This document shows positions 1-64,000 of a DNA stretch of 64,000 bases, in pieces. Source of the DNA: an uncultured Syntrophaceae bacterium (GTDB lineage: Bacteria > Desulfobacterota > Syntrophia > Syntrophales > UBA5619); assembly GCA_964433455.1 (NCBI GenBank), contig CAYSSF010000001.1, positions 610 to 64,609 on the forward strand. Reading direction: 5' to 3'. Position 1 is the first letter of the stretch; every line of letters begins with the position of its first letter. Both the position numbers and the translations under genes were made by a program. A model generated the notes under the pieces. That model was not told the origin of the DNA. It did not search any database and saw nothing but the letters and a program-made list of their open reading frames with translations.

Positions 1-56
1 ATGATGCCCCCCATTGCGGCGGCGAATTTCTGAAATCGGTCCGGAAAGGAGAAACC

Positions 57-692
57 ATGTCAACATTTGCCGAGGAATTTCTGCTTCTGGCGCTCAGCGA
101 TCCCAAAGGGGAGTTTGTCCGCGAGCCGCCCGATCGGTATGAAAACGCGCTGGCCGGCGCCATTCTGATGGACCTCGCCCTTCTCAACCGGATCGACACC
201 GACCTCGACCACCTGATCCTTGTCGATCCAACGCCAACGGGCGACCCCTTGCTGGACAGGGCCCTCACACTAATCCGCGAATATCCCGATTCCAAGAGCA
301 CCGCCTACTGGATTGAAGAGATCCGATACCGGATCGACGAATTCCGCGATGCGCTGATCAACCGGCTGATCGACCGCGGGATGCTCAAACGCGAGGAAAA
401 GAAGCTCCTGGGGCTCATCCCGCAGACGCGGTACGCCGTTTTGCTGGGTCCCGAGGAACGGGAGCTCCGGGAACGCCTCCGCACGACGATCCTCAGCGAC
501 GACATCCCCGATCCACGGGACATCCTGCTGATTTCGCTCCTGGTCTCCTGCAACCTCCTCGACCGTCTTTTCAGTCGTGCGGAAATCCAGGCGACCCGGG
601 AGCGGATCGACCAGATCGCACAGATGGATCTCATCGGCCAGGCGGTCTGCAAGACGATCCTCCGGGAGATCATCATCCCGATCAGCTATTAA
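57..692 (+). CDS. GPP34/GOLPH3-family protein
   Basis: 211-aa ORF. The N-terminal 'FAEEFLLLALSDPKG' and the helical pattern resemble bacterial GPP34 (GOLPH3/VPS74-like) proteins. Recognised by eye only. Confidence 0.55.
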   Translation: MSTFAEEFLLLALSDPKGEFVREPPDRYENALAGAILMDLALLNRIDTDLDHLILVDPTPTGDPLLDRALTLIREYPDSKSTAYWIEEIRYRIDEFRDALINRLIDRGMLKREEKKLLGLIPQTRYAVLLGPEERELRERLRTTILSDDIPDPRDILLISLLVSCNLLDRLFSRAEIQATRERIDQIAQMDLIGQAVCKTILREIIIPISY

Positions 693-735
693 GCGTTTAT
701 CCACGAAATGGTTCATCGCCGGAAGGAGGAAAGAG

Positions 736-1587
736 ATGGCACATAGCACAAAGGTTACGATCCCCTACCTGAGAGAAAAAAAGGCCCAGGGAAAGCCCAT
801 CACGATGCTGACCGCGTATGACTTCCCCTTCGCCGATATCGAGGAGGAGATCGGCATCGATATGATCCTGTGCGGCGATTCTCTCGGGATGACCGTTTAC
901 GGTTTTACCGGCACCACCGCGGTTACGATGGAGATGATGATCCCGCACGCGGCCGCGGTCAAACGCGCGGCGCCGTCCAGCTTCGTGGTCGGCGACATGC
1001 CGTTCATGTCCTACCAGGTTTCCAACGAAACGGCTGTTCTGAATGCCGGCCGCTTCCTCCAGGAAAGCGGCGTCGACGGCGTCAAGCTGGAAGGCGGCGA
1101 GGAGATGGCGGAGCGGGTCCGCGCGATCAGCCGCGCCGGGATCTCCGTCATGGGTCATATCGGCTTGACGCCCCAATCCGTATCCGCGCTGGGCGGCTTC
1201 AAGGCGAGGGGAAGAGACACGGCCGGCGCCCTCAAACTGATCAGCGACGCCGGAATCCTGGAAGAGTCCGGCGCGTTCAGCCTCCTTCTGGAGGCCATCC
1301 CGTCCGAGATCGGCCGGATCATCACCGAACGCGCCGGCATCCCCACAATCGGCATCGGAGCCGGACCCCACACGGACGGTCAAGTCCTGGTCGTCCATGA
1401 CGCGCTGGGCTTCTTTAAGGGCCATAAGGCAAAATTCGTGAAGCAGTACAGCCATTTGAGCGACATCATTCGAAATGCGCTGCTGGAATACAAGAAGGAT
1501 GTCGAAAACGGAAGCTATCCGGCAACGGAACATGGTTACGGAATCGACCCCGACGTGCTTGAAGAAATCAAAAACCAACTGAAATAA
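736..1587 (+). CDS. panB: 3-methyl-2-oxobutanoate hydroxymethyltransferase
   Basis: In-frame ATG 736 (MAHSTKVTIPYLREKK) within ORF 577..1587, preceded by GGAAGGAGG. Motifs LTAYD, CGDSLGMT, VKLEGG and GHIGLTPQ. Confidence 0.93.
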   Translation: MAHSTKVTIPYLREKKAQGKPITMLTAYDFPFADIEEEIGIDMILCGDSLGMTVYGFTGTTAVTMEMMIPHAAAVKRAAPSSFVVGDMPFMSYQVSNETAVLNAGRFLQESGVDGVKLEGGEEMAERVRAISRAGISVMGHIGLTPQSVSALGGFKARGRDTAGALKLISDAGILEESGAFSLLLEAIPSEIGRIITERAGIPTIGIGAGPHTDGQVLVVHDALGFFKGHKAKFVKQYSHLSDIIRNALLEYKKDVENGSYPATEHGYGIDPDVLEEIKNQLK

Positions 1588-1630
1588 GTCTCTTCCAGGC
1601 CAACGGCAAGGGATTGAAATGGGAGTGTCC

Positions 1631-2617
1631 ATGAAGAGAGTTCTCATGTTCGGATTCGCGGTTCTGACGGCATGCGCCTGGCCGGGAACGGCGCCGGCGG
1701 AATACCAGGCCACGCTGAAGCTCGCATGCACCCAGAACATGGATCATCCCTACATGGTCGGGGCGAAAAAGTTTGCCGACCTGATCCGGGAAAGAACCCG
1801 GGGACGCATCGCGGTCAAGCTGTATCCGAGCAACCAGTTGGGCAAGGGCGAACGTGAAATGACCGAGGGGATCCAGCAGGGCGCCATCGATTTGCTGGTC
1901 ACCTCCACCGGCCCCCTGGGCGGTTTCAGCCCGTCCATCAACATCCTTGATTTCCCTTTTCTTTTCAGAGATTTCCACCATGTCGACCTGGTTCTGGACG
2001 GGGGGGTCGGTCAAAAACTGCTCGGCGACTTTGAAAAGGCCAACATCAAGGCGCTCGCCTTCTGGGAAAACGGATTTCGCAACCTCACCAACTCCCGAGG
2101 GCCGGTCAGGAATGTGGCGGATGGCAAGGGACTCAAAATCCGGACCATGGAAAACAAGGTCCATCTAACAGCCTGGAAGGCCGCCGGTTTCAACCCCACG
2201 CCCATGTCGTGGGGGGAGGTGTTCACGGCGCTGCAACAGGGGGTCATCGACGGCCAGGAAAACCCGATTGCGGTCTTTTACAGCAACAAGCTGTGGGAGG
2301 CCGGCCAGAAGTATTTCTCGCTCACCAACCATGTCTATTCTCCTGCACCGTTCCTGATGAGCAAGAAGACCTTCGACGCGATGCCCGACGTGGACCGCCA
2401 ACTCTTCGTGAAGACCGGCCAGGAAGTGGCCAGGTTCCAGCGCAAGATCAACCGGGATGCCGAGGAGGCGAAGCTCGGGGAAATAGCCGGCAGCGGGGTC
2501 ACGGTGACGCGCGACGTGGACCGCGAAAGCTTCAGGAAGGCCATGGCGCCGGTCTACAGCGCGTTCAGCGCCCAGTTCAGCAAGGCCGAGATCGAAACCA
2601 TCATGAATGCGAAGTAA
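1631..2617 (+). CDS. dctP: TRAP transporter substrate-binding protein (DctP family)
   Basis: Signal peptide MKRVLMFGFAVLTACAWPGTAPA. Motifs FWENGFRNLTN and ENPIAVFYSNKLWE. ATG 1619 is an alternative start. Confidence 0.9.
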   Translation: MKRVLMFGFAVLTACAWPGTAPAEYQATLKLACTQNMDHPYMVGAKKFADLIRERTRGRIAVKLYPSNQLGKGEREMTEGIQQGAIDLLVTSTGPLGGFSPSINILDFPFLFRDFHHVDLVLDGGVGQKLLGDFEKANIKALAFWENGFRNLTNSRGPVRNVADGKGLKIRTMENKVHLTAWKAAGFNPTPMSWGEVFTALQQGVIDGQENPIAVFYSNKLWEAGQKYFSLTNHVYSPAPFLMSKKTFDAMPDVDRQLFVKTGQEVARFQRKINRDAEEAKLGEIAGSGVTVTRDVDRESFRKAMAPVYSAFSAQFSKAEIETIMNAK

Positions 2618-2688
2618 TCACGCATAGGGCGCCCTTTATGCATGTTATTCAAAAGGGCGCCCTTTCTCATCGTCCGGGGCGCGGCATC

Positions 2689-3180
2689 ATGCGCATACTG
2701 CAACGGTTCAACGAATTTCTGGTCGCGGCGGGAAGCTGGGGGACGATCCTGTTCATGGCCGTCATCGCCGTCGTGATCCCCTATGAGGTGATCGGACGCT
2801 ACCTGTTCCAGAAGATGACCATCTGGTCCGGCGAAGTTTCGACCTATTCCCTCGTCTGGGCCTCGATGCTGGGCGGCGCGGCGGGGTTGAAAAAGGGGTA
2901 CATGATCCGCTTGACTTCGGTGGTGGAATCGGTTCCGCCGGCCGTGGCCGGGGCGCTGAAGCTCACGAGCTACCTCTGCGCGCTCTTTTTCTTCGGCGCG
3001 ATGTTCGGTTACGGTCTCTTCCAGACCCTCTATAACGTGAAACAGACCTCGCCGGCTATCGGCCTGGTGATGAGTTTCCCCTACGCGGCGCTTCCGACCG
3101 GTTTCTTCATCATGTTCTTTCTGACGCTGGAAGAGCTCCTGGTTTTCCTCGGCATGGGTCGCAAAGGAGAGGGCCGATGA
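2689..3180 (+). CDS. dctQ: TRAP transporter small permease (DctQ family)
   Basis: In-frame ATG 2689 within ORF 2209..3180. 163 aa with about 4 hydrophobic helices. Lies between dctP and dctM, and its stop overlaps the dctM start. Confidence 0.85.
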   Translation: MRILQRFNEFLVAAGSWGTILFMAVIAVVIPYEVIGRYLFQKMTIWSGEVSTYSLVWASMLGGAAGLKKGYMIRLTSVVESVPPAVAGALKLTSYLCALFFFGAMFGYGLFQTLYNVKQTSPAIGLVMSFPYAALPTGFFIMFFLTLEELLVFLGMGRKGEGR

Positions 3181-4454
3181 TCGTCTTCGCGACCACCTTT
3201 GTCGGACTGCTGTGCCTCTCCGCCCCTATTATTGTGGCTCTCGGCGGCTGCTCTCTCGCCTATGCCCTCTTCAGCGGAAACATGCCGGTCACCACGCTGA
3301 TTCAAACCATCTTCGGCGGTCTGGCCACCTTTCCGCTGCTCGCCATCCCATTGTTCATGCTGGCCGGAAATCTGATGAACGAGGGGGGGATCACAGAGGA
3401 GCTGATCCGCTTCGCCCGTCTGCTGCTGGGCCACATCCGGGGAGGACTGGGCCACGCGACGATTCTTGCCTGCGCGATCTTTGCGGCGATCACCGGGGCG
3501 GCGGTGGCAACCGCCGTGGCCATCGGCATGGTGATGATCCCGGCGATGAAGAAGGCCGGATATGACGAGGAAGTGGCCGGCGCGCTGACCTGCACGGCCG
3601 CCTGCATGGGGCCCGTCATCCCGCCCAGCATCCCGTTCATCATCTATGGCGTCACGGCCAACGTGTCGATCGGCGCGTTGTTTCTGGGCGGCGTCCTCCC
3701 CGGCCTCCTGTTGGGCGCCGCGCTGATGATCTATATTTACTTTCTTGCGGCCCGACGCAAATATCCCCGCGACGCGAAGGCGCCCATCAGGGAACTCCTC
3801 ATCGCCGCATCGAAGGCGGTTCCGGCGCTGTTCATGCCGGTGCTGATCCTGGGCGGCATCCTGGGCGGCATCTTCACCCCCACCGAAGCGGCAGGCGTCG
3901 CGGTGGTCTACGCGTTGATCGTGGGGATGATCATCAACCGGAAGCTGGGTTTCAACGACCTTCCGAAGGTCTTTCTAAGGGCCGGGCTGGAATCGGGGAT
4001 GGTGATGATGCTGATCGCGATGTCGGAGCCGTTTGCGTGGATCATCGCGGTGGACCAGATCCCCCAGCTTCTGATCGACTGGATCTCCTCACTGACGGCA
4101 TCGCCCTGGCTGATCCTGCTGTTCATCAACCTCTTCCTGCTCCTCCTCGGGATCCCGCTGGAGACCGCCCCCGCGTTGGTCATCGTGACGCCCGTGCTGG
4201 CGCCCATTGCCGTCCATCTGGGGATCGACCCGGTGCACATGGGGATCGTCATCTGCCTGAATCTGGTTCTGGGATTGATCACGCCGCCGGTGGGCGCGGT
4301 GCTCTTTGCGGTCTGCGGCGTCACCGGAATGTCCCTCGACCGCCTCAGCCGGGCGATCTGGCCCCCCTTTCTGGTCTCACTGGCGGTCCTGGCCGTGGTC
4401 ACCTATATCCCCTGGCTGAGCACCTGTCTGCCCAGGCTTTTCCTGGGCCGCTAA
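3177..4454 (+). CDS. dctM: TRAP transporter large permease (DctM family)
   Basis: 425-aa polytopic membrane protein with 'LAIPLFMLAGNLMNEGGIT' and 'TPPVGAVLF'. Confidence 0.93.
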   Translation: MIVFATTFVGLLCLSAPIIVALGGCSLAYALFSGNMPVTTLIQTIFGGLATFPLLAIPLFMLAGNLMNEGGITEELIRFARLLLGHIRGGLGHATILACAIFAAITGAAVATAVAIGMVMIPAMKKAGYDEEVAGALTCTAACMGPVIPPSIPFIIYGVTANVSIGALFLGGVLPGLLLGAALMIYIYFLAARRKYPRDAKAPIRELLIAASKAVPALFMPVLILGGILGGIFTPTEAAGVAVVYALIVGMIINRKLGFNDLPKVFLRAGLESGMVMMLIAMSEPFAWIIAVDQIPQLLIDWISSLTASPWLILLFINLFLLLLGIPLETAPALVIVTPVLAPIAVHLGIDPVHMGIVICLNLVLGLITPPVGAVLFAVCGVTGMSLDRLSRAIWPPFLVSLAVLAVVTYIPWLSTCLPRLFLGR

Positions 4455-4483
4455 GGAAGAGCCTGACCGGAAGACTTCGCGTC

Positions 4484-5257
4484 CTATCTGGCGTGGAATG
4501 TCTTGTTGTGACGGCGCAACCGTTCCACTATTTTTTCCACGGAGGAAACGGTGAGAAGCCTTTTCTCCACGAAGTACCTGCCAATGCGGGGCTGCATCAG
4601 GCGCTGCCACCCCAGAATCAAACGGAGCTCATCCGGCGTCAGATAGCCGCCGCGCAATGCAACCTCTCCGAACTTTTCCCCCCACCGGCGCTGCTTCAGG
4701 ATTTCCCGGAGATCGGCTTCATACAGCCATCCCCATCGCAGGGCGATATTGCCGACCAGCGGACGCCGGACCTTCTGCCAAAGAATGGCATCGATCAATT
4801 GCCGATATGAAATATAACCGGAATAATGCACGAATTGCCCAAACAGAAGCACCCGTTTGGGCAGCGTCCCCATGAAAAAATCGCGCCGGACATCTTCCGG
4901 CGACGCACCGGTCCGTTTTGTCTGCGTTCCGGCCCAGGTGCGCATCCGCTCTGAAGGTGGATACGGTCTTTTCCGGAAAGAATCGTCGATCAACCTGAAC
5001 CGCCAGGGGTTCTCAAGATAATCCTGTAACTCCCGATAGGCGGCATTGACCTCCTTGAACCGCTCTTCCAGATCGGCGGGCAGACGGGCAAGGGCAACCG
5101 CCCGGTCCGGGTGGGTCTCGAGGGCCCTTTCCCGATACGCCGCCTTGAGCCCCGGCATCCGGAGATAGCGGAGAAAATCGGCCGAAACGTCGATTCCCGA
5201 TCCGAAGAGGACGTGACAGGCATGATACAGTTGCGAAGAGTTGATTTCCGTTTCCAT
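4484..5257 (-). CDS. J-domain protein with four C-terminal MshEN/T2SSE_N-like 24-residue repeats
   Basis: J-domain 'LKAAYRERALETHPDR...FKEVNAAYRELQDYL' with HPD motif. The C-terminus carries repeats of the type xxGxxxxxxGxxxxxxLxxxLxxQ. ATG 5257 has an AGGA upstream; TTG 5293 is an alternative start. Confidence 0.75.
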   Translation of the reverse strand: METEINSSQLYHACHVLFGSGIDVSADFLRYLRMPGLKAAYRERALETHPDRAVALARLPADLEERFKEVNAAYRELQDYLENPWRFRLIDDSFRKRPYPPSERMRTWAGTQTKRTGASPEDVRRDFFMGTLPKRVLLFGQFVHYSGYISYRQLIDAILWQKVRRPLVGNIALRWGWLYEADLREILKQRRWGEKFGEVALRGGYLTPDELRLILGWQRLMQPRIGRYFVEKRLLTVSSVEKIVERLRRHNKTFHAR

Positions 5258-5371
5258 CCGTCCTGCTTTCAAGACTGTTCCGACTTTTGGCAAGTCCCGC
5301 CTGGTTGATGCAAATTATATGCGACACAGGCAAAAAAAGCGATAACAGAAAACGGAACCCCCCCTTTCGGT

Positions 5372-7096
5372 CTAACCCTCCAGAACCTCCCGCACTTTCT
5401 GTGAGAGGTCGGCGATTTTGAAGGGTTTCTGGATGAAGCCGTTGCAGCCTTTCTCCATGATCCTCCGCGCTTCGCCGTCAACACTGTACCCACTGGAAAG
5501 GATCACCTTGAGGTCGGGATCGATGTCCCGCAGGGCTTCGAAGGTTTTTCCCCCTCCCATCCCCGGCATGATCAGGTCCAGGATGACCAAGTCGATCTCG
5601 CGGCCCTTCTCCATGTAGAGCGCGATCGCCTCCTGCCCGCATCCCGCAATCATGACCCGATAACCCAGACTTTCCAGAATTTCCTTGGTCACGGCGATGT
5701 TGTTCTTCTCATCATCCACGAGCAGGATCGTCTCCCGGCCCGACAGGATCTTCTGCTCTCCTGTCGCCTCCCGGAACGCCATCGTTTTGCTCGACGCAGG
5801 AAGATAGATGTCGAACCTCGCCCCCATCCCCGGCTCGCTTTCCACCGTGATGAAACCGCCATGGTTTTCTATGATGCCGTAAACGGAGGCCAAACCCATG
5901 CCTGTCCCATGTCCGGTTTTTTTCGTCGTGAAAAAGGGTTCGAAGATGCGTTCCTTCGTTCTCGCGTCCATTCCTATCCCCGTATCCGTCACGGAAATCT
6001 TCACATATCCCCCCGGTTGCAGCCCACGGGGTTTGACCGCCGGTTCGTCAAGCGCCACATTCCGTGTCGCCAGGGACAAATCTCCGCCCTCGGGCATCGC
6101 CTGCCAGGCGTTGATATAGAGATTCAAAAGGACCTGCTCGATCTGTCCCTGATCCGCCTCAACCAACCACAGTCCGTTCTCGAATTCATGATAAACCGAG
6201 AGTTCCTTGTGTGTGCAGATGAATATGTCGAAACTCTTTTCGATGACATGGTTGAGGTTTGTCGGTTTGACCTCGTATTTTCCCCCCCGTCCGAATCCCA
6301 GCAGTTGTCTGGTCAGGCGGGCCCCGCTGCCGACCTGTTCCTCGATCTTCTGAAGCCGGACATGATGGGGATGATCCGGCGGCAGATCCATCTGCATCAG
6401 GGAAGTGTACCCCTGGATGCCAGCAAGAATATTGTTGAAATCATGGGCAATCCCCCCGGCAAGCGTACCGATCGCCTCCATTTTCTGGCTCTGCAGGAGT
6501 TGGTCCTGGATCAGTTTCCGTTCGCACTCCAGATGTCTGCGCTCCGCCAAATTCCGCTCCATCTGATTGTAGAGCAGCGCGTTGTCAAGGGCGATCGATG
6601 CGAGTTCCGCCAGCCGTTCGAGCATGGCCAACTCGTCTTTTTCAAACGGCCGCCCGAACCGATAATGGGCCAGGCCGAGAATTCCTGCCACGCGGTTTCC
6701 GGATTTCAGCGGGACGGCCGCCGTGGAATGGCGCATGGCGTAATGATCGATGTTCGCCCGCCCGGACCAGTTGCTGTAGTCCTCGATATAAACCGTGCCG
6801 CCCGTGCGCCAAACCTCTCCGGAGATTCCTCGGGAGGTCTCGAAACGCGATCCGACCATATCGGCGATCCGGCCGATCGCCGCCTTGAATTCCATATCGT
6901 CCGTCAGGGGGTCATAAACGTTGACCCACCCTTCATCGGCGCCGAACAGGTGGGTCGCCCGTACGACAATGGCTTGAAACAGCTCCCCCAGGTCCATGCG
7001 CCGCATCAGGTCCAGGGTGGTTTCATGGAACGCTTCGAGGTACGAATTCTGACGCCGCAAGGCTTCCTCGGTTTTTCTGCGCTCGTTATCCTGCAA
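5372..7096 (-). CDS. Hybrid sensor histidine kinase (GAF-HisKA-HATPase-REC)
   Basis: 574 aa. N-terminal GAF-like region, H-box 'GIAHDFNNIL', 'TDTGIGM' and 'GTGMGLA' ATP-lid motifs, and a C-terminal receiver 'ILLVDDE...LDLIMPGMGG'. Confidence 0.9.
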   Translation of the reverse strand: MQDNERRKTEEALRRQNSYLEAFHETTLDLMRRMDLGELFQAIVVRATHLFGADEGWVNVYDPLTDDMEFKAAIGRIADMVGSRFETSRGISGEVWRTGGTVYIEDYSNWSGRANIDHYAMRHSTAAVPLKSGNRVAGILGLAHYRFGRPFEKDELAMLERLAELASIALDNALLYNQMERNLAERRHLECERKLIQDQLLQSQKMEAIGTLAGGIAHDFNNILAGIQGYTSLMQMDLPPDHPHHVRLQKIEEQVGSGARLTRQLLGFGRGGKYEVKPTNLNHVIEKSFDIFICTHKELSVYHEFENGLWLVEADQGQIEQVLLNLYINAWQAMPEGGDLSLATRNVALDEPAVKPRGLQPGGYVKISVTDTGIGMDARTKERIFEPFFTTKKTGHGTGMGLASVYGIIENHGGFITVESEPGMGARFDIYLPASSKTMAFREATGEQKILSGRETILLVDDEKNNIAVTKEILESLGYRVMIAGCGQEAIALYMEKGREIDLVILDLIMPGMGGGKTFEALRDIDPDLKVILSSGYSVDGEARRIMEKGCNGFIQKPFKIADLSQKVREVLEG

Positions 7097-7120
7097 AGAC
7101 TTCTCGCCTCCATAATACGC

Positions 7121-7486
7121 TCAATGATAATGACTGCTCACATACATCGCGATCCGTTCCCTGTCTTTCTCGGTGATTTCCATGAATTGGTTGCCGACTT
7201 CGTATTGGTAACCTGCTCCCGGTTTCGCCTTCTGTATCCAGGCAACCTCGGAAACGGCTTTAATCGGTTCCGGTGCGGCTGGTATATCCAGTTCCAGGAT
7301 CAGACGGCATGCGGTTGAGAAAAACTCGTTCGCCATAAAGCGCAAACCGCCCGTGCTTACATCACACGTGACAGAACCGGCGTCCACCGTCTCGGCCCCG
7401 TCTTGAAGTGCCTTGTACCGGATTGAAAAACTGGGTTTCACCCTTGGAGATTGTCTTTTTTCTGCATGGATCTTGGCTTCATTCAT
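7121..7486 (-). CDS. PilZ domain protein
   Basis: Canonical c-di-GMP motifs RQSPR (RxxxR) and DVSTGG (DxSxxG). ATG 7486 has AGGGGA 8 nt upstream. The longer start at 7645 has no RBS but cannot be excluded. Confidence 0.72.
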   Translation of the reverse strand: MNEAKIHAEKRQSPRVKPSFSIRYKALQDGAETVDAGSVTCDVSTGGLRFMANEFFSTACRLILELDIPAAPEPIKAVSEVAWIQKAKPGAGYQYEVGNQFMEITEKDRERIAMYVSSHYH

Positions 7487-7963
7487 CGTCTTGTCCCCTT
7501 TTTTTAAATGTGGTGAGAATAACCCGGTGAATGATGTTAGGGTTATCTCTTTCTTGAATCTTGCCGCAATTGCCCTATCCACGATTTGCGCTATCCGGAT
7601 CGGTTCTTGTTTAAGAAGTGAGACCAACTCCTTTTCAGTTCGCATCGGCAGGATCTGCGACGCCGAAAATCACGCCAACGCCTTCTCATTACTTTGGCAG
7701 GCAATATTGCAATAACAGAGCCAATGGGTCAGTTTTTTATAATATCGAGTTGTTTCAGATTGATATCTTGTTTTAATTTGGACGCTACGACGGAGAGAAT
7801 ATGACGGAATCATCATTTTCCGGGGAAATCATAAAAATGATGGTTTTTCCATAAAACGGAGAAGGGCGGGGATGGATTGGTCCGGATTTGGAATGTCGTT
7901 TGTCCGGAGAAAACTTGCGCCAGTCGTGCCGGTGAAGGAGCGATTATTCCCAAAGGTGGCTTT

Positions 7964-7979
7964 TGGCATATTTTTTGAT
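7964..7979 (+). promoter_or_regulatory. Sigma-54-like promoter, variant -12 (TGGCAT-N5-TTGAT)
   Basis: The GG-N10 spacing is correct, but the -12 element reads GA instead of GC. Lies 137 nt upstream of the CheX-like gene. Confidence 0.3.
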
Positions 7980-8115
7980 GTGACAGGTCCGTCCGGCTGG
8001 GATGATAGCGGGCTTTCGTGGCAGAGGAGCGGTCGTGGCGGGTGGCGACGAAAAGCAACCGCACCCGGCAGATCCCTTGGTGGAAGGAAAATGGAGCGAT
8101 GTTTCAGCAGATTCC

Positions 8116-8967
8116 ATGGATGTAAAATTCATTAATCCCTTTTTGCATGGTACGATCGAAGTCCTGAAAAAGATGGCTTTTGTCGAGCCTCGCCCCGGCA
8201 AGGTGTATCTCAAGAATACCTCTCTTGCCCATGGTGATGTCTCCGGCATCATAGGAATTACCGGCGACATGACGGGTTCCCTCGCCATCAGTTTCGGCGA
8301 GCGCTGCATTTGTCACCTTGTCGGTTCCATGCTCGGAGAGACTTATGTCAAGGCCAACCAGGATGTATTTGACGCGGTCGGTGAGATTACCAATATGATT
8401 TCCGGTGTGGCGCGGACCTATATGGAAAAGGAAGGCATGCAGGTCTATGCCGCGATCCCGTCCGTTGTCTATGGGGAAAACCACACGATCAACCATATCC
8501 TCAAGAGTCCGAGCATCGTGATTCCCTTTGTCACCGATCAGGGCTCTTTTGTGGTCGATGTCTGCATCAAGAGAAGCGGGGAAGAATCGAAATCGTTGAG
8601 GGAATATGGGGTCGTCAATCGCAAGACCCCGGTTCTTCCGGCAACACCCGGAAATCAAAACCCACTGCCGGAGAAGATTCCGGCGGCCACATGGGGGGGC
8701 AAGAAAGAGGTCCTGAAAAAGAAATTGCGAGAAATCACAGCCATCCGGGATGACATGATCAAGCAACTCAGCGAAAAACCCTTTATGGAGATGACTCAAA
8801 GAAAGTTGTTGAAAAAGCGTATCCCCATAGCGGAGGCGCAGATCAAGCGTTTGAGGCTGGACCTCTCGACCGCCGAGATGCTCTCCAATATTTCCACGGG
8901 CGATCTGGAGCATCCCAAGCTGGTCCGGCATTACCAGCACTATGGAGCGGAGAAACCAAAAACTTGA
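8116..8967 (+). CDS. CheX-like phosphatase domain with ~125-aa basic/coiled-coil C-terminal extension
   Basis: The N-terminus MDVKFINPFLHGTIEVLKKM aligns residue-for-residue with the cheX at 18023 (MNVQFINPFLEGTMDVLKTM). 'GEITNMISGVAR' is conserved. The start was chosen from that alignment. Confidence 0.8.
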   Translation: MDVKFINPFLHGTIEVLKKMAFVEPRPGKVYLKNTSLAHGDVSGIIGITGDMTGSLAISFGERCICHLVGSMLGETYVKANQDVFDAVGEITNMISGVARTYMEKEGMQVYAAIPSVVYGENHTINHILKSPSIVIPFVTDQGSFVVDVCIKRSGEESKSLREYGVVNRKTPVLPATPGNQNPLPEKIPAATWGGKKEVLKKKLREITAIRDDMIKQLSEKPFMEMTQRKLLKKRIPIAEAQIKRLRLDLSTAEMLSNISTGDLEHPKLVRHYQHYGAEKPKT

Positions 8968-9054
8968 AAATGGGTTCATTGCCCATCCATGCATCATTGT
9001 CATAAGCGTCAAAGTTTTACACAGAGAGTGCCATTTTATTGGCGAAGGCGAGGA

Positions 9055-9459
9055 ATGGAGGTTCCTTTGGATAGAAAACTGTTGATTGTGGACGATGAGC
9101 GGTCCATCCGCGATCTTTTTGAGTCGGCTTTCAGCGATCCCGGTTATCAGATCCATCTGGCCGAGGATGGTGAACAGGCGCTTGATATTCTGAAACGGCA
9201 CGATATCAAACTGATTTTTCTGGATCTGAAACTGTTCGGAATGAACGGCATTGAACTGTGCAGAAGGATCAGGAAAGATAAGCCGATTTCCATTATTTAT
9301 GCGATTACCGGCTGGGCGGGTCTTTTTGAAGTCGAAGAGTGCCGGGAAGCGGGCTTCGATGATTTTTTTACCAAACCGGTCCAACTGGAGATCATCTTCA
9401 AGGCTGTTGAAAATGCCTTTGAAAAACTTGAACGCTGGGCCAGGAGATATCCCGTCTGA
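9055..9459 (+). CDS. Single-domain response regulator
   Basis: MEVPLDRKLLIVDDE...FLDLKLFGMNG...FFTKP receiver motifs. In-frame ATG 9055 within ORF 8989..9459. Confidence 0.85.
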   Translation: MEVPLDRKLLIVDDERSIRDLFESAFSDPGYQIHLAEDGEQALDILKRHDIKLIFLDLKLFGMNGIELCRRIRKDKPISIIYAITGWAGLFEVEECREAGFDDFFTKPVQLEIIFKAVENAFEKLERWARRYPV

Positions 9460-9517
9460 TCACGGACGGCTTCCGGGAAGGACCAACGGAAGCAACCGAT
9501 ACGTCCCATGCCGGACC

Positions 9518-10957
9518 TTACTCCTCGCTTGTCTCCAAGCTATCGTCCATAATCTTGAAACGTTTCAGTTTTTCAACAAGCGTCGTCCGGTTCAGGTTGA
9601 GCAGTTTGGCCGCCCTGTTTTTGACACCGCTGGCCTTGCTGAGTGCCTGGAGCAGAAGATCTTTTTCAAATTGGCTCACCATATCGTTGAAATTGAGGCC
9701 GTCCACCGGTAAATCAATGTGCCGGGAAGAAGAAGCGGAAGTGGAAGTGGAAGTGGAAGTGGAAGTGGTCGGCACATTTCCCTGATTGTGAAGTTTTGGC
9801 GGGAGATCGCCGACCTCGATCTCACCATCGTCTTTCATGACGACAAACATTTCGATCAGGTTTTCCAGTTCCCTCACATTGCCGGGCCACGGATAGCGCA
9901 TGAAATAATGGAGGACATCCGGAGAAAAGCGGGCGAGGTGTTTCTTTTTCAACTTGTTAAATTTTGACAGGAAGTGATTGGCCAGAATGGCGATATCCGG
10001 TCCCCGGTCGCGCAGCGGCGGGAGATGAATCGGGATCACATTGATCCGATAAAAGAGATCTTCACGAAATTTCTTTTCAATCACCGCCTGTTCAAGATCT
10101 TGATTGGACGCCGCGATGATCCGAACATCCGCACGGATGGTTTTAATGCCGCCGATGCGTTCGAATTCCTTTTCCTGAATGACCCGCAGCATCTTGACCT
10201 GCAATGCCGGGCTCATGTCGCCGATTTCATCAAGGAAGATCGTTCCCCCCTGGGCCAACTCAAAACGTCCGATGCGGCAGCGAATGGCGCCGGTGAAGGC
10301 CCCTTTTTCATGACCGAAGAGTTCGCTTTCGAGAAGTTCCTCAGGGATCGCGCCGCAATTGACGGGAACGAGAGGCTGGTTTTTCCGGTCGCTGTTGTAA
10401 TGAATGGCCCTTGCCACCAGTTCCTTTCCGGTTCCGCTTTCACCGCCGATCAGGATGGTACTGTCCGAGGCCGAAACTTTTTCAATCGTTTCAAAGACGC
10501 TTTTCATGCAGTCGCTGTAACCGATCATCTTGCCAAAATCATACTTCTCTCGGAGATGCCCCTTTAAGGTCAAGTTTTCTTCTTTGAGCTGGACGAAGGA
10601 GAGGGCCCGGGAGACGGTCAACTTGACAAGATCATCCTTCAGCGGTTTCACAATGTAATCAAAGGCCCCCAACTTCATGGCGTCTACGGCGGTGTTCACC
10701 GTTCCGTATCCGGTAATCACGACGACCACCTGGTCCGGATTCATCTCCTTGCTGAATTTGAGCAGTTCCAGGCCATCGGCCAGGGGCATTCTTAAATCGG
10801 TGATGAGCAGGTCATATTTTTCCTCCACCAGGGCATCCATGGCCTTCCTGCCATTTTCGACCGCCATGACGTCGTAATCGCTCATGGTTAATAATTCTGA
10901 AAGGTTCGCGCGGCTCAGGTCATTGTCCTCGGCAATCAAGATTCTGGGGTTCTTCAT
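9518..10957 (-). CDS. Sigma-54-dependent response regulator (NtrC/FlgR/FleR family)
   Basis: REC domain, AAA+ domain (GESGTGKE Walker A, GAFTGA loop 'EKGAFTGA') and a C-terminal Fis-type HTH. ATG 10957 ([12 protein letters not shown]); GTG 10969 is an alternative start. Confidence 0.92.
9737..9768. repeat. Hexanucleotide microsatellite (GGAAGT)x5 plus partial unit
   Basis: Read directly from the sequence. It encodes (Thr-Ser)n, '[12 protein letters not shown]', in the AAA+/HTH linker of the sigma-54 activator. Confidence 0.95.
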
Positions 10958-11147
10958 ATTGTCTCTCACCGAGGTTCCAATGATGATGGGTCAGCCGGGA
11001 AATGTTTTTTCAATTAACATATAGGATAAACCGGATTAGAAAACAATAGGCAACCACGCGGTTGCGCCAAAATATTTGCACGGCGGAGATGACGGCCTAT
11101 TCCATGCGTTATGAATTTTACACGAAAGAAACAGATTATCCTTCATA

Positions 11148-11163
11148 TGGCATAAATATTGAA
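11148..11163 (+). promoter_or_regulatory. Sigma-54-like promoter, variant -12 (TGGCAT-N5-TTGAA)
   Basis: Correct GG-N10 spacing with GA at -12. Lies ~97 nt upstream of the cheR ATG. Confidence 0.3.
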
Positions 11164-11259
11164 GTGCACCGGTGAAGAATAAAGCTGTCCCTGTCGAGGG
11201 AAGGGATGCTGTCCAGGATGGCAGCCATAAACTGAACCGGATCGCCTTTGATTTTTGCC

Positions 11260-12093
11260 ATGAACGCTTCCGACCTGAAGGATATGGATTATGAGCGAAT
11301 CAGCCGCCTCGTTTACGAGCAGTGCGGCATCAATCTCCATGAAGGCAAGAAAGAGCTGGTGAAGGCCAGACTCGGCAAGCGGCTCAGAGAGGGGAACTTC
11401 AAATCCTTCGGAGAGTACTACCGTTATGTGACGACCGATGACGGGACGGCGGAATTGATTGCGATGATCGACTCCCTTTCGACAAACCTGACCTACTTTT
11501 TCAGAGAAGAGAGCCATTTTCAAAAATTACGCACCCTGATTGCTTCAAAGGCCAAAATGCCCAACAAGGAGGGACTGCCGGAAAAGTTGCGGATCTGGAG
11601 CGCCGGTTGTTCGACGGGGGAAGAACCCTACTCTCTTGCGATGACGGTCGTTGAAAGTTTAAACGGGTCATCCGGAGACGTCAAAATTATGGCGACGGAC
11701 ATTTCCACCAGGGTATTGCAGACGGCCGATAAAGGGATTTTCCCCAAGGATAGGCTGAACAATGTGCCTTCTGCGATCCTGAAGAGATATTTTCAAATGG
11801 GTTTCGGGAGCTATGAGGGCCAGTTCCTTATTAAAAAAAACATCCGGGGCATGATCCGATTCTCGCGATTCAACCTGATGGAAACGCCGCCCCCCAATTA
11901 CCGATTTGACGTCATTTTCTGCAGAAACGTGATGATCTATTTTGACAAGGCAACCCAGGAGTCGCTGGTTCGCCGGTTTCAGCAGTGCCTGAACAAGGGG
12001 GGGCATCTGTTTATCGGCCATTCTGAGAGCCTGACCGGATTGTCTCATGAATTGAAATATGTTGAACCCAGTGTCTACCGGAAGCAAGGTTAA
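11260..12093 (+). CDS. cheR: Chemotaxis protein methyltransferase
   Basis: 'WSAGCSTGEEPYSLAM' SAM-binding motif and 'IFCRNVMIYF'. ATG 11260; TTG 11248 is an alternative start. Confidence 0.92.
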   Translation: MNASDLKDMDYERISRLVYEQCGINLHEGKKELVKARLGKRLREGNFKSFGEYYRYVTTDDGTAELIAMIDSLSTNLTYFFREESHFQKLRTLIASKAKMPNKEGLPEKLRIWSAGCSTGEEPYSLAMTVVESLNGSSGDVKIMATDISTRVLQTADKGIFPKDRLNNVPSAILKRYFQMGFGSYEGQFLIKKNIRGMIRFSRFNLMETPPPNYRFDVIFCRNVMIYFDKATQESLVRRFQQCLNKGGHLFIGHSESLTGLSHELKYVEPSVYRKQG

Positions 12094-12099
12094 GGGCGT

Positions 12100-12582
12100 A
12101 TGAGCGATATTATCGTGGGAATTTCCGATCTGAAGGTGAGCAACCATCCGGGAGATGCGCTGATCACCTATGCCCTGGGCTCCTGTATCGGTATCGCCGT
12201 TTTCGATCCGAAGGTGAAGGTCGGGGGGCTGCTGCACTTCATGCTTCCGGACTCTTCGCTGGACGAGAACAAGGCGAGGACAACGCCGTGCATGTTTGCC
12301 GATACGGGCATTATCGCTCTCTTCAAGGCTTGCTACGCCCACGGGGCGGAAAAAAGGAGAATGGTGGTCAAGGTCGCCGGCGGTGCGAATATTCTGGACG
12401 ATACAAACTATTTTCGCATCGGTCAGAAGAACATCATGGCGATGAGAAAGATTTTTTGGCGCAACAATGTCTTGATCGACAGCGAAGAGACAGGGGAAAG
12501 TTTCAACCGAACCGTGAGACTCGAGCTATCGAGTGGACGGTGCATCCTGAAAAGCTCAAACGGCACGGTGAAAGACCTATGA
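12100..12582 (+). CDS. cheD: Chemoreceptor glutamine deamidase
   Basis: 160 aa with 'ALGSCIGIAVFDP' and 'GLLHFMLP', typical of CheD. Confidence 0.9.
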   Translation: MSDIIVGISDLKVSNHPGDALITYALGSCIGIAVFDPKVKVGGLLHFMLPDSSLDENKARTTPCMFADTGIIALFKACYAHGAEKRRMVVKVAGGANILDDTNYFRIGQKNIMAMRKIFWRNNVLIDSEETGESFNRTVRLELSSGRCILKSSNGTVKDL

Positions 12583-13427
12583 TCATCACCAGCATACTCA
12601 AATCCGTGGACATGATTCCCGCCTTTCCGGCAGCGATCCAGAAGGTCTCTGAACTGCTCAGAGATGAGGATTACGCTGTTGCCGATGTGGTCAATGTGAT
12701 CAAGCATGATCAGGCGATTGCAGCCAACATTCTCAAGATAAGCAATTCCGCCTACTTCAGCGCAAGGCAAAAAATCAAGACCATTCACGACGCGGTTGTC
12801 TATCTCGGCCAGAAACAACTGGTCCGTGCCGTGCAGACGGCCGGCATATCAAAAATATACCAAAAAGGCGGCAAGGGGTACGCTTCGCAAGCAAGCGATT
12901 TTTGGGAACATTCCGTGGCTGTCGCGCTGATGTCTCAAATTCTCTGCAGAAAGATTCAAGGGCGGGAAGATCCGATCCTCTATACGGCGGCGCTGCTGCA
13001 TGACGTCGGCAAGGTGATCATGGGAGAATACGTCCACGAATATTTTCAAAAGATCATCGATTGCGTCACGGAGACGAAATGTTCCTTTCTCGAGGCCGAA
13101 GAAGAGTTTATCGGGATCAACCACGCCAATCTTGGAGGCCGGATTGCCGAACACTGGAACTTCCCCTCTGAAATCAGGGACGCCATCGCATATCATCACC
13201 GGCCCGACCTGCTGGAGGAAGAGGGCAGCACCCACGCCTCTTTGGTTTACTTATCCGATCAGGCCTGCCTGATGATGGGATTGACGGGCGGTTTCGACGC
13301 CCTGGCGTATACGGGTCTTGAGGATGTCATGCGGCATTTCGACCTCAGAACGGCGGATCTGGAGCAGAGCTTGATCGAACTGCTGAACGAATTGGAAAGA
13401 GCACGGGATTTAATGAATATCGGATAA
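12579..13427 (+). CDS. HDOD domain protein
   Basis: ATG 12579 overlaps the cheD stop (ATGA). 'IPAFPAAIQKVSELL', 'DQAIAANILKISNSAYF' and 'AALLHDVGKV' match the HDOD pattern. Confidence 0.85.
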   Translation: MIITSILKSVDMIPAFPAAIQKVSELLRDEDYAVADVVNVIKHDQAIAANILKISNSAYFSARQKIKTIHDAVVYLGQKQLVRAVQTAGISKIYQKGGKGYASQASDFWEHSVAVALMSQILCRKIQGREDPILYTAALLHDVGKVIMGEYVHEYFQKIIDCVTETKCSFLEAEEEFIGINHANLGGRIAEHWNFPSEIRDAIAYHHRPDLLEEEGSTHASLVYLSDQACLMMGLTGGFDALAYTGLEDVMRHFDLRTADLEQSLIELLNELERARDLMNIG

Positions 13428-13445
13428 GTTCGTCATGAGGGGACT

Positions 13446-13877
13446 ATGTCATTCAATGTTATGATCGTCGACGATTCAGGCGCCATGCGGTCCGTCATCA
13501 AGAAGGTCATCACCATCTCGGGTTTCAAGATGAGCCTCTGCCTGGAGGCCGGCAATGGCCGGGAAGCGCTGGAGCGATTGCAGGGAAACTGGGTGGATGT
13601 CATCATCTCGGACATCAACATGCCGGAGATGGGAGGGTTGGAGCTGCTGCAGGCGTTGAGCCAGGACACGCTTTATCGAAATATTCCCGCGATCATTGTG
13701 TCCACGGAGGGAAGCAGCGAGCGGATGAAGGAGGCCCTGGATCGAGGGGCAAAGGGATTTATTAAAAAACCCTTTCTGCCGGAAGATATCCGGAGCGTCC
13801 TCTATGACGTGATAGGAGTGGGAACCGATGGCGAATATCAAGACGATTCAAGAAATGCTGACGAGGGCGATTTTTGA
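13446..13877 (+). CDS. CheY-like response regulator
   Basis: 'VMIVDDSGAMR', 'ISDINMPEMGG' and 'GFIKKPF'. 143 aa with an acidic tail. Confidence 0.88.
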   Translation: MSFNVMIVDDSGAMRSVIKKVITISGFKMSLCLEAGNGREALERLQGNWVDVIISDINMPEMGGLELLQALSQDTLYRNIPAIIVSTEGSSERMKEALDRGAKGFIKKPFLPEDIRSVLYDVIGVGTDGEYQDDSRNADEGDF

Positions 13878-14289
13878 AGTATTTGAAAAGATGTATTACG
13901 TCTTTTCCGAACCCCTGAGGGGCAACGGCGGGAATTACCGAATGAAATCGACCATAACCTTCAGCGGTTCCGCCAACGGACGGATCCAGATTCTTCTCTC
14001 CAGGGGGATCGCCGTGGCGATGGTGAAAAATATGTTGAATCTCGAGCAGAATGAGATCGATCTCCCGATCATGGCGGATTGCGTCAAGGAGTCGCTCAAC
14101 ATGATCTGCGGGAATTTTTTACGGAAGCTCGATCCGGAGCGGGTGTTTGATCTTTCGTTCCCGACGTTCGAAATGATTTCGGATGATGGCGATGAAGGTC
14201 CGGAGGCAACGGATCATCGGATGGATTTAACCTTTGTTGCGGATGACGGCCATATCAAGGTGATCCTGACCGCGCCGGATATGCTTTAG
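13828..14289 (+). CDS. CheX/CheC-like phosphatase-domain protein
   Basis: 153 aa. 'RAIFEVFEKMYY' and 'VKESLNMICGNFL' resemble the CheX-like domain. Overlaps the preceding gene by 50 nt, so the start is uncertain. Confidence 0.65.
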   Translation: MANIKTIQEMLTRAIFEVFEKMYYVFSEPLRGNGGNYRMKSTITFSGSANGRIQILLSRGIAVAMVKNMLNLEQNEIDLPIMADCVKESLNMICGNFLRKLDPERVFDLSFPTFEMISDDGDEGPEATDHRMDLTFVADDGHIKVILTAPDML

Positions 14290-14367
14290 CCGGCTCATCC
14301 CCGCGTGCATTGTTACCGTTGGCCATCCGCCGGACGGGCGGGATCAAGCGTTTGCCGCTGACCATGA

Positions 14368-15405
<1,038 letters not shown>

Positions 15406-15408
15406 TCC

Positions 15409-17601
15409 ATGAATTACAGTACATTGACCAAGTCGATCGATGATCTCGCCTCGGATCTGGTTTTTCTCGACAGCAGAGAGGTTGACATCCCTTCATCGGG
15501 TAAATTTATGAACCGCCTGGAGGAGATTATCAAGGCCGCCGAACCCCTCTCCATGTCCACAGTGACGCGTGTGGCCACGGGACTGAATCATCTTCTGGAA
15601 AAGATGGTCTTCGATGCATTGGAAGACAAGGAGGAGGGGTTCAACGCTTTTGAAAAAGGCATCGCGTTGATGCAGGAAATCACCCAGCATGGCGGGCAGG
15701 ACAACGACGGCCGCGTCGACGTTCAGCCGTTTATGGAAACCGTTGCATCGCTTACCGGCGTTCCCGCCCTTCGGGATATGAATTCCGCCGGCGTCGTCGA
15801 GGAACGGAAGGCCCCCGCGCCGGAAGAAAAGAGTGAGGTCTCCGATCCCTCGCTGGCCTCTGATTTTGTTGCGGAGGGGCTGGAATATATCGATGAAATC
15901 GAGGTCAATATCCTCAACCTGGAGCAGAACCCGGAAGACACGGACTGCATCAACGCGATCTTCAGACCCTTTCACTCGATCAAAGGGGTAGCCGGATTTC
16001 TCAACCTGGAAAAAATTAGAGATCTCGCCCACAATCTGGAAAACCTCCTGGACAAGGCGAGAAACCACGAACTGCAGGTCGCCCCCCCGTTGATCGATCT
16101 CATTCTGGACGGCACGGATGCGCTGAAGGCGCTGATCCTGCGGTTGAAGGATGAACTTGAAGGCCAGCCGCCCACCCCCTTTCAGATCGATCTTGCGGCC
16201 CTTCTGCAAAAAATCCGGGCCGTGGAAAAGGGGGAAGAGGAAGCGCCCGCAAAGAGGAAACTGGGGGAAATCCTCGTCAGCGAAGGGGTGGTGGCGCAGG
16301 ATGACGTCGATCAGGCGCTCATGGCTCCCCAAGCGCTGCCATCCAAGAAGATTGGAGAACTCCTGATCGAAGAAGGCAAAGCGACGACAAGACAGGTCTC
16401 GCAGGCCCTGAGAAAACAGACGGAACAGTCATCGGACTCGTCTACACTGCGGGTCGACACCCGCAAACTGGACGATTTGATCGACATGGTCGGCGAGTTG
16501 GTGATCACACAGTCCATGATCCATCAGGATCTCAGCCGGCAGGTGAACGCCGACAAAAGCCTGATGCGGGATATCACCCAGTTTTTCCGAATCACCTCCA
16601 GCCTGCAGAGAACGTCGATGAGTCTCCGGATGATCCCCATTCGTCAGACCTTCCAGCGCATGTCGCGATTGATCAGGGATCTGGCCAAAAAATCGGGAAA
16701 GATCGTAAACGTCGAAATGGACGGGGAAGAGACGGAGATCGACCGAAACATGGTGGATGAAATCTATAATCCGCTGGTCCACATGGTCCGCAATGCCGTC
16801 GATCACGGGCTGGAAACGCCGGAGGATCGGGTGAAGGCGGGCAAGTCGGAGAAGGGGGCGATCAGCCTGCGGGCCTATCATCGCGGAGGAAATATCGTCA
16901 TCGAGATCTCCGACAACGGCCGGGGATTGAACAGACAGAAGATCCTGAACAAAGCCCTGGAGAAAGGGCTGATCACCGATGCGGGGGATTTTGCCGAGCA
17001 GGATATCTACAAGATGATTCTCCTGCCCGGTTTTTCGACCGCGGATAAGGTCACCGATGTCTCCGGCCGCGGCGTGGGAATGGATGTGGTGAAGCAATCC
17101 GTGGAGAAGCTGCGCGGCAAGATGGATATCGAAAGCAGACCCGGCAACGGAACGACTTTCACCACAAGATTTCCGTTGACGCTTGCCATTATTGACGGGA
17201 TGATGGTAAAGGTGGGCCAGGAGGTCTATATCATACCGACGATGGCCATCCGCCAGACCCTGCGGCCGTCCCGGGAACAATATAATGTCGTCGTCAACAA
17301 GGGAGAGACCATCAATGTGATGGGTCGATTGCTCTCGTTGGTCAGGTTGTCCGATGTCTTGGGGGGAAAATCTGTACGAGAGGATCCATGGGAGGCGATC
17401 GTCGTGGTCGTCGAAGGGGAAAATCGCACAAAATGTCTCCTCGTTGACGAGGTCATCGGCAAAGCCGAAGTGGTGATCAAGAGTCTCGGATCGGGTTTGA
17501 AACACATCAAGGGGGTTTCGGGTGGCGCCATTTTGGGAGACGGACGAGTCGGGCTGATTCTGGATCCGGAAGGGCTGTTCGAGCTAAGCGAGGAGAAGTG
17601 A
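15409..17601 (+). CDS. cheA: Chemotaxis histidine kinase CheA (atypical N-terminus and P2 region)
   Basis: Hpt 'FRPFHSIKGVAGF', HATPase 'ISDNGRGLN' and 'GRGVGMDVV', and a C-terminal CheW-like P5 domain. 730 aa. Confidence 0.95.
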   Translation: MNYSTLTKSIDDLASDLVFLDSREVDIPSSGKFMNRLEEIIKAAEPLSMSTVTRVATGLNHLLEKMVFDALEDKEEGFNAFEKGIALMQEITQHGGQDNDGRVDVQPFMETVASLTGVPALRDMNSAGVVEERKAPAPEEKSEVSDPSLASDFVAEGLEYIDEIEVNILNLEQNPEDTDCINAIFRPFHSIKGVAGFLNLEKIRDLAHNLENLLDKARNHELQVAPPLIDLILDGTDALKALILRLKDELEGQPPTPFQIDLAALLQKIRAVEKGEEEAPAKRKLGEILVSEGVVAQDDVDQALMAPQALPSKKIGELLIEEGKATTRQVSQALRKQTEQSSDSSTLRVDTRKLDDLIDMVGELVITQSMIHQDLSRQVNADKSLMRDITQFFRITSSLQRTSMSLRMIPIRQTFQRMSRLIRDLAKKSGKIVNVEMDGEETEIDRNMVDEIYNPLVHMVRNAVDHGLETPEDRVKAGKSEKGAISLRAYHRGGNIVIEISDNGRGLNRQKILNKALEKGLITDAGDFAEQDIYKMILLPGFSTADKVTDVSGRGVGMDVVKQSVEKLRGKMDIESRPGNGTTFTTRFPLTLAIIDGMMVKVGQEVYIIPTMAIRQTLRPSREQYNVVVNKGETINVMGRLLSLVRLSDVLGGKSVREDPWEAIVVVVEGENRTKCLLVDEVIGKAEVVIKSLGSGLKHIKGVSGGAILGDGRVGLILDPEGLFELSEEK

Positions 17602-17616
17602 TGCGAGGAGGGTACG

Positions 17617-17997
17617 ATGGATAAGCATATCAAAATCATGGTGGTTGACGATTTTGCGACCATGCGGAAAGTGATCCGAAATCTTTTGAAGCAGGTCGGA
17701 TATGAAAACATCGTCGAGGCGGAAGACGGCGTCATCGCCTTGAAGACGTTGAAATCACAAAAGATCGATCTGGTCGTTTCGGATTGGAATATGCCGAACA
17801 TGACTGGATTGGAACTGCTCAAGGCGGTTCGGGCCGATGAGGATCTGAAGGCGACGCCGTTTCTGATGGTGACCGCCGAGGCGCTGCAGGATAACGTGAT
17901 TGCCGCCGTCAAGGCAGGCGTCAGCAATTACATCGTCAAGCCGTTTACCGCGGAAGTCCTGAACGACAAAATTACGAAGATCCTGGAAAAGATCTGA
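17617..17997 (+). CDS. cheY: Chemotaxis response regulator CheY
   Basis: 126 aa with 'IMVVDDFATMR', 'VSDWNMPNMTG' and 'NYIVKPFT'. Confidence 0.94.
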   Translation: MDKHIKIMVVDDFATMRKVIRNLLKQVGYENIVEAEDGVIALKTLKSQKIDLVVSDWNMPNMTGLELLKAVRADEDLKATPFLMVTAEALQDNVIAAVKAGVSNYIVKPFTAEVLNDKITKILEKI

Positions 17998-18022
17998 AAG
18001 ATATTCACGGGAAGGAGCGATC

Positions 18023-18499
18023 ATGAATGTACAGTTTATCAACCCTTTTTTAGAGGGGACCATGGATGTCCTGAAAACAATGGCCATGCTGGAACCGACC
18101 GTCGGCAAACCTTACCTTAAAAAGGGCAATCAGGCCAAGGGGGATGTTTCCGGAATCATCGGGATGACGGGCTCCGCTCGCGGTTCCCTTGCCTTGAGCT
18201 TCAGCGAAAAAAGCATTCTGATGATCGTTTCCAATATGCTCGGTGAAACATACACGGAGATCAACGATGAGGTGAGGGATGCGGTGGGAGAGATCACGAA
18301 CATGATTTCCGGAGTGGCCAGGAAAAAACTGGAGTCTCAGGGCTATAATATCCTGGCGGCCATTCCCACGGTTGTCTCCGGGAAGGATCATGCGATTCTT
18401 CATGTCCTCGGAGGACCGAGCATCATCATCCCCTTTGATCTGGAGAACGGCGCCTTTTTCGTCGATGTCTGCCTGGACGACACGAGAAAGGATAAGTGA
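18023..18499 (+). CDS. cheX: CheY-P phosphatase CheX
   Basis: 158 aa with 'FINPFLEGT' and 'GEITNMISGVARK'. A good RBS, GGAAGGAG, lies upstream. Confidence 0.88.
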   Translation: MNVQFINPFLEGTMDVLKTMAMLEPTVGKPYLKKGNQAKGDVSGIIGMTGSARGSLALSFSEKSILMIVSNMLGETYTEINDEVRDAVGEITNMISGVARKKLESQGYNILAAIPTVVSGKDHAILHVLGGPSIIIPFDLENGAFFVDVCLDDTRKDK

Positions 18500-18545
18500 C
18501 CGTACGGAAGGCGGGCGGCAGATCAGGGAAACGCAATGGTCCTGA

Positions 18546-19088
18546 TCAATCATCCCCTTTTCTTTGTCTGATCAACGTCCTTTCGGTCTCGAAAACAAAT
18601 CGGATGATCATGTCCCGGATCTTATGATCCATCTCGGTAAAACGGACATTGATAAAATAACCGCCTCTCTGACTTCCAACACGGACAGCTTCCCCGTAAG
18701 CGTAAATTGCCGTAGATTTCTGAAGGCTCAGGATCATCTTGCATTCCAGGATATCTCCAAGCGAATAGGCCTGCTGGGACGAAAACTTCATCCCGCCCCC
18801 GCTGAGGGAGACAAATTTAAACGGCAAAGAATGAAATCCTTCACACTGGAGCCCGACCTCTTTGATGATCAAATCCAGTTTTTGGTTCAATCGCCTTAGA
18901 GATTCGATCTGGGGATGACTTGCCAGGGGGGGCATCAGTTTGAAGTCCGCCAGCATCACATCCGCGGAAATCCTCGCTTTCACCAGTCCATGCTCTTCCT
19001 TGTCCAGAAGGCGGAATCCAACCGGAATATAGACGTCGACACGTGAGCATTCTCTTCGATTGCCTGTCATTGTGGTCGAATCAATCAT
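18546..19088 (-). CDS. PilZ domain protein with long insertion between binding motifs
   Basis: RECSR (RxxxR) and 'SLSGGG' ((D/N)xSxxG-like) are separated by 77 residues. ATG 19088 is preceded by GAAAGAAGGG; TTG 19112 is an alternative start. Confidence 0.72.
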   Translation of the reverse strand: MIDSTTMTGNRRECSRVDVYIPVGFRLLDKEEHGLVKARISADVMLADFKLMPPLASHPQIESLRRLNQKLDLIIKEVGLQCEGFHSLPFKFVSLSGGGMKFSSQQAYSLGDILECKMILSLQKSTAIYAYGEAVRVGSQRGGYFINVRFTEMDHKIRDMIIRFVFETERTLIRQRKGDD

Positions 19089-19297
19089 GGAGCCCTTCTT
19101 TCTCTGCTTCAATACAATCGCGCCCGCCTTTGTTCAGACGCAATCCCGGGCGGGAGATGCTTATCGGTCTCTTCTCCGGAGAAGAGCCGATCGCCGGAGA
19201 GCTGACGCGGCCGCTCGGAAGAACAAATACGCAAAAGAAATGCCATCGCAACGGCAATCCAATCATTATTCGCTCCGGGGTGTCGGGATGGAGAGGG

Positions 19298-19313
19298 TGG
19301 TATGTTAGTTGCA
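19298..19313 (+). promoter_or_regulatory. Sigma-54 promoter (TGGTAT-N5-TTGCA) upstream of fliH
   Basis: The GG-N10-GC spacing is exact. Lies 38 nt upstream of the fliH start. Confidence 0.55.
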
Positions 19314-19350
19314 AAGATGTCGATAGACCAATAAGGGGGATAAGAAGGAA

Positions 19351-19995
19351 GTGAATGGCCCAGGAATGAAAGAATCCGGTCAAAAAGTGATCAAGTCGGA
19401 GGACGTAAAATATTTCACGGCCCCGGGAGGACATGCCCCGTCGTCGGATGGGTTCGATTCGAAGAGGGTCCAGGATGCCTTTGCAAAAAAGATCCGGATC
19501 ACCGAAGAGGAGTCTCATCAAAGGGGGCTCTCGGACGGCATCCGCAAGGGAAGGGAACTTGAAAAAAAAGAGACCTTGAAAACCCTCCAGGCGATGTCCG
19601 CTATCGTCAAAGAAATGGCGGCGATGAAGAAAAGCACCCTTGCGAACATGGAAGAGGAGATCGTTCAATTGTCCCTGGCCATCGCTCGAAAGGTGATCCA
19701 TCTTGAAGCAACGACGAACCGGGAGGTGATCCGGAGCCTTCTCAAGGAGGCGATAAAGGGTATCAGTGACCGGGAGAATATGAAGATCCGGGTCCACCCG
19801 CAGGATTTTCACTTTATGATCGGGATCAAGAGCGACTTTCTGCAGAGCTTTGACGGGATCCGAAATGTGACCTTCGAAGAGGACGAATCGATTCAGCGCG
19901 GCGGGGCAATCATTGAAACCGTATGCGGAGAGGTCGATGCGCGACTGGAACAGCAGTACAATGAAATTAAAGCGGCCATGACCGCAGCGAAATGA
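19351..19995 (+). CDS. fliH: Flagellar export ATPase regulator FliH
   Basis: 'EEEIVQLSLAIARKVI' and 'GGAIIETVCGEVDARLEQQ' are typical of the FliH C-terminus. Directly precedes fliI. GTG start; ATG 19366 is an alternative. Confidence 0.85.
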   Translation: MNGPGMKESGQKVIKSEDVKYFTAPGGHAPSSDGFDSKRVQDAFAKKIRITEEESHQRGLSDGIRKGRELEKKETLKTLQAMSAIVKEMAAMKKSTLANMEEEIVQLSLAIARKVIHLEATTNREVIRSLLKEAIKGISDRENMKIRVHPQDFHFMIGIKSDFLQSFDGIRNVTFEEDESIQRGGAIIETVCGEVDARLEQQYNEIKAAMTAAK

Positions 19996-20031
19996 TATGC
20001 GACCCTTCTTCGATGAATCGATACTGCCCGC

Positions 20032-21345
20032 ATGATTGACTTTGCCAAATACCATCATCTCCTGGGACAGACGAATCCCATCCGGATTCATGGCAAGGTC
20101 ACTGAAATCATCGGACTGGTGGTGGAGGGAAACGGTCCTGCCGCCTCCATCGGTGAGCTTTGCGGAATCTTTCCGGCCGGATCGGACAAACCTGTCACCG
20201 CCGAAGTGGTTGGGTTCAAGAAGGGGAAGGTCCTCTTGATGCCGCTGCAAACCATTCAAGGGTTGAGCCCGGGATGCAAGATCGTCTCACTCGGCCGGAA
20301 AGCCGGCGTGAATGTGGGGAAAAACCTGCTGGGAAGGGTCATCGACGGCCTGGGGAACCCGATTGACAATAAAGGTCCAATTGAATGTGAAAACGACTAC
20401 CCCATCTACGCCGATCCGATCAATCCGCTCGAGAGGGGGCGCATCGCCGAACCGGTGGACCTCGGCATTCGGGCATTGAATGGCGTTCTCAGTTGCGGGA
20501 AAGGACAGCGAATGGGAATCTTTGCCGGATCAGGGGTCGGCAAAAGCATCCTGCTGGGCATGATGGCCAGGAATACCAATGCGGATGTGAATGTCATCGG
20601 TCTGATCGGCGAAAGGGGGAGAGAGGTTCGGGAGTTTCTCGAAAAAAGTCTCGGCAAGAAGGGGCTGGCAAGATCCGTCGTGGTGGTCGCGGGATCGGAT
20701 ATGCACCCGCTGATACGGATGCGGGCCGCATACGTGGCAACATCGATATCCGAGTATTTCCGTGATCTCGGGAAAAATGTGCTGCTGATGGTGGACTCCC
20801 TGACGAGATTTGCGATGGCGCAGCGGGAAATCGGCCTTTCGGTAGGAGAACCGCCGGCGGCCAAAGGCTATACCCCTTCCGTATTCAGCCTTCTTCCCAA
20901 ATTGCTGGAGCGTTCCGGCATCATGGAGAATCGCGGCAGCATCACCGGTCTTTATACGATTCTTGTGGAAGGGGACGATTTCAATGAACCGATCGCGGAC
21001 GCGGCAAGATCGATCCTCGATGGCCATGTCGTTTTGAGCCGGGAGCTCGCCAGCAAGAACCATTATCCGGCCATCGATGTGCTTCAAAGCATCAGCCGCG
21101 TCATGCTGGACATCGTCGATGACGAACATAAACAAATGGCCCGGAAAATCATGCAGATCCTGGCCACGCACAAAAAAGCGGAGGATCTCATCAACATCGG
21201 CGCGTATGTGCAGGGGAGTAACCCCGAGATCGATTATGCCGTCACGATGATCGATCGCGTCAACGGATTTTTGAAACAGGACATCGACGAGAAGATCGAT
21301 TTTCAACAGACCATCAAGCAGATGCGGGCGCTATTTGCGAAGTAG
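20032..21345 (+). CDS. fliI: Flagellum-specific ATP synthase
   Basis: Walker A 'GSGVGKSILLG' and 'LLMVDSLTRFAMAQREI'. 437 aa. Confidence 0.96.
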   Translation: MIDFAKYHHLLGQTNPIRIHGKVTEIIGLVVEGNGPAASIGELCGIFPAGSDKPVTAEVVGFKKGKVLLMPLQTIQGLSPGCKIVSLGRKAGVNVGKNLLGRVIDGLGNPIDNKGPIECENDYPIYADPINPLERGRIAEPVDLGIRALNGVLSCGKGQRMGIFAGSGVGKSILLGMMARNTNADVNVIGLIGERGREVREFLEKSLGKKGLARSVVVVAGSDMHPLIRMRAAYVATSISEYFRDLGKNVLLMVDSLTRFAMAQREIGLSVGEPPAAKGYTPSVFSLLPKLLERSGIMENRGSITGLYTILVEGDDFNEPIADAARSILDGHVVLSRELASKNHYPAIDVLQSISRVMLDIVDDEHKQMARKIMQILATHKKAEDLINIGAYVQGSNPEIDYAVTMIDRVNGFLKQDIDEKIDFQQTIKQMRALFAK

Positions 21346-21387
21346 GCAAACGGGCGTTGAACTGCTGCGGCTGCAGGTGTAAAGTAA

Positions 21388-21999
21388 ATGGCAAAAAAAG
21401 CGAAACTGGATATCCTGGAGATCGCCGCTGAGGGACCTGTCGCAGAGACGCGGCAAGATGAGGCGATCGTGGAAAATGGGGGAAGCGAAGGATCCTCCGG
21501 GGAACAAGCCGGTGGCGATTTTTCATCGAAGGTCATCGCATGGCTGCGTAAGCCCCTCTTCTGGATCATCTCGATCTCGGTCGCATTTCTCGGTTTGACG
21601 GCCGGCATCCTGGTCGGTTTTTATCAAAGCAGGGATGGGGGCACACCTGCCGTGCAGGGAAGGCAGGCTGTTACCGGGACCCTTTCCCCGGAGACAAAAC
21701 AGAGCACCCTCTTTGAGGGTATGGTCGTTGACCAGAAGGATGAAAAGGGCAACATCCGAATCGTTTTCTGCGATGTCGCCCTTGAACTGGAGAATCACAA
21801 GACTGCAGGCGCCATCACCGGTGATCGCGCCGATGTGAGAATGGTCATTTACGATGTGCTGAAAAGAGAGCCGGCGCAAGAAGGGCTTTCGCCGGCGGGG
21901 CGGGGTCGTTTGAAGGAAAAGCTGAAGCGGGAGATGAACGTATTGTTCGGTGAAAATCTGGTGAAAGAGGTCTATTTTACGCGCTATGAAATGGATTGA
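21388..21999 (+). CDS. FliL-family flagellar basal-body-associated protein (second copy)
   Basis: Single TM helix (LFWIISISVAFLGLTAGILVGF). The C-terminus 'LKEKLKREMNVLFGENLVKEVYFTRYEMD' parallels the FliL end 'GKVTKVYFTDFVIQ' at 58007. Confidence 0.7.
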   Translation: MAKKAKLDILEIAAEGPVAETRQDEAIVENGGSEGSSGEQAGGDFSSKVIAWLRKPLFWIISISVAFLGLTAGILVGFYQSRDGGTPAVQGRQAVTGTLSPETKQSTLFEGMVVDQKDEKGNIRIVFCDVALELENHKTAGAITGDRADVRMVIYDVLKREPAQEGLSPAGRGRLKEKLKREMNVLFGENLVKEVYFTRYEMD

Positions 22000-22081
22000 C
22001 CTGGCGCCGGGGCGGGTATGTCCAGGGACGACAGGGGCACGAATGATTTATCCATTGGAAGTCCATTATGGGGGATAAAAC

Positions 22082-22855
22082 ATGAATGAAACGGATCTTT
22101 ACTTATTTCTGGAGAAGAAATTTCTTGCCACTTTTCTGGACGAGCTCATGCCGGGGATTTTTCACAATTTTGCCAATCCGCTGAACGGCATTATGGGCCG
22201 CTCGAAATTGATGCAGCGGCGTCTGGAGGAGTTTGTCCGAAAAATCGAGAACCTTTACCCGGCAATCGAACAGGAGATCGGCGCGGATTACAAAAAATTG
22301 ATATCCGACATCGCGTCCATCAACAATGCATCCGACGAGTTTTTCGATATGTTCCGCATGGCGACGGGGAAATTTTATGCGCTCGGCTCCCGGGATGCCG
22401 AAAAGGTGAATCTCTCCGTTCTCATCGAAGCGGAACTGGGATTTGCGGATTTCTACCTGGACTATAAGCATAACGTCAAAAAAAAGATTCGTCTGGACAT
22501 GGACGTGCCGTGCATCTCCGGAATAACCGCCCATTATTCGATTGCCCTCTGGATGTTGATCCGTGAGGCAGCAAAAAATGCGCAAAAGCGGGATGGAGAG
22601 ACGCTGCGCATCGCCACGACCAGTGACGATCAATGGGTGATCGTGACCGTCAGCCATGTCGGCGGCAGTCTCATCCACGGGTGGAGGGAGATCTTGTTCC
22701 GTGCAAGCGCCGACGCGGATCCTCTGACCTGCGCCGCGGAGGGGGAGAAAGACCTGATCCAGGCGTTGATGCTGCTCCGACGGGCCGGCGACGTTGAGAT
22801 GACCCATGACGGGGATGCCGATCTCTTTACCATCCGGGTCCGACATCAACCATAG
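22082..22855 (+). CDS. Sensor-less histidine-kinase-like protein (degenerate ATP lid)
   Basis: H-box 'FHNFANPLNGIMG' and N-box-like 'LIREAAKNA'. The G1/G2 boxes are not recognisable ('SHVGGS'). No TM segment or sensor domain. Confidence 0.6.
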   Translation: MNETDLYLFLEKKFLATFLDELMPGIFHNFANPLNGIMGRSKLMQRRLEEFVRKIENLYPAIEQEIGADYKKLISDIASINNASDEFFDMFRMATGKFYALGSRDAEKVNLSVLIEAELGFADFYLDYKHNVKKKIRLDMDVPCISGITAHYSIALWMLIREAAKNAQKRDGETLRIATTSDDQWVIVTVSHVGGSLIHGWREILFRASADADPLTCAAEGEKDLIQALMLLRRAGDVEMTHDGDADLFTIRVRHQP

Positions 22856-22876
22856 AAAGAAGGGACAGGTCGAAAT

Positions 22877-23347
22877 TTGCCATCACTGCTCCATTTTCAG
22901 ATCATCATCGATATCACCTTTTTTGTTGTGATCATGCTTCTCTTGCTCCAGTTGAACAAGCGTGTGTCAAGAAATCAGCCGGGAGGCGATATCGCGACTG
23001 TCGGGGAACTGAAGCGTCTGATGAAGGACTCTCAGGGTTCTGCCGACCTCTTCCTCAGGACGCTTAAGGAAAGTGAGGAGAGGCTAAGCAAACTGGCCCG
23101 TCAACTCGATAGTCGAGAAAAACGGATCGTGATCCTCCTCGAAAAGGCGGAATCATCGATTCAAAAAATGGCCTCCCAGCAGGCCAGGACGGAATCCATC
23201 GGCTCGGATGGGGAAAAGTACGGGCAGATCCTCCGAATGGTTCAAGAGGGTCTCAGTCGGGAAGAGATCGCCAAGCGGCTGGGAGTCGCCATGGGTGAAA
23301 TCGATCTGGTTGTGGAGTTGGAACAGGCCAGGATCGGCCATTCATAA
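22877..23347 (+). CDS. Membrane-anchored coiled-coil protein, DUF2802-like C-terminus
   Basis: N-terminal TM helix, then coiled coil. The C-terminal 'YGQILRMVQEGLSREEIAKRLGVAMGEIDLVVEL' resembles the DUF2802 HTH-like motif seen in flagellar loci. TTG start. Confidence 0.5.
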   Translation: MPSLLHFQIIIDITFFVVIMLLLLQLNKRVSRNQPGGDIATVGELKRLMKDSQGSADLFLRTLKESEERLSKLARQLDSREKRIVILLEKAESSIQKMASQQARTESIGSDGEKYGQILRMVQEGLSREEIAKRLGVAMGEIDLVVELEQARIGHS

Positions 23348-23462
23348 CCGGACCTATCCGATTGCAAACGGTCTCCTGCTTGGGGAAACCAGAGGACGTG
23401 ATTCTGCAACAATCGGTTACTCTTATTGAATATATAATTTATCGCTGATCATCATTTTTTTC

Positions 23463-23490
23463 TCAAGTTTTGGCCAGCAACTGCCGATAT
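23463..23490 (+). promoter_or_regulatory. Sigma-28 (FliA) promoter TCAAGTTT-N12-GCCGATAT
   Basis: The -35 and spacer length are identical to the flaG and fliD promoters in this window. Lies 40 nt upstream of the small ORF. Confidence 0.72.
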
Positions 23491-23530
23491 ACCAATCAAA
23501 GAGTTTTATCTATAGAGGATGGTGTCAGAA

Positions 23531-23746
23531 ATGACGATATCGGCATACCAGGCGGACAATGTCATCAAGGCATACAACAAGCAGAGCAAGGCCAAGTTTC
23601 GCCTTGCCGACCAACAGAATTCGTCGCCGGAAAGATACGCCGATGTCGTGACGCTATCGGGCAGCGATTCCCTGAAGGCCGATGCGAACAAGAAAATTTC
23701 CTACAGCCTGTTGGATGTTCTGCTGAACAAGAAGATGGCGCCATAG
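23531..23746 (+). CDS. Sigma-28-dependent small protein (71 aa), unknown function
   Basis: MTISAYQADNVIKAYNKQ...YADVVTLSGSDSLKADANKK. It sits right after a strong FliA promoter. GAGGA lies 11 nt upstream of ATG 23531; ATG 23519 is an alternative start. Confidence 0.45.
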   Translation: MTISAYQADNVIKAYNKQSKAKFRLADQQNSSPERYADVVTLSGSDSLKADANKKISYSLLDVLLNKKMAP

Positions 23747-23869
23747 CGCTTTTGCCGCTCACGGGTGGCCGGATGCGGATGGGCTCACAAGAGACCGATG
23801 CGTTACGGTGCTCCAAGGACGAACGGTAGAGCGGTGGCATCATCCCGCCCTCCTTATTGGTGAGAAACC

Positions 23870-25354
23870 ATGCTGCAATGTTTAAATATCGAGGAGATGG
23901 TTCTGCTGAAGAAGAGAATCCTGATTGTGGATGACTATCCACCGATACGACATTTGATCCGTGACGCCTTGAGCCAGGCCGGCGATTATGAGATCAGCGA
24001 GGCCGGAAACGGCGCAGAAGCCGTCGAACAATGCCGCTGGAGCACCTTCGATCTGGTGATCAGTGATGTCATGATGCCCGGGATGGGGGGGATGGAGCTT
24101 CTCAACCGGATCAGAGAGATGAGCCCCGACACGTCGGTGATCATGATTACCGCCCATCCTGCGGTCGATTTAACGGTTTCGGCCATGAAAAAGGGGGCCG
24201 TCGACTTTCTAAAAAAACCCTTCAATATCGACAGTCTGTTATACAAGGTCAAGACCTGCCTCGATGAAAAGAAGTTGTCGGAAGAGGCTGGACCGAAGCC
24301 CGGCAGCGCCGAGACAAAAATCACGGATAAAACGAAAGATTTATCCGTACAGGGATTTATCTATGACTCCTTCGAAAACATCGACGGGGATAATGAATAC
24401 ATCTTCCGGAAAATTGTCGATCTCTCGATGAACATCGTCGACGGGGAAGAGTGCGCCCTGCTGTTGTTCGACGAAGAAGCGGGCACCTTTGACCCGAAGA
24501 TCCTGAAAAGCCCGGACCGCGATACCTATGAAAGGGTAGCCCTCCCGGCCCTTCAGACGGTTTTCCGCCAAGTCGCGAACGAGAAACGGGCACTGGTGAT
24601 CCATTCGACCGAGCGTCCCGAGATCGCGCCGTCCCTGATCTGCGCGCCACTGATGATTCGCGACAATATTTTCGGCATTCTATGCATCCGCAGAAAGGAC
24701 CACCTCGAACCGTTTACCGCAAAAGACCTGCACTATGTGGTCAGCCTGACCAAGCGCGCTTCCCTCAATCTGGAAAACCAGGTATTGTATGAAAGCGTCT
24801 ATAATAATGTGCTGGATACGTTCAAATCCCTTCTCACCTCCATCCAGGTTCGCGATCATTATACCGAAGAACATTGTTCCCGGGTTGCCGTTCTGTCCGT
24901 AAGAATAGCCCAGGCTATGCATTGCACCACCAGGGAGATTGAATCGCTTAAAATCGCCGCAATGCTTCATGATGTGGGGAAAATTGCGATACCGGACAAG
25001 ATCCTTCTGAAACCGGACCGATTGACCTTCGAAGAGTTTACATTCATTAAAGCGCACACCGAGGTTGGTTACCGGATCCTGCAACCGATCTTTCTGCTGG
25101 ACCAGGAACGAAACATTCTGCTGCACCACCATGAGCGTTGGGACGGAAAAGGCTACCCCGAGGGGTTGGTGGGGGCGGATATCCCCTTCCTTTCCCGGAT
25201 ATTGTCCGTTGCGGATTCCTTTGACGCAATGACCAACAACCGGCCGTACCGGTCCGCCATGGATGTTTCCACCGCCGTTGAAGAGGTAAAAAGGAACAGC
25301 GGCGTTCAGTTTGACACGGGCGTCGTCGAGTGTTTCCTGCAACTGTCTCTCTGA
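23870..25354 (+). CDS. Response regulator-GAF-HD-GYP c-di-GMP phosphodiesterase
   Basis: REC ('ILIVDDYPPIR', 'ISDVMMPGMGG'), a central GAF-like region, and HD-GYP motifs 'HTEEHCSRV', 'AAMLHDVGKIAIP' and 'HHERWDGKGYPEGL'. Confidence 0.9.
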   Translation: MLQCLNIEEMVLLKKRILIVDDYPPIRHLIRDALSQAGDYEISEAGNGAEAVEQCRWSTFDLVISDVMMPGMGGMELLNRIREMSPDTSVIMITAHPAVDLTVSAMKKGAVDFLKKPFNIDSLLYKVKTCLDEKKLSEEAGPKPGSAETKITDKTKDLSVQGFIYDSFENIDGDNEYIFRKIVDLSMNIVDGEECALLLFDEEAGTFDPKILKSPDRDTYERVALPALQTVFRQVANEKRALVIHSTERPEIAPSLICAPLMIRDNIFGILCIRRKDHLEPFTAKDLHYVVSLTKRASLNLENQVLYESVYNNVLDTFKSLLTSIQVRDHYTEEHCSRVAVLSVRIAQAMHCTTREIESLKIAAMLHDVGKIAIPDKILLKPDRLTFEEFTFIKAHTEVGYRILQPIFLLDQERNILLHHHERWDGKGYPEGLVGADIPFLSRILSVADSFDAMTNNRPYRSAMDVSTAVEEVKRNSGVQFDTGVVECFLQLSL

Positions 25355-25405
25355 TGCTCCCCGGTTGGTTCGCCGGGATCGGATTACGTCGATCCGAACG
25401 TCGCG

Positions 25406-26143
25406 TCACACCTTCAGTGCAGCATAGTGGCGTGTCACCTGCTCCACGTACCGCCTTGTTTCCACCGGCATCCGCCCCGGTCTGGTCTCAAGGTTGCCCA
25501 TCCCCCAGTTGTAGGCGGCAAGCGCAAGGGAGACATCACCGTCATACCGATCCAGCAACATCTTGAGATAACGCGTTCCCGCCTGGACATTTTCAACCGG
25601 ATCATACCCGTTTTGCACGCCCAGTTCCCGGGCCGTCTCCGGCATGAGCTGCATCAGTCCCATCGCCCCCTTCGGCGAGGTGCTGTTCGGATTGAAATTG
25701 CTTTCCGCCTTGATCACGCTGCGGACCAGGGCCGGATCGACGCCGTGGGTTTGGGCTGCCGCACGGATCGCGACATCGATCTGATTGTCGCGCGGCTCGG
25801 ATACGTCAATATTTTGGCCTATGGGCTGCTTATTTGACGAATCCACGGGGGGAATCGTCAAACGGTCCATGAAGACCGGAGAACTCGTCTCAACATCTAT
25901 CGGCCCCCCCGATGCAAGGGCCTGCATCAGAAGGGCATCCATCTGCCTCCTGGTATGGTTGACGATATCCATCATCTGCGCTTTTGAAACCGGTGGTGCG
26001 ACGGGTATAAAGCCCTCGGTCTCGTTACAAAGGGTTTTCTCCAGCAGCGCCTGGAAAACCTGGGGATCCGTTCGAACAGGGGGAGACACGGTCCCGGGTC
26101 TCCGGCATTTGTCGTCAACGGGCAGCAGGTGGTTCAGTGACAT
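25406..26143 (-). CDS. Lytic transglycosylase (SLT domain)
   Basis: 'AESNFNPNSTSPKGAMGLMQLMPETA' and 'AAYNWGMGN' are SLT catalytic-domain motifs. Confidence 0.88.
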   Translation of the reverse strand: MSLNHLLPVDDKCRRPGTVSPPVRTDPQVFQALLEKTLCNETEGFIPVAPPVSKAQMMDIVNHTRRQMDALLMQALASGGPIDVETSSPVFMDRLTIPPVDSSNKQPIGQNIDVSEPRDNQIDVAIRAAAQTHGVDPALVRSVIKAESNFNPNSTSPKGAMGLMQLMPETARELGVQNGYDPVENVQAGTRYLKMLLDRYDGDVSLALAAYNWGMGNLETRPGRMPVETRRYVEQVTRHYAALKV

Positions 26144-26182
26144 GGTCCTCGAATTCCTCTCAAGTTGATCCTACCGGCATCA

Positions 26183-26198
26183 ATCAACTTCCGTGCCA
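26183..26198 (-). promoter_or_regulatory. Sigma-54-like promoter, variant -12 (TGGCAC-N5-TTGAT)
   Basis: Perfect -24 element and spacing, with GA at -12. Lies ~40 nt upstream of the SLT gene start. Confidence 0.35.
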
Positions 26199-26280
26199 AA
26201 TCTCAAGCTTTGGCAGAGTGGCATGATTATCGCTTACTTCTCTGGCCGGATGGACTCATTTGGTTTTCAGGAGCATTGCC

Positions 26281-27006
26281 ATGGCGGGAGAGATCAAAAG
26301 AGAGGATGCAGGCTGGATCACCAAAAAAATTCTGGAATGCCGGCTCCATCTCAAGAAGGAAAATATCTATTCGTGTCTGGCGACATTCAAGGATGCTCTC
26401 GAAAAGATGCATACGACGAGAATGCTCCCGGTCGACGAAAAAAAACTGCACCAGGAGATCAATGCGTTTCAAGCCGATCTGGCTTCCTCCCATGCATTCA
26501 GGCATCTCTACGGGCCGGTTACGTTCAAGGACGACGATACAGAAACCGCTCTCGATTTCATGAAGCAACTTATCCAGATCAAGGAAGAAGAGATCGCAGA
26601 GGCGATGGAGACCCAGAAAAACGGGGCAGCATCGGGCGACAAGCCGGATGACTTCCAGCGGCGGGTTCAGGAGATCATGCTCTGTGTCGAGAAGGGGGAC
26701 TTTGACGTTGCCAGAAGCCTGGCGGAAAAGGATGAGGAGGCAGCCGATGTCCTGATCGAGGGTTACAATACATCCGGAATTCAATTCAGAATGGCCGGAG
26801 ATTTCGATAAGGCCGTCGTGACTTTCAAGAAGGCCCTTTTTGTCCGTCCCGGCGATGAGGGGCTCTATTACAACATGGCCAGGTGCCATATCGAGTCGGG
26901 TGACTGGAAGGCGGCCGACATCGTCATACAAGACGCTATCGATAAAAATCCCGACTTTCAAGAGGGTCTCCGGCTTCAGGCCTTCATCAGAAAGAATCTG
27001 ACCTGA
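26281..27006 (+). CDS. TPR repeat protein
   Basis: ATG 26281 is preceded by CAGGAG at 8 nt. The C-terminal TPRs read 'GDFDKAVVTFKKALFVRPGDEGLYYNMARCHIESGDWKAA'. Confidence 0.7.
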   Translation: MAGEIKREDAGWITKKILECRLHLKKENIYSCLATFKDALEKMHTTRMLPVDEKKLHQEINAFQADLASSHAFRHLYGPVTFKDDDTETALDFMKQLIQIKEEEIAEAMETQKNGAASGDKPDDFQRRVQEIMLCVEKGDFDVARSLAEKDEEAADVLIEGYNTSGIQFRMAGDFDKAVVTFKKALFVRPGDEGLYYNMARCHIESGDWKAADIVIQDAIDKNPDFQEGLRLQAFIRKNLT

Positions 27007-27013
27007 GGAAACG

Positions 27014-29377
27014 ATGTCGAAACAACTTACCACGGAAATGGCGGTGAATTCACACTTATGCCTTGGCTGTGGAATGTGCGTTGCAATTTGCCCAATGACA
27101 GCAATCGCCCTGATCGAGACGCCGGACGGCAGACTGACTCCCCAGATCAATCAAGATGTCTGTAATCATTGTGGTCATTGTCTGTCTCTTTGCCCTGGTG
27201 CATCGATTCACGGCATTGAGACGTTGATTGCCCGACAGGGATCTTTTGATGGCCCTTGCCTTGAAGCTTTTGTCGCACATGCCTCTGATCACGTGTTCAG
27301 GTCTCAAGGGCAAAGCGGTGGTGTCGTTACAGCAATTGCCGCAGGGCTTCTTGAATCGCAGCAAGTAGACGGCGTCGTCGTATCCAAGCTGGAGTGGAAT
27401 TCCAACAAACCAAGAGGCCGCACCTTTATTGCCAGAAGCAAGGATGAATTGCTGGCCTCTCAAGGATCCAAGTACTGTCCCATGCCCCTTTTTGAAAGGC
27501 TTAACGCCGAAATGGGGTCTTCGGAAAGATTGGCTGTTGTCGGTCTTCCCTGCCACATACACGCAATCCATAACTTAAAGACTCTGCATCCCGAAATTGC
27601 AAAACAAATTAAAATAACCGTCGGTCTTTTTTGTGACCGGACATTGACATACGCTGCCATTGACTATCTCATCGGTAGAGCAAATCTTCATGTTTCCGAT
27701 ATTTCGTCATTTATGTTTAGGGACAAATTGAGGACGGGTTATCCGGGCGATGTATGCATGTTGGAAAGAAATGGAAGGATAAAAGTTCTTCCAAACACGG
27801 AAAGGATGAGGATAAAGGATCAATTTACACCCCTTCGATGTCGATTCTGTTTCGATAAGCTGAACTTGCTTAGCGATATCACGATCGGCGATCCACATGG
27901 CATCAAGGAGGCAGATCGTTTAAAAGGTGAGTCCGTTGTGCTGGTTCGAACGCAAGTGGGTAAAGATATGATCAAACTCTGTCTTGATCACAGGATACTG
28001 GAGACAAAGGTTATTAATTACAGAGATGTCCATACGGGACAGGCAATGGATGACAAGTTAAAGGGATGGCATGCCTATGTGACCGCATGGCAAAGATTGG
28101 ACGGTCAACTTCCGACCTTTGCGGATCAACTGTCCAAGTTGATTGCCTCACCGCCTTCCGAAAATCCCCAATATACCTTGATGCTGATCCATACGCTACA
28201 ACAAGAGCTCTGCCTGAAGAGAGACGCGCTTTTACAATCCGCCTCCGTGAGATTAGGCGAATACGAACCTTATTTCGGAAGCATTTCCGATCGCCATTTT
28301 ATTGTTGAAATTATGGGTGCCGGCTTTGTAAACAAAGGCGCCATGTTGATGATGATGGCGGTTATGGAACAAATTAGGGAATATCGTCCAGACGCCAGGA
28401 TCGCCGTCGCCCCGATGCCGCAGATGAAACGTTTTCTCGACTATGAAATCTTGCCTATCATCCCCGGGCTGATCGAATATCCGGATCTAAATTTACTCCT
28501 TGACGCATCAGGGTTTGTCTACTCCGATCAGTGGGGAGCTGATTTTTCAAGAGCAGCGGCGTTTAAGTTTGAAAAGCTCAAGTCATATGGCGCCAAATTG
28601 ATTCTCTTACCCCAAGCATTCGGCCCCTTTCAAAATCCGGAGGTAAGGGATTTGTTCAGAAGAATCGTAGCCGCGGTCGATCTCATTTTTGTGCGCGACC
28701 ACAGTTCACTTGAACATGTCCGCTCCGTGGCTGGCGATGATCAGAAGATACATCTTGCTCCTGACTTCACGATCCTTCTTGAAGCCAAGAAACCGCTTGA
28801 GCCAAGCTTATATACAGACAAGGTGTGCATTGTGCCAAATTTACGGATGCTCGATAAAGCCGGAAACGGTGATAGCGCCCACTACATTGATTTCCTGAAA
28901 AAAACAGTCATCGCAAGCCGGACGCTGGGAAAGGGTGCATTTTTTCTTATCCACGAGGGTTATGGCGACTTTGAAATAGCACAAAGAGTAAACCACCTTC
29001 TTGATCAGAATTGCGAGATAACCATCGAAAGCGATCCGTTGGTATTGAAGGGAATTCTGGGCACATCTGCGGCGGTGGGGTCATCACGTTACCATGCGTT
29101 AATCGGCTCATTGTCCCAGGCGATCCCCTCCATTTGCGTCGGCTGGTCTCACAAATATCACGAGCTATTTAACGACTACAACTTTCCCGAGGGTATTATT
29201 GAAACGGATGCCACTCAGGACCAATTGCAGGGGGTGCTTGCAACCTTCTTCAATCATTCAACCAGGGATGGAATCATTGGGCGCCTCGCATCATCCGCTA
29301 ACATCCAGAAAGAAATAGCAAAGAGGATGTGGAAAATGGTTTTCGATTACGTAGGCCTGCCGCCAACGCACATTTGA
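27014..29377 (+). CDS. Fusion protein: 2x[4Fe-4S] ferredoxin + FrhB/FdhB-like (F420 hydrogenase beta-like) domain + polysaccharide pyruvyl transferase domain
   Basis: 'CLGCGMCVAICP' and 'CNHCGHCLSLCP' clusters, with 'GQSGGVVT' and 'VVGLPCHIHA' (FrhB-like). The C-terminal half, 'FVRDHSSLEHV...APDFT...SSRYHALIGSLSQAIPSICVGWSHKY', matches the pyruvyl transferase pattern. Confidence 0.8.
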   Translation: MSKQLTTEMAVNSHLCLGCGMCVAICPMTAIALIETPDGRLTPQINQDVCNHCGHCLSLCPGASIHGIETLIARQGSFDGPCLEAFVAHASDHVFRSQGQSGGVVTAIAAGLLESQQVDGVVVSKLEWNSNKPRGRTFIARSKDELLASQGSKYCPMPLFERLNAEMGSSERLAVVGLPCHIHAIHNLKTLHPEIAKQIKITVGLFCDRTLTYAAIDYLIGRANLHVSDISSFMFRDKLRTGYPGDVCMLERNGRIKVLPNTERMRIKDQFTPLRCRFCFDKLNLLSDITIGDPHGIKEADRLKGESVVLVRTQVGKDMIKLCLDHRILETKVINYRDVHTGQAMDDKLKGWHAYVTAWQRLDGQLPTFADQLSKLIASPPSENPQYTLMLIHTLQQELCLKRDALLQSASVRLGEYEPYFGSISDRHFIVEIMGAGFVNKGAMLMMMAVMEQIREYRPDARIAVAPMPQMKRFLDYEILPIIPGLIEYPDLNLLLDASGFVYSDQWGADFSRAAAFKFEKLKSYGAKLILLPQAFGPFQNPEVRDLFRRIVAAVDLIFVRDHSSLEHVRSVAGDDQKIHLAPDFTILLEAKKPLEPSLYTDKVCIVPNLRMLDKAGNGDSAHYIDFLKKTVIASRTLGKGAFFLIHEGYGDFEIAQRVNHLLDQNCEITIESDPLVLKGILGTSAAVGSSRYHALIGSLSQAIPSICVGWSHKYHELFNDYNFPEGIIETDATQDQLQGVLATFFNHSTRDGIIGRLASSANIQKEIAKRMWKMVFDYVGLPPTHI

Positions 29378-29441
29378 CCCAATTTTTTTGTCAATCGCTC
29401 GGCAGATTACTTTAATCCCATAAATCTAAGGGTAACAATAG

Positions 29442-31070
29442 ATGAAACCATTGAAAGCAAGGAAGAGAATAACGATATCCTTATGTATGATCGTAAGGAA
29501 TGAAGAGGCATGCCTCGACCGCTGCCTGAAAAGTGTGCGTGAATATGTTGACGAGATCATTATCGTGGATACAGGATCAACGGATAAGACGATCGAAATC
29601 GCAGCAGGGTACGGCGCCAGAATCTACCACCACCCCTGGGAAAATGATTTCAGCAAACACCGGAACCAGTCCCTGGCCTATGCAACAGGAGACTGGATAG
29701 TGCAGATGGACGCAGATGAGGAGCTGTTTGCGGAAGACGGGGCCATGTTGAGGTCTGCCATTCGGGAAGGGAAAGCCGATCATTTCCATTGCCGTTTTTA
29801 CGACATGAAAAAGGACGGCGCTGTCCACGGCGTCTTCTACCTGATCCGGCTGTTCCGCAATCGCATGGGGATGAGCTATGTGCGGAAAGTCCACAATCAG
29901 TTGCGCGCTTGCGGGGTGGGAGCCTACAGCGGGATTCGCATTCGGCACTACGGCTATGATCTGTCGGTGGAGCAGATGGAGGCGAAGCATGTCCGGACGA
30001 CAACGCTTTTGCAGGAAATGCTGACGAGCGACCCTGAGGATGTCTATAGTGTCTATCAATTGTCCGCCTCTTATTCCATGCACCGTGAGTTTGACAAGGC
30101 CGCCGAGTACGGAGAAAGGGCGCTGGCAATCATGCGCCGCAAAGGGTTGAGGAACGATTTTTTCCTGATTGTTTTCTATTCAGTCGCGCAGGGATACAAC
30201 GCCCTGGGTAGATTTGACGATGCGGAACGCGTCTGCATAGAAGCCCTTGATCTATTCCCCATGCATATGGATATGTGTCATCTCCTGGCCACCATTTATT
30301 TCCGCCAAAAAAATGCTGATTTATGCCAAGCCATCTCGGAGCGCTATCTTGCAATCTATGACGCCTTTGAAAAGAATCCATTGGTCTTGGGGAGTAGTTA
30401 TTGTCACAGTTTTGCCAAGAGAAATGAAATCTACTTCGGCCTGGCCTGCATCCACTTCATGAAAAAGGATTTTGCAGGGGCCGATGATTTATTTCGAAAG
30501 TCTTTTGAAGATTCAGGGAAAAAATTGGAAGAGGCAGAAAATGTCTGCCGTTTCTATTTCGGACAACAAATGGATGACAAGGCCTTGTCATGGCTGAAGA
30601 TTGCCTATCAAGCCGGTCTGGTCGCCGATAAAACCCCGGCGATTATGGAGGAACATCTGGAGCTTTATATGAAGGTGGGCAAAAATTGCCTGCAGCAGGA
30701 CGAACTGCAGGCCGCCGCCGATTGCCTGGAAAAAGCCGCAGATGAGGAACTCACTGTGGAGGAACAACTCGAAAAGCGGTTGTTACAGGTCGGGCTGTTC
30801 TGGCGGGTGGAAGCTACGGATGAACTGCTCGGATCCCTGGAATCGCTCATGGGGATGCTGGACATGCAGACCCGACGCACCCTCCAGTCTGTTCATGACC
30901 TGGGGCAGATTGTCTATGATATTGCCGAGGCATTTTGCCTGCGTCGCCAGTGGCCTTTGGCCGAAACAGCCCTTCAACTGGCTCTTCAGATCGCCCCGGC
31001 CCTTTTCGATCACCGCAAGTTCGAGCGGATGCTTCCGGGCGAAGCGCAGGCCGGCAATCACCCCGCGTAA
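29442..31070 (+). CDS. Family-2 glycosyltransferase with C-terminal TPR domain
   Basis: 'ISLCMIVRNEEACLDRCLKSV...IIIVDTGSTDKT...DADEEL' gives the GT-A/DxD pattern, followed by ~350 aa of TPR-like helices. Confidence 0.85.
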   Translation: MKPLKARKRITISLCMIVRNEEACLDRCLKSVREYVDEIIIVDTGSTDKTIEIAAGYGARIYHHPWENDFSKHRNQSLAYATGDWIVQMDADEELFAEDGAMLRSAIREGKADHFHCRFYDMKKDGAVHGVFYLIRLFRNRMGMSYVRKVHNQLRACGVGAYSGIRIRHYGYDLSVEQMEAKHVRTTTLLQEMLTSDPEDVYSVYQLSASYSMHREFDKAAEYGERALAIMRRKGLRNDFFLIVFYSVAQGYNALGRFDDAERVCIEALDLFPMHMDMCHLLATIYFRQKNADLCQAISERYLAIYDAFEKNPLVLGSSYCHSFAKRNEIYFGLACIHFMKKDFAGADDLFRKSFEDSGKKLEEAENVCRFYFGQQMDDKALSWLKIAYQAGLVADKTPAIMEEHLELYMKVGKNCLQQDELQAAADCLEKAADEELTVEEQLEKRLLQVGLFWRVEATDELLGSLESLMGMLDMQTRRTLQSVHDLGQIVYDIAEAFCLRRQWPLAETALQLALQIAPALFDHRKFERMLPGEAQAGNHPA

Positions 31071-31182
31071 CAACAAACAATTACAGAAACTCACCCCTCG
31101 GATCCTGTTCCCTCGGTTATGCCCACCGCGGCAGAAAAGTATCCGCCGCGCCTTCCTGAAAAAACGAAAATGCATTTTGTAT

Positions 31183-31210
31183 TAAAGTTACGAGCCCCCC
31201 GCGTCGATAA
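31183..31210 (+). promoter_or_regulatory. Sigma-28 promoter TAAAGTTA-N12-GTCGATAA (fliC)
   Basis: Close match to the TAAAGTTT-N11/12-GCCGATAA consensus. Leaves a ~155-nt leader before fliC. Confidence 0.8.
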
Positions 31211-31327
31211 GAGTATCGAACAGAGCGGAACGAAGCGGAGGGAGGTGAGAAAAAGGGGTAGCGGCAAGGGCGCCGGAATAGGGAACGACCGATTCCGGTT
31301 CAACGGCAACTCTCTGAAAAATTACAT

Positions 31328-31365
31328 TGGCAAGGAAGCCAGAAAAAACCAAATCAAGGAGGATT
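31328..31365 (+). promoter_or_regulatory. Putative CsrA binding sites in fliC leader
   Basis: Hairpin TGGC-AAGGAA-GCCA presents GGA in its loop (31328..31341). A second GGA lies in the SD AAGGAGG (31356..31362). The two GGA motifs are ~24 nt apart. Confidence 0.5.
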
Positions 31366-31371
31366 AAGACC

Positions 31372-32490
31372 ATGGGATTCAGAATTCAAAACAACATCGC
31401 GGCAATGAATGCACAGAGCAACCTGGGTGTTTCCGATGCGCAGATGAGCAAATCGCTGCAGAGACTCTCTTCGGGTTTCCGGATCAACTCCGCCAAGGAT
31501 GATGCGGCAGGTCTCGCCATTTCGCAGGGCTTCAGGGCCGACATCGCATCCGTCAAGGTTGCCCAGAGAAACATCACGGAAGCGAACTCCCTCTTGCAGG
31601 TCGCTGAAGGCGCGATGAACAGCGTCGGCGACATACTGACCCGTATGAAGGAATTGGCCACGCAGGCCGCCTCCGCAAACGCGGGATCGGACATCGGAAA
31701 GGTCGGGGCCGAGTATGATACGCTGGTGGCTGAAATCGACCGTATCGCGAACTCCACCAAGTATGCGGGCACCGAGCTGACAAACGGCAATTTCACGGCA
31801 GGCAACACCCTGAAGGCAGCCAGTTCGACATGGGATTCGGCGGTCGCCAACGTTTATGATATCAACATCACGAACGCGGCAGCGGGCACCTACGTGGTCA
31901 CCGCCTCGGCGTTGGGGGACTCGATGACCATCACCAAGGGCGGCGTCTCCGAGACCAAGACCGTCAACGACGGCGCGCAGACGATCAACTTCTCGACCTT
32001 CGGCATCAGCCTCAAGACGACGGCCGCCGCGGTTGGCGATGCGGTCGGTACGGCCATGGCCGGCACACAGGTCATCTCTGCAGGTGAAAACTCCAAGAAT
32101 TTCCAGATCGGTTATGAGAAGAGTGCCGATTCGCAGCTCGGCGTGAGCATCGATTCCATCACCTCCACCGCGCTGCTGCTTGGCACGGGCGACCTGGCCG
32201 ATGCGGCAACCGCTTACGACACTCTCGACAAGATCGATGCCGCGGTCAGCGCTCTGGCCACATCCCGTGCAGAAGTCGGCGCCTACCAGAACCGGTTGAG
32301 CTATGCCAGCACCAACCTCGGCACCACATTGGAAAACTTCACCGCCGCCGAATCGGCGATCCGCGACGTGGATATGGCGGCTGAAATGACGTCCTTCACC
32401 AAGAACCAGATCCTCGTCCAGGCCGGTACGGCGATGTTGGCCCAGGCCAACTCGGCGCCGCAGCAGATCCTCTCTCTGCTCAAAGGATAA
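31372..32490 (+). CDS. fliC: Flagellin
   Basis: MGFRIQNNIAAMNAQSNL, 'LQRLSSGFRINSAKDDAAGLAIS' and C-terminal 'QAGTAMLAQANSAPQQILSLLKG'. ATG 31372 follows AAGGAGG. Confidence 0.96.
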   Translation: MGFRIQNNIAAMNAQSNLGVSDAQMSKSLQRLSSGFRINSAKDDAAGLAISQGFRADIASVKVAQRNITEANSLLQVAEGAMNSVGDILTRMKELATQAASANAGSDIGKVGAEYDTLVAEIDRIANSTKYAGTELTNGNFTAGNTLKAASSTWDSAVANVYDINITNAAAGTYVVTASALGDSMTITKGGVSETKTVNDGAQTINFSTFGISLKTTAAAVGDAVGTAMAGTQVISAGENSKNFQIGYEKSADSQLGVSIDSITSTALLLGTGDLADAATAYDTLDKIDAAVSALATSRAEVGAYQNRLSYASTNLGTTLENFTAAESAIRDVDMAAEMTSFTKNQILVQAGTAMLAQANSAPQQILSLLKG

Positions 32491-32513
32491 CCCCCTTTAT
32501 AACCCCTTTCAAA

Positions 32514-32543
32514 CCCCGCACCTTACGGTGCGGGGTTTTTTTT
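32514..32543 (+). terminator. Rho-independent terminator after fliC
   Basis: 9-bp stem CCCCGCACC / GGTGCGGGG, loop TTAC, followed by T8. Confidence 0.88.
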
Positions 32544-32696
32544 GGCCGATTCTTTGCTATATCAATGCACGGGATGTGACGGGATCGGGATGCCTCCACA
32601 GCATGTAATTCCGGACAGGACATAAAACAAAGTGATATCAGAATATTATATTTTCATGATCCGTGACGACGTAAAATGACGGTGATTCGATTATGC

Positions 32697-32724
32697 TCAA
32701 GTTTCCGGCAATATTTTCCGATAA
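32697..32724 (+). promoter_or_regulatory. Sigma-28 promoter TCAAGTTT-N12-TCCGATAA (fliD)
   Basis: Read directly from the sequence, 25 nt upstream of the fliD ATG. Confidence 0.75.
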
Positions 32725-32748
32725 GTACCATAGAGAGGGAAAACATCC

Positions 32749-35700
32749 ATGGCCACAAACCTCATAAGCGGGCTTTCCAGCGGCATCGACTGGAAAACGA
32801 TGGTCGATCAGTTGATCGCCATAGACCACAGACGTGTCGATCTCGTTTCGAACAAGAAGACAACGGAGACGCAGAAGCTCTCGGAGTGGCAGTCGTTCAA
32901 TACCAAACTTCTCGCCTTGAAAACCGCCGCCGGCAACCTGAAGGACGCCGATGCGTTCAGTCTCTACACAGCCACGCTGACCACGGACAGTGCGACAGTC
33001 AAGGCGTCCGACCTGCTGACTGTCACGGCCTCAGCGAACGCTTCGATCGGCTCCTACGCATTGACGATCAACAGCCTGGCCCAGGCGCAGAAGATCTCCT
33101 CCGGATCATTCGCGAGTTTGTCCGACACCATCGGAGCCGGTCATGCAGGTGATTTCTTGATCAATGGAACGGTGATCCGTGTTGCGGCAACGGACACGCT
33201 GACCACGTTGAAGGACAAGATCAACGATGCCAATTCGGGCGCCAATCCGACAGGGGTCACAGCCGGCATTATCAGCTATGCGGCCGGTGATCACCGGCTG
33301 GTTCTGACCAGCGACAGCACGGGGGCCTCCGGCATCGGCCTTTTAAACGCGGGAGCGACCGACATCCTCAATCAGTTCGGCTTTACCGATACCAGCCGGG
33401 TCGCGAAAAACCACATCGCCGGAGGCGACAGAACGGACGCCTTCAGCAGCACCGCCGTCTCCATCCAATCATTGCTTGGGCTCTCAACCACCCAAACCTC
33501 CGGAGCAGGCGAGATCGTGATCAATGGTCAGGCCATTGCCGCCATTGATCTCAGTACGGATACGCTCGGCAGCCTGCAGACCAAACTTGCGGCTGCGGGA
33601 CTCACCGTCTCCATCACCAGTGAAACAGAGAGCAACCGGACCTCTTACCGGCTGATGGTCGCGGGGGCGGCCAATACCTATACGGACAGGAACAATATTC
33701 TTGAAACACTGGGATTGATCAAAGGCGGCGTTTCGGACGTGGCCGGCGTGGCCGGTGATGTTCCCAATACGACCGGCGGCGCCGTCATGACCGCGGACAC
33801 CCTGATCAAGGATATCGATGGCTACACAGGCTACCTGGATACGGACTACATCCATCTGGAAGGTACGGACACCAACGGGATCGCGGTATCGGACGATACG
33901 TTCGCGCTTTCCGAAACGACAACGGTCGGAGACCTGCTCGCGAAGATCCAGAGCCTGTTCGGCGATGTGACCGCATCGGTTATGGGCGACGGCAAGGTGA
34001 TGGTTGTGGACAACACCCCCGGTGCGACTCCCCTGGCGGTAACGATCGGCGTAAAGGATTCCGGGGGCGCGGCCGACGACACCCTCAAGTTGGACGCGGA
34101 CGGTCTCTTGGCCGGCATCACCCGGAAGCGGCAGATCGTGGCCGGATCGGATGCGTCCATCACGGTAGACGGCGTCACCGTCACCCGGTCGGACAATACG
34201 ATCGACGATATCATGGCCGGCGTCACGCTCAATTTGCTCAAGGCGGATGTCGGCACGACGGTGACGTTCAACATCGGCCGGGATATCGACGCGATTATGG
34301 CGAAGATGAACAGTTTTGTCTCCAGCTACAACGGCATTTCATCCTATATCCATACCCAGACCTCCTATGACGAAACGAAAAAAAAGGCGGGGGGACGGCT
34401 CTTCGGAGACGCGACGCTCGCCTCGGTTAAATCCGATCTGACCTCGCTCCTGGTCCAGCGGATCTGGGGCGTTTCTTCCGATTACGCCACCTTGGGTCTG
34501 GTGGGGATCAATGTGGACAAAGCAGGACAACTCTCCATCGACAACGGCAAGCTGCGCGGCTACCTGACCACGAACTTCAACGATGTTCAGAAGCTCTTCG
34601 CCGCCAGCGGGACAACCAGCGTGGGAACGCTTGAATATATCTCCCATGGGATCAAGGCCCAGCAGGGCGATTACACGGTTCATATCACGACAGCGGCCAC
34701 AAGAAGCACATCGGCGCCATCGGACAATACCAGCCTGAGCGGCGACGAAACGCTGACGATTGCCAGTGGGAGCAGTGCCGCAGTCATCGGCATGACCAGC
34801 GGAATGTCCATGGCCCAGATCGTAAATGCGGTCAACAGCGAACTGTCGACGAGCTACACGCAGATTCTGACCTCGGCCCAGCCGCTTTTCGCCGATGGCG
34901 GGCAGGCGGCGGCCATTACCGGATCAACGAAATGGAACAGCGTCTATGACGGCGCCGGCAGTTCGGCCAATCTGGCCGACGGCGACGTCATCTCCTTCAC
35001 GGGAACCTCCCGCAACGGCGCCATCCTCAACGGGTCCTACACGATTTCCGAAGTCGCCACGGACTCGGTCCAGGGGCTGCTTTCCGCGATCGAAACGACC
35101 TTCGGCAATGAAGTCACCGCAGCGGTCAACGCCTCCGGCCAGATTGTGCTGACCGACAAAACCCAGGGAAGCAGCAGTGTCGGGTTGACGCTGGTCACCA
35201 CGCAGGCCCATGACCTCGATTTCGGAACGGTCCTGACGACCAACACAGGCGCACAGCAGGGGCGCTACGCGATGGGGATCACCGCATCCGCCGATTCGGG
35301 CAACCACCTGATCCTGACCCACAACAGCTACGGCGCGGGGAACAGTTTCACGATCCGGCAGCAGAACAACCTCCTCTGGACCGGCGGCGACCAGACCGTC
35401 GACGATGGGGTGGACGTGGCCGGAACGATCAATGGGGAGGCGGCGACGGGTTCGGGGCAGGTGCTCAAGGGCAACAGCGGCGAGGCCAACGTGGATGACC
35501 TGTCGATCAAATATACCGGTTCTGCCGGCGGGGTTGACGCCGGAACGGTGAAACTCACGTTCGGCGTGGCGGAACTCTTTAACCGATCGCTGTTCAACAT
35601 CACCGATTCCCTGGAAGGCTACGTCTCTTACAAGCAGCAGTCTCTTCAGGGGAATATCAGCAGGTATGAGACCCAGATCGATGAAATGGAGGCCCGCCTG

Positions 35701-35835
35701 GACCTCAAGCGAGAGTTGCTGATCAACCGTTTTGTACAGATGGAGATGGCCATGCAGCAGGTCCAGAATCAGAGCAACTGGCTGGCGTCGCAAATCACCG
35801 TGGCGGCCAACGGTTGGGTAAAAAATACCAAATGA
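32749..35835 (+). CDS. fliD: Flagellar filament cap protein FliD (unusually long, 1028 aa)
   Basis: N-terminus 'ISGLSSGIDWKTMVDQLIAIDHRRVD' and C-terminus 'QIDEMEARLDLKRELLINRFVQMEMAMQQ', with a large central insertion. Confidence 0.9.
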   Translation: MATNLISGLSSGIDWKTMVDQLIAIDHRRVDLVSNKKTTETQKLSEWQSFNTKLLALKTAAGNLKDADAFSLYTATLTTDSATVKASDLLTVTASANASIGSYALTINSLAQAQKISSGSFASLSDTIGAGHAGDFLINGTVIRVAATDTLTTLKDKINDANSGANPTGVTAGIISYAAGDHRLVLTSDSTGASGIGLLNAGATDILNQFGFTDTSRVAKNHIAGGDRTDAFSSTAVSIQSLLGLSTTQTSGAGEIVINGQAIAAIDLSTDTLGSLQTKLAAAGLTVSITSETESNRTSYRLMVAGAANTYTDRNNILETLGLIKGGVSDVAGVAGDVPNTTGGAVMTADTLIKDIDGYTGYLDTDYIHLEGTDTNGIAVSDDTFALSETTTVGDLLAKIQSLFGDVTASVMGDGKVMVVDNTPGATPLAVTIGVKDSGGAADDTLKLDADGLLAGITRKRQIVAGSDASITVDGVTVTRSDNTIDDIMAGVTLNLLKADVGTTVTFNIGRDIDAIMAKMNSFVSSYNGISSYIHTQTSYDETKKKAGGRLFGDATLASVKSDLTSLLVQRIWGVSSDYATLGLVGINVDKAGQLSIDNGKLRGYLTTNFNDVQKLFAASGTTSVGTLEYISHGIKAQQGDYTVHITTAATRSTSAPSDNTSLSGDETLTIASGSSAAVIGMTSGMSMAQIVNAVNSELSTSYTQILTSAQPLFADGGQAAAITGSTKWNSVYDGAGSSANLADGDVISFTGTSRNGAILNGSYTISEVATDSVQGLLSAIETTFGNEVTAAVNASGQIVLTDKTQGSSSVGLTLVTTQAHDLDFGTVLTTNTGAQQGRYAMGITASADSGNHLILTHNSYGAGNSFTIRQQNNLLWTGGDQTVDDGVDVAGTINGEAATGSGQVLKGNSGEANVDDLSIKYTGSAGGVDAGTVKLTFGVAELFNRSLFNITDSLEGYVSYKQQSLQGNISRYETQIDEMEARLDLKRELLINRFVQMEMAMQQVQNQSNWLASQITVAANGWVKNTK

Positions 35836-35869
35836 CAAATGTAACCATTACCGAAAGCGAGGGACAATC

Positions 35870-36334
35870 ATGTATCAGAGTGTCGTCAATTCCTACCAGC
35901 AAACGCAATTCTTCACGACGAATCCGTCAAAACTGATTTTGATGTGTTATGAAGGGGCGATCAGCAGTTTGAAACTGGCGAGGGACAACTATCTGGCCGG
36001 AAGATTTGAAGCCAAAGCCGGGGCCCTGCAAAAATGTCTGGATATCCTTCATGAATTGAACGCCATCCTGGATCTTGAAAGGGGGGGGGAGTGCGCGGTA
36101 AACCTGCGGAGCCTGTATGTCTACATGACGCAGGCATTGACGGAAGCGGATCTGAAGAGGGACATCGAAACGATGAATCAGGTCATCACCCTGTTGGAAG
36201 AACTTGAATCCGCATGGAAGGTTGTTGCTGCGCACGCCGCCGGCGCCGAGGAGAGGCGGCCCGTGCCGGGAGTTGGACCGGGAATCCATAGGAGCGTCCA
36301 GCCGGCCGCAATCGCGCGGACATGGAGCGTATGA
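35870..36334 (+). CDS. fliS: Flagellin-specific chaperone FliS
   Basis: 'NPSKLILMCYEGAISSLKLA' and 'CLDILHELNAILDLERGGE...NLRSLYVYM'. Confidence 0.9.
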   Translation: MYQSVVNSYQQTQFFTTNPSKLILMCYEGAISSLKLARDNYLAGRFEAKAGALQKCLDILHELNAILDLERGGECAVNLRSLYVYMTQALTEADLKRDIETMNQVITLLEELESAWKVVAAHAAGAEERRPVPGVGPGIHRSVQPAAIARTWSV

Positions 36335-36370
36335 TGCGACCCGTTTTGTGCAGATCAGGGGGTGAAGACC

Positions 36371-36808
36371 ATGCAAAACCATTCGAATGAAATCGGGCAG
36401 ATCCTGGAGAAGAAGCGCGACGCCTATGCCGAATTTCTCTCTGCAACCCTGCTGCTGAAAAAGGCGCTGGACGCCGAAGAGATGGCCACGGTGAGCGGTC
36501 TAATCGAACGCCGTTCAACGTTGATGGGGGTCATTGACGGTTTGGATCGGGAGATGGTCCGTTATCAGAAAACCGGTCATTACGAACCAATCGGTGAAAC
36601 CGGCCCGAGAACGGCGGCCCTCTCCGCAAATCTGAGCGAAAAGCTCCGGAAGATCTTCTCCGAGAATCAGGATTGCCATGCCATTGCGGCTGACCGGCTT
36701 TCACGATTGCGCAAAGAACTGCTTACCCTTCATGAAAGAGCAGGCGGCGTCCACGGATACAACCATCCAGTCGGACAGGTCCCGAAGTTTCTGAACGTCC
36801 GGACATAA
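36371..36808 (+). CDS. Hypothetical helical protein (FliT/FlgN-like position)
   Basis: 145 aa, helical, located between fliS and flaG. No motif I can name. GTG 36362 is an alternative start. Confidence 0.5.
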   Translation: MQNHSNEIGQILEKKRDAYAEFLSATLLLKKALDAEEMATVSGLIERRSTLMGVIDGLDREMVRYQKTGHYEPIGETGPRTAALSANLSEKLRKIFSENQDCHAIAADRLSRLRKELLTLHERAGGVHGYNHPVGQVPKFLNVRT

Positions 36809-37002
36809 TTCAAAACCACCGAAGAGAACCCTTATTGGGCGAATGCCTCGGATTGCAGGATCGAAGAGAGCAGCACGTCGTCAACGCTGCCGTCATAAAA
36901 ACGCTGACAATCGATCATCGGGAGATAGGAGGGAAGAAACGGTCTGATATCCCTGGCCTCCTCCCCGTTCAGCATCAGCTTGGCGAGCCGGCTGAATCAC
37001 AT

Positions 37003-37030
37003 TCAAGTTTATTTTACGGAATGCCGATAA
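37003..37030 (+). promoter_or_regulatory. Sigma-28 promoter TCAAGTTT-N12-GCCGATAA (flaG)
   Basis: Perfect -10 element. Lies 40 nt upstream of the flaG ATG. Confidence 0.78.
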
Positions 37031-37069
37031 GAGGATTGAAGAGGATAAAAAAGAGAGGAGGTGAAAAAG

Positions 37070-37414
37070 ATGAACATCGCTCAGATGGAGTCGAATAACC
37101 CCGTGCAGGCCATTTCGGTCGCCGTGCCCGCTCCGCATCGCGACGTCAACGTTCAGTCCGATGCCGCCGCCGGTGTAGCCGCGGTAAGCGGTAAACACAT
37201 CACGCAGATGATCGAGGAGATTCAAAACCAGCTTCAACGGATGCATGTCAGCCTGGAGTTCTCCCATTATGGGGGGCATGGGGAAAGAATTGCGGTCGTC
37301 GTTGCCGACAAGACAACGGGGGAGGTGATCCGCGAAATCCCGTCCAAGGAGATTCAGAATCTTTACAACAAAATCAATGACCTGGTCGGAATCATTTTCG
37401 ACAGGCAGGCGTGA
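37070..37414 (+). CDS. flaG: FlaG family protein
   Basis: 'LEFSHYGGHGERIAVVVADKTTGEVIREIPSKEIQNLYNKI' matches the FlaG core. ATG 37070 lies 8 nt after AGGAGG. Confidence 0.85.
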   Translation: MNIAQMESNNPVQAISVAVPAPHRDVNVQSDAAAGVAAVSGKHITQMIEEIQNQLQRMHVSLEFSHYGGHGERIAVVVADKTTGEVIREIPSKEIQNLYNKINDLVGIIFDRQA

Positions 37415-37456
37415 ACGGCAAAATGGTCGGGACATTGGCCTCCCGGCTTCTTCAGA

Positions 37457-37972
37457 TCATACTACGGCAGCCGAAGAGGGGCTGAATCCGTCCGGTCGAT
37501 TCTGTCCCGTCCGGCCTTCCGCAGACAGGCCTCTTTTAAAATCGACCTTGTTGCCGAGAATGTCATGCTGAATCGGGTAATCGGGATCATCGAGAATAAC
37601 CTGTTTCGCCCATCTCTTTGAGGCATTGATCAGAATCGGGGCTCGAAGATTGACCGTTGCCCGGACCGGAGCGGAGCGAACCGTGACAATCGACAACAGT
37701 GCGATTTCTTCGGTCCTCTGAATATCCAAAGATCCCAGATCCTCTGCTGAGAAGGCCGGGACATAGTCCGGTTTGACGATCCGGGGATTGATGACCACAA
37801 AGGCAATGGCGCGATCATCGGCCGACTGCAGCCACAAGAAGGGCGGATTCTCATCGTTCGTCAGCAAGACAAATCGCTTAAGCTGCTCAAAGCCGAGGAT
37901 GCGTCCTCTCATCCCGATCAATTCCGACTCTTTTATCCGGATCTTGCCGAAGCGTGTCGTATCGATTTCCAC
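37457..37972 (-). CDS. fliW: Flagellar assembly factor FliW
   Basis: 'IDTTRFGKIRIKESELI', 'FLWLQS' and 'NLRAPILIN'. GTG 37972 lies 8 nt after AAGGAGG. The longer ORF-track start (38077) would overlap csrA. Confidence 0.88.
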   Translation of the reverse strand: MEIDTTRFGKIRIKESELIGMRGRILGFEQLKRFVLLTNDENPPFLWLQSADDRAIAFVVINPRIVKPDYVPAFSAEDLGSLDIQRTEEIALLSIVTVRSAPVRATVNLRAPILINASKRWAKQVILDDPDYPIQHDILGNKVDFKRGLSAEGRTGQNRPDGFSPSSAAVV

Positions 37973-38052
37973 GGCGGCTGCCTCCTTTTCTTGAATTCCG
38001 ATTATTTTTCGACGTCGAACGTCTGCGGCCATATCCGATTGGAGAAGACTGT

Positions 38053-38280
38053 TTAGCCCTGGGTCAACTGCTCCCACAGATCCGAAATCCCGATATCGGA
38101 TGCCGACGCCTGAACATTTTGCTCCTGAATCGCCTGATAGATCTCGGCGCGATGCACGGAAACATTTCGCGGCGCCTCTATCCCGATGCGCAACTGCTTT
38201 CCCGTCATCCCCAGAAAAGTGATCTTGATCTCATCGCCGATCACAATGGACTCTCCCAACTTCCGTGTCAGGATCAACAT
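38053..38280 (-). CDS. csrA: Carbon storage regulator / flagellin translation repressor CsrA
   Basis: [24 protein letters not shown]...[17 protein letters not shown]. Confidence 0.96.
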
Positions 38281-38295
38281 CTTTTCCCCTCCGCG

Positions 38296-39522
38296 CTATT
38301 TCAAGAAATTGAGAATCGTCATACTGCTGATTTTGGCAGCCAATGAGTAAGAGGCCTGAAGAGCGAGCTCTTTCATCGAAAGCTGGGTTGCATAATCGGT
38401 AAGATCGGCATCCTGCGCGTCCGAGAGAAGCGATGTCAATTTTTCGTCAAGGTTGTCCAGGTTGTTTTTCGCCATTTCAATGTGATTCGCATTTGTCCCG
38501 CATAGGGACTGGTTCAGCATGATCTGGTCTTGCGCGTTCTTCAAATTTTCCAGTTGGGCGGAAATCCCTTGAGAGTCATTGCCGTTCAAGGCATTCTTCA
38601 GGTCGTTGAGCGTCTTGAAAACATTGACGCCGCTCCCCCCTGAAGCGGTGAACGCCTTCGCGCCGGTGATGTTGTAGGTAACGCTCATCCCCTGGTTGAT
38701 GGTCACGGAGAGCCCGTCGTTGTTGCCCCGATAGTAGCCATCGGCGGTCGCGTCAACAACGAAGACGTCGTTCTCGCCAAAGGCCTTTGCGCCTGCGGCA
38801 TCATCCAATGTGAGGACAACGCCATCCCCAAGGTTGATGACCCCTCCGGCGATGTTCCCGGCCACCGACAGGTCGGTTCCGTCTTCGGTCTGGTGGCTCC
38901 AGGTTTTGCCGCCGTCTGTCGAAATCTGAGCGGTCGCCGCGACCAGGGAACCCTCACCGGTGATCTTGATCACGTAGGTCTTGTTGGTCGTTCCCGAATA
39001 GGTTCCCGAAGAGAGAACGGAGCCTTTGAAAACGTTGTCTCCGGCTTTTTCTGCGGCCAAAATGGTTGTCCCCGCGGGGGTGGTTGAAAAAGGTGCGGCG
39101 CCATTTTTGGAGCCTGAAAAAAGGTAGCGATCTCCAATTTTTGCGTTGGCGAGGCTCGCCATCTCGTCGATCAGAGACTGAACGTTTTGTGCGGCGATTT
39201 TTCTGCTGGTGACATTTGCGGATCCCGTGGCCTGGCCCAAGGCGATTTCCCTGGCGTTGACGAGCAGATCGTAGGCGCCGGAAAGTTTCGATTCCGTCAT
39301 CGAGATCCAGGCGTCGCTATCCTGAATATTTTTTCGGTATTGCTCGTTGGCGGCAAGCCTCTGCCGGATGTCGATGATCTTCGTGGCGGCGATGGGGTCG
39401 TCGGACGCCCGGTTGACCCTTTTCTGACTCACCATTTTTTCCAGCACGCTGTTGTATTGAGTCTGGGCATTAAAGAGATTGTTCACGGTCGTGTTGAATC
39501 TCATGTTGTCGGTGATTCGCAT
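38296..39522 (-). CDS. flgL: Hook-filament junction protein FlgL
   Basis: MRITDNMRFNTTVNNL...RVNRASDDPIAA, with a C-terminal flagellin-like helix. Confidence 0.9.
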   Translation of the reverse strand: MRITDNMRFNTTVNNLFNAQTQYNSVLEKMVSQKRVNRASDDPIAATKIIDIRQRLAANEQYRKNIQDSDAWISMTESKLSGAYDLLVNAREIALGQATGSANVTSRKIAAQNVQSLIDEMASLANAKIGDRYLFSGSKNGAAPFSTTPAGTTILAAEKAGDNVFKGSVLSSGTYSGTTNKTYVIKITGEGSLVAATAQISTDGGKTWSHQTEDGTDLSVAGNIAGGVINLGDGVVLTLDDAAGAKAFGENDVFVVDATADGYYRGNNDGLSVTINQGMSVTYNITGAKAFTASGGSGVNVFKTLNDLKNALNGNDSQGISAQLENLKNAQDQIMLNQSLCGTNANHIEMAKNNLDNLDEKLTSLLSDAQDADLTDYATQLSMKELALQASYSLAAKISSMTILNFLK

Positions 39523-39532
39523 GGTGATCTCC

Positions 39533-40918
39533 TTACTTCACAAGGCCCATCAACGTGTCCAGCATTTCATCCACCACAGAGGCAAGTTTTCCTGCCGCGT
39601 TGTACCCCATCTGATATTTGATCAATCGGATCATCTCTTCATCGATGGAAACACCGGAAACCGATTCCCGCTGGTTGTCGAGGTGGTTGGCGATAACGGC
39701 TTGTCGATCGCTGTTCGTTTTGGCCGTGGAAACCTGCTGACCGATCTGCCCGACGGTGGTGGCCAGAAAGCTGGAGAGCGTTGACGTGCCGCTATTCATC
39801 AGCAGTTCGTTCTGCACGGAAGCGATCACGCTTGCGTTGTCACCGTTGCCGTTCACCGATGTGGAGACGGCGATCCGGTTGACGTCGGCGGCAATCGCGC
39901 TGTTGACCCTGATGGTCCCGGCGCCGTTTGACCCATCCGGTATTTCGAAGAAATCGATACCGGTATTGTTATAGGCGTCAAAACCATCCCGGTGAAGCTC
40001 GTTGACCCGATCCGCAAGTGATTGGGTAAATGTTTCGATATCATTTTGATATTCCGGAATGATGCTGCGTTGCAATTCAATAAGCGCCCCCAGTTTGCCT
40101 CTGCTCACCGCGCGGTTGACCGTCTCTCCGGTGAGACTGGAGGCATAGATATCGCTCCCGCCATCGGCATTTGTCCGGACGCTGAGCGTCTGTTGCTTGG
40201 TCCCCTGCAGAAGAGGTTCACCGTTGGAAAGATAGACGTTTACCGTGCCGTTGGCGTTTTCGAATTGCGTGATGTTGATCAAAGCCGCAAGCTCTTTTAA
40301 GGCCTGCGTCCGTTTGTCCAAGAGATCGTTCTTATCCCCTTTGTCTCCCGCCGTCTCAATGATTCTTGTGTTCAAATCTTTTAGTTCATTCACTTTTCCA
40401 TTAATTTGGGTTACGGTGTCCTCGATGCTTCGGCTCATGTCCGTCCTGATGGTGTCGAGGTTCCGTTTGTAGGAAGCCAGAGATGCGGTCAGATTTTCGG
40501 CCGTGGAGACCAGGGCGCTCCGCTCCACGATTCCCCCGGGATTCTTGGAAAGGTCTTCCCAGGAGGACCAGAACTTGCTCAATTGTTCGCTGATCCCGCC
40601 GCCCTGGGTGTCGTCGATCATCACTTCGATGTTCTGGAGACCTTGCAGCAGGGTGTCGCTGTAGCCGGTATTTTGCTGTTGATCGATGATCTGGGATTCG
40701 ATGAAGCGGTCGTAGATCCGCTCGATCCGACTGACCGCGACGCCGATCTGGGCGCTTGTGCCGCTGACGTTGACGCCGCCGACGGCTTTCAAATCCGTCC
40801 GCTGCCTGCTGTAGCCCGGCGTGTTGACATTGGCGATGTTGCCGCCCGTGATGTCGATGGCCATTTGACTGCTGGTCAGGGCATCTCTCGCGGTAAACAG
40901 AAGGCTGCTGATCGACAT
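39533..40918 (-). CDS. flgK: Hook-filament junction protein FlgK
   Basis: 'ITGGNIANVNTPGYSRQ' and C-terminal 'EEMIRLIKYQMGYNAAGKL'. Confidence 0.94.
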   Translation of the reverse strand: MSISSLLFTARDALTSSQMAIDITGGNIANVNTPGYSRQRTDLKAVGGVNVSGTSAQIGVAVSRIERIYDRFIESQIIDQQQNTGYSDTLLQGLQNIEVMIDDTQGGGISEQLSKFWSSWEDLSKNPGGIVERSALVSTAENLTASLASYKRNLDTIRTDMSRSIEDTVTQINGKVNELKDLNTRIIETAGDKGDKNDLLDKRTQALKELAALINITQFENANGTVNVYLSNGEPLLQGTKQQTLSVRTNADGGSDIYASSLTGETVNRAVSRGKLGALIELQRSIIPEYQNDIETFTQSLADRVNELHRDGFDAYNNTGIDFFEIPDGSNGAGTIRVNSAIAADVNRIAVSTSVNGNGDNASVIASVQNELLMNSGTSTLSSFLATTVGQIGQQVSTAKTNSDRQAVIANHLDNQRESVSGVSIDEEMIRLIKYQMGYNAAGKLASVVDEMLDTLMGLVK

Positions 40919-40950
40919 GTTAGTTAATATCCTTTCCGCGGGCTCTTGGA

Positions 40951-41460
40951 TTAACCCGCTTCCGATATTAACCTGCTTTGCAAATTTCCGGCCCTGATCT
41001 GGCCATGCCGGTCATAATTTGGGTTTATACATGTCAACATATCGATATAATTCAGTGTATTATTTATATGAGAAAGGGAGGCAACGATCAGTTCATGGTT
41101 ATGGTTGTTCGCTTTTTGGATTTTGAGAATCAGGTCGGCAAATTTTTCCTTACAATCAATCAGATTTTGCCGGGTCTTGTCGTGGGCATAGGCGATCAGT
41201 TGCGCCATCGTCACGGGTTCATCGAGATGGAGGTTGGCGGTGATTTTTTTAATGGCGTTCATTCGGATTTCCGAGGCCATCCTGATCGACAGGAGCAAAC
41301 GTTCATTTCTTGAATTGAAATCGTTGATATCCGTTGAAGTGCAGGATATCAGGGTACTTGCCTCTTCTTCGACGGCAGCGAGCAGTTCCTGGTAGCGCTC
41401 ATACTCCTGCTCCATCGATAAGCACAGAGACTTGTAAAGAAAATCAGTATCTTTGTTCAT
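40951..41460 (-). CDS. flgN: FlgN-like export chaperone
   Basis: Helical ~169-aa protein between flgM and flgK, with 'EYERYQELLAAVEEEASTL'. ATG 41460; GTG 41481 is an alternative start. Confidence 0.7.
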   Translation of the reverse strand: MNKDTDFLYKSLCLSMEQEYERYQELLAAVEEEASTLISCTSTDINDFNSRNERLLLSIRMASEIRMNAIKKITANLHLDEPVTMAQLIAYAHDKTRQNLIDCKEKFADLILKIQKANNHNHELIVASLSHINNTLNYIDMLTCINPNYDRHGQIRAGNLQSRLISEAG

Positions 41461-41548
41461 GGCGTCTTTCCGGCGGTTCACAATTTCGACAGGACGGACA
41501 GGGCCATCGGTTGACGGTCGGGCCTCTTTAAGGTTTCCGTTCCCCCGT

Positions 41549-41854
41549 TCAAGCGATCGTGTCGATCAGAGATTCACTCAGCATCTTTGCCGCAACTTTT
41601 CCCGCATCGACCGCATAGTTTCCGCTTTCGATCCGATCCTTCAGCTCCCGGACCTTGTCCTCACGGACATCGGGAGTACGATCCAGAATCTGCCTGATCC
41701 GCTGGAACTCTTTGGCTTTAGCGGAGAGATCGACCCTTTCCGTGGCAACCGTTGCCCCACCGCCGACGGATTTGTCGCCTTCATTTCTGACCGGGTCGCT
41801 CTTCTGGTACTGCTGGATCCCCTGCGCCGTGGCATCTTTAATCTTCGTAATCAT
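41549..41854 (-). CDS. flgM: Anti-sigma-28 factor FlgM
   Basis: 'RVDLSAKAKEFQRIRQILD...VREDKVRELKDRIESGNYAVDAGKVAAKML'. Confidence 0.87.
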   Translation of the reverse strand: MITKIKDATAQGIQQYQKSDPVRNEGDKSVGGGATVATERVDLSAKAKEFQRIRQILDRTPDVREDKVRELKDRIESGNYAVDAGKVAAKMLSESLIDTIA

Positions 41855-41885
41855 ACATCACCTTCCTCTATTCCATTTGACAGAG

Positions 41886-41913
41886 GTATCGTCATTTTCT
41901 GCTGAAGACTTTA
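41886..41913 (-). promoter_or_regulatory. Sigma-28-like promoter TAAAGTCT-N12-GACGATAC (flgM)
   Basis: Good -35, with 6/8 matches in the -10. Overlaps the stop codon of the upstream rod-binding gene. Confidence 0.5.
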
Positions 41914-42255
41914 ATCTTTTTTTGGACTGCCGTGCACCATCTGGTTGTACAGCATCTTTTGCAGCCCCAGACCTCCCCCTCTGTTGGCCAGCTCTTCCGC
42001 GATCTTTTGATCAAGCATCATCTCATAAGTCGCCTGCCCCTGGGAAGGTTTGAGAAATCCATTTTTTGGGACCGATTGCCTCATGGTCTTGAGAAGTTGA
42101 AAAACCAACATCGCTTCAAAATCAGCACAGGCCTTTTTGAGTTTTTTATCTTGAGCCGCATCGGTCGTTTGAGCAGCGGCGGGCTTTTCCACCACAACCC
42201 GGTTTGGCATCATAGAAGGTATTGCGTCCATGGTCAACCCGAGACTCCCGTACAA
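41911..42255 (-). CDS. flgJ: Rod-binding protein (FlgJ N-terminal domain only)
   Basis: 'KKACADFEAMLVFQLLKTMRQS...MMLDQKIAEELANRGGGLGLQKMLYNQM' is the Rod_binding pattern. No muramidase domain. Confidence 0.82.
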   Translation of the reverse strand: MYGSLGLTMDAIPSMMPNRVVVEKPAAAQTTDAAQDKKLKKACADFEAMLVFQLLKTMRQSVPKNGFLKPSQGQATYEMMLDQKIAEELANRGGGLGLQKMLYNQMVHGSPKKD

Positions 42256-42276
42256 AAGCGGGCAAAACCGCCGCCA

Positions 42277-43440
42277 TTAAATAATCTTCAGATCCGCCTG
42301 CAACGCACCGGCCGCTTTGATGGTCTGAATGATGGTAATCAAGTCGCGCGGCGTGACGCCGATGGCGTTCAGCGCCATCACCACATCCTGAATCGTGACG
42401 CCCTGGGGGACCACCATCAACTGCCTCTTTTCTTCCTGAACCGTGAGGGCCGTCTCCTTTGTCACCACCGTCTGTCCGCCGGGCGCGACCACCGTGCCGT
42501 TTTTGGGGTCCGTTACCGGCTTTGCGCCGTCGGAAGGACGCGGCGCGAAAGGGAGCGGCTGGGATACATGGACGCTTTCCTTGATTTGAATGCTCAGGTT
42601 GCCATGAGCGACGGCCAGCGTGGAGATCCGGACATTCTCGCCCATCACCACCGTGCCGGTTTTTTCATTCATGACAACGATCGCGACCGAGTCCACCGGG
42701 ACATCCACATTTTCCACCGCCGCGATCATTTCGGAGAGGTTGCCTTCAAAGGAAGCGCCCAACTTCACGACGATGGTTCCGGAATCGACGGCCTGCGCGT
42801 CCACGCCCTTGATGACGCCGGCCAGCGTCGAGGCGAGTTTCGTTGCGGTGGTAAAGTCCGGCTGAAACAGGTTGATCGTGAATTTTCTGTTCCCGTTGAA
42901 ATCGTATTTGACCTCCTTCTCCACCAACGCGCCGTTGGCAATGATCCCGACGTTGGTCTGGTTCTTGGTCATCGTCGCGTTTGCGCCACCGGCGGAAAAA
43001 CCGCCCAGCACAAGGGACCCCTGACCCAGGGCATAGATCTCGCCATCCACCGAACGCAGCGGGGTGATCAGAAGTTGTCCTCCGGAGAGGCTGGTCGCAT
43101 CACCGATGGAAGAGACGGTCACATCGATCCTGGAGCCTGCTTTGGCAAAAGGGGGAAGGGTGGCCGTCACCATCACGGAGGCAATGTTCTTTGCCTTCAA
43201 GTTTTTGTCTCTCATCGAGAGGCCCTGCCGGCTCAGGATGTTGGCGATGGTTGCCATGGTGAAACCATTCTTCAGGTCATCTCCGGTACCCTGCAAGCCG
43301 ACCACAAGGCCGTAACCGACCAGCGGGTTTCCCCGTACGCCGCCGATCGCGGAGATGTCTTTGATCCTCGCGGCCCAAAGGGGAACGGTCAAGAACAGCA
43401 GAAACAAAACGGCGAAAAGAGTCATCAGATTTTTTTTCAT
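42277..43440 (-). CDS. flgI: Flagellar P-ring protein
   Basis: Signal peptide MKKNLMTLFAVLFLLFLTVPLWA, 'RIKDISAIGGVRGNPLVGYGLVVGL' and C-terminal 'IIQTIKAAGALQADLKII'. The start shares one nt with the flgH stop. Confidence 0.95.
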   Translation of the reverse strand: MKKNLMTLFAVLFLLFLTVPLWAARIKDISAIGGVRGNPLVGYGLVVGLQGTGDDLKNGFTMATIANILSRQGLSMRDKNLKAKNIASVMVTATLPPFAKAGSRIDVTVSSIGDATSLSGGQLLITPLRSVDGEIYALGQGSLVLGGFSAGGANATMTKNQTNVGIIANGALVEKEVKYDFNGNRKFTINLFQPDFTTATKLASTLAGVIKGVDAQAVDSGTIVVKLGASFEGNLSEMIAAVENVDVPVDSVAIVVMNEKTGTVVMGENVRISTLAVAHGNLSIQIKESVHVSQPLPFAPRPSDGAKPVTDPKNGTVVAPGGQTVVTKETALTVQEEKRQLMVVPQGVTIQDVVMALNAIGVTPRDLITIIQTIKAAGALQADLKII

Positions 43441-44138
43441 CAGAAGGGCCACCCCCAGTCCAGGCCGCGGGTCAGCCAGCCGGGATGCTGCTTGTCGGCC
43501 AGCACGCCGCTGCCCGTGTAAAGGATCCTGGCGTCGGCGATGTTGGACGACAGTACCCAGTTGTCCGCCGCGATATCTTCGGGTCTGATCACGCCGGTGA
43601 TGACGATGAACTGGTCTTCCGCATTGAGCGTCAGTTGGCGCCTGCCTTCAATCAGGAGGTTGCCGTTGTTGAGCACCCCAACCACCCGTGCGGTCAGACG
43701 CGCCTGCAGCGTTCCTCCCCGGGAGGTGTCCCCGCTCCCTTTGAGCGTGCTGGCGGATTCACCGCCTACGGCAAGCTTTCCCCCGAGATTGGCGTTGGCG
43801 TTGATCACCGAGGTATCCAGCCCGAGCAGGGCGTTGATTCCGGCGCTGGTCGCGCTGTTTTTGCTGGTATTGGTACTGGCCTTGTTTTGACCGCTCGAGG
43901 ATTCCTCAATGATGATGGTCACGATGTCATTGACGTAACGCGCCTTGTTGTCCGTAAAGAGCATGTTCCGGCTGCTCTCCCCGGGCCAGAGCGAACCGGG
44001 GGTGTACTCGGGCTTGACCGCCGGTGTCGGCAGTACCGTCGCCCGCGGCTCTATCTCCCGCGGGTGGGTGCCGTAGGTGGCCGACGAGCACCCGAACAAC
44101 AGGCCCACCATGGCCAGGCCCAGCAGTTTTCTTTTCAT
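43440..44138 (-). CDS. flgH: Flagellar L-ring lipoprotein
   Basis: Lipobox 'LLFGCSS', 'SLWPGES', 'VNDIVTIII' and 'GNLLIEGRRQLTLN'. Confidence 0.94.
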   Translation of the reverse strand: MKRKLLGLAMVGLLFGCSSATYGTHPREIEPRATVLPTPAVKPEYTPGSLWPGESSRNMLFTDNKARYVNDIVTIIIEESSSGQNKASTNTSKNSATSAGINALLGLDTSVINANANLGGKLAVGGESASTLKGSGDTSRGGTLQARLTARVVGVLNNGNLLIEGRRQLTLNAEDQFIVITGVIRPEDIAADNWVLSSNIADARILYTGSGVLADKQHPGWLTRGLDWGWPF

Positions 44139-44146
44139 GGCGCCTC

Positions 44147-44854
44147 CTAAAACCCGATTCGCACCAGGGAATCGCCCAGCACCCTGGCGTAGACGATCTT
44201 GTTCGAGGTGATATTCTTTACACGGACGATGTTGCCGGCGACGCCGTCCTCCTCCGACAGACCGACCGTAACGATCTGCATCGCGCCGTTGTCGAAAACC
44301 ATTTTCACCATCTTCCCCTTTCTGACCAACGGGTTCTCTTTCAACATGATATCGAGGATCTCCGTTCCGGCTGCCACCTGCATCGTGAGGCGTTTTCCAA
44401 AGGCATCCTCCGGCGAGGTCAGCGCGTTCGGATGAATGCGACGGACCCAGCGGCGCACGGCCCGGACGTCGTCGTCCGTCAGGACGTTCCCGGCCGAGAG
44501 CCCCCTTGCTGCGATCGCAACATCGCGCTGGACCTCGATCCTCGTTCGGACCGATACCGTTTTCACGAGGTTTCCGCCCTTGAAGGATTTGACGAGAAAA
44601 ACCCTATCGCCGATAAATTCCCGGTTTCCGGCGGCTTCAACGCGCAGGACCACATCCCGGTCCTGCGAAACCGCATCCGGCTCTTTCGACAGGAAGTCGA
44701 CACGCACGCTCCCCGGCGGCAAGGGCATGTTCGCCTCAATGTATTCCCGGACAGCCGAGTGGAGGGGCTCCGCAAGGGCAGGACCGGGTGCAAGAACGCA
44801 AAAAACCAGCGACAGAAGCACAGGGATCTGAGCAGCAAACCCAAACCGTTTCAA
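44147..44854 (-). CDS. flgA: P-ring assembly chaperone FlgA
   Basis: Signal peptide, a SAF-like 'AARGLSAGNVLTDDDV' and C-terminal 'GNIVRVKNITSNKIVYARV'. Confidence 0.85.
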   Translation of the reverse strand: MKRFGFAAQIPVLLSLVFCVLAPGPALAEPLHSAVREYIEANMPLPPGSVRVDFLSKEPDAVSQDRDVVLRVEAAGNREFIGDRVFLVKSFKGGNLVKTVSVRTRIEVQRDVAIAARGLSAGNVLTDDDVRAVRRWVRRIHPNALTSPEDAFGKRLTMQVAAGTEILDIMLKENPLVRKGKMVKMVFDNGAMQIVTVGLSEEDGVAGNIVRVKNITSNKIVYARVLGDSLVRIGF

Positions 44855-44858
44855 TTTC

Positions 44859-45644
44859 TTACCTCTTCAGGTTGTTGACGATGCCGAGCATGGTATCGGC
44901 CGTCTGAATCGACTTCGAGTTGATTTCGTAAGCCCGTTGCCCCGTGATCATCTTGACCATCTCGTCAATCACGTTGACGTTGGACATTTCCAGGAAATAT
45001 TGGGAGATGGTCCCCTTGCCGTCGACGCCGGGGTTGCCGATGCTGGCATCGCCGGAGGCATCCGTTTTGGCGTAAAGGTTCCGGCCGAGACTGCTCAGGC
45101 CGGCCGGATTGACAAAGGTCGCAATCTGCAACTGGCCGACCTGGGTCATCGTCCCCTTGCTGTCCGAGGCAGTCACCTGGCCGGACTTGTCCACCGTGAC
45201 CACCACCGTACCCTGGGGAATGCTGAGCGCCGGGGTCAGCAGCAGCCCCTCCGAATTGCAGACGTTTCCGTCTTTGTTGATCTTGAAGCTCCCGGCGCGC
45301 GTGTAGGAGGTTCCGCCGTCGCCATCGTCAATCTGGAAGAAACCGTCTCCCTCGATCGCCCAGTCAAAGGGATTGCCCGTCTGCTGGTAGTCCCCCTGGC
45401 TGAAGATCTTCTGGGTGGAAATGGGTTTGACGCCCATGCCGACCTCGCTCCCGCTGGGGAGCTGGATCCCCGTCGCAGAGGTTGCCCCGGCCTTGGAGTA
45501 GACCTGATACATGAGATCCTGGAAGTTGGCCCGCGACTTCTTGAACCCGACGGTGTTCACGTTGGAGAGGTTGTTGGCGATGACATCCTGTTCGAATTGC
45601 TGCGCCGACATCCCTGTCGCTGCGGTAAAGAGTGATCTGATCAT
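44859..45644 (-). CDS. flgG: Distal rod protein FlgG
   Basis: MIRSLFTAATGMSAQQ...ANNLSNVNTVGFKKSR and C-terminal 'MITGQRAYEINSKSIQTADTML'. Confidence 0.95.
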   Translation of the reverse strand: MIRSLFTAATGMSAQQFEQDVIANNLSNVNTVGFKKSRANFQDLMYQVYSKAGATSATGIQLPSGSEVGMGVKPISTQKIFSQGDYQQTGNPFDWAIEGDGFFQIDDGDGGTSYTRAGSFKINKDGNVCNSEGLLLTPALSIPQGTVVVTVDKSGQVTASDSKGTMTQVGQLQIATFVNPAGLSSLGRNLYAKTDASGDASIGNPGVDGKGTISQYFLEMSNVNVIDEMVKMITGQRAYEINSKSIQTADTMLGIVNNLKR

Positions 45645-45664
45645 AAGCGCCTCCCCTGGCTCAA

Positions 45665-46375
45665 TTATACCCGACCGACCCGGCTGACCGAAAGTTTGTC
45701 CTGGTCGGTGAGTGTCTGGATGATCTTTTGATAGGTTTCAAAGGAACGGTGAATATCAATCATCGCGGCCATTTCGTTGATGACGTTGACGTTGGACAAT
45801 TCGATTGAACCGGAAGAGATGTCGGGTCGGTCCACTTTACGGATGCCGGCGCTCCCGTCGTCGATATAGAGGCCTCCGCCGGCCTTTCGCAGGTTCTGAC
45901 GGTTGGCGAAGTCGACGATTCTCAGCTTGTCGATCTGGCTCTCGTCCGCAAAAACGGCGCCGTCGCCGGCAACATGGATTTTACCGCTTTTCAATGCAAT
46001 GAGGCCCCCTTCACCGACCACGGGGTCGCCGGCCTGGGTCACCAGTTGGTTTTGGCTGTTGACGGTAAAATCCCCTTTTCTGGTATAGGCCGGCCCCTCC
46101 TGGGTTTGCACGACGAAAAAACCGTCCCCCTGCAGGTTGAGATCCAGCGGATTGTCCGTTCTCTGGGAGATCCCCCGCGAAAAATCCACGACAAGGGCAT
46201 TAAGAGGGGCGGGATTGTCCCAAGGCTTGCTCTCCTCCTGGAGGGCCTTCAACACCAGAAGATGCTCCGCTTTGAATCCGGCCGTGGAGGCGTTGGCCAA
46301 ATTGTTGCTGATATGCTCCAACTGCACCATCTTTTGATCCATGGCCGCGGCCACCGCGGAAATGTCGTATGCCAT
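45665..46375 (-). CDS. flgF: Proximal rod protein FlgF
   Basis: 'SNNLANASTAGFKAE' and C-terminal 'HRSFETYQKIIQTLTDQD'. 236 aa. Confidence 0.88.
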   Translation of the reverse strand: MAYDISAVAAAMDQKMVQLEHISNNLANASTAGFKAEHLLVLKALQEESKPWDNPAPLNALVVDFSRGISQRTDNPLDLNLQGDGFFVVQTQEGPAYTRKGDFTVNSQNQLVTQAGDPVVGEGGLIALKSGKIHVAGDGAVFADESQIDKLRIVDFANRQNLRKAGGGLYIDDGSAGIRKVDRPDISSGSIELSNVNVINEMAAMIDIHRSFETYQKIIQTLTDQDKLSVSRVGRV

Positions 46376-46404
46376 CTGTCTCTCTCCTGATTTTTACAAG
46401 GTAA

Positions 46405-46421
46405 ATGCAATTCATGTGCCA
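46405..46421 (-). promoter_or_regulatory. Sigma-54 promoter TGGCAC-N5-TTGCA (flgF operon)
   Basis: Perfect consensus with exact GG-N10-GC spacing. Lies ~30 nt upstream of the flgF ATG. Confidence 0.78.
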
Positions 46422-46520
46422 TTACAGTTTATTGCAAATGTTCCCATGTGGTTGCCAAAAAATAACCATCCGGGGGAAACCAATCGCGGCAGAAGGTGCC
46501 GGAATCTTTTTCCGATAAAC

Positions 46521-46808
46521 TCATTTCTGGACGGCTGCATCCCGATACCGGTTGTTGGCCGAATAGACAAAGGCAAGGATTTCGGAAACCGCTCTATACA
46601 GTTCTACCGGGATCTGTTCGTCGATATCCAGTTTGCTTAATATCTGGACAAGGGCGGGATCGCTCCGGAGCGGGATGCCATTTTTTCCCGCCAGTTCAAT
46701 GATCTTTTCCGCTATTGCGCCCCGGCCTTTCGCGACGACTTTCGGAGCGGCATCCTTCCGGCTGTCATATTTCAGCGCGGCAGCGATGATCGTTTCGGGG
46801 GTTTTCAT
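46521..46808 (-). CDS. Stand-alone FlhB C-terminal (CC) subdomain homologue (FlhX/YlqH-like)
   Basis: 'AAALKYDSRKDAAPKVVAKGRGAIAEKIIELAGKNGIPL...VELYRAVSEILAFVY' parallels FlhB after its NPTH site. There are no TM segments and no NPTH motif. Confidence 0.85.
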   Translation of the reverse strand: MKTPETIIAAALKYDSRKDAAPKVVAKGRGAIAEKIIELAGKNGIPLRSDPALVQILSKLDIDEQIPVELYRAVSEILAFVYSANNRYRDAAVQK

Positions 46809-47959
46809 ATGCTCACGTCGATGGAGTTACGAGTAAAAATGCTATGCTCATTCAGAAACTCCTGTTTCCATGACCCGATGTCCCGGTCCAGCACACATTG
46901 GAGAAGGCCGATGGCGTAATCGATTTCCGAGAGGGCATGACCCAGCGCCGGCAGGAGCGGCTGCATGAAATCGACCACCTCCTGATCCGGACATTTCAAC
47001 GTGCAGTGAACAATCCCTTCTCTGACCCCCATGTCCGCCGTTAGTTCGCCGAGAGCGTCCATGTCGAGAAAGAGGACGATACGGCACCCTCTTTCCGTAC
47101 CCTGTTCGTCATTTCCGCGGTCGGCCTCGATGAAGATCTCCTGCATTCTGATCCCACCGGGAAATTGAACCGGGATCTGCAGTGTAAACAAACCGTCCTG
47201 CTCTTGCGCCAACACATTGACGATCTGTAACGATTCGATGACTGTCGCGGCGCGATCGGCCAGATCGGCAAATCGCTTGAGCGGTGAGCCCTCCAGGTTA
47301 TCATCGCCAGAGGGGGTTGGGGCGGCTCTCCCTTCGGCAGAAATTTTCAGCAGAAGTTCCTTCAGAGAGGCGCCGCTCCTCTTCTCTTCGAGGAGAGAGG
47401 GATCCGACAAGGCCCGGAGCAGTCTCCGCTCGCCCGTCAGACCGAGGGCAATCACGTAATCCTTGAAGAACAGCGGGTCGGCGATATTGTCGTCGGTCAT
47501 GATCAGTTGGTTCAGTATCCTGTAAAGGCTCTGCCCCTCCGGCTTCGACAGGAAATGCAGCGGTGGATTTGGCGTTCCCTCATGGAACAGCGCCTTCAGT
47601 GAGGCGATCATCTCCTTCAGCGCGCCGGGATTGGATCGATAAAACTTCAAGAATTCATTGGTTCTGGATATCTCGATGTTTTCAGCGAAGACCGTCCGCA
47701 GCACAAGGGTCGGATGGAACTGCTCCACCTGGACCGTCAATGTTTCGCCGCTTTTCAGAGGCAGGAGGCTCTTCGCCAGCAGGGTGGAATTTTTGATCTG
47801 CAAGAGGGTCTGACCCTGATGGCTGTCACCCAGAACCCGGGCGTTCAGCCGCTCACCCAGAACGAGAGGCGGCAGCGGCGTCAGTTTCAAAACCTCCGCC
47901 ACTTTTTGCAGGGCTGTGGTTGTCCCTTGGGAGACGGAGGGTGCGATTGCGGTGGCCAT
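46805..47959 (-). CDS. FliK-like protein (Flg_hook-type C-terminal domain)
   Basis: The C-terminus 'RIVLFLDMDALGELTADMGVREGIVHCTLKC...LLPALGHAL' follows the FliK C-terminal pattern seen in the fliK fragment at 63418. Overlaps the next gene by ATGA. Confidence 0.6.
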   Translation of the reverse strand: MATAIAPSVSQGTTTALQKVAEVLKLTPLPPLVLGERLNARVLGDSHQGQTLLQIKNSTLLAKSLLPLKSGETLTVQVEQFHPTLVLRTVFAENIEISRTNEFLKFYRSNPGALKEMIASLKALFHEGTPNPPLHFLSKPEGQSLYRILNQLIMTDDNIADPLFFKDYVIALGLTGERRLLRALSDPSLLEEKRSGASLKELLLKISAEGRAAPTPSGDDNLEGSPLKRFADLADRAATVIESLQIVNVLAQEQDGLFTLQIPVQFPGGIRMQEIFIEADRGNDEQGTERGCRIVLFLDMDALGELTADMGVREGIVHCTLKCPDQEVVDFMQPLLPALGHALSEIDYAIGLLQCVLDRDIGSWKQEFLNEHSIFTRNSIDVSI

Positions 47960-47964
47960 CGGGC

Positions 47965-48267
47965 TTAAACCTGAATATCGATGTGATCGTTCTGTTTCAC
48001 TTGGCAGGAACTGTTCCCTTCCACGGCCTGCTCCGCCGACTCCTGATCCCGCGGATGTTCTTTCTGCTGCTTGTTCCCTTCATCATCGTCAACCGTTGCA
48101 TGGCGAATGGAATCGGATTCATTTACCTTTTTTCCCAATTTGCGCCGTTCCTGAGCGAGCTGACTCTCGAAATAGTGCTGCTGCATTTCGGGATGCCGCT
48201 GCTGGAGCTGCTGAATCCGGTCAATGACCTGCGATTGAAGCATCTGTCTCTCAATGGCGCTGACCAT
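47965..48267 (-). CDS. Sigma-28-dependent hypothetical protein (100 aa, Gln-rich helix plus acidic tail)
   Basis: ORF starts 37 nt after a strong FliA promoter. An AAGGGA RBS lies upstream. No recognisable family. Confidence 0.5.
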   Translation of the reverse strand: MVSAIERQMLQSQVIDRIQQLQQRHPEMQQHYFESQLAQERRKLGKKVNESDSIRHATVDDDEGNKQQKEHPRDQESAEQAVEGNSSCQVKQNDHIDIQV

Positions 48268-48303
48268 TTTGATCCCTTTCCGAAAACTTCAGTTGATATC
48301 AGT

Positions 48304-48331
48304 ATATCGGCACAGGAAGGGAGTCACTTTA
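48304..48331 (-). promoter_or_regulatory. Sigma-28 promoter TAAAGTGA-N12-GCCGATAT
   Basis: Read on the minus strand, between the fliA stop and orf100. Confidence 0.75.
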
Positions 48332-48372
48332 GTTCGAGCGGAGAAAGGGTCCTGCTTTCCCCTCTGACGTCA

Positions 48373-49077
48373 TCACTCTTTCAGCCTGCCGCGAAGATGC
48401 AGGATAGCCTGGGTATGCAACTGGCAAACCCGGGATTCGGTAAGATTGAGGATCAGGCCGATTTCTTTCATGGTCATCTCATCGTAATAATAAAGGGAAA
48501 TAACCAGTTTTTCCTTTTGGGGGAGCGCCTCGATCACCTCCTTGAGCCGGTGCTGGAGCTCTTTGCCGACAAACATCTCCAGCGGATTGCCCTTGTCAAC
48601 CGTTTCGAGCACCTCCGAAACACTGTGGGTCTCGATATAATCGGGAGTCAGATCTTCCTGACTGATCAGCGGGATCCCCTTGGTCGCATCCAGCAATTGG
48701 AAATACTGCTCCAGCGTGATCCCCAGATAATCGGCCACCTCCTCTTCATCGGGCGGACGTCCCAGTTTGTTTTGCAGGGCATGGAATGCCTTCTCCAGTT
48801 TACCGTCCTTGTGGCGGACGGATCGCGGCACCCAGTCCCGCAACCTCAATTCATCCAGCACGGCGCCCCGAATCCGGAAGCGCGCAAAGGTCTCGAACTG
48901 CACCTTCCTGGCGCTGTCAAATTTCTCAAGCGCCTCCATGAGCCCGATGATGCCGACGTTGACCAACCCTTCCCGATCCGCGGCATCGATCGGCAGCTTG
49001 AATGTCAATCGACCGACGACATTCTTCACGAGGGGGGCATATTTCAGGATCAGCGCATCACGCTCTTTTTTATCCAT
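48373..49077 (-). CDS. fliA: Flagellar sigma factor sigma-28
   Basis: Regions 2 to 4 are present, with the 4.2 HTH 'MTMKEIGLILNLTESRVCQLHTQAILHLR'. Confidence 0.95.
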   Translation of the reverse strand: MDKKERDALILKYAPLVKNVVGRLTFKLPIDAADREGLVNVGIIGLMEALEKFDSARKVQFETFARFRIRGAVLDELRLRDWVPRSVRHKDGKLEKAFHALQNKLGRPPDEEEVADYLGITLEQYFQLLDATKGIPLISQEDLTPDYIETHSVSEVLETVDKGNPLEMFVGKELQHRLKEVIEALPQKEKLVISLYYYDEMTMKEIGLILNLTESRVCQLHTQAILHLRGRLKE

Positions 49078-49081
49078 GGTC

Positions 49082-49951
49082 TTAATTAAAAAAACGGATC
49101 CCGCCGTTGCTTTCTCGCTCCGGTCTCGGCATGCAGAGTCTTTCCGCCACGGCCCTGAGGCACTTTACAGAAGGTGAATCGGGATACAGTTCGGCCAGAA
49201 GCCTCTGTTGCTTGACCCCCCGCTGAAGATTTTCGTCATAGGAGATATAACCGAGTTCTTCAATCGCCAGATTGAGGAAATGGTTGGTCGCCTGGGCCAA
49301 CCTCAGGAAGACCTCCTTGGCTTCGTTCGGCGACTTCACCATATTCACCAGCAGGCTGAACCGCTTTTTGGCGTGCCGCTGATAGAGGATCTTGATCAGC
49401 GCATAGGCGTCGGTCAGGGAGGTCGGTTCCGGCGTCACGACCACAATGGTCTCGCCGGCGACCATATTGAAATAGAGGACGTTGTCGTTGATGCCCGCGC
49501 TGGTGTCGATCAGAAGGAAATCCGGTCGCGTCTGCAAGGCGTTGAGTTCGTCCTGGAGGGTCAATTTCTGCGCCATCGACAAACTGGACATCTCCTGGAT
49601 CCCCGATGACGAGGCGAGAATCTTGATTCCACCGGGTCCGGTAACGATCGCTTCCCTGAGTGTTCTTTCACCCTTGAGAACATGGTAGAGGTTGTATTTG
49701 GGCGTCAACCCGAGGATCAGATCGATATTGGCCAGGCCGCAATCGGCGTCAAGGATCATTGTTTTTTTCTTCATCCCCGCAAGCAGATAGGCAAGATTGG
49801 CCGTGATATTGGTTTTCCCGACTCCCCCTTTGCCGCTCGTTATCGAAATGACGCATATCTCATTTTGATGCGCACCCCTTTTTCCCGGTGCTTCATCGGG
49901 CGCCGTCATCTTCTGTCCGGTGATTTGTCTAAGCATGGCCGCCTGGTCCAC
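49082..49951 (-). CDS. flhG: MinD-type ATPase FlhG (FleN/YlxH)
   Basis: Deviant Walker A 'SGKGGVGKT'. Positioned between flhF and fliA. Confidence 0.92.
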   Translation of the reverse strand: MDQAAMLRQITGQKMTAPDEAPGKRGAHQNEICVISITSGKGGVGKTNITANLAYLLAGMKKKTMILDADCGLANIDLILGLTPKYNLYHVLKGERTLREAIVTGPGGIKILASSSGIQEMSSLSMAQKLTLQDELNALQTRPDFLLIDTSAGINDNVLYFNMVAGETIVVVTPEPTSLTDAYALIKILYQRHAKKRFSLLVNMVKSPNEAKEVFLRLAQATNHFLNLAIEELGYISYDENLQRGVKQQRLLAELYPDSPSVKCLRAVAERLCMPRPERESNGGIRFFN

Positions 49952-49970
49952 ATTAACCTCTCCATTGAAT

Positions 49971-51092
49971 TTAATTCAACCTGCTTTGAAGAATCAGCTT
50001 TGCAAGTCTCTCGGGACTTGCCCTTTCAATATCCCGCGGAACGTTCTGGCCGGTGGTCACGTGCGAGACCGGTTTCCCGATCTCATCGAGAACCTCGTAC
50101 AGGGGTCCGAAATGGTTGCACTCGTCCACCTTCGTGAGGATGAGACGATCAAAATTGAATATTCCGAAACGGTTTGCCGTATCCAGCAGATTTTCCCGGC
50201 TGGCAACGGGACTCAGGAGTAAAACCGTTTCCACGTCTGCATGGAGAATCGCCTTGAGATCGTTGAGCCCCCGATCGTCATTGTGGTTCCTGCCCGGCGT
50301 ATCCACGAGAATCATGTCTTTTTCGGAAAAGCCCGCCACGGAGCGCAGGAACGCCTCCTTTTCCGGGGCGACCTGGATGGGAAGCCCCATGATCTTTGCA
50401 TAAACCTTCAACTGCTCGACGGCCGCGATTCTGTAGGTGTCGGTCGTGATCATGCCGACCTTCATCTTTTTCTCAAGGCTGTAATGGGCGGCAAGTTTGG
50501 CCAGCGTCGTTGTCTTACCGACGCCTGTTGGCCCGATAAATGCTTTGATCCGCTGCTCTTTTCGCCCATTTTTCGCAAGGGAGCGGGCAATCAGATTTTC
50601 CGCGATGGCGGCGCTTTTTTCATAGGTGTCCCTCTCCTTTTGCACGTAATCCTTCTTCATCTTCTCCAGCAGTGCGGCCGCCTTGAAACGGGAAACACCG
50701 CCGGCGACCATTTTCGTGTAGAGACTCCTCATGTGAGCGGAATAGCGGATGGAGACCATATCCAGCAGGAGGTTCATCGTCTCTTTAAGCTCTAAAAGCT
50801 CGCGCCGACGGGGAAATTCCTGTTTCAGCCCCTCGATTCCCGATTTGAGTTCGTGAATCTCCATTTCAAGACAGGAGAGCGGCTCAGACAGCCGCACCTC
50901 TTTACGGTGAGACGGTGCCTCCGGAAACACGGAAGGTTCCGTTTTTTCATCCCTGGCGGCGAGCACCTCAATCCGGGGAGGGTTGTCCGATATCCTGCCG
51001 GTTGACAAAATGATCGCATCCGGACCGAGCTCCTTCTTGATTCTGACCGTCGCCTCATGCAGATTGGCCGCTTCATAGCGTTTGATTTGCAT
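49971..51092 (-). CDS. flhF: SRP-type GTPase FlhF
   Basis: MQIKRYEAANLHEATVRIKKELGPDAIIL, 'GPTGVGKTTT' and 'DTPGR'. ATG 51092 abuts the flhA stop. Confidence 0.92.
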   Translation of the reverse strand: MQIKRYEAANLHEATVRIKKELGPDAIILSTGRISDNPPRIEVLAARDEKTEPSVFPEAPSHRKEVRLSEPLSCLEMEIHELKSGIEGLKQEFPRRRELLELKETMNLLLDMVSIRYSAHMRSLYTKMVAGGVSRFKAAALLEKMKKDYVQKERDTYEKSAAIAENLIARSLAKNGRKEQRIKAFIGPTGVGKTTTLAKLAAHYSLEKKMKVGMITTDTYRIAAVEQLKVYAKIMGLPIQVAPEKEAFLRSVAGFSEKDMILVDTPGRNHNDDRGLNDLKAILHADVETVLLLSPVASRENLLDTANRFGIFNFDRLILTKVDECNHFGPLYEVLDEIGKPVSHVTTGQNVPRDIERASPERLAKLILQSRLN

Positions 51093-51093
51093 A

Positions 51094-53172
51094 TCAGCCT
51101 TCCACCATTCCGAGTGATGTAATGTTTGTATCCGAAGTGATTTCATTATGGGCAAGAACAACGATATTCGGGAAGAAACGTTCCATGATTTTTCTCAAGT
51201 GAATTCGTGTATTGGCAGAGGTCAGCACGATAGGCGGGAGCCCTTTGGATGTGAAACTTCCCACGATTTTTTGGGTGCTTTCGATGAACGTTCTGACCAT
51301 GCCCGGGTCAGGAGAGACGAAGGACTCATACTCCGTATGCTGAATGGAACGGTTGATCACATCCTCGACCGTTGGAGAAACCATCATCACATGGATGGTG
51401 TTATCTCGATCACGGTATTGCCGGGTAATGGTACGGCTTAGGGATTGCCTAACATATCCTGTCAGGATGTCTACATTTTTTGTCATAGGAACATAATCGG
51501 CCAGTGTTTCGATGATCGTCAACATGTCGCGGACTGAGACCCTTTCCCTCAAAAGCCGCTGCAACACCTTTTGAAGCGTTCCCAGCGGGACCGCCTTGGG
51601 AACGAGATCCTCGATCACTTTCGGGTGGTTGGCGGCAAGGCTGTCGATGATGGCCTGCACCTCCTGCCGGCCAAGCAGTTCGTCAAAATGGGACTTGACG
51701 ATTTCGGTAATATGGGTGGTGATCACGGTTGCCGTATCGACGACAACGATCCCCCGGCCCTGAACGGTTTCGGCTTCTCTTTCCGGGATCCATACGGCAG
51801 GAAGGCCAAAGGCCGGCTCCCTGGTTGAAATACCGGCAATTTTCAAACCGCCCTCCTCCGGGAGGATCGCAAGCCGATGATCGAGAAGCAACTCCCCTCG
51901 AGCAAGTTCCGCCCCTTTCATCAGGAAAGAATATTCATTCGGCTTGAGTTGGAGGTTGTCCCGAATATGGACGGCCGGCATAATGAACCCCATTTCGGAC
52001 GCCAGTTGTTTCCTCAATGCCTTGATTCTGTGGAGAAGTTCTCCCCCCTGGGAGGTATCCACCAGAGGGATCAGTCCATAACCGACCTCGAGACAGAGGG
52101 GATCCAGAGGAATCAGCAGGTCCACCGGGGCCTCCGCGGCCGGGACCGGGGCGGCTTCCTCTTCCGTCTCTGCCGATTCCTTCCCCGATTGAAAAAGGTT
52201 GTAGGCGAGAAACGCCATCAGGGAGGCAACGATGATGAATGCCACCTTGGGCATGCCCGGAATCAACGCAAAGGTGAAGAGTACGATTGCAGAAAGCGCA
52301 ATCGCCTTGGGATGGGTAAAGAGCTGTTTTTTCATCTCTTCGCCCAGTTCTCCCGATGCGGTGGTTCTGGTCACCAGCATGCCGGCAGCCGTGGAAACGA
52401 TCAGCGCCGGCACCTGCGACACCAGGCCGTCTCCGACCGACAGGAGCGTGTAGGTCCGGGCGGCGTCCGCCAGGGCCATGCCCTGTTGCATCACCCCGAC
52501 GATCAGGCCGCCGATGATATTGACCAGAACAATGATGATGCCGGCGACCGCATCGCCGCGAACAAATTTACTGGCGCCGTCCATTGCGCCGTAGAAATTG
52601 GCCTCGGTTTCGATCTCGCGGCGGCGGCGGCGGGCATCGGCGTCGGAAATCAATCCCGTATTCAAATCGGCGTCGATGCTCATCTGTTTGCCGGGCATCG
52701 CGTCGAGGGTAAATCGCGCCGCCACTTCGGCGATCCTCGTCGCCCCCTTGGTGATCACGACAAAGTTGATGAGGACCAACACGCAGAAAACAATCATCCC
52801 GACGATGTAATTGCCTCCGACCACAAAGCTTCCGAACGCTTTAATGACCTGCCCGGCAGCCCCTGTTCCCTCGCTTCCATGAAGCAGGATCAACCGCGTC
52901 GAAGCCACGTTCAGGGAGAGCCGAAGCAGGGTCACTGTCAGCAATACTGAAGGAAATGCAGAAAAATCAAGTGGTTTCATCACATACATCGACATGAGCA
53001 AGATGATGATCGAAACGGTGATGCTGAAGGAAAGCAGGATGTCCAAAATGGATGTCGGCAGGGGAACCAACATGACCAGCAGGATTCCGATGACGCCCAT
53101 CGCCAGCATCGCGCTGCTTCCTGCCGTGATGGATGAAAGGACGCTTCTTTTAACAGCGATCGCTTGGGCCAT
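51094..53172 (-). CDS. flhA: Flagellar export gate protein FlhA
   Basis: 692 aa with 'FVRGDAVAGIIIVLVNIIGG', 8 TM segments and a cytoplasmic domain. Confidence 0.97.
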   Translation of the reverse strand: MAQAIAVKRSVLSSITAGSSAMLAMGVIGILLVMLVPLPTSILDILLSFSITVSIIILLMSMYVMKPLDFSAFPSVLLTVTLLRLSLNVASTRLILLHGSEGTGAAGQVIKAFGSFVVGGNYIVGMIVFCVLVLINFVVITKGATRIAEVAARFTLDAMPGKQMSIDADLNTGLISDADARRRRREIETEANFYGAMDGASKFVRGDAVAGIIIVLVNIIGGLIVGVMQQGMALADAARTYTLLSVGDGLVSQVPALIVSTAAGMLVTRTTASGELGEEMKKQLFTHPKAIALSAIVLFTFALIPGMPKVAFIIVASLMAFLAYNLFQSGKESAETEEEAAPVPAAEAPVDLLIPLDPLCLEVGYGLIPLVDTSQGGELLHRIKALRKQLASEMGFIMPAVHIRDNLQLKPNEYSFLMKGAELARGELLLDHRLAILPEEGGLKIAGISTREPAFGLPAVWIPEREAETVQGRGIVVVDTATVITTHITEIVKSHFDELLGRQEVQAIIDSLAANHPKVIEDLVPKAVPLGTLQKVLQRLLRERVSVRDMLTIIETLADYVPMTKNVDILTGYVRQSLSRTITRQYRDRDNTIHVMMVSPTVEDVINRSIQHTEYESFVSPDPGMVRTFIESTQKIVGSFTSKGLPPIVLTSANTRIHLRKIMERFFPNIVVLAHNEITSDTNITSLGMVEG

Positions 53173-54245
53173 TACACCTTCATCCCCTTCCGTTTTGATG
53201 AATAAACATGGGCCAGGATCTCTGCAATCGCCTTGTAAAGGTTTTCAGGGACCGCATGATCCACGGCTGTCATCTTATACAATACTTGTGCCACCAACTT
53301 GTTTTCGATGACGGGCACACCGCTCTCCCTTGCAATCTCCTTGATTCTTTGGGCCAGGAAATCGGCCCCCTTTGCGATGACGCACGGCGCGTTCATGGTG
53401 TCCGGTTCGTAACGGATGGCAACCGCAAGGTGGGTCGGGTTCGTAATCACCACATCCGCTTTGGGAACAGCCGCCATCATCCTTTTTTTGGCCATTTCCC
53501 GCTGAAGCCTTCGGATCCGCCCTTTGATCAGCGGATCCCCGTCGGTTTGTTTGTTCTCTTCCTTGATTTCCTTGATGGACATCTTGAGGCTTTTTTCATG
53601 CTCCCATTTCTGATAACCGTAATCGAGGACGGCCAGGATAACCATAATCCAGCAGGTGCTGTAAAGGATCTTGAAAGCAACCTTCACCATGTAGCTCAGA
53701 ATATCCATCACGCCGAGATCCACCATCAGGAAAAGTTTGGAGGATTCTCCCTTGATGGTCAGATAGGCGACAGCTCCGATGATGGCCATTTTCAGGATAC
53801 TCTTGACCAGTTCGACCAGAGATCGCAGTGCAAAGAGTCTCTTGAATCCTTTGATCGGGTCAATTTTTGAATACTTGGGGGTAATGGCCTCTGATGAGAA
53901 AAGGAAGCCCACCTGCATAAGGTTGATCATCAAACCGGCAATCATCGCCACCAACAGGAAAGGGGCCAACAGCACAAAGGTTTTAAAGGAGAGATTCATC
54001 AGCAGAGGCTGGATATTGTCGATATTGACGGTCATTTGGCCCGATTGACTAAAAGTGCTTCTCATCAACTCCATCAACCGGGTTCCCATGGAGGAAGCGC
54101 CAAAATAGAAATAGACCAGGCACGCCCCAAGAACGGCAACCGAAGCCAGTTCCCTGCTCTTGGCAACCTGTCCTTTTTCGCGCGCATCATCCCGTCTCTT
54201 GGATGTCGCCTGTTCGGTTTTTTCCTGATTGCTCTCTTCTGCCAT
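53172..54245 (-). CDS. flhB: Flagellar export switch protein FlhB
   Basis: 'EKTEQATSKRRDDAREKGQV' and the autocleavage site 'VVITNPTHLAVAIRY'. Confidence 0.96.
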   Translation of the reverse strand: MAEESNQEKTEQATSKRRDDAREKGQVAKSRELASVAVLGACLVYFYFGASSMGTRLMELMRSTFSQSGQMTVNIDNIQPLLMNLSFKTFVLLAPFLLVAMIAGLMINLMQVGFLFSSEAITPKYSKIDPIKGFKRLFALRSLVELVKSILKMAIIGAVAYLTIKGESSKLFLMVDLGVMDILSYMVKVAFKILYSTCWIMVILAVLDYGYQKWEHEKSLKMSIKEIKEENKQTDGDPLIKGRIRRLQREMAKKRMMAAVPKADVVITNPTHLAVAIRYEPDTMNAPCVIAKGADFLAQRIKEIARESGVPVIENKLVAQVLYKMTAVDHAVPENLYKAIAEILAHVYSSKRKGMKV

Positions 54246-54295
54246 GCACCCGTCCGTCTATTTTATGACGCAGACGTTGAAAATTGACGCTGCCT

Positions 54296-55087
54296 TTACA
54301 TCAACTGCAACAACACATTCACCACGGTCTGCGTCCCGGTGAGCATTCCCTGAATCACGCTGGCAAAAAATGGCGACATGAAACCCAAAATGGTCAACCC
54401 TACAGCGATCTGTAACGGGAAGCCCACAATGAAGATATTGATTTGCGGGACCGTTCTGGCCACGACCCCGAGCGCAACGTTCGTGAAAAACAGAACCGCC
54501 ATGACAGGGGCGCTGATTTTGATCGCCGTGACGAACAACTCCTTCGACAAAATGAGAATCTGTTGCATGAGCGACCCGGAAAAGTGATACGCAAAGGGCG
54601 CCACAACCCGGTAACTGTCGGCAATAGCAATGATAAATATGTGGTGTGCATCAACCGCCAGATAAATCAACATGGCGACCAGGTACTGAAATTGGGAGAT
54701 GACCGAAACCTGCGCGGCGGACATCGGATCAATGACGTTGACGATCGAAAAGCCGATCTGAATGCCGATCATCTGTCCGGCAAACTGTATGCCGGAGAAG
54801 ATGATTTTGGCCGCAAATCCGATCACGATACCAATAAACGCCTCACTGCACATTGCAACCGCAAGGACAAAGATCTCCGCTTCCGAGGCCGAAGGGAGAG
54901 CAGGAAGCTTTATCTGGACGGTGGGCAAAAGCAACAGCGAGAGCAGTATCGCGAGGCAACCTTTCACCCGGAGCGGGACGTTCCGTTCGCCAATCACGGG
55001 GATCATGATGAGCATGGCGCCGATCCGGAGGAAAAGAAAGGTGAACAGGATCAATTGTTCTGTATCGATCATCGGCGTCCCCATCAT
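54296..55087 (-). CDS. fliR: Flagellar export apparatus protein FliR
   Basis: 263-aa polytopic membrane protein between fliQ and flhB. Confidence 0.92.
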   Translation of the reverse strand: MMGTPMIDTEQLILFTFLFLRIGAMLIMIPVIGERNVPLRVKGCLAILLSLLLLPTVQIKLPALPSASEAEIFVLAVAMCSEAFIGIVIGFAAKIIFSGIQFAGQMIGIQIGFSIVNVIDPMSAAQVSVISQFQYLVAMLIYLAVDAHHIFIIAIADSYRVVAPFAYHFSGSLMQQILILSKELFVTAIKISAPVMAVLFFTNVALGVVARTVPQINIFIVGFPLQIAVGLTILGFMSPFFASVIQGMLTGTQTVVNVLLQLM

Positions 55088-55092
55088 GGCCG

Positions 55093-55362
55093 CTATCGGA
55101 TGTAATTGGGGATGTTGGTGAACAACTGATAGGTAAAGGAGATGAGAAGATTCATCATCCAGGGGAGCGCCGCCACCAGAACGATGAGGCAGGCGACGAT
55201 CTTGGGGACGAAGACCAGCGTCATTTCCTGTACCTGGGTAACGGCCTGAAATAGACTGATGACAACGCCGACCACGAGTCCCACGAGAAGGACCGGCGCG
55301 GCGACCATCAAGGCGACCCGGATGGTTTCGGCCATGATTCCTACAACAAAATCAACCGTCAT
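55093..55362 (-). CDS. fliQ: Flagellar export apparatus protein FliQ
   Basis: 89 aa, two TM segments, with 'SLFQAVTQVQEMTL'. Confidence 0.95.
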   Translation of the reverse strand: MTVDFVVGIMAETIRVALMVAAPVLLVGLVVGVVISLFQAVTQVQEMTLVFVPKIVACLIVLVAALPWMMNLLISFTYQLFTNIPNYIR

Positions 55363-55380
55363 AACCGATTTCCTCCTTTT

Positions 55381-56136
55381 TTACTTAAAACTCCGAACCA
55401 GGGACTCAATGATCAGATACCAGCCGTCGACCAGCACAAAAAGCAGCAGCTTGAAGGGCAAGCTGATCATGATCGGCGGGAGCATCATCATCCCCATGGA
55501 GAGAAGGATGCTCGCCACAACGATATCCACGATGAAGAAGGGGAGGAAGATCAGAAATCCGATCTGGAAAGCCGTTTTCAATTCACTGATCACGAAGGCG
55601 GGGATGAGAACAGGAAGCGAGACATCCGCCGGTTTCTCCGGCCTCTTCTCTTTTGACAACTTCACAAACAGGGCCAGATCCTTTTCCCGGGTCTGCTTCA
55701 TCATGAAATCCTTCACCGGGGTTGCGGCGAGAGCAAAAGCCTCTTCGCCGGTGATCCGGTCTTCGTAATAGGGTTTCAAGGCCTCCTCATTGACCTGCTG
55801 CCAGACGGGCGCCATAATGAAAAATGAGAGGAACAGGGCCAGCCCGATGACGATCTGGTTGGAGGGCATCTGTTGGGTGCCGAGGGCACTCCTGACCAGG
55901 GAAAGAACAATGACAATCCGTGTGAACGACGTGACCATCATTAAAATGGCGGGCGCCAGCGAGAGCACCGTCAACATCAAGAGCAACTGAACGACCGTGG
56001 CCGCCTTCCCCTGATCCGCATTGCCGCCGATGCTCAGGCTGATATTGGGAAGCGCCGTGGGTTGAGCCGCTGCCGCGACAGCCATGAGCAGGATCACCAA
56101 GAGGAGGAGCGCCGCGATAAGATGTTTCTGCTGCAT
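55381..56136 (-). CDS. fliP: Flagellar export apparatus protein FliP
   Basis: 'LLMLTVLSLAPAILMMVTSFTRIVIVLS' and 'FVISELKTAFQIGF'. Confidence 0.96.
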   Translation of the reverse strand: MQQKHLIAALLLLVILLMAVAAAAQPTALPNISLSIGGNADQGKAATVVQLLLMLTVLSLAPAILMMVTSFTRIVIVLSLVRSALGTQQMPSNQIVIGLALFLSFFIMAPVWQQVNEEALKPYYEDRITGEEAFALAATPVKDFMMKQTREKDLALFVKLSKEKRPEKPADVSLPVLIPAFVISELKTAFQIGFLIFLPFFIVDIVVASILLSMGMMMLPPIMISLPFKLLLFVLVDGWYLIIESLVRSFK

Positions 56137-56139
56137 CGT

Positions 56140-56529
56140 TTATTTGCCCTTCTTCACTTGGCCGATATTCCGGAGGAGAGACCTGTAACGGAGTAAGCTC
56201 TCGGAAACGGGCAGAGGTTTGGGGTGAAGGCGGATATTTCTGAGGTTTTCCAATGCCTTCAGGTCAGTGATCGTTCCAAGCGCCGAGATCTGGCTGGCAG
56301 AAACGCCCAACAACATGACCTGACCAAGGACATCGACCAGCAGAACGCTGTTCTTCGGACCAAGATAGCGGGCGGAGACAATGTCGATCATGGGGTTCCC
56401 ATGGATCGTCTCGGGAGATCGATAAAAATATTTCTTCAACACATAGGCGGTCCCGATCATCATCGCGATCACGATGGCGAGGGCGGCGATCATTTTGAAG
56501 AATGACCAGACAAAACTTACCGATTCCAA
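56140..56529 (-). CDS. fliO: Flagellar protein FliO/FliZ
   Basis: Single-TM 129-aa protein between fliN and fliP. Confidence 0.75.
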   Translation of the reverse strand: MESVSFVWSFFKMIAALAIVIAMMIGTAYVLKKYFYRSPETIHGNPMIDIVSARYLGPKNSVLLVDVLGQVMLLGVSASQISALGTITDLKALENLRNIRLHPKPLPVSESLLRYRSLLRNIGQVKKGK

Positions 56530-56540
56530 TGCTCTTTCTC

Positions 56541-56999
56541 CTATTTCAGTTTGTTGATCCGCTCCGCAGGGGAAACGATGTCCGTAAGCCGGACCCCGAA
56601 TTTTTCGTTGACGACCACCACTTCGCCGCGTGCAATAAGCCTCTGATTGACATACACATCCATCGGTTCTCCGGCCAGCTTCGTCAGCTCGACGACCGAC
56701 CCCTGCCCCAACTGGAGAAGTTCACTGATCAGCATCCTGTTGCGTCCCAACTCAACGGTGAGAAAAAGGGGGATGTCCAGGATAAAATCCAGGTCCAGTA
56801 GTTGCTTTGGCGTCTCCCCTTTTTCGACCTCTTCGAAAGAGGCGGCTTTGACTTCCACGGAGGGTTTGCCGAATTGTGACTGCTCCATTTCATTCTGAAC
56901 ATCATCCCATTGGAGATCATCGTCGCTCTTTCCCGGGGGGGCGGATGTTTCAACCAAGGGGCCATTGTTCAACAGGGCATCAATCTCATTCTGTTCCAT
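56541..56999 (-). CDS. fliN: Flagellar switch protein FliN
   Basis: 'LTVELGRNRMLISELLQLGQGSVVELTKLAGEPMDVYVNQRLIARGEVVVVNEKFGVRLTDI'. Confidence 0.94.
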   Translation of the reverse strand: MEQNEIDALLNNGPLVETSAPPGKSDDDLQWDDVQNEMEQSQFGKPSVEVKAASFEEVEKGETPKQLLDLDFILDIPLFLTVELGRNRMLISELLQLGQGSVVELTKLAGEPMDVYVNQRLIARGEVVVVNEKFGVRLTDIVSPAERINKLK

Positions 57000-57987
57000 A
57001 GTCGATTACCTCATCCTTTGAAATGACCTGCGATACCTGTATCGCCTGATTTCCTTTATAGATAACGGGGCGACCTCTGAATTTCTTCACCCCTTCCACG
57101 TAGAGATCGATCGGATCCGTCACACACTGCATGAGCGGGATGACATCCCCCATTTTAAGGTTGATCACCTCGCTGGCATTGATTTCGGTACTTCCCAGGC
57201 GGACGGCCAGATCGACTTTCGAGGCGAACAAGCCTCCCTTGAACCGGTTGATCCAGGTTTTGTCGACTTCAAGCTGCTCGCTTTGATAGCCGGCCTGCAA
57301 GCGGTCGCGGAGCGGTTCAAGCGTCGCGTAAGGAATGCACAGAGAAATCGTTCCCGAAGAATATTCCACCTCGATTTCAAACGTTGAGACAATCACGACA
57401 TCGGTCGGCGGCACCAGTTGGACAAATTGAGGATTGATTTCGGAGCGCTGATAAGCGATTTTCAAATCCACAAGAGATTGCCAGGCCTTCTCGATATCTC
57501 CAAGGGCGCTTAAGATCACCTTCTTGATGATGTTGCTTTCAATGGCGGTAAACTCCCTTCCTTCAATTTTAAAGGCATTTCTTCCCGAGCCGCCGAATAT
57601 GATATCGACCAGCATGAAAATTATTTTGGATTCAACGATGATCAACGCGCTGCCGCGCAGTGGATCGAGCTTGAACACATGCATGCTGGTCGGGACCGGA
57701 ATCGATTTAAGAAATTCACCGAATTTTACCATATCGGTCGATACGGCGCTCACACTGCAGACCTTGCGCAGCAGCGAGGAAAGGGTGGCGCGGAACATCC
57801 TGGCGAACTTCTCATTGGTCATTTCCAATGTGGGCATTCGGCCCCGGATGATCCTGTCCTGGCTGGTCAGGTCATAGGTCATCACCTCGGACGACCCTTG
57901 AAAATCGAGCGCCTCCGTCTCGATCTCACCACCCGATATCCCCCGCAACAGGGCGTCTACTTCTTCCTGAGATAGAATATTGGCCAC
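56986..57987 (-). CDS. fliM: Flagellar switch protein FliM
   Basis: N-terminal CheY-P binding peptide 'LSQEEVDALL'. 333 aa. Confidence 0.95.
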   Translation of the reverse strand: MANILSQEEVDALLRGISGGEIETEALDFQGSSEVMTYDLTSQDRIIRGRMPTLEMTNEKFARMFRATLSSLLRKVCSVSAVSTDMVKFGEFLKSIPVPTSMHVFKLDPLRGSALIIVESKIIFMLVDIIFGGSGRNAFKIEGREFTAIESNIIKKVILSALGDIEKAWQSLVDLKIAYQRSEINPQFVQLVPPTDVVIVSTFEIEVEYSSGTISLCIPYATLEPLRDRLQAGYQSEQLEVDKTWINRFKGGLFASKVDLAVRLGSTEINASEVINLKMGDVIPLMQCVTDPIDLYVEGVKKFRGRPVIYKGNQAIQVSQVISKDEVIDYGTE

Positions 57988-58006
57988 GATGAGGCTCCCT
58001 TTGATG

Positions 58007-58498
58007 CTACTGGATCACGAAATCGGTAAAGTAGACCTTTGTCACTTTGCCCCGTTGAAGAATATTGTTGATCCGCCCTGCAACATCCTCACGGAGTCGT
58101 TGTTTGCCGGCCAGATCCGTGAGATCTTTTAATGTTTTTGGCGTCAGCAGGTCCAGGATGCTGTCGCGGATCCGCGGTTTGATCTGTTCGAGTTCAGACC
58201 CGACCGCCGGATCGGAAACCTCCAGTTGGATCACGATCTTAAGATACCTCTCCCCGTTGGTTTCGGCGATATTGACGACAAACGCGTCCATCGGCAAGAT
58301 GGACAATACCGCCGGGGTCACCGGCAAAGGTTTCTTGGGGTCCGCTTTGGTCATCAGGTAAAATCCGGCGACCGTTCCGGACAGAACGACTGCCAAAGCA
58401 ATCGAAACGATCAGGATCAACTTGATGTTGGATTTTTTCTTCGGCTCCGGAGTCTCCTCGTCTTTCACTTCCTCTTTATCTCTATTTTCTCTTGCCAT
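58007..58498 (-). CDS. fliL: Flagellar basal-body-associated protein FliL
   Basis: Single TM and a C-terminal 'KVTKVYFTDFVIQ'. Confidence 0.9.
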   Translation of the reverse strand: MARENRDKEEVKDEETPEPKKKSNIKLILIVSIALAVVLSGTVAGFYLMTKADPKKPLPVTPAVLSILPMDAFVVNIAETNGERYLKIVIQLEVSDPAVGSELEQIKPRIRDSILDLLTPKTLKDLTDLAGKQRLREDVAGRINNILQRGKVTKVYFTDFVIQ

Positions 58499-58505
58499 AG
58501 CTTCC

Positions 58506-59111
58506 TCACTTTAATGATACGATCAGGTTCACACGTCTGTTTTGCGCCCGGCCGTCCGAAGAGTCATTGGATGCAACGGGCCGCGAATCGGCATATCCCG
58601 CCGCTGACAGATCCTTGGGATCGATTCCGCATTCATCGACAAGGAATTTCAATACATTGACAGCCCTTTGGGCGGACAGTTCCCAGTTTGACGGGAAAGA
58701 GCCGTTGGCGACGGGAACGGAATCGGTATGTCCTTCGACCAGGATCGCTCCGGCCGCCGCTTTGAGTTTTTGGCCCACGCCCCTCAATAGATCATTGTGG
58801 AGGATCTCCGCCGATCCGGAGGGGTAGACCAGCGATTCGGGAAGGACGATGGAAACGCCCCCCGCTACCGGACGTGCTTCGATGCCATCTGCACGGCTCA
58901 GGGCCCGGATGAAAAGGGTCCGTCGATCTTCACTTTTCACGGAACCAAAGACTTCCGCGACGGCCGCCGATACATCCTGGACTTTGTCAACAGGGATGTC
59001 AGAGACGGAAACCAGCACGATAAAAAAGATCAACAGGACGGTCAGCAGATCGTTGAAGCTCATCTGCCAGGTTCTAACTTCGATTCCTGTTGTATGATTC
59101 GGTCTTCTCAT
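58506..59111 (-). CDS. motB: Stator protein MotB (canonical, with conserved Asp)
   Basis: 'WQMSFNDLLTVLLIFF' carries the channel Asp. OmpA-like C-terminus 'VEGHTDSVP...NWELSAQRA...NRRVNL'. Confidence 0.88.
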   Translation of the reverse strand: MRRPNHTTGIEVRTWQMSFNDLLTVLLIFFIVLVSVSDIPVDKVQDVSAAVAEVFGSVKSEDRRTLFIRALSRADGIEARPVAGGVSIVLPESLVYPSGSAEILHNDLLRGVGQKLKAAAGAILVEGHTDSVPVANGSFPSNWELSAQRAVNVLKFLVDECGIDPKDLSAAGYADSRPVASNDSSDGRAQNRRVNLIVSLK

Positions 59112-59743
59112 CGGGCTGCCCTGAAAAGAATTTCAATCCGCCTGTTCGTTTGTCGCCCTTCCGGCGTATCATTGTCTGCCGCCGGCCGATATTCGGCAAA
59201 GCCGATGGCCGCCAACCTTCCCGGAGGAATGCCGTTCTGTTGTAAATACCGCAGGATATTGACGGCCCGCATCGTGGAGAGCTCCCAGTTCGAAGGAAAT
59301 TTTGCCGTATGGATCGGGAGATTGTCCGTATGGCCCTCTACCTGGATCGATAAATCGTTCCGTTTCGCAATATTTATAATGCCGTCGAGCATGGGGTACA
59401 CCCCCTCGCCGAGAGAAGCGTCCCCGGAGGCGAAGAGAAGCGGGTTGGGAACAACCGCCTTGAAACCGTTTTGTGTTCGGACGACCGAAAATTCGTTGTT
59501 CAGTCCCCCATGGACACTCAATTTCGTCAGGGATTGCATTGCCTGGTTCATGTCCGGCGACGGTTGTGAAACCTCGGGCGTCAGGCTCACCACATTTTTA
59601 ATCTGCAGGAACCGTTCCTTGTCGATCACGGAGTAGGCGACCAGCATCACAAAGAGAACAAGGAGCAACAGCATCAGGGAACAGTAGATCGTTTGCCATT
59701 GCGGGATCGGTTGGGCTGCCGGTAACAGAGGTGGTCTATTCAT
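59108..59743 (-). CDS. MotB-like OmpA-domain protein lacking the channel Asp
   Basis: The TM region 'WQTIYCSLMLLLLVLF' has Ser where Asp is expected. The OmpA-like C-terminus is intact ('VEGHTDNLP...NWELSTMRA...NRRIEI'). Overlaps both neighbouring genes. Confidence 0.8.
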   Translation of the reverse strand: MNRPPLLPAAQPIPQWQTIYCSLMLLLLVLFVMLVAYSVIDKERFLQIKNVVSLTPEVSQPSPDMNQAMQSLTKLSVHGGLNNEFSVVRTQNGFKAVVPNPLLFASGDASLGEGVYPMLDGIINIAKRNDLSIQVEGHTDNLPIHTAKFPSNWELSTMRAVNILRYLQQNGIPPGRLAAIGFAEYRPAADNDTPEGRQTNRRIEILFRAAR

Positions 59744-60506
59744 GGTAGAATTGCGACCTTCTTTCCCGCGGGGGGATATAGGACTGGAGCTTTTGCTCCA
59801 CGACCCGCGGATTGTCCCCGGATTGAATGGAAAGGATGCCGTTGATGATCAGTTGCTTCAGCAACAGCTCCCTTGAACTTCTGGTCTTCAGCTTTCCGGC
59901 AATCGGAAGAAAAACGAGATTGGCCAGGATAACCCCGTAAAAAGTGGTAATCAGCGCAACCGCCATGGCCGGACCGATCGTCCCGGGATGGTCCATCTGC
60001 TTGAGCATCTGGACAAGACCGATCAATGTCCCGATCAGCCCCATAGCCGGAGCGAAGTTGCCCATGGTTGTAAATATTTCAGCGCCCAACCGGTGTCGTT
60101 CGCCGATGAAATCCAGTTCCGTTTCCATAATATCCGATACTTGAGCGGGTTCTACCCCATCAACCACCAGGTTGACCGCCTTGATCAGAAAGGGATCCTT
60201 GTTTTCTTTGATCATTTTCTGAAGAGACATGATTCCTTCCCGGCGGGACATCTTCGACATTTCAACAAGCTGACGGATCACAACGTCCGCCCTTTGTCCC
60301 TTGCTCCGGAAGGCGTTTTTTGCCACTTTGATCACGCCCAACAGGTCGGACAGCGGATAGTTGATCAAAACGGCGCCAAAGGTGCCTCCCAATACAATCA
60401 TCGCGGAGGGAGCGTCGACGAACCAGGCAAGCCCGCCACCGGACAGCATGGCAATGATGACAAGGCCGAATCCGCCGATAATCCCGATAATCGTTGCAAA
60501 ATCCAC
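59736..60506 (-). CDS. motA: Stator protein MotA/PomA
   Basis: 256 aa with 'PAMGLIGTLIGLVQML' and 'MAVALITTFYGVILANLVFLPIAGKL'. GTG start. Confidence 0.94.
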   Translation of the reverse strand: MDFATIIGIIGGFGLVIIAMLSGGGLAWFVDAPSAMIVLGGTFGAVLINYPLSDLLGVIKVAKNAFRSKGQRADVVIRQLVEMSKMSRREGIMSLQKMIKENKDPFLIKAVNLVVDGVEPAQVSDIMETELDFIGERHRLGAEIFTTMGNFAPAMGLIGTLIGLVQMLKQMDHPGTIGPAMAVALITTFYGVILANLVFLPIAGKLKTRSSRELLLKQLIINGILSIQSGDNPRVVEQKLQSYIPPRERRSQFYHE

Positions 60507-60563
60507 AAAATCCCCAATATGAAAGAAGTCGTGATCGAGACCTCGTCTCGCTGTCCATGGAAG

Positions 60564-60579
60564 AGCAAGGAATATGCCA
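60564..60579 (-). promoter_or_regulatory. Sigma-54 promoter TGGCAT-N5-TTGCT (motA operon)
   Basis: Exact GG-N10-GC spacing. Lies ~58 nt upstream of the motA GTG. Confidence 0.65.
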
Positions 60580-60674
60580 AGAAGCGATAATGATTTTAGA
60601 CCGGATAATCCGTGAGGTGCTGAAGATGAAAAGCGGAAACAGACGGGGTCAATGTCAAAGTATTGACGTGAACG

Positions 60675-60923
60675 TCAAATCCATATGTCGATCCATCTCC
60701 CCTTGGTCTGAACGGACCCATCGGTGCGGATCGGATATGGGGTTTGTCGACGGAGCGTGGGTTGATCGCTGTCGGCGTGAATTTCTACATAATCGATGAT
60801 CTCCCCGGAGGCCCCGGGCGTGGGGACATGAAAGGAGCGCCGAGACGGCGTAACGGAGAGAGGAGCGTCCCCCGCCGTGATGACGGCAGGATAGAAGCTG
60901 TAATCGGAGTGTCGGATCTCCAT
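60675..60923 (-). CDS. Hypothetical 82-aa protein at the position usually occupied by flbD
   Basis: The only ORF in the 560-nt flgE-motA gap. It shows a weak FlbD-like pattern ('F.V...GEIIDYVE...D...TL...Y.IR') and GC-rich third codon positions. The composition is Pro/Arg-rich, so the call is low confidence. Confidence 0.33.
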   Translation of the reverse strand: MEIRHSDYSFYPAVITAGDAPLSVTPSRRSFHVPTPGASGEIIDYVEIHADSDQPTLRRQTPYPIRTDGSVQTKGRWIDIWI

Positions 60924-60971
60924 ATTTCCTCAGGCGATGCAGACGGTTTATCGTATCGTCGAATCGTCATC

Positions 60972-61001
60972 CTTATACGACTGAAATGAGACGCATGTCA
61001 A
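60972..61001 (-). promoter_or_regulatory. Sigma-70-like promoter TTGACA-N18-TATAAG
   Basis: Perfect -35, 5/6 matches in the -10, and an 18-nt spacer. Lies ~45 nt upstream of the orf82 ATG. Confidence 0.35.
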
Positions 61002-61018
61002 GCAATTCATGGATGTCA

Positions 61019-61055
61019 GGCGGGGAGCGGGGAAATGGAATTCCCGCTCCCCGCC
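61019..61055 (-). other. GC-rich 13-bp hairpin just downstream of flgE
   Basis: GGCGGGGAGCGGG / CCCGCTCCCCGCC with an 11-nt loop. There is no T-tract on the minus strand, so it is not a canonical intrinsic terminator. Confidence 0.6.
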
Positions 61056-61065
61056 TGCGTAACGG

Positions 61066-62694
61066 CTATCGCTTGATGTTCATAAGCTCCGTGAGCATCT
61101 GATCCGCGGTCGTGATGATGCGCGAACTGGCCTGATAGGCCCGCTGGGCCGTGATCATGTTGATGAACTCCTTGGCCACGTCCGTATTGGAGATTTCGAG
61201 CGAATGGTTCATGATTTCGCCCAGTCCGCTGGAACCGGCCTTGTTCGTGATCGCCTCTCCGGAGGCGCTGGTCGACCCGAAATAGTTTCCGATCTTTTTC
61301 AGACCGGAGGGGTCCCGAAAACTGGCCAGGATGAGTTGCCCCAACTTGGAGGTCTGGCCGTTCGTGAAGAAACCGTTGATGATGCCGTCGTTTTCAACAT
61401 TGATGCTCTGCAAGACGCCAAAGGTGTAGCCGTTGTCCGAGAGGGACTTGAGGACGGATGAACTGGCGTAGCCCGTGATCGTCTTGGCGGTGTCGCCAAC
61501 CAGATCCCAGTTGATCTTGTTTTTTGTCGTGTCCCCGATGCCCGAGGTCACGCCGATCGTAGATACTTCGCCATTGGGATTGTTGCTCAAGGCGCCAAAG
61601 GTCAGCGTCACATCTTGAGGCGCAACGTCTGTTTTTTTGACGTCGAAGGAAACGGTATTTCCGGCCGTCCATTGATTGCCGGTTGTTGCGCCCAGATCAA
61701 AGGCAATATCCGATCCGCCCTTGCCGTCCAGGTCCACTTTCAGGTATTCCTTGCCGCCGATCTCTTCCTGCCATGCGATGGCATGTTCGTAACCCCCGTT
61801 GGCGGTGACCGTCCAGACACCCGTAGGGGCTTCCTTCACCATGGAGAGGCTCGATGTGGAGTCCTTGAACAACTGTCCAGGTTTCGTGACAGTCTGTTTG
61901 TCGATGGTTCCGATGGTGGCGCCCGTCCCGATCGCCGAAGTCGCCGGGGCGGGTATGCTGCCTTTGTACATGCCGAGAAGCGCGCCGTTCTTATCGAAGG
62001 TCAACCCGCACGCCTGCTGTTCACTGATATCACTGAAGTTCTCGTCGTCGAGCTTCACGTCGAAGCCCCAAGTGCCGTTTCCCTCCGTCTTCAGGAAGGT
62101 GACGGAAAGGGCATGGAGTTGGCCCCTTGAATCAAAGACGTTCTGGGAGACGTTGAATTTTTCTCCATAGGGCGTATTTTCATCAAGGTTGGCGCCGAGG
62201 CTGATCTCCGTGGTCGCCTTGGCATTGGACATGGCGTTGTCAAAAGAGATGTCCTGCGGTTTCTCGACGCCCGTGTCCGTGCTGACCGTCAACGCGGCCT
62301 TGGAAGCGCTGAACCCCTGGACCTTGTAATTATTGCCGTCGACGAGGAGGCCTTCCTTGCTGATGTGAAAGGCGCCGGCCCGGGTGTAATAAGAGGCTTC
62401 GTTGGCGTCTTTGACCACGAAAAAGCCGTCGCCGTCGATCGCCAGATCCGTGGCATTCCCGGTGGTTTCAAAGGAACCCTGCGAGAACTGGGTTGCCACC
62501 GCGGCCACGGCGACGCCATCGCCGACGGCCATGGAACCCGCACTGGATAAACTTTGGTTCAACATGCTGGCAAAGTAGGTATTCCCGGCTTTGAAACCCA
62601 GCGTGTTGGAATTGGCGAGGTTGTTGCCGATCACGTCCATCTGTTTCGAACTCGCTGTCAGACCCGTGGTCCCGATTGATATTGCGCTTCCCAT
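61066..62694 (-). CDS. flgE: Flagellar hook protein FlgE
   Basis: 'IGNNLANSNTLGFKAG' and C-terminal 'MITAQRAYQASSRIITTADQML'. 542 aa. Confidence 0.95.
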   Translation of the reverse strand: MGSAISIGTTGLTASSKQMDVIGNNLANSNTLGFKAGNTYFASMLNQSLSSAGSMAVGDGVAVAAVATQFSQGSFETTGNATDLAIDGDGFFVVKDANEASYYTRAGAFHISKEGLLVDGNNYKVQGFSASKAALTVSTDTGVEKPQDISFDNAMSNAKATTEISLGANLDENTPYGEKFNVSQNVFDSRGQLHALSVTFLKTEGNGTWGFDVKLDDENFSDISEQQACGLTFDKNGALLGMYKGSIPAPATSAIGTGATIGTIDKQTVTKPGQLFKDSTSSLSMVKEAPTGVWTVTANGGYEHAIAWQEEIGGKEYLKVDLDGKGGSDIAFDLGATTGNQWTAGNTVSFDVKKTDVAPQDVTLTFGALSNNPNGEVSTIGVTSGIGDTTKNKINWDLVGDTAKTITGYASSSVLKSLSDNGYTFGVLQSINVENDGIINGFFTNGQTSKLGQLILASFRDPSGLKKIGNYFGSTSASGEAITNKAGSSGLGEIMNHSLEISNTDVAKEFINMITAQRAYQASSRIITTADQMLTELMNIKR

Positions 62695-62719
62695 TGCTCA
62701 TTCCTCCTTGTATGGTTGT

Positions 62720-63397
62720 TTATATATTTTCCTGTGATTTGATTTGCGCGATGTCGCTGAGCGGCACCTCTCGTCCGTTGATGGTAACCAGGATCTGGTT
62801 GCTCCTGAAATGGACCGCCGTGACCACCCCGGTGGTCATCATGTCGGCCGTCACAGGGGCGCCAATGGAATCCTTGGCGGCGATCTGATAGCTGTAATTG
62901 CCTTTTTCGACGCCGGAGCTGTCCCAGGTCGCGCTGTTCATTCCCGCTCTCTTGGCCGATTCGTCCCAGGTTCTTACGAGCTTTCCATCCATGTCCCTGA
63001 TGCTGATCGTGACATTCTTTGCGTCCCCTGTCAGGCTGTAATTCAATCGAACCGTCTCTCCGTTTGCCATAATCGTGTTGCCCGAACGGGCAACGACCTC
63101 TTTTCCGATCATATTGACGGACTGGGCGTAGCCGAGCGTCATCTGATTCACGCTCTGGGTCTCAAGCGTGGTATTGAGATTCTTCAGTTGTTCGAGACTC
63201 GAAAATTGGGCCAGTTGCGCCGCGAAATCGGTCCCGTCCATCGGTTTGAGCGGGTCCTGATTTTTAAGCTGCGCCAGCAGCAGTTTCATGAACTCGTCCT
63301 TGCCGACGGAATTCATGCTGGATGACTGAGTCGAAGTGCCCGTGGCGGCGGTCTTGCTGACGATGTTTTCAATGCCGCTGGCGGTGTTGATAGCCAT
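62720..63397 (-). CDS. flgD: Hook assembly/cap protein FlgD
   Basis: 'GKDEFMKLLLAQLKNQDPLKPMDGTDFAAQLAQFSSLEQL'. Confidence 0.94.
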   Translation of the reverse strand: MAINTASGIENIVSKTAATGTSTQSSSMNSVGKDEFMKLLLAQLKNQDPLKPMDGTDFAAQLAQFSSLEQLKNLNTTLETQSVNQMTLGYAQSVNMIGKEVVARSGNTIMANGETVRLNYSLTGDAKNVTISIRDMDGKLVRTWDESAKRAGMNSATWDSSGVEKGNYSYQIAAKDSIGAPVTADMMTTGVVTAVHFRSNQILVTINGREVPLSDIAQIKSQENI

Positions 63398-63417
63398 TTT
63401 TTTACCTCCTTCACCTC

Positions 63418-64000
63418 TTAAGCGAAAATACTGATCCGTCCCGCTGCCGAATTTTCTCCTGTGACGGATGAAAAGAGCTGCAAAGCGGGCGCGCCCCCTA
63501 CACGGGCATTGAATCTTTCCCGGTGTTCCCGGTTTTGCCGATACATCTCGCCGCTGCCCGTCTGCTGCCGGCCCGTCCCATTGTCCTGCAGGAAAACCTG
63601 AAATCCTTCCATCTTCAGATCATGCCGATGCAGGGCCATGCGGACATCGTCCGAGCGGGACTGCAGCGCCTGTTGAACGGTCGCGTTTTCCGCGATCATC
63701 ACCACGTCGACCCTTTCCCTGCGGACGACGATATCCAAATCGACAGCGCCAAGATCCGGCGGGTTGAGCAGAATCCGGACCCGTCCGAAATCGTTGCCGA
63801 CGCCCTGCCGCGCTTCCAGGATATGGTCAATAACAGCCTGCATCTTGACTCCTTTAGAGCCAACCGTGGCAGGGCTGCGGGTTTCATGTGAGGAGACGAC
63901 ATGGGGCATCTCCATGCGGAAAGGGAACATCTCGCGTTCGGGAAGCCTCATCTGATGATTGGGCATCGAATTTCGGCTCTGCGCATGATCATGGGCCGGG
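63418..64000 (-). CDS. fliK: Hook-length control protein FliK (3' part; ORF open to window edge)
   Basis: 'RVRILLNPPDLGAVDLDIVVRRERVDVVMIAENATVQQALQS' is the Flg_hook domain. The frame has no stop between 63966 and 64000, so the gene probably starts beyond the window. Confidence 0.8.
   Translation of the reverse strand, partial: PAHDHAQSRNSMPNHQMRLPEREMFPFRMEMPHVVSSHETRSPATVGSKGVKMQAVIDHILEARQGVGNDFGRVRILLNPPDLGAVDLDIVVRRERVDVVMIAENATVQQALQSRSDDVRMALHRHDLKMEGFQVFLQDNGTGRQQTGSGEMYRQNREHRERFNARVGGAPALQLFSSVTGENSAAGRISIFA

Follow-up and report, generated by a model that had tools for sequence, protein, structure and literature searches.

A conserved MotB paralogue lacking the ion-binding aspartate is encoded between motA and motB in Syntrophales- and Desulfobacterales-like lineages

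Here, we describe a flagellar stator module in which a single motA gene is followed by two unlike motB genes, the first of which (motB', encoding the protein B') lacks the transmembrane aspartate that is otherwise invariant in MotB. The module is conserved across Syntrophales- and Desulfobacterales-like lineages, and the flagellar stator of these lineages probably contains two B subunits that differ, one lacking an ion-binding face. The 5:2 ion-driven rotary motors (MotAB, PomAB, ExbBD, TolQR and ZorAB) are modelled with two equivalent aspartates that act alternately. A natural stator with one Asp-less chain would directly test whether this alternation is obligatory, would show how many ions are used per step and what the second chain contributes mechanically, and would surprise a motor specialist. 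The arrangement is undescribed in the literature that we searched: full-text searches of open-access papers and bioRxiv turned up neither an Asp-less MotB paralogue nor a heteromeric flagellar stator, and two recent surveys of stator diversity, including a 2025 MotAB survey, mention neither. In Desulfovibrio vulgaris, DVU0048-0050 presumably form a motA/'OmpA family'/motB arrangement, and a search for these locus tags in the same two sources (open-access papers and bioRxiv) returned nothing.

The window (the whole stretch of 64,000 nucleotides that was analysed) carries a flagellar cluster on its minus strand between 53 and 63 kb. Read along that strand, the order is flgE, an 82-aa ORF for which the family search gave no match, motA, motB', motB, fliL, fliM, fliN, fliO, fliP, fliQ, fliR and flhB. 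The genes around the stator locus and their overlaps are:

61066-62694, minus strand: flgE.
59736-60506, minus strand: motA, 256 aa, starting with GTG and the trio's only gene for an A subunit (Pfam MotA_ExbB, 105.6 bits).
59108-59743, minus strand: motB', 211 aa, the MotB paralogue without a transmembrane aspartate (Pfam MotB_plug and OmpA, PDB alignments).
58506-59111, minus strand: motB, 201 aa, encoding the canonical partner B, whose Asp21 is part of an F-N-D motif (Pfam, PDB alignment).
58007-58498, minus strand: fliL, directly 3' of motB and followed by fliM (Pfam FliL, 90.6 bits).
59736-59743, minus strand: the 8-nt overlap of motA and motB' (ORF coordinates).
59108-59111, minus strand: the 4-nt ATGA overlap of motB' and motB (motB' ends at 59108, the motB ATG is 59109-59111).

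The motA stop codon occupies 59736-59738 and the motB' ATG 59741-59743, and a Shine-Dalgarno-like AGAAGG can be read in the sequence approximately 13 nt 5' of that ATG. The ORF coordinates bear out the earlier note, made from the letters of the sequence, which had described tandem MotB paralogues after motA with overlaps of 8 and 4 nt, and they uphold its suggestion that motA, motB' and motB are probably translationally coupled. The window holds no second stator set. An identical contig has its origin in a groundwater metagenome.

The ion-binding aspartate of MotB is D32 in E. coli and D22 in C. jejuni. In the window, the partner B has it in the stretch W15-Q-M-S-F-N-D21-L-L-T, which reads WQMSFNDLLTVLL, and B' has a serine in the stretch W16-Q-T-I-Y-C-S22-L-M-L, which reads WQTIYCSLMLLLL. 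The features of the two proteins that matter here are:

59049-59051, minus strand: the Asp21 codon (GAT) of motB (read from the sequence; alignment to 6ysf).
59678-59680, minus strand: the Ser22 codon (TCC) of motB', at the position of the catalytic Asp (alignment to 6ysl and 6ysf).
59630-59698, minus strand: the transmembrane helix of B', residues 16-38, WQTIYCSLMLLLLVLFVMLVAYS (conservation among 11 relatives; AF2 helix).
59141-59437, minus strand: the OmpA-like peptidoglycan-binding domain of B', residues 103-201 (Pfam OmpA, 68.8 bits).

When B' was searched with phmmer against all PDB chains, the matched region, B' 15-48 (QWQTIYCSLMLLL...), placed Ser22 opposite the Asp of B. subtilis MotB SWLVPYADILTLLL (6ysl) and opposite the Asp of C. 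sporogenes MotB EWLATFSDTITLLL (6ysf). A profile built from 132 B' relatives matches the 6ysl and 6ysf MotBs from one end to the other and preserves this register (E = 1e-52), and the Asp of the partner B aligns to the Asp of 6ysf. These HMMER alignments to solved MotB structures confirm that B' has Ser at the invariant Asp position, as had been read from the sequence. Nor does another acidic residue in the membrane stand in for the missing one, which would have undermined that reading: residues 16-38 of B' contain none, and the first acidic residue past Trp16 is Asp41, which lies outside the helix, and canonical MotBs likewise have Asp there. That the Asp-less subunit would itself carry no ions, another point of the earlier note, agrees with the alternating-Asp model (10.1101/2020.05.12.089201; 10.64898/2026.04.14.718414), and the claim gains strength from the loss in B' of the entire polar stripe of the helix, beyond the Asp alone.

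Apart from this face, B' looks like a MotB. Both B proteins exceed the Pfam cut-offs for MotB_plug (PF13677; 29.0 bits for B' and 36.7 bits for B, cut-off 24) and OmpA (PF00691; 68.8 bits for B' and 56.4 bits for B, cut-off 27.2), in keeping with the single transmembrane helix and intact OmpA-like domain that had been ascribed to each. Membership of the OmpA family is true of B' but uninformative, and it is the source of the protein's database name. Across the 25 NCBIfam families listed, all flagellar MotB, MotS and MotD models fall below cut-off for B' and for the partner B alike (the top match of B' is MotD, NF006541, with 146.9 bits against a cut-off of 283); the top NCBIfam matches of the window MotA are PomA and MotP, both also under cut-off. 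In the AF2 model of B' (mean pLDDT 82), a long transmembrane-plus-plug helix (15-52) precedes another helix (63-78) and an OmpA-like domain. The top Foldseek matches of this model are the periplasmic domains of MotS, PomB and DVU_2228, with TM-scores of 0.84-0.91, and the MotS/PomB-like periplasmic fold is intact in it, N-terminal helix included. The structure of DVU_2228 (PDB 3khn), a Desulfovibrio 'putative MotB', covers the periplasmic domain only and was set aside as not specifically B'-type. Between B' and B only the OmpA parts align, at approximately 43% identity, and the transmembrane helices differ at key positions. B' fits the structural definition of MotB except for the catalytic residue, and it should be named a MotB paralogue, not a functional MotB.

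The loss of Asp in B' is far beyond chance, and is neither a one-off nor the mark of a decaying gene. Among the 120 closest database homologues (61-100% identity), QWQTIYCS is kept in all 97 whose gene calls include the segment. The calls of the other 23 start inside or after the transmembrane helix, and most of these are forms of 186-189 aa that begin inside it. The Ser codon differs among relatives (TCT, TCC, TCG or TCA) and the amino acid is unchanged. In a comparison of 11 relatives, purifying selection on B' is strongest in the transmembrane helix, with a mean column conservation of 0.89, whereas the OmpA domain reaches 0.76 and the linker 0.51; the helix of the partner B is equally well conserved. 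Residues D140, R159, N200, R201 and R202 of B' are invariant in the 132 relatives. A HMMER search of 1.84 billion representatives returned, among the best 150 matches, many more-distant Asp-less MotB-like proteins at 33-55% identity, and intact B' ORFs are present in more than 250 sequences spanning 30-100% identity.

Across the collected Asp-less sequences, the Asp position is occupied by Ser (234), Ala (11), Gly (3) or Asn (2). The residue before it is Cys in most of them, and the B' family as a whole has Cys, Thr, Ala or Ser there. At position +3 from the Asp, Thr or Ser is present in 79 of 83 canonical sequences, and Leu in 235 of 250 Asp-less ones. In the group consensus, T(-3), D(0) and T(+3) of canonical MotB become I, S and L in B', whereas W, the aromatic residue at -2, LLL, FF, L and S-x-S are kept in register. 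The polar residues are lost and the packing residues kept, and B' is therefore a MotB with its polar ion-carrying face erased. The family is old and largely monophyletic: in a tree built on nothing but the periplasmic columns, a single pure clade holds 34 of the 42 Asp-less proteins, apart from the clade of their partners (here and below, trees are simple neighbour-joining trees).

The genomic context of motB' is equally constant. In all B' loci with readable context (approximately 25), motB' is preceded by motA and followed by a motB with the Asp, and the genes usually overlap. These loci comprise the window, 11 genome loci, L012, L013, L014 and L016, and nine metagenome loci, and derive from Syntrophales, Desulfobacterales and 'Deltaproteobacteria' genome bins. 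The pair of paralogues that had been noticed in one stretch is thus conserved in its relatives, within a large family. In contigs taken as one genome per species, all 11 loci (from bins labelled Syntrophus, Syntrophaceae or 'Deltaproteobacteria') have the order motA, B', B, fliL, fliM, with Ser in B' and Asp in B. More distant B' proteins occur in the same trio in a Desulfobacteraceae bin (GCA_004193555.1) and in two megabase-scale assembled contigs. Among 80 metagenome loci taken with a generic MotB pattern, we found three further Ser trios and six Gly trios, the latter with the order motA-B'(Gly)-B(Asp), one of the six being cut before motA. No locus among those examined had motA with only an Asp-less B. 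Most other trios, across distant lineages, share an overlap of 4 or 8 nt between B' and B.

The partner B also has a signature of its own. The F-N-D motif is found in 25 of 30 trio B proteins and in 1 of 56 single B proteins, and that lone single-B case lies at a contig edge, starting 44 nt from the contig end. In the neighbour-joining tree, one clade unites the MotA proteins of every Ser, Gly or Ala trio but that of the locus L017; the locus L027 is also absent from it. Given the syntenic trio, the F-N-D motif and the MotA and B' clades, MotA, B' and B have therefore long been inherited together as a unit. Seven positions discriminate the MotA proteins of trios, none of them in the presumed TM3 or TM4 (boundaries read from the sequence), and this comparison is confounded by phylogeny; likewise, the correlation of B' and B linker lengths (r = 0.78) is confounded by relatedness. 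Two natural fusions of 430-470 aa (P0128 and P0130) consist of an Asp-bearing MotB with an additional OmpA domain and are not B'-B fusions, so they provide no Rosetta-stone evidence, and a 'WQVTYAAL' match in L043 was discarded as a chance match in a stop-ridden frame.

The two loci outside the MotA clade differ from the rest in other ways. The L017 trio lies outside any flagellar cluster, with no fliL and no flagellar neighbour; its B' has AGT as the Ser codon, and in the tree its B' and B group as sisters. In L027 the gene order is reversed and the Asp position is taken by Asn. Both may be independent inventions, as far as such crude trees can tell.

No isolate carrying B' was identified, and the cluster labels are all metagenome-assembled genomes (Syntrophales, Desulfobacterales or 'Deltaproteobacteria'). 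Family members all come from uncultured organisms. The only database names for B' are 'OmpA family protein' and 'MotB', and many gene callers shorten it to 188 aa; as a consequence of such poor naming and frequent truncation, surveys of stators will miscount these genes.

Our leading reading, which may well be right but which we hold tentatively, is that the flagellar stator has a second, dedicated B subunit, encoded by motB', and that B' and B form a heterodimeric axle in the MotA pentamer (MotA5-B'1-B1). We infer the assembly, pairing, stoichiometry and ion use of such a unit as follows. B' and B would be made in similar amounts and would pair as a heterodimer that forms the axle inside the MotA pentamer, with both OmpA domains anchoring to peptidoglycan. 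The coupling ion would be bound by the B chain only. At the Asp position of B', a residue that is small and neutral (Ser, Ala or Gly) would mimic a permanently neutral, protonated Asp, which the MotA ring could pass without an ion, and the cycle would then use one ion per 72 degrees instead of two. Alternatively, the role of B' in the heterodimer could be to make the unit asymmetric for gating or anchoring. If the B'/B heterodimer is real, each of its chains could be labelled or mutated without the other, an option that engineered homodimers lack.

Several observations favour this reading. The restriction of position 0 to small uncharged residues is expected if MotA must pack against this face and pass it. 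Obligate, co-evolved pairing and a transmembrane helix that is the best-conserved segment favour a subunit inside the MotA ring together with B over a free scaffold or FliL partner, and the sequence comparisons point to such a placement. We prefer MotA5-B'1-B1 on the strength of the selected helix signature, the small neutral residue and the coupling of B' to the partner B and to the MotA clade. The comparison of transmembrane side-chain volumes did not favour B'+B over B'2 or B2. On the opposing side, mutants of E. coli MotB at D32 lose function and are dominant-negative, and a unit with one Asp may therefore fail to turn. The accepted model, in which a MotA pentamer turns around a MotB dimer and both Asp residues are used alternately, also speaks against it (10.1101/2020.05.12.089201; 10.64898/2026.04.14.718414). 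In simulations, rotational motion occurred in every state with at least one neutral Asp, and the doubly charged state was never sampled (10.64898/2026.04.14.718414); these results are compatible with a permanently neutral second chain but do not prove net rotation. Within the same superfamily, a heterodimeric axle has a precedent in the predicted AglR5-AglQ-AglS complex (PMC11761067).

A bolder extension, which is possible but on balance doubtful, is that the whole clade runs on the asymmetric MotA5-B'1-B1 unit with one ion per 72 degrees, at half the textbook ion cost per revolution, and that this design has perhaps arisen repeatedly (L017 and L027). Syntrophs and sulfate reducers subsist on very little energy, and an altered ion cost per revolution could therefore be adaptive.

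Two other readings are each unlikely but deserve weight. In the first, B' forms homodimers with MotA (MotA5B'2), giving ion-dead units that are inert or regulatory and could serve as brakes or placeholders, or compete with the active MotA5B2 units depending on load or condition. B' has all the features needed for a seat in the MotA ring and for peptidoglycan binding, MotB normally homodimerises, and exchange between types of stator unit is known to tune motors (PMC9039648). However, B' and B are co-transcribed and mostly translationally coupled, which would mean constant self-poisoning with no visible separate regulation, and homodimers leave unexplained both why the F-N-D signature of the partner B is almost limited to trios and why position 0 of an inert subunit should stay small and uncharged.

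In the second, to which we give a similarly low chance, B' lies outside the MotA ring as a membrane-anchored, peptidoglycan-binding accessory, either a scaffold or spacer around the stators, or a protein that partners FliL or the periplasmic part of MotB, comparable to MotY and the T-ring or to PflB-type proteins. The position of fliL directly downstream of motB fits such a role, flagellar OmpA-like accessories exist (with MotY a weak match to B', at 29 bits), and loss of the Asp is expected once a paralogue has left the channel. Against this, a plain anchor would be free to drift, whereas the best-conserved transmembrane helix of B' keeps the MotB register W..Y..L..LLL..FF..L..S.S, and the L017 trio, without fliL or a flagellar neighbour, ties B' to motA and motB and not to fliL.

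We regard it as very improbable that both B chains are active and that B' carries an ion by another side chain (Cys21 or Ser22) or by other ion chemistry. The close clade conserves the Cys-Ser pair, Na+ might in principle be ligated by polar residues, and the window MotA is nearest to PomA and MotP; but across the family, positions 0 and -1 show no conserved side chain that could ionise or ligate, the Thr/Ser residues a helical turn to either side have given way to Leu and Ile, and the helix is devoid of acidic residues. That motB' is a functionless decaying duplicate or an annotation artefact, as its frequently shortened calls and uninformative names might suggest, is refuted by the conservation data, namely the many intact ORFs, the invariant helix and peptidoglycan-binding residues, the turnover of synonymous codons and the conserved synteny.

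The preferred heterodimeric unit, MotA5-B'1-B1, can be set beside the stators and related complexes that are known. Canonical stators have been solved from C. sporogenes (6ysf), B. subtilis (6ysl), C. jejuni (6ykm) and Vibrio (8bri) as MotA5MotB2 or PomA5PomB2. Like the B subunits of these, B' is encoded after motA and has a single transmembrane helix in register, a plug region and an OmpA-like domain, and the motB of the window is an ordinary Asp-bearing member of the group. Unlike canonical MotB, B' is without the Asp and its neighbouring polar residues, and whereas canonical stators have one B gene and a homodimer with two equivalent, alternating Asp residues, the trio of the window has two unlike B genes. 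MotY of the Vibrio T-ring (2zf8) resembles B' in placing an OmpA-like peptidoglycan-binding domain at the stator region, but the similarity lies in the OmpA core only (29 bits, residues 151-205) and leaves the transmembrane helix and plug of B' unmatched. MotY is not known to have a MotB-like transmembrane helix or a plug region, whereas B' is a full-length MotB homologue.

The nearest published gene arrangement, with the same gene order as in the window, is that of Aquifex aeolicus, in which one motA is followed by motB1 and motB2 in one operon, unlike the usual one or two complete sets (PMC4525482). The helices of Aquifex MotB1 and MotB2 are 97% identical and their periplasmic regions differ, and each works with MotA alone as a chimera (PMC4525482). 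In the trio of the window, by contrast, the periplasmic domains are both canonical and the difference is in the ion-carrying helix. The nearest architectural idea, one A subunit with two unlike B subunits, is the gliding motor of Myxococcus, in which the MotA/TolQ-like AglR is combined with two different MotB/TolR-like subunits, AglQ and AglS (PMC9389320; PMC11761067); the heterodimer itself is only predicted, with structure prediction robust only for AglR5-AglQ1-AglS1 (PMC11761067). AglQ and AglS both keep the mid-membrane Asp (PMC9389320), whereas B' has lost it, has an OmpA-like and not a TolR-like periplasmic domain, and belongs to a flagellum and not to a gliding machinery.

The Asp-bearing MotB that partners B' (the MotB paralogue without the transmembrane Asp) has, in the window (58506-59111, minus strand) and across the trios of motA, B' and B, an Asn immediately N-terminal to the Asp, giving an F-N-D motif, and the same position in ordinary MotBs holds Ala, Gly or Ser. 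In the membrane this polar Asn would sit level with Cys21 and Ser22 of B', and it might form a hydrogen bond between the two helices.

The residue that replaces the Asp in B' varies between loci. Gly is found in a sub-family comprising the homologous loci L023, L025, L026, L035, L037 and L042 (an example helix is GWEIVYSGFILILLCFFIML), and each of these genes is followed by an F-N-D-type motB with an overlap of 4 or 8 nt. Ala is found in a 240-aa B' that follows motA in L014 (4298-6422), to which L015 is identical. The third gene of L014, after B', is a 473-aa ORF (protein P0128) in which an OmpA-like domain precedes an Asp-containing MotB transmembrane helix and another OmpA domain comes after it; protein P0130 resembles it. 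The first OmpA domain of P0128, being N-terminal to the helix, would be cytoplasmic, which implies either an odd topology or two genes merged by the gene call.

Two further loci have outlying arrangements. L017 (4197-6357) is a motA-B'-B operon with an AGT Ser codon in B' and an Asp in B, lying beside dprA, topA and xerC with no flagellar genes nearby. Its MotA does not group with the main clade of trio MotAs, and the neighbor-joining tree pairs its B' with its B as sister proteins; the arrangement is the same as in the other trios, perhaps of independent origin. In L027 (927-3044) the order is reversed, with motA followed by a canonical B (F-A-D) and then by a B paralogue in which Asn takes the place of the Asp (LLYANLMILLM).

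Public annotations of B' (59108-59743 in the window) and of homologues including P0002, P0019 and P0029 often place the start codon at Met24, within the transmembrane helix, which yields 188-aa proteins. Neither the diagnostic motif nor the Pfam match to MotB_plug survives in such calls, so automated surveys would file these proteins under plain OmpA proteins.

For the window MotA (59736-60506) the best NCBIfam models, both scoring below their cut-offs, are sodium-type PomA (291 bits) and MotP (262 bits), and hence this stator may use Na+ instead of H+ as its coupling ion. A second, divergent motA-like ORF lies approximately 4 kb upstream of the trio on the opposite strand in L006 (37-894, minus strand; 24% identity to the window MotA) and L007 (10-867, minus strand), so these genomes may encode additional stator sets.

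One small ORF lies upstream of motA in the window:
60675-60923, minus strand, 82-aa ORF between flgE and motA
Gene calls on three independent contigs include it, and it has no Pfam family on record. In spirochaete and Bacillus-type clusters the same place, between flgE and motA, is occupied by flbD.
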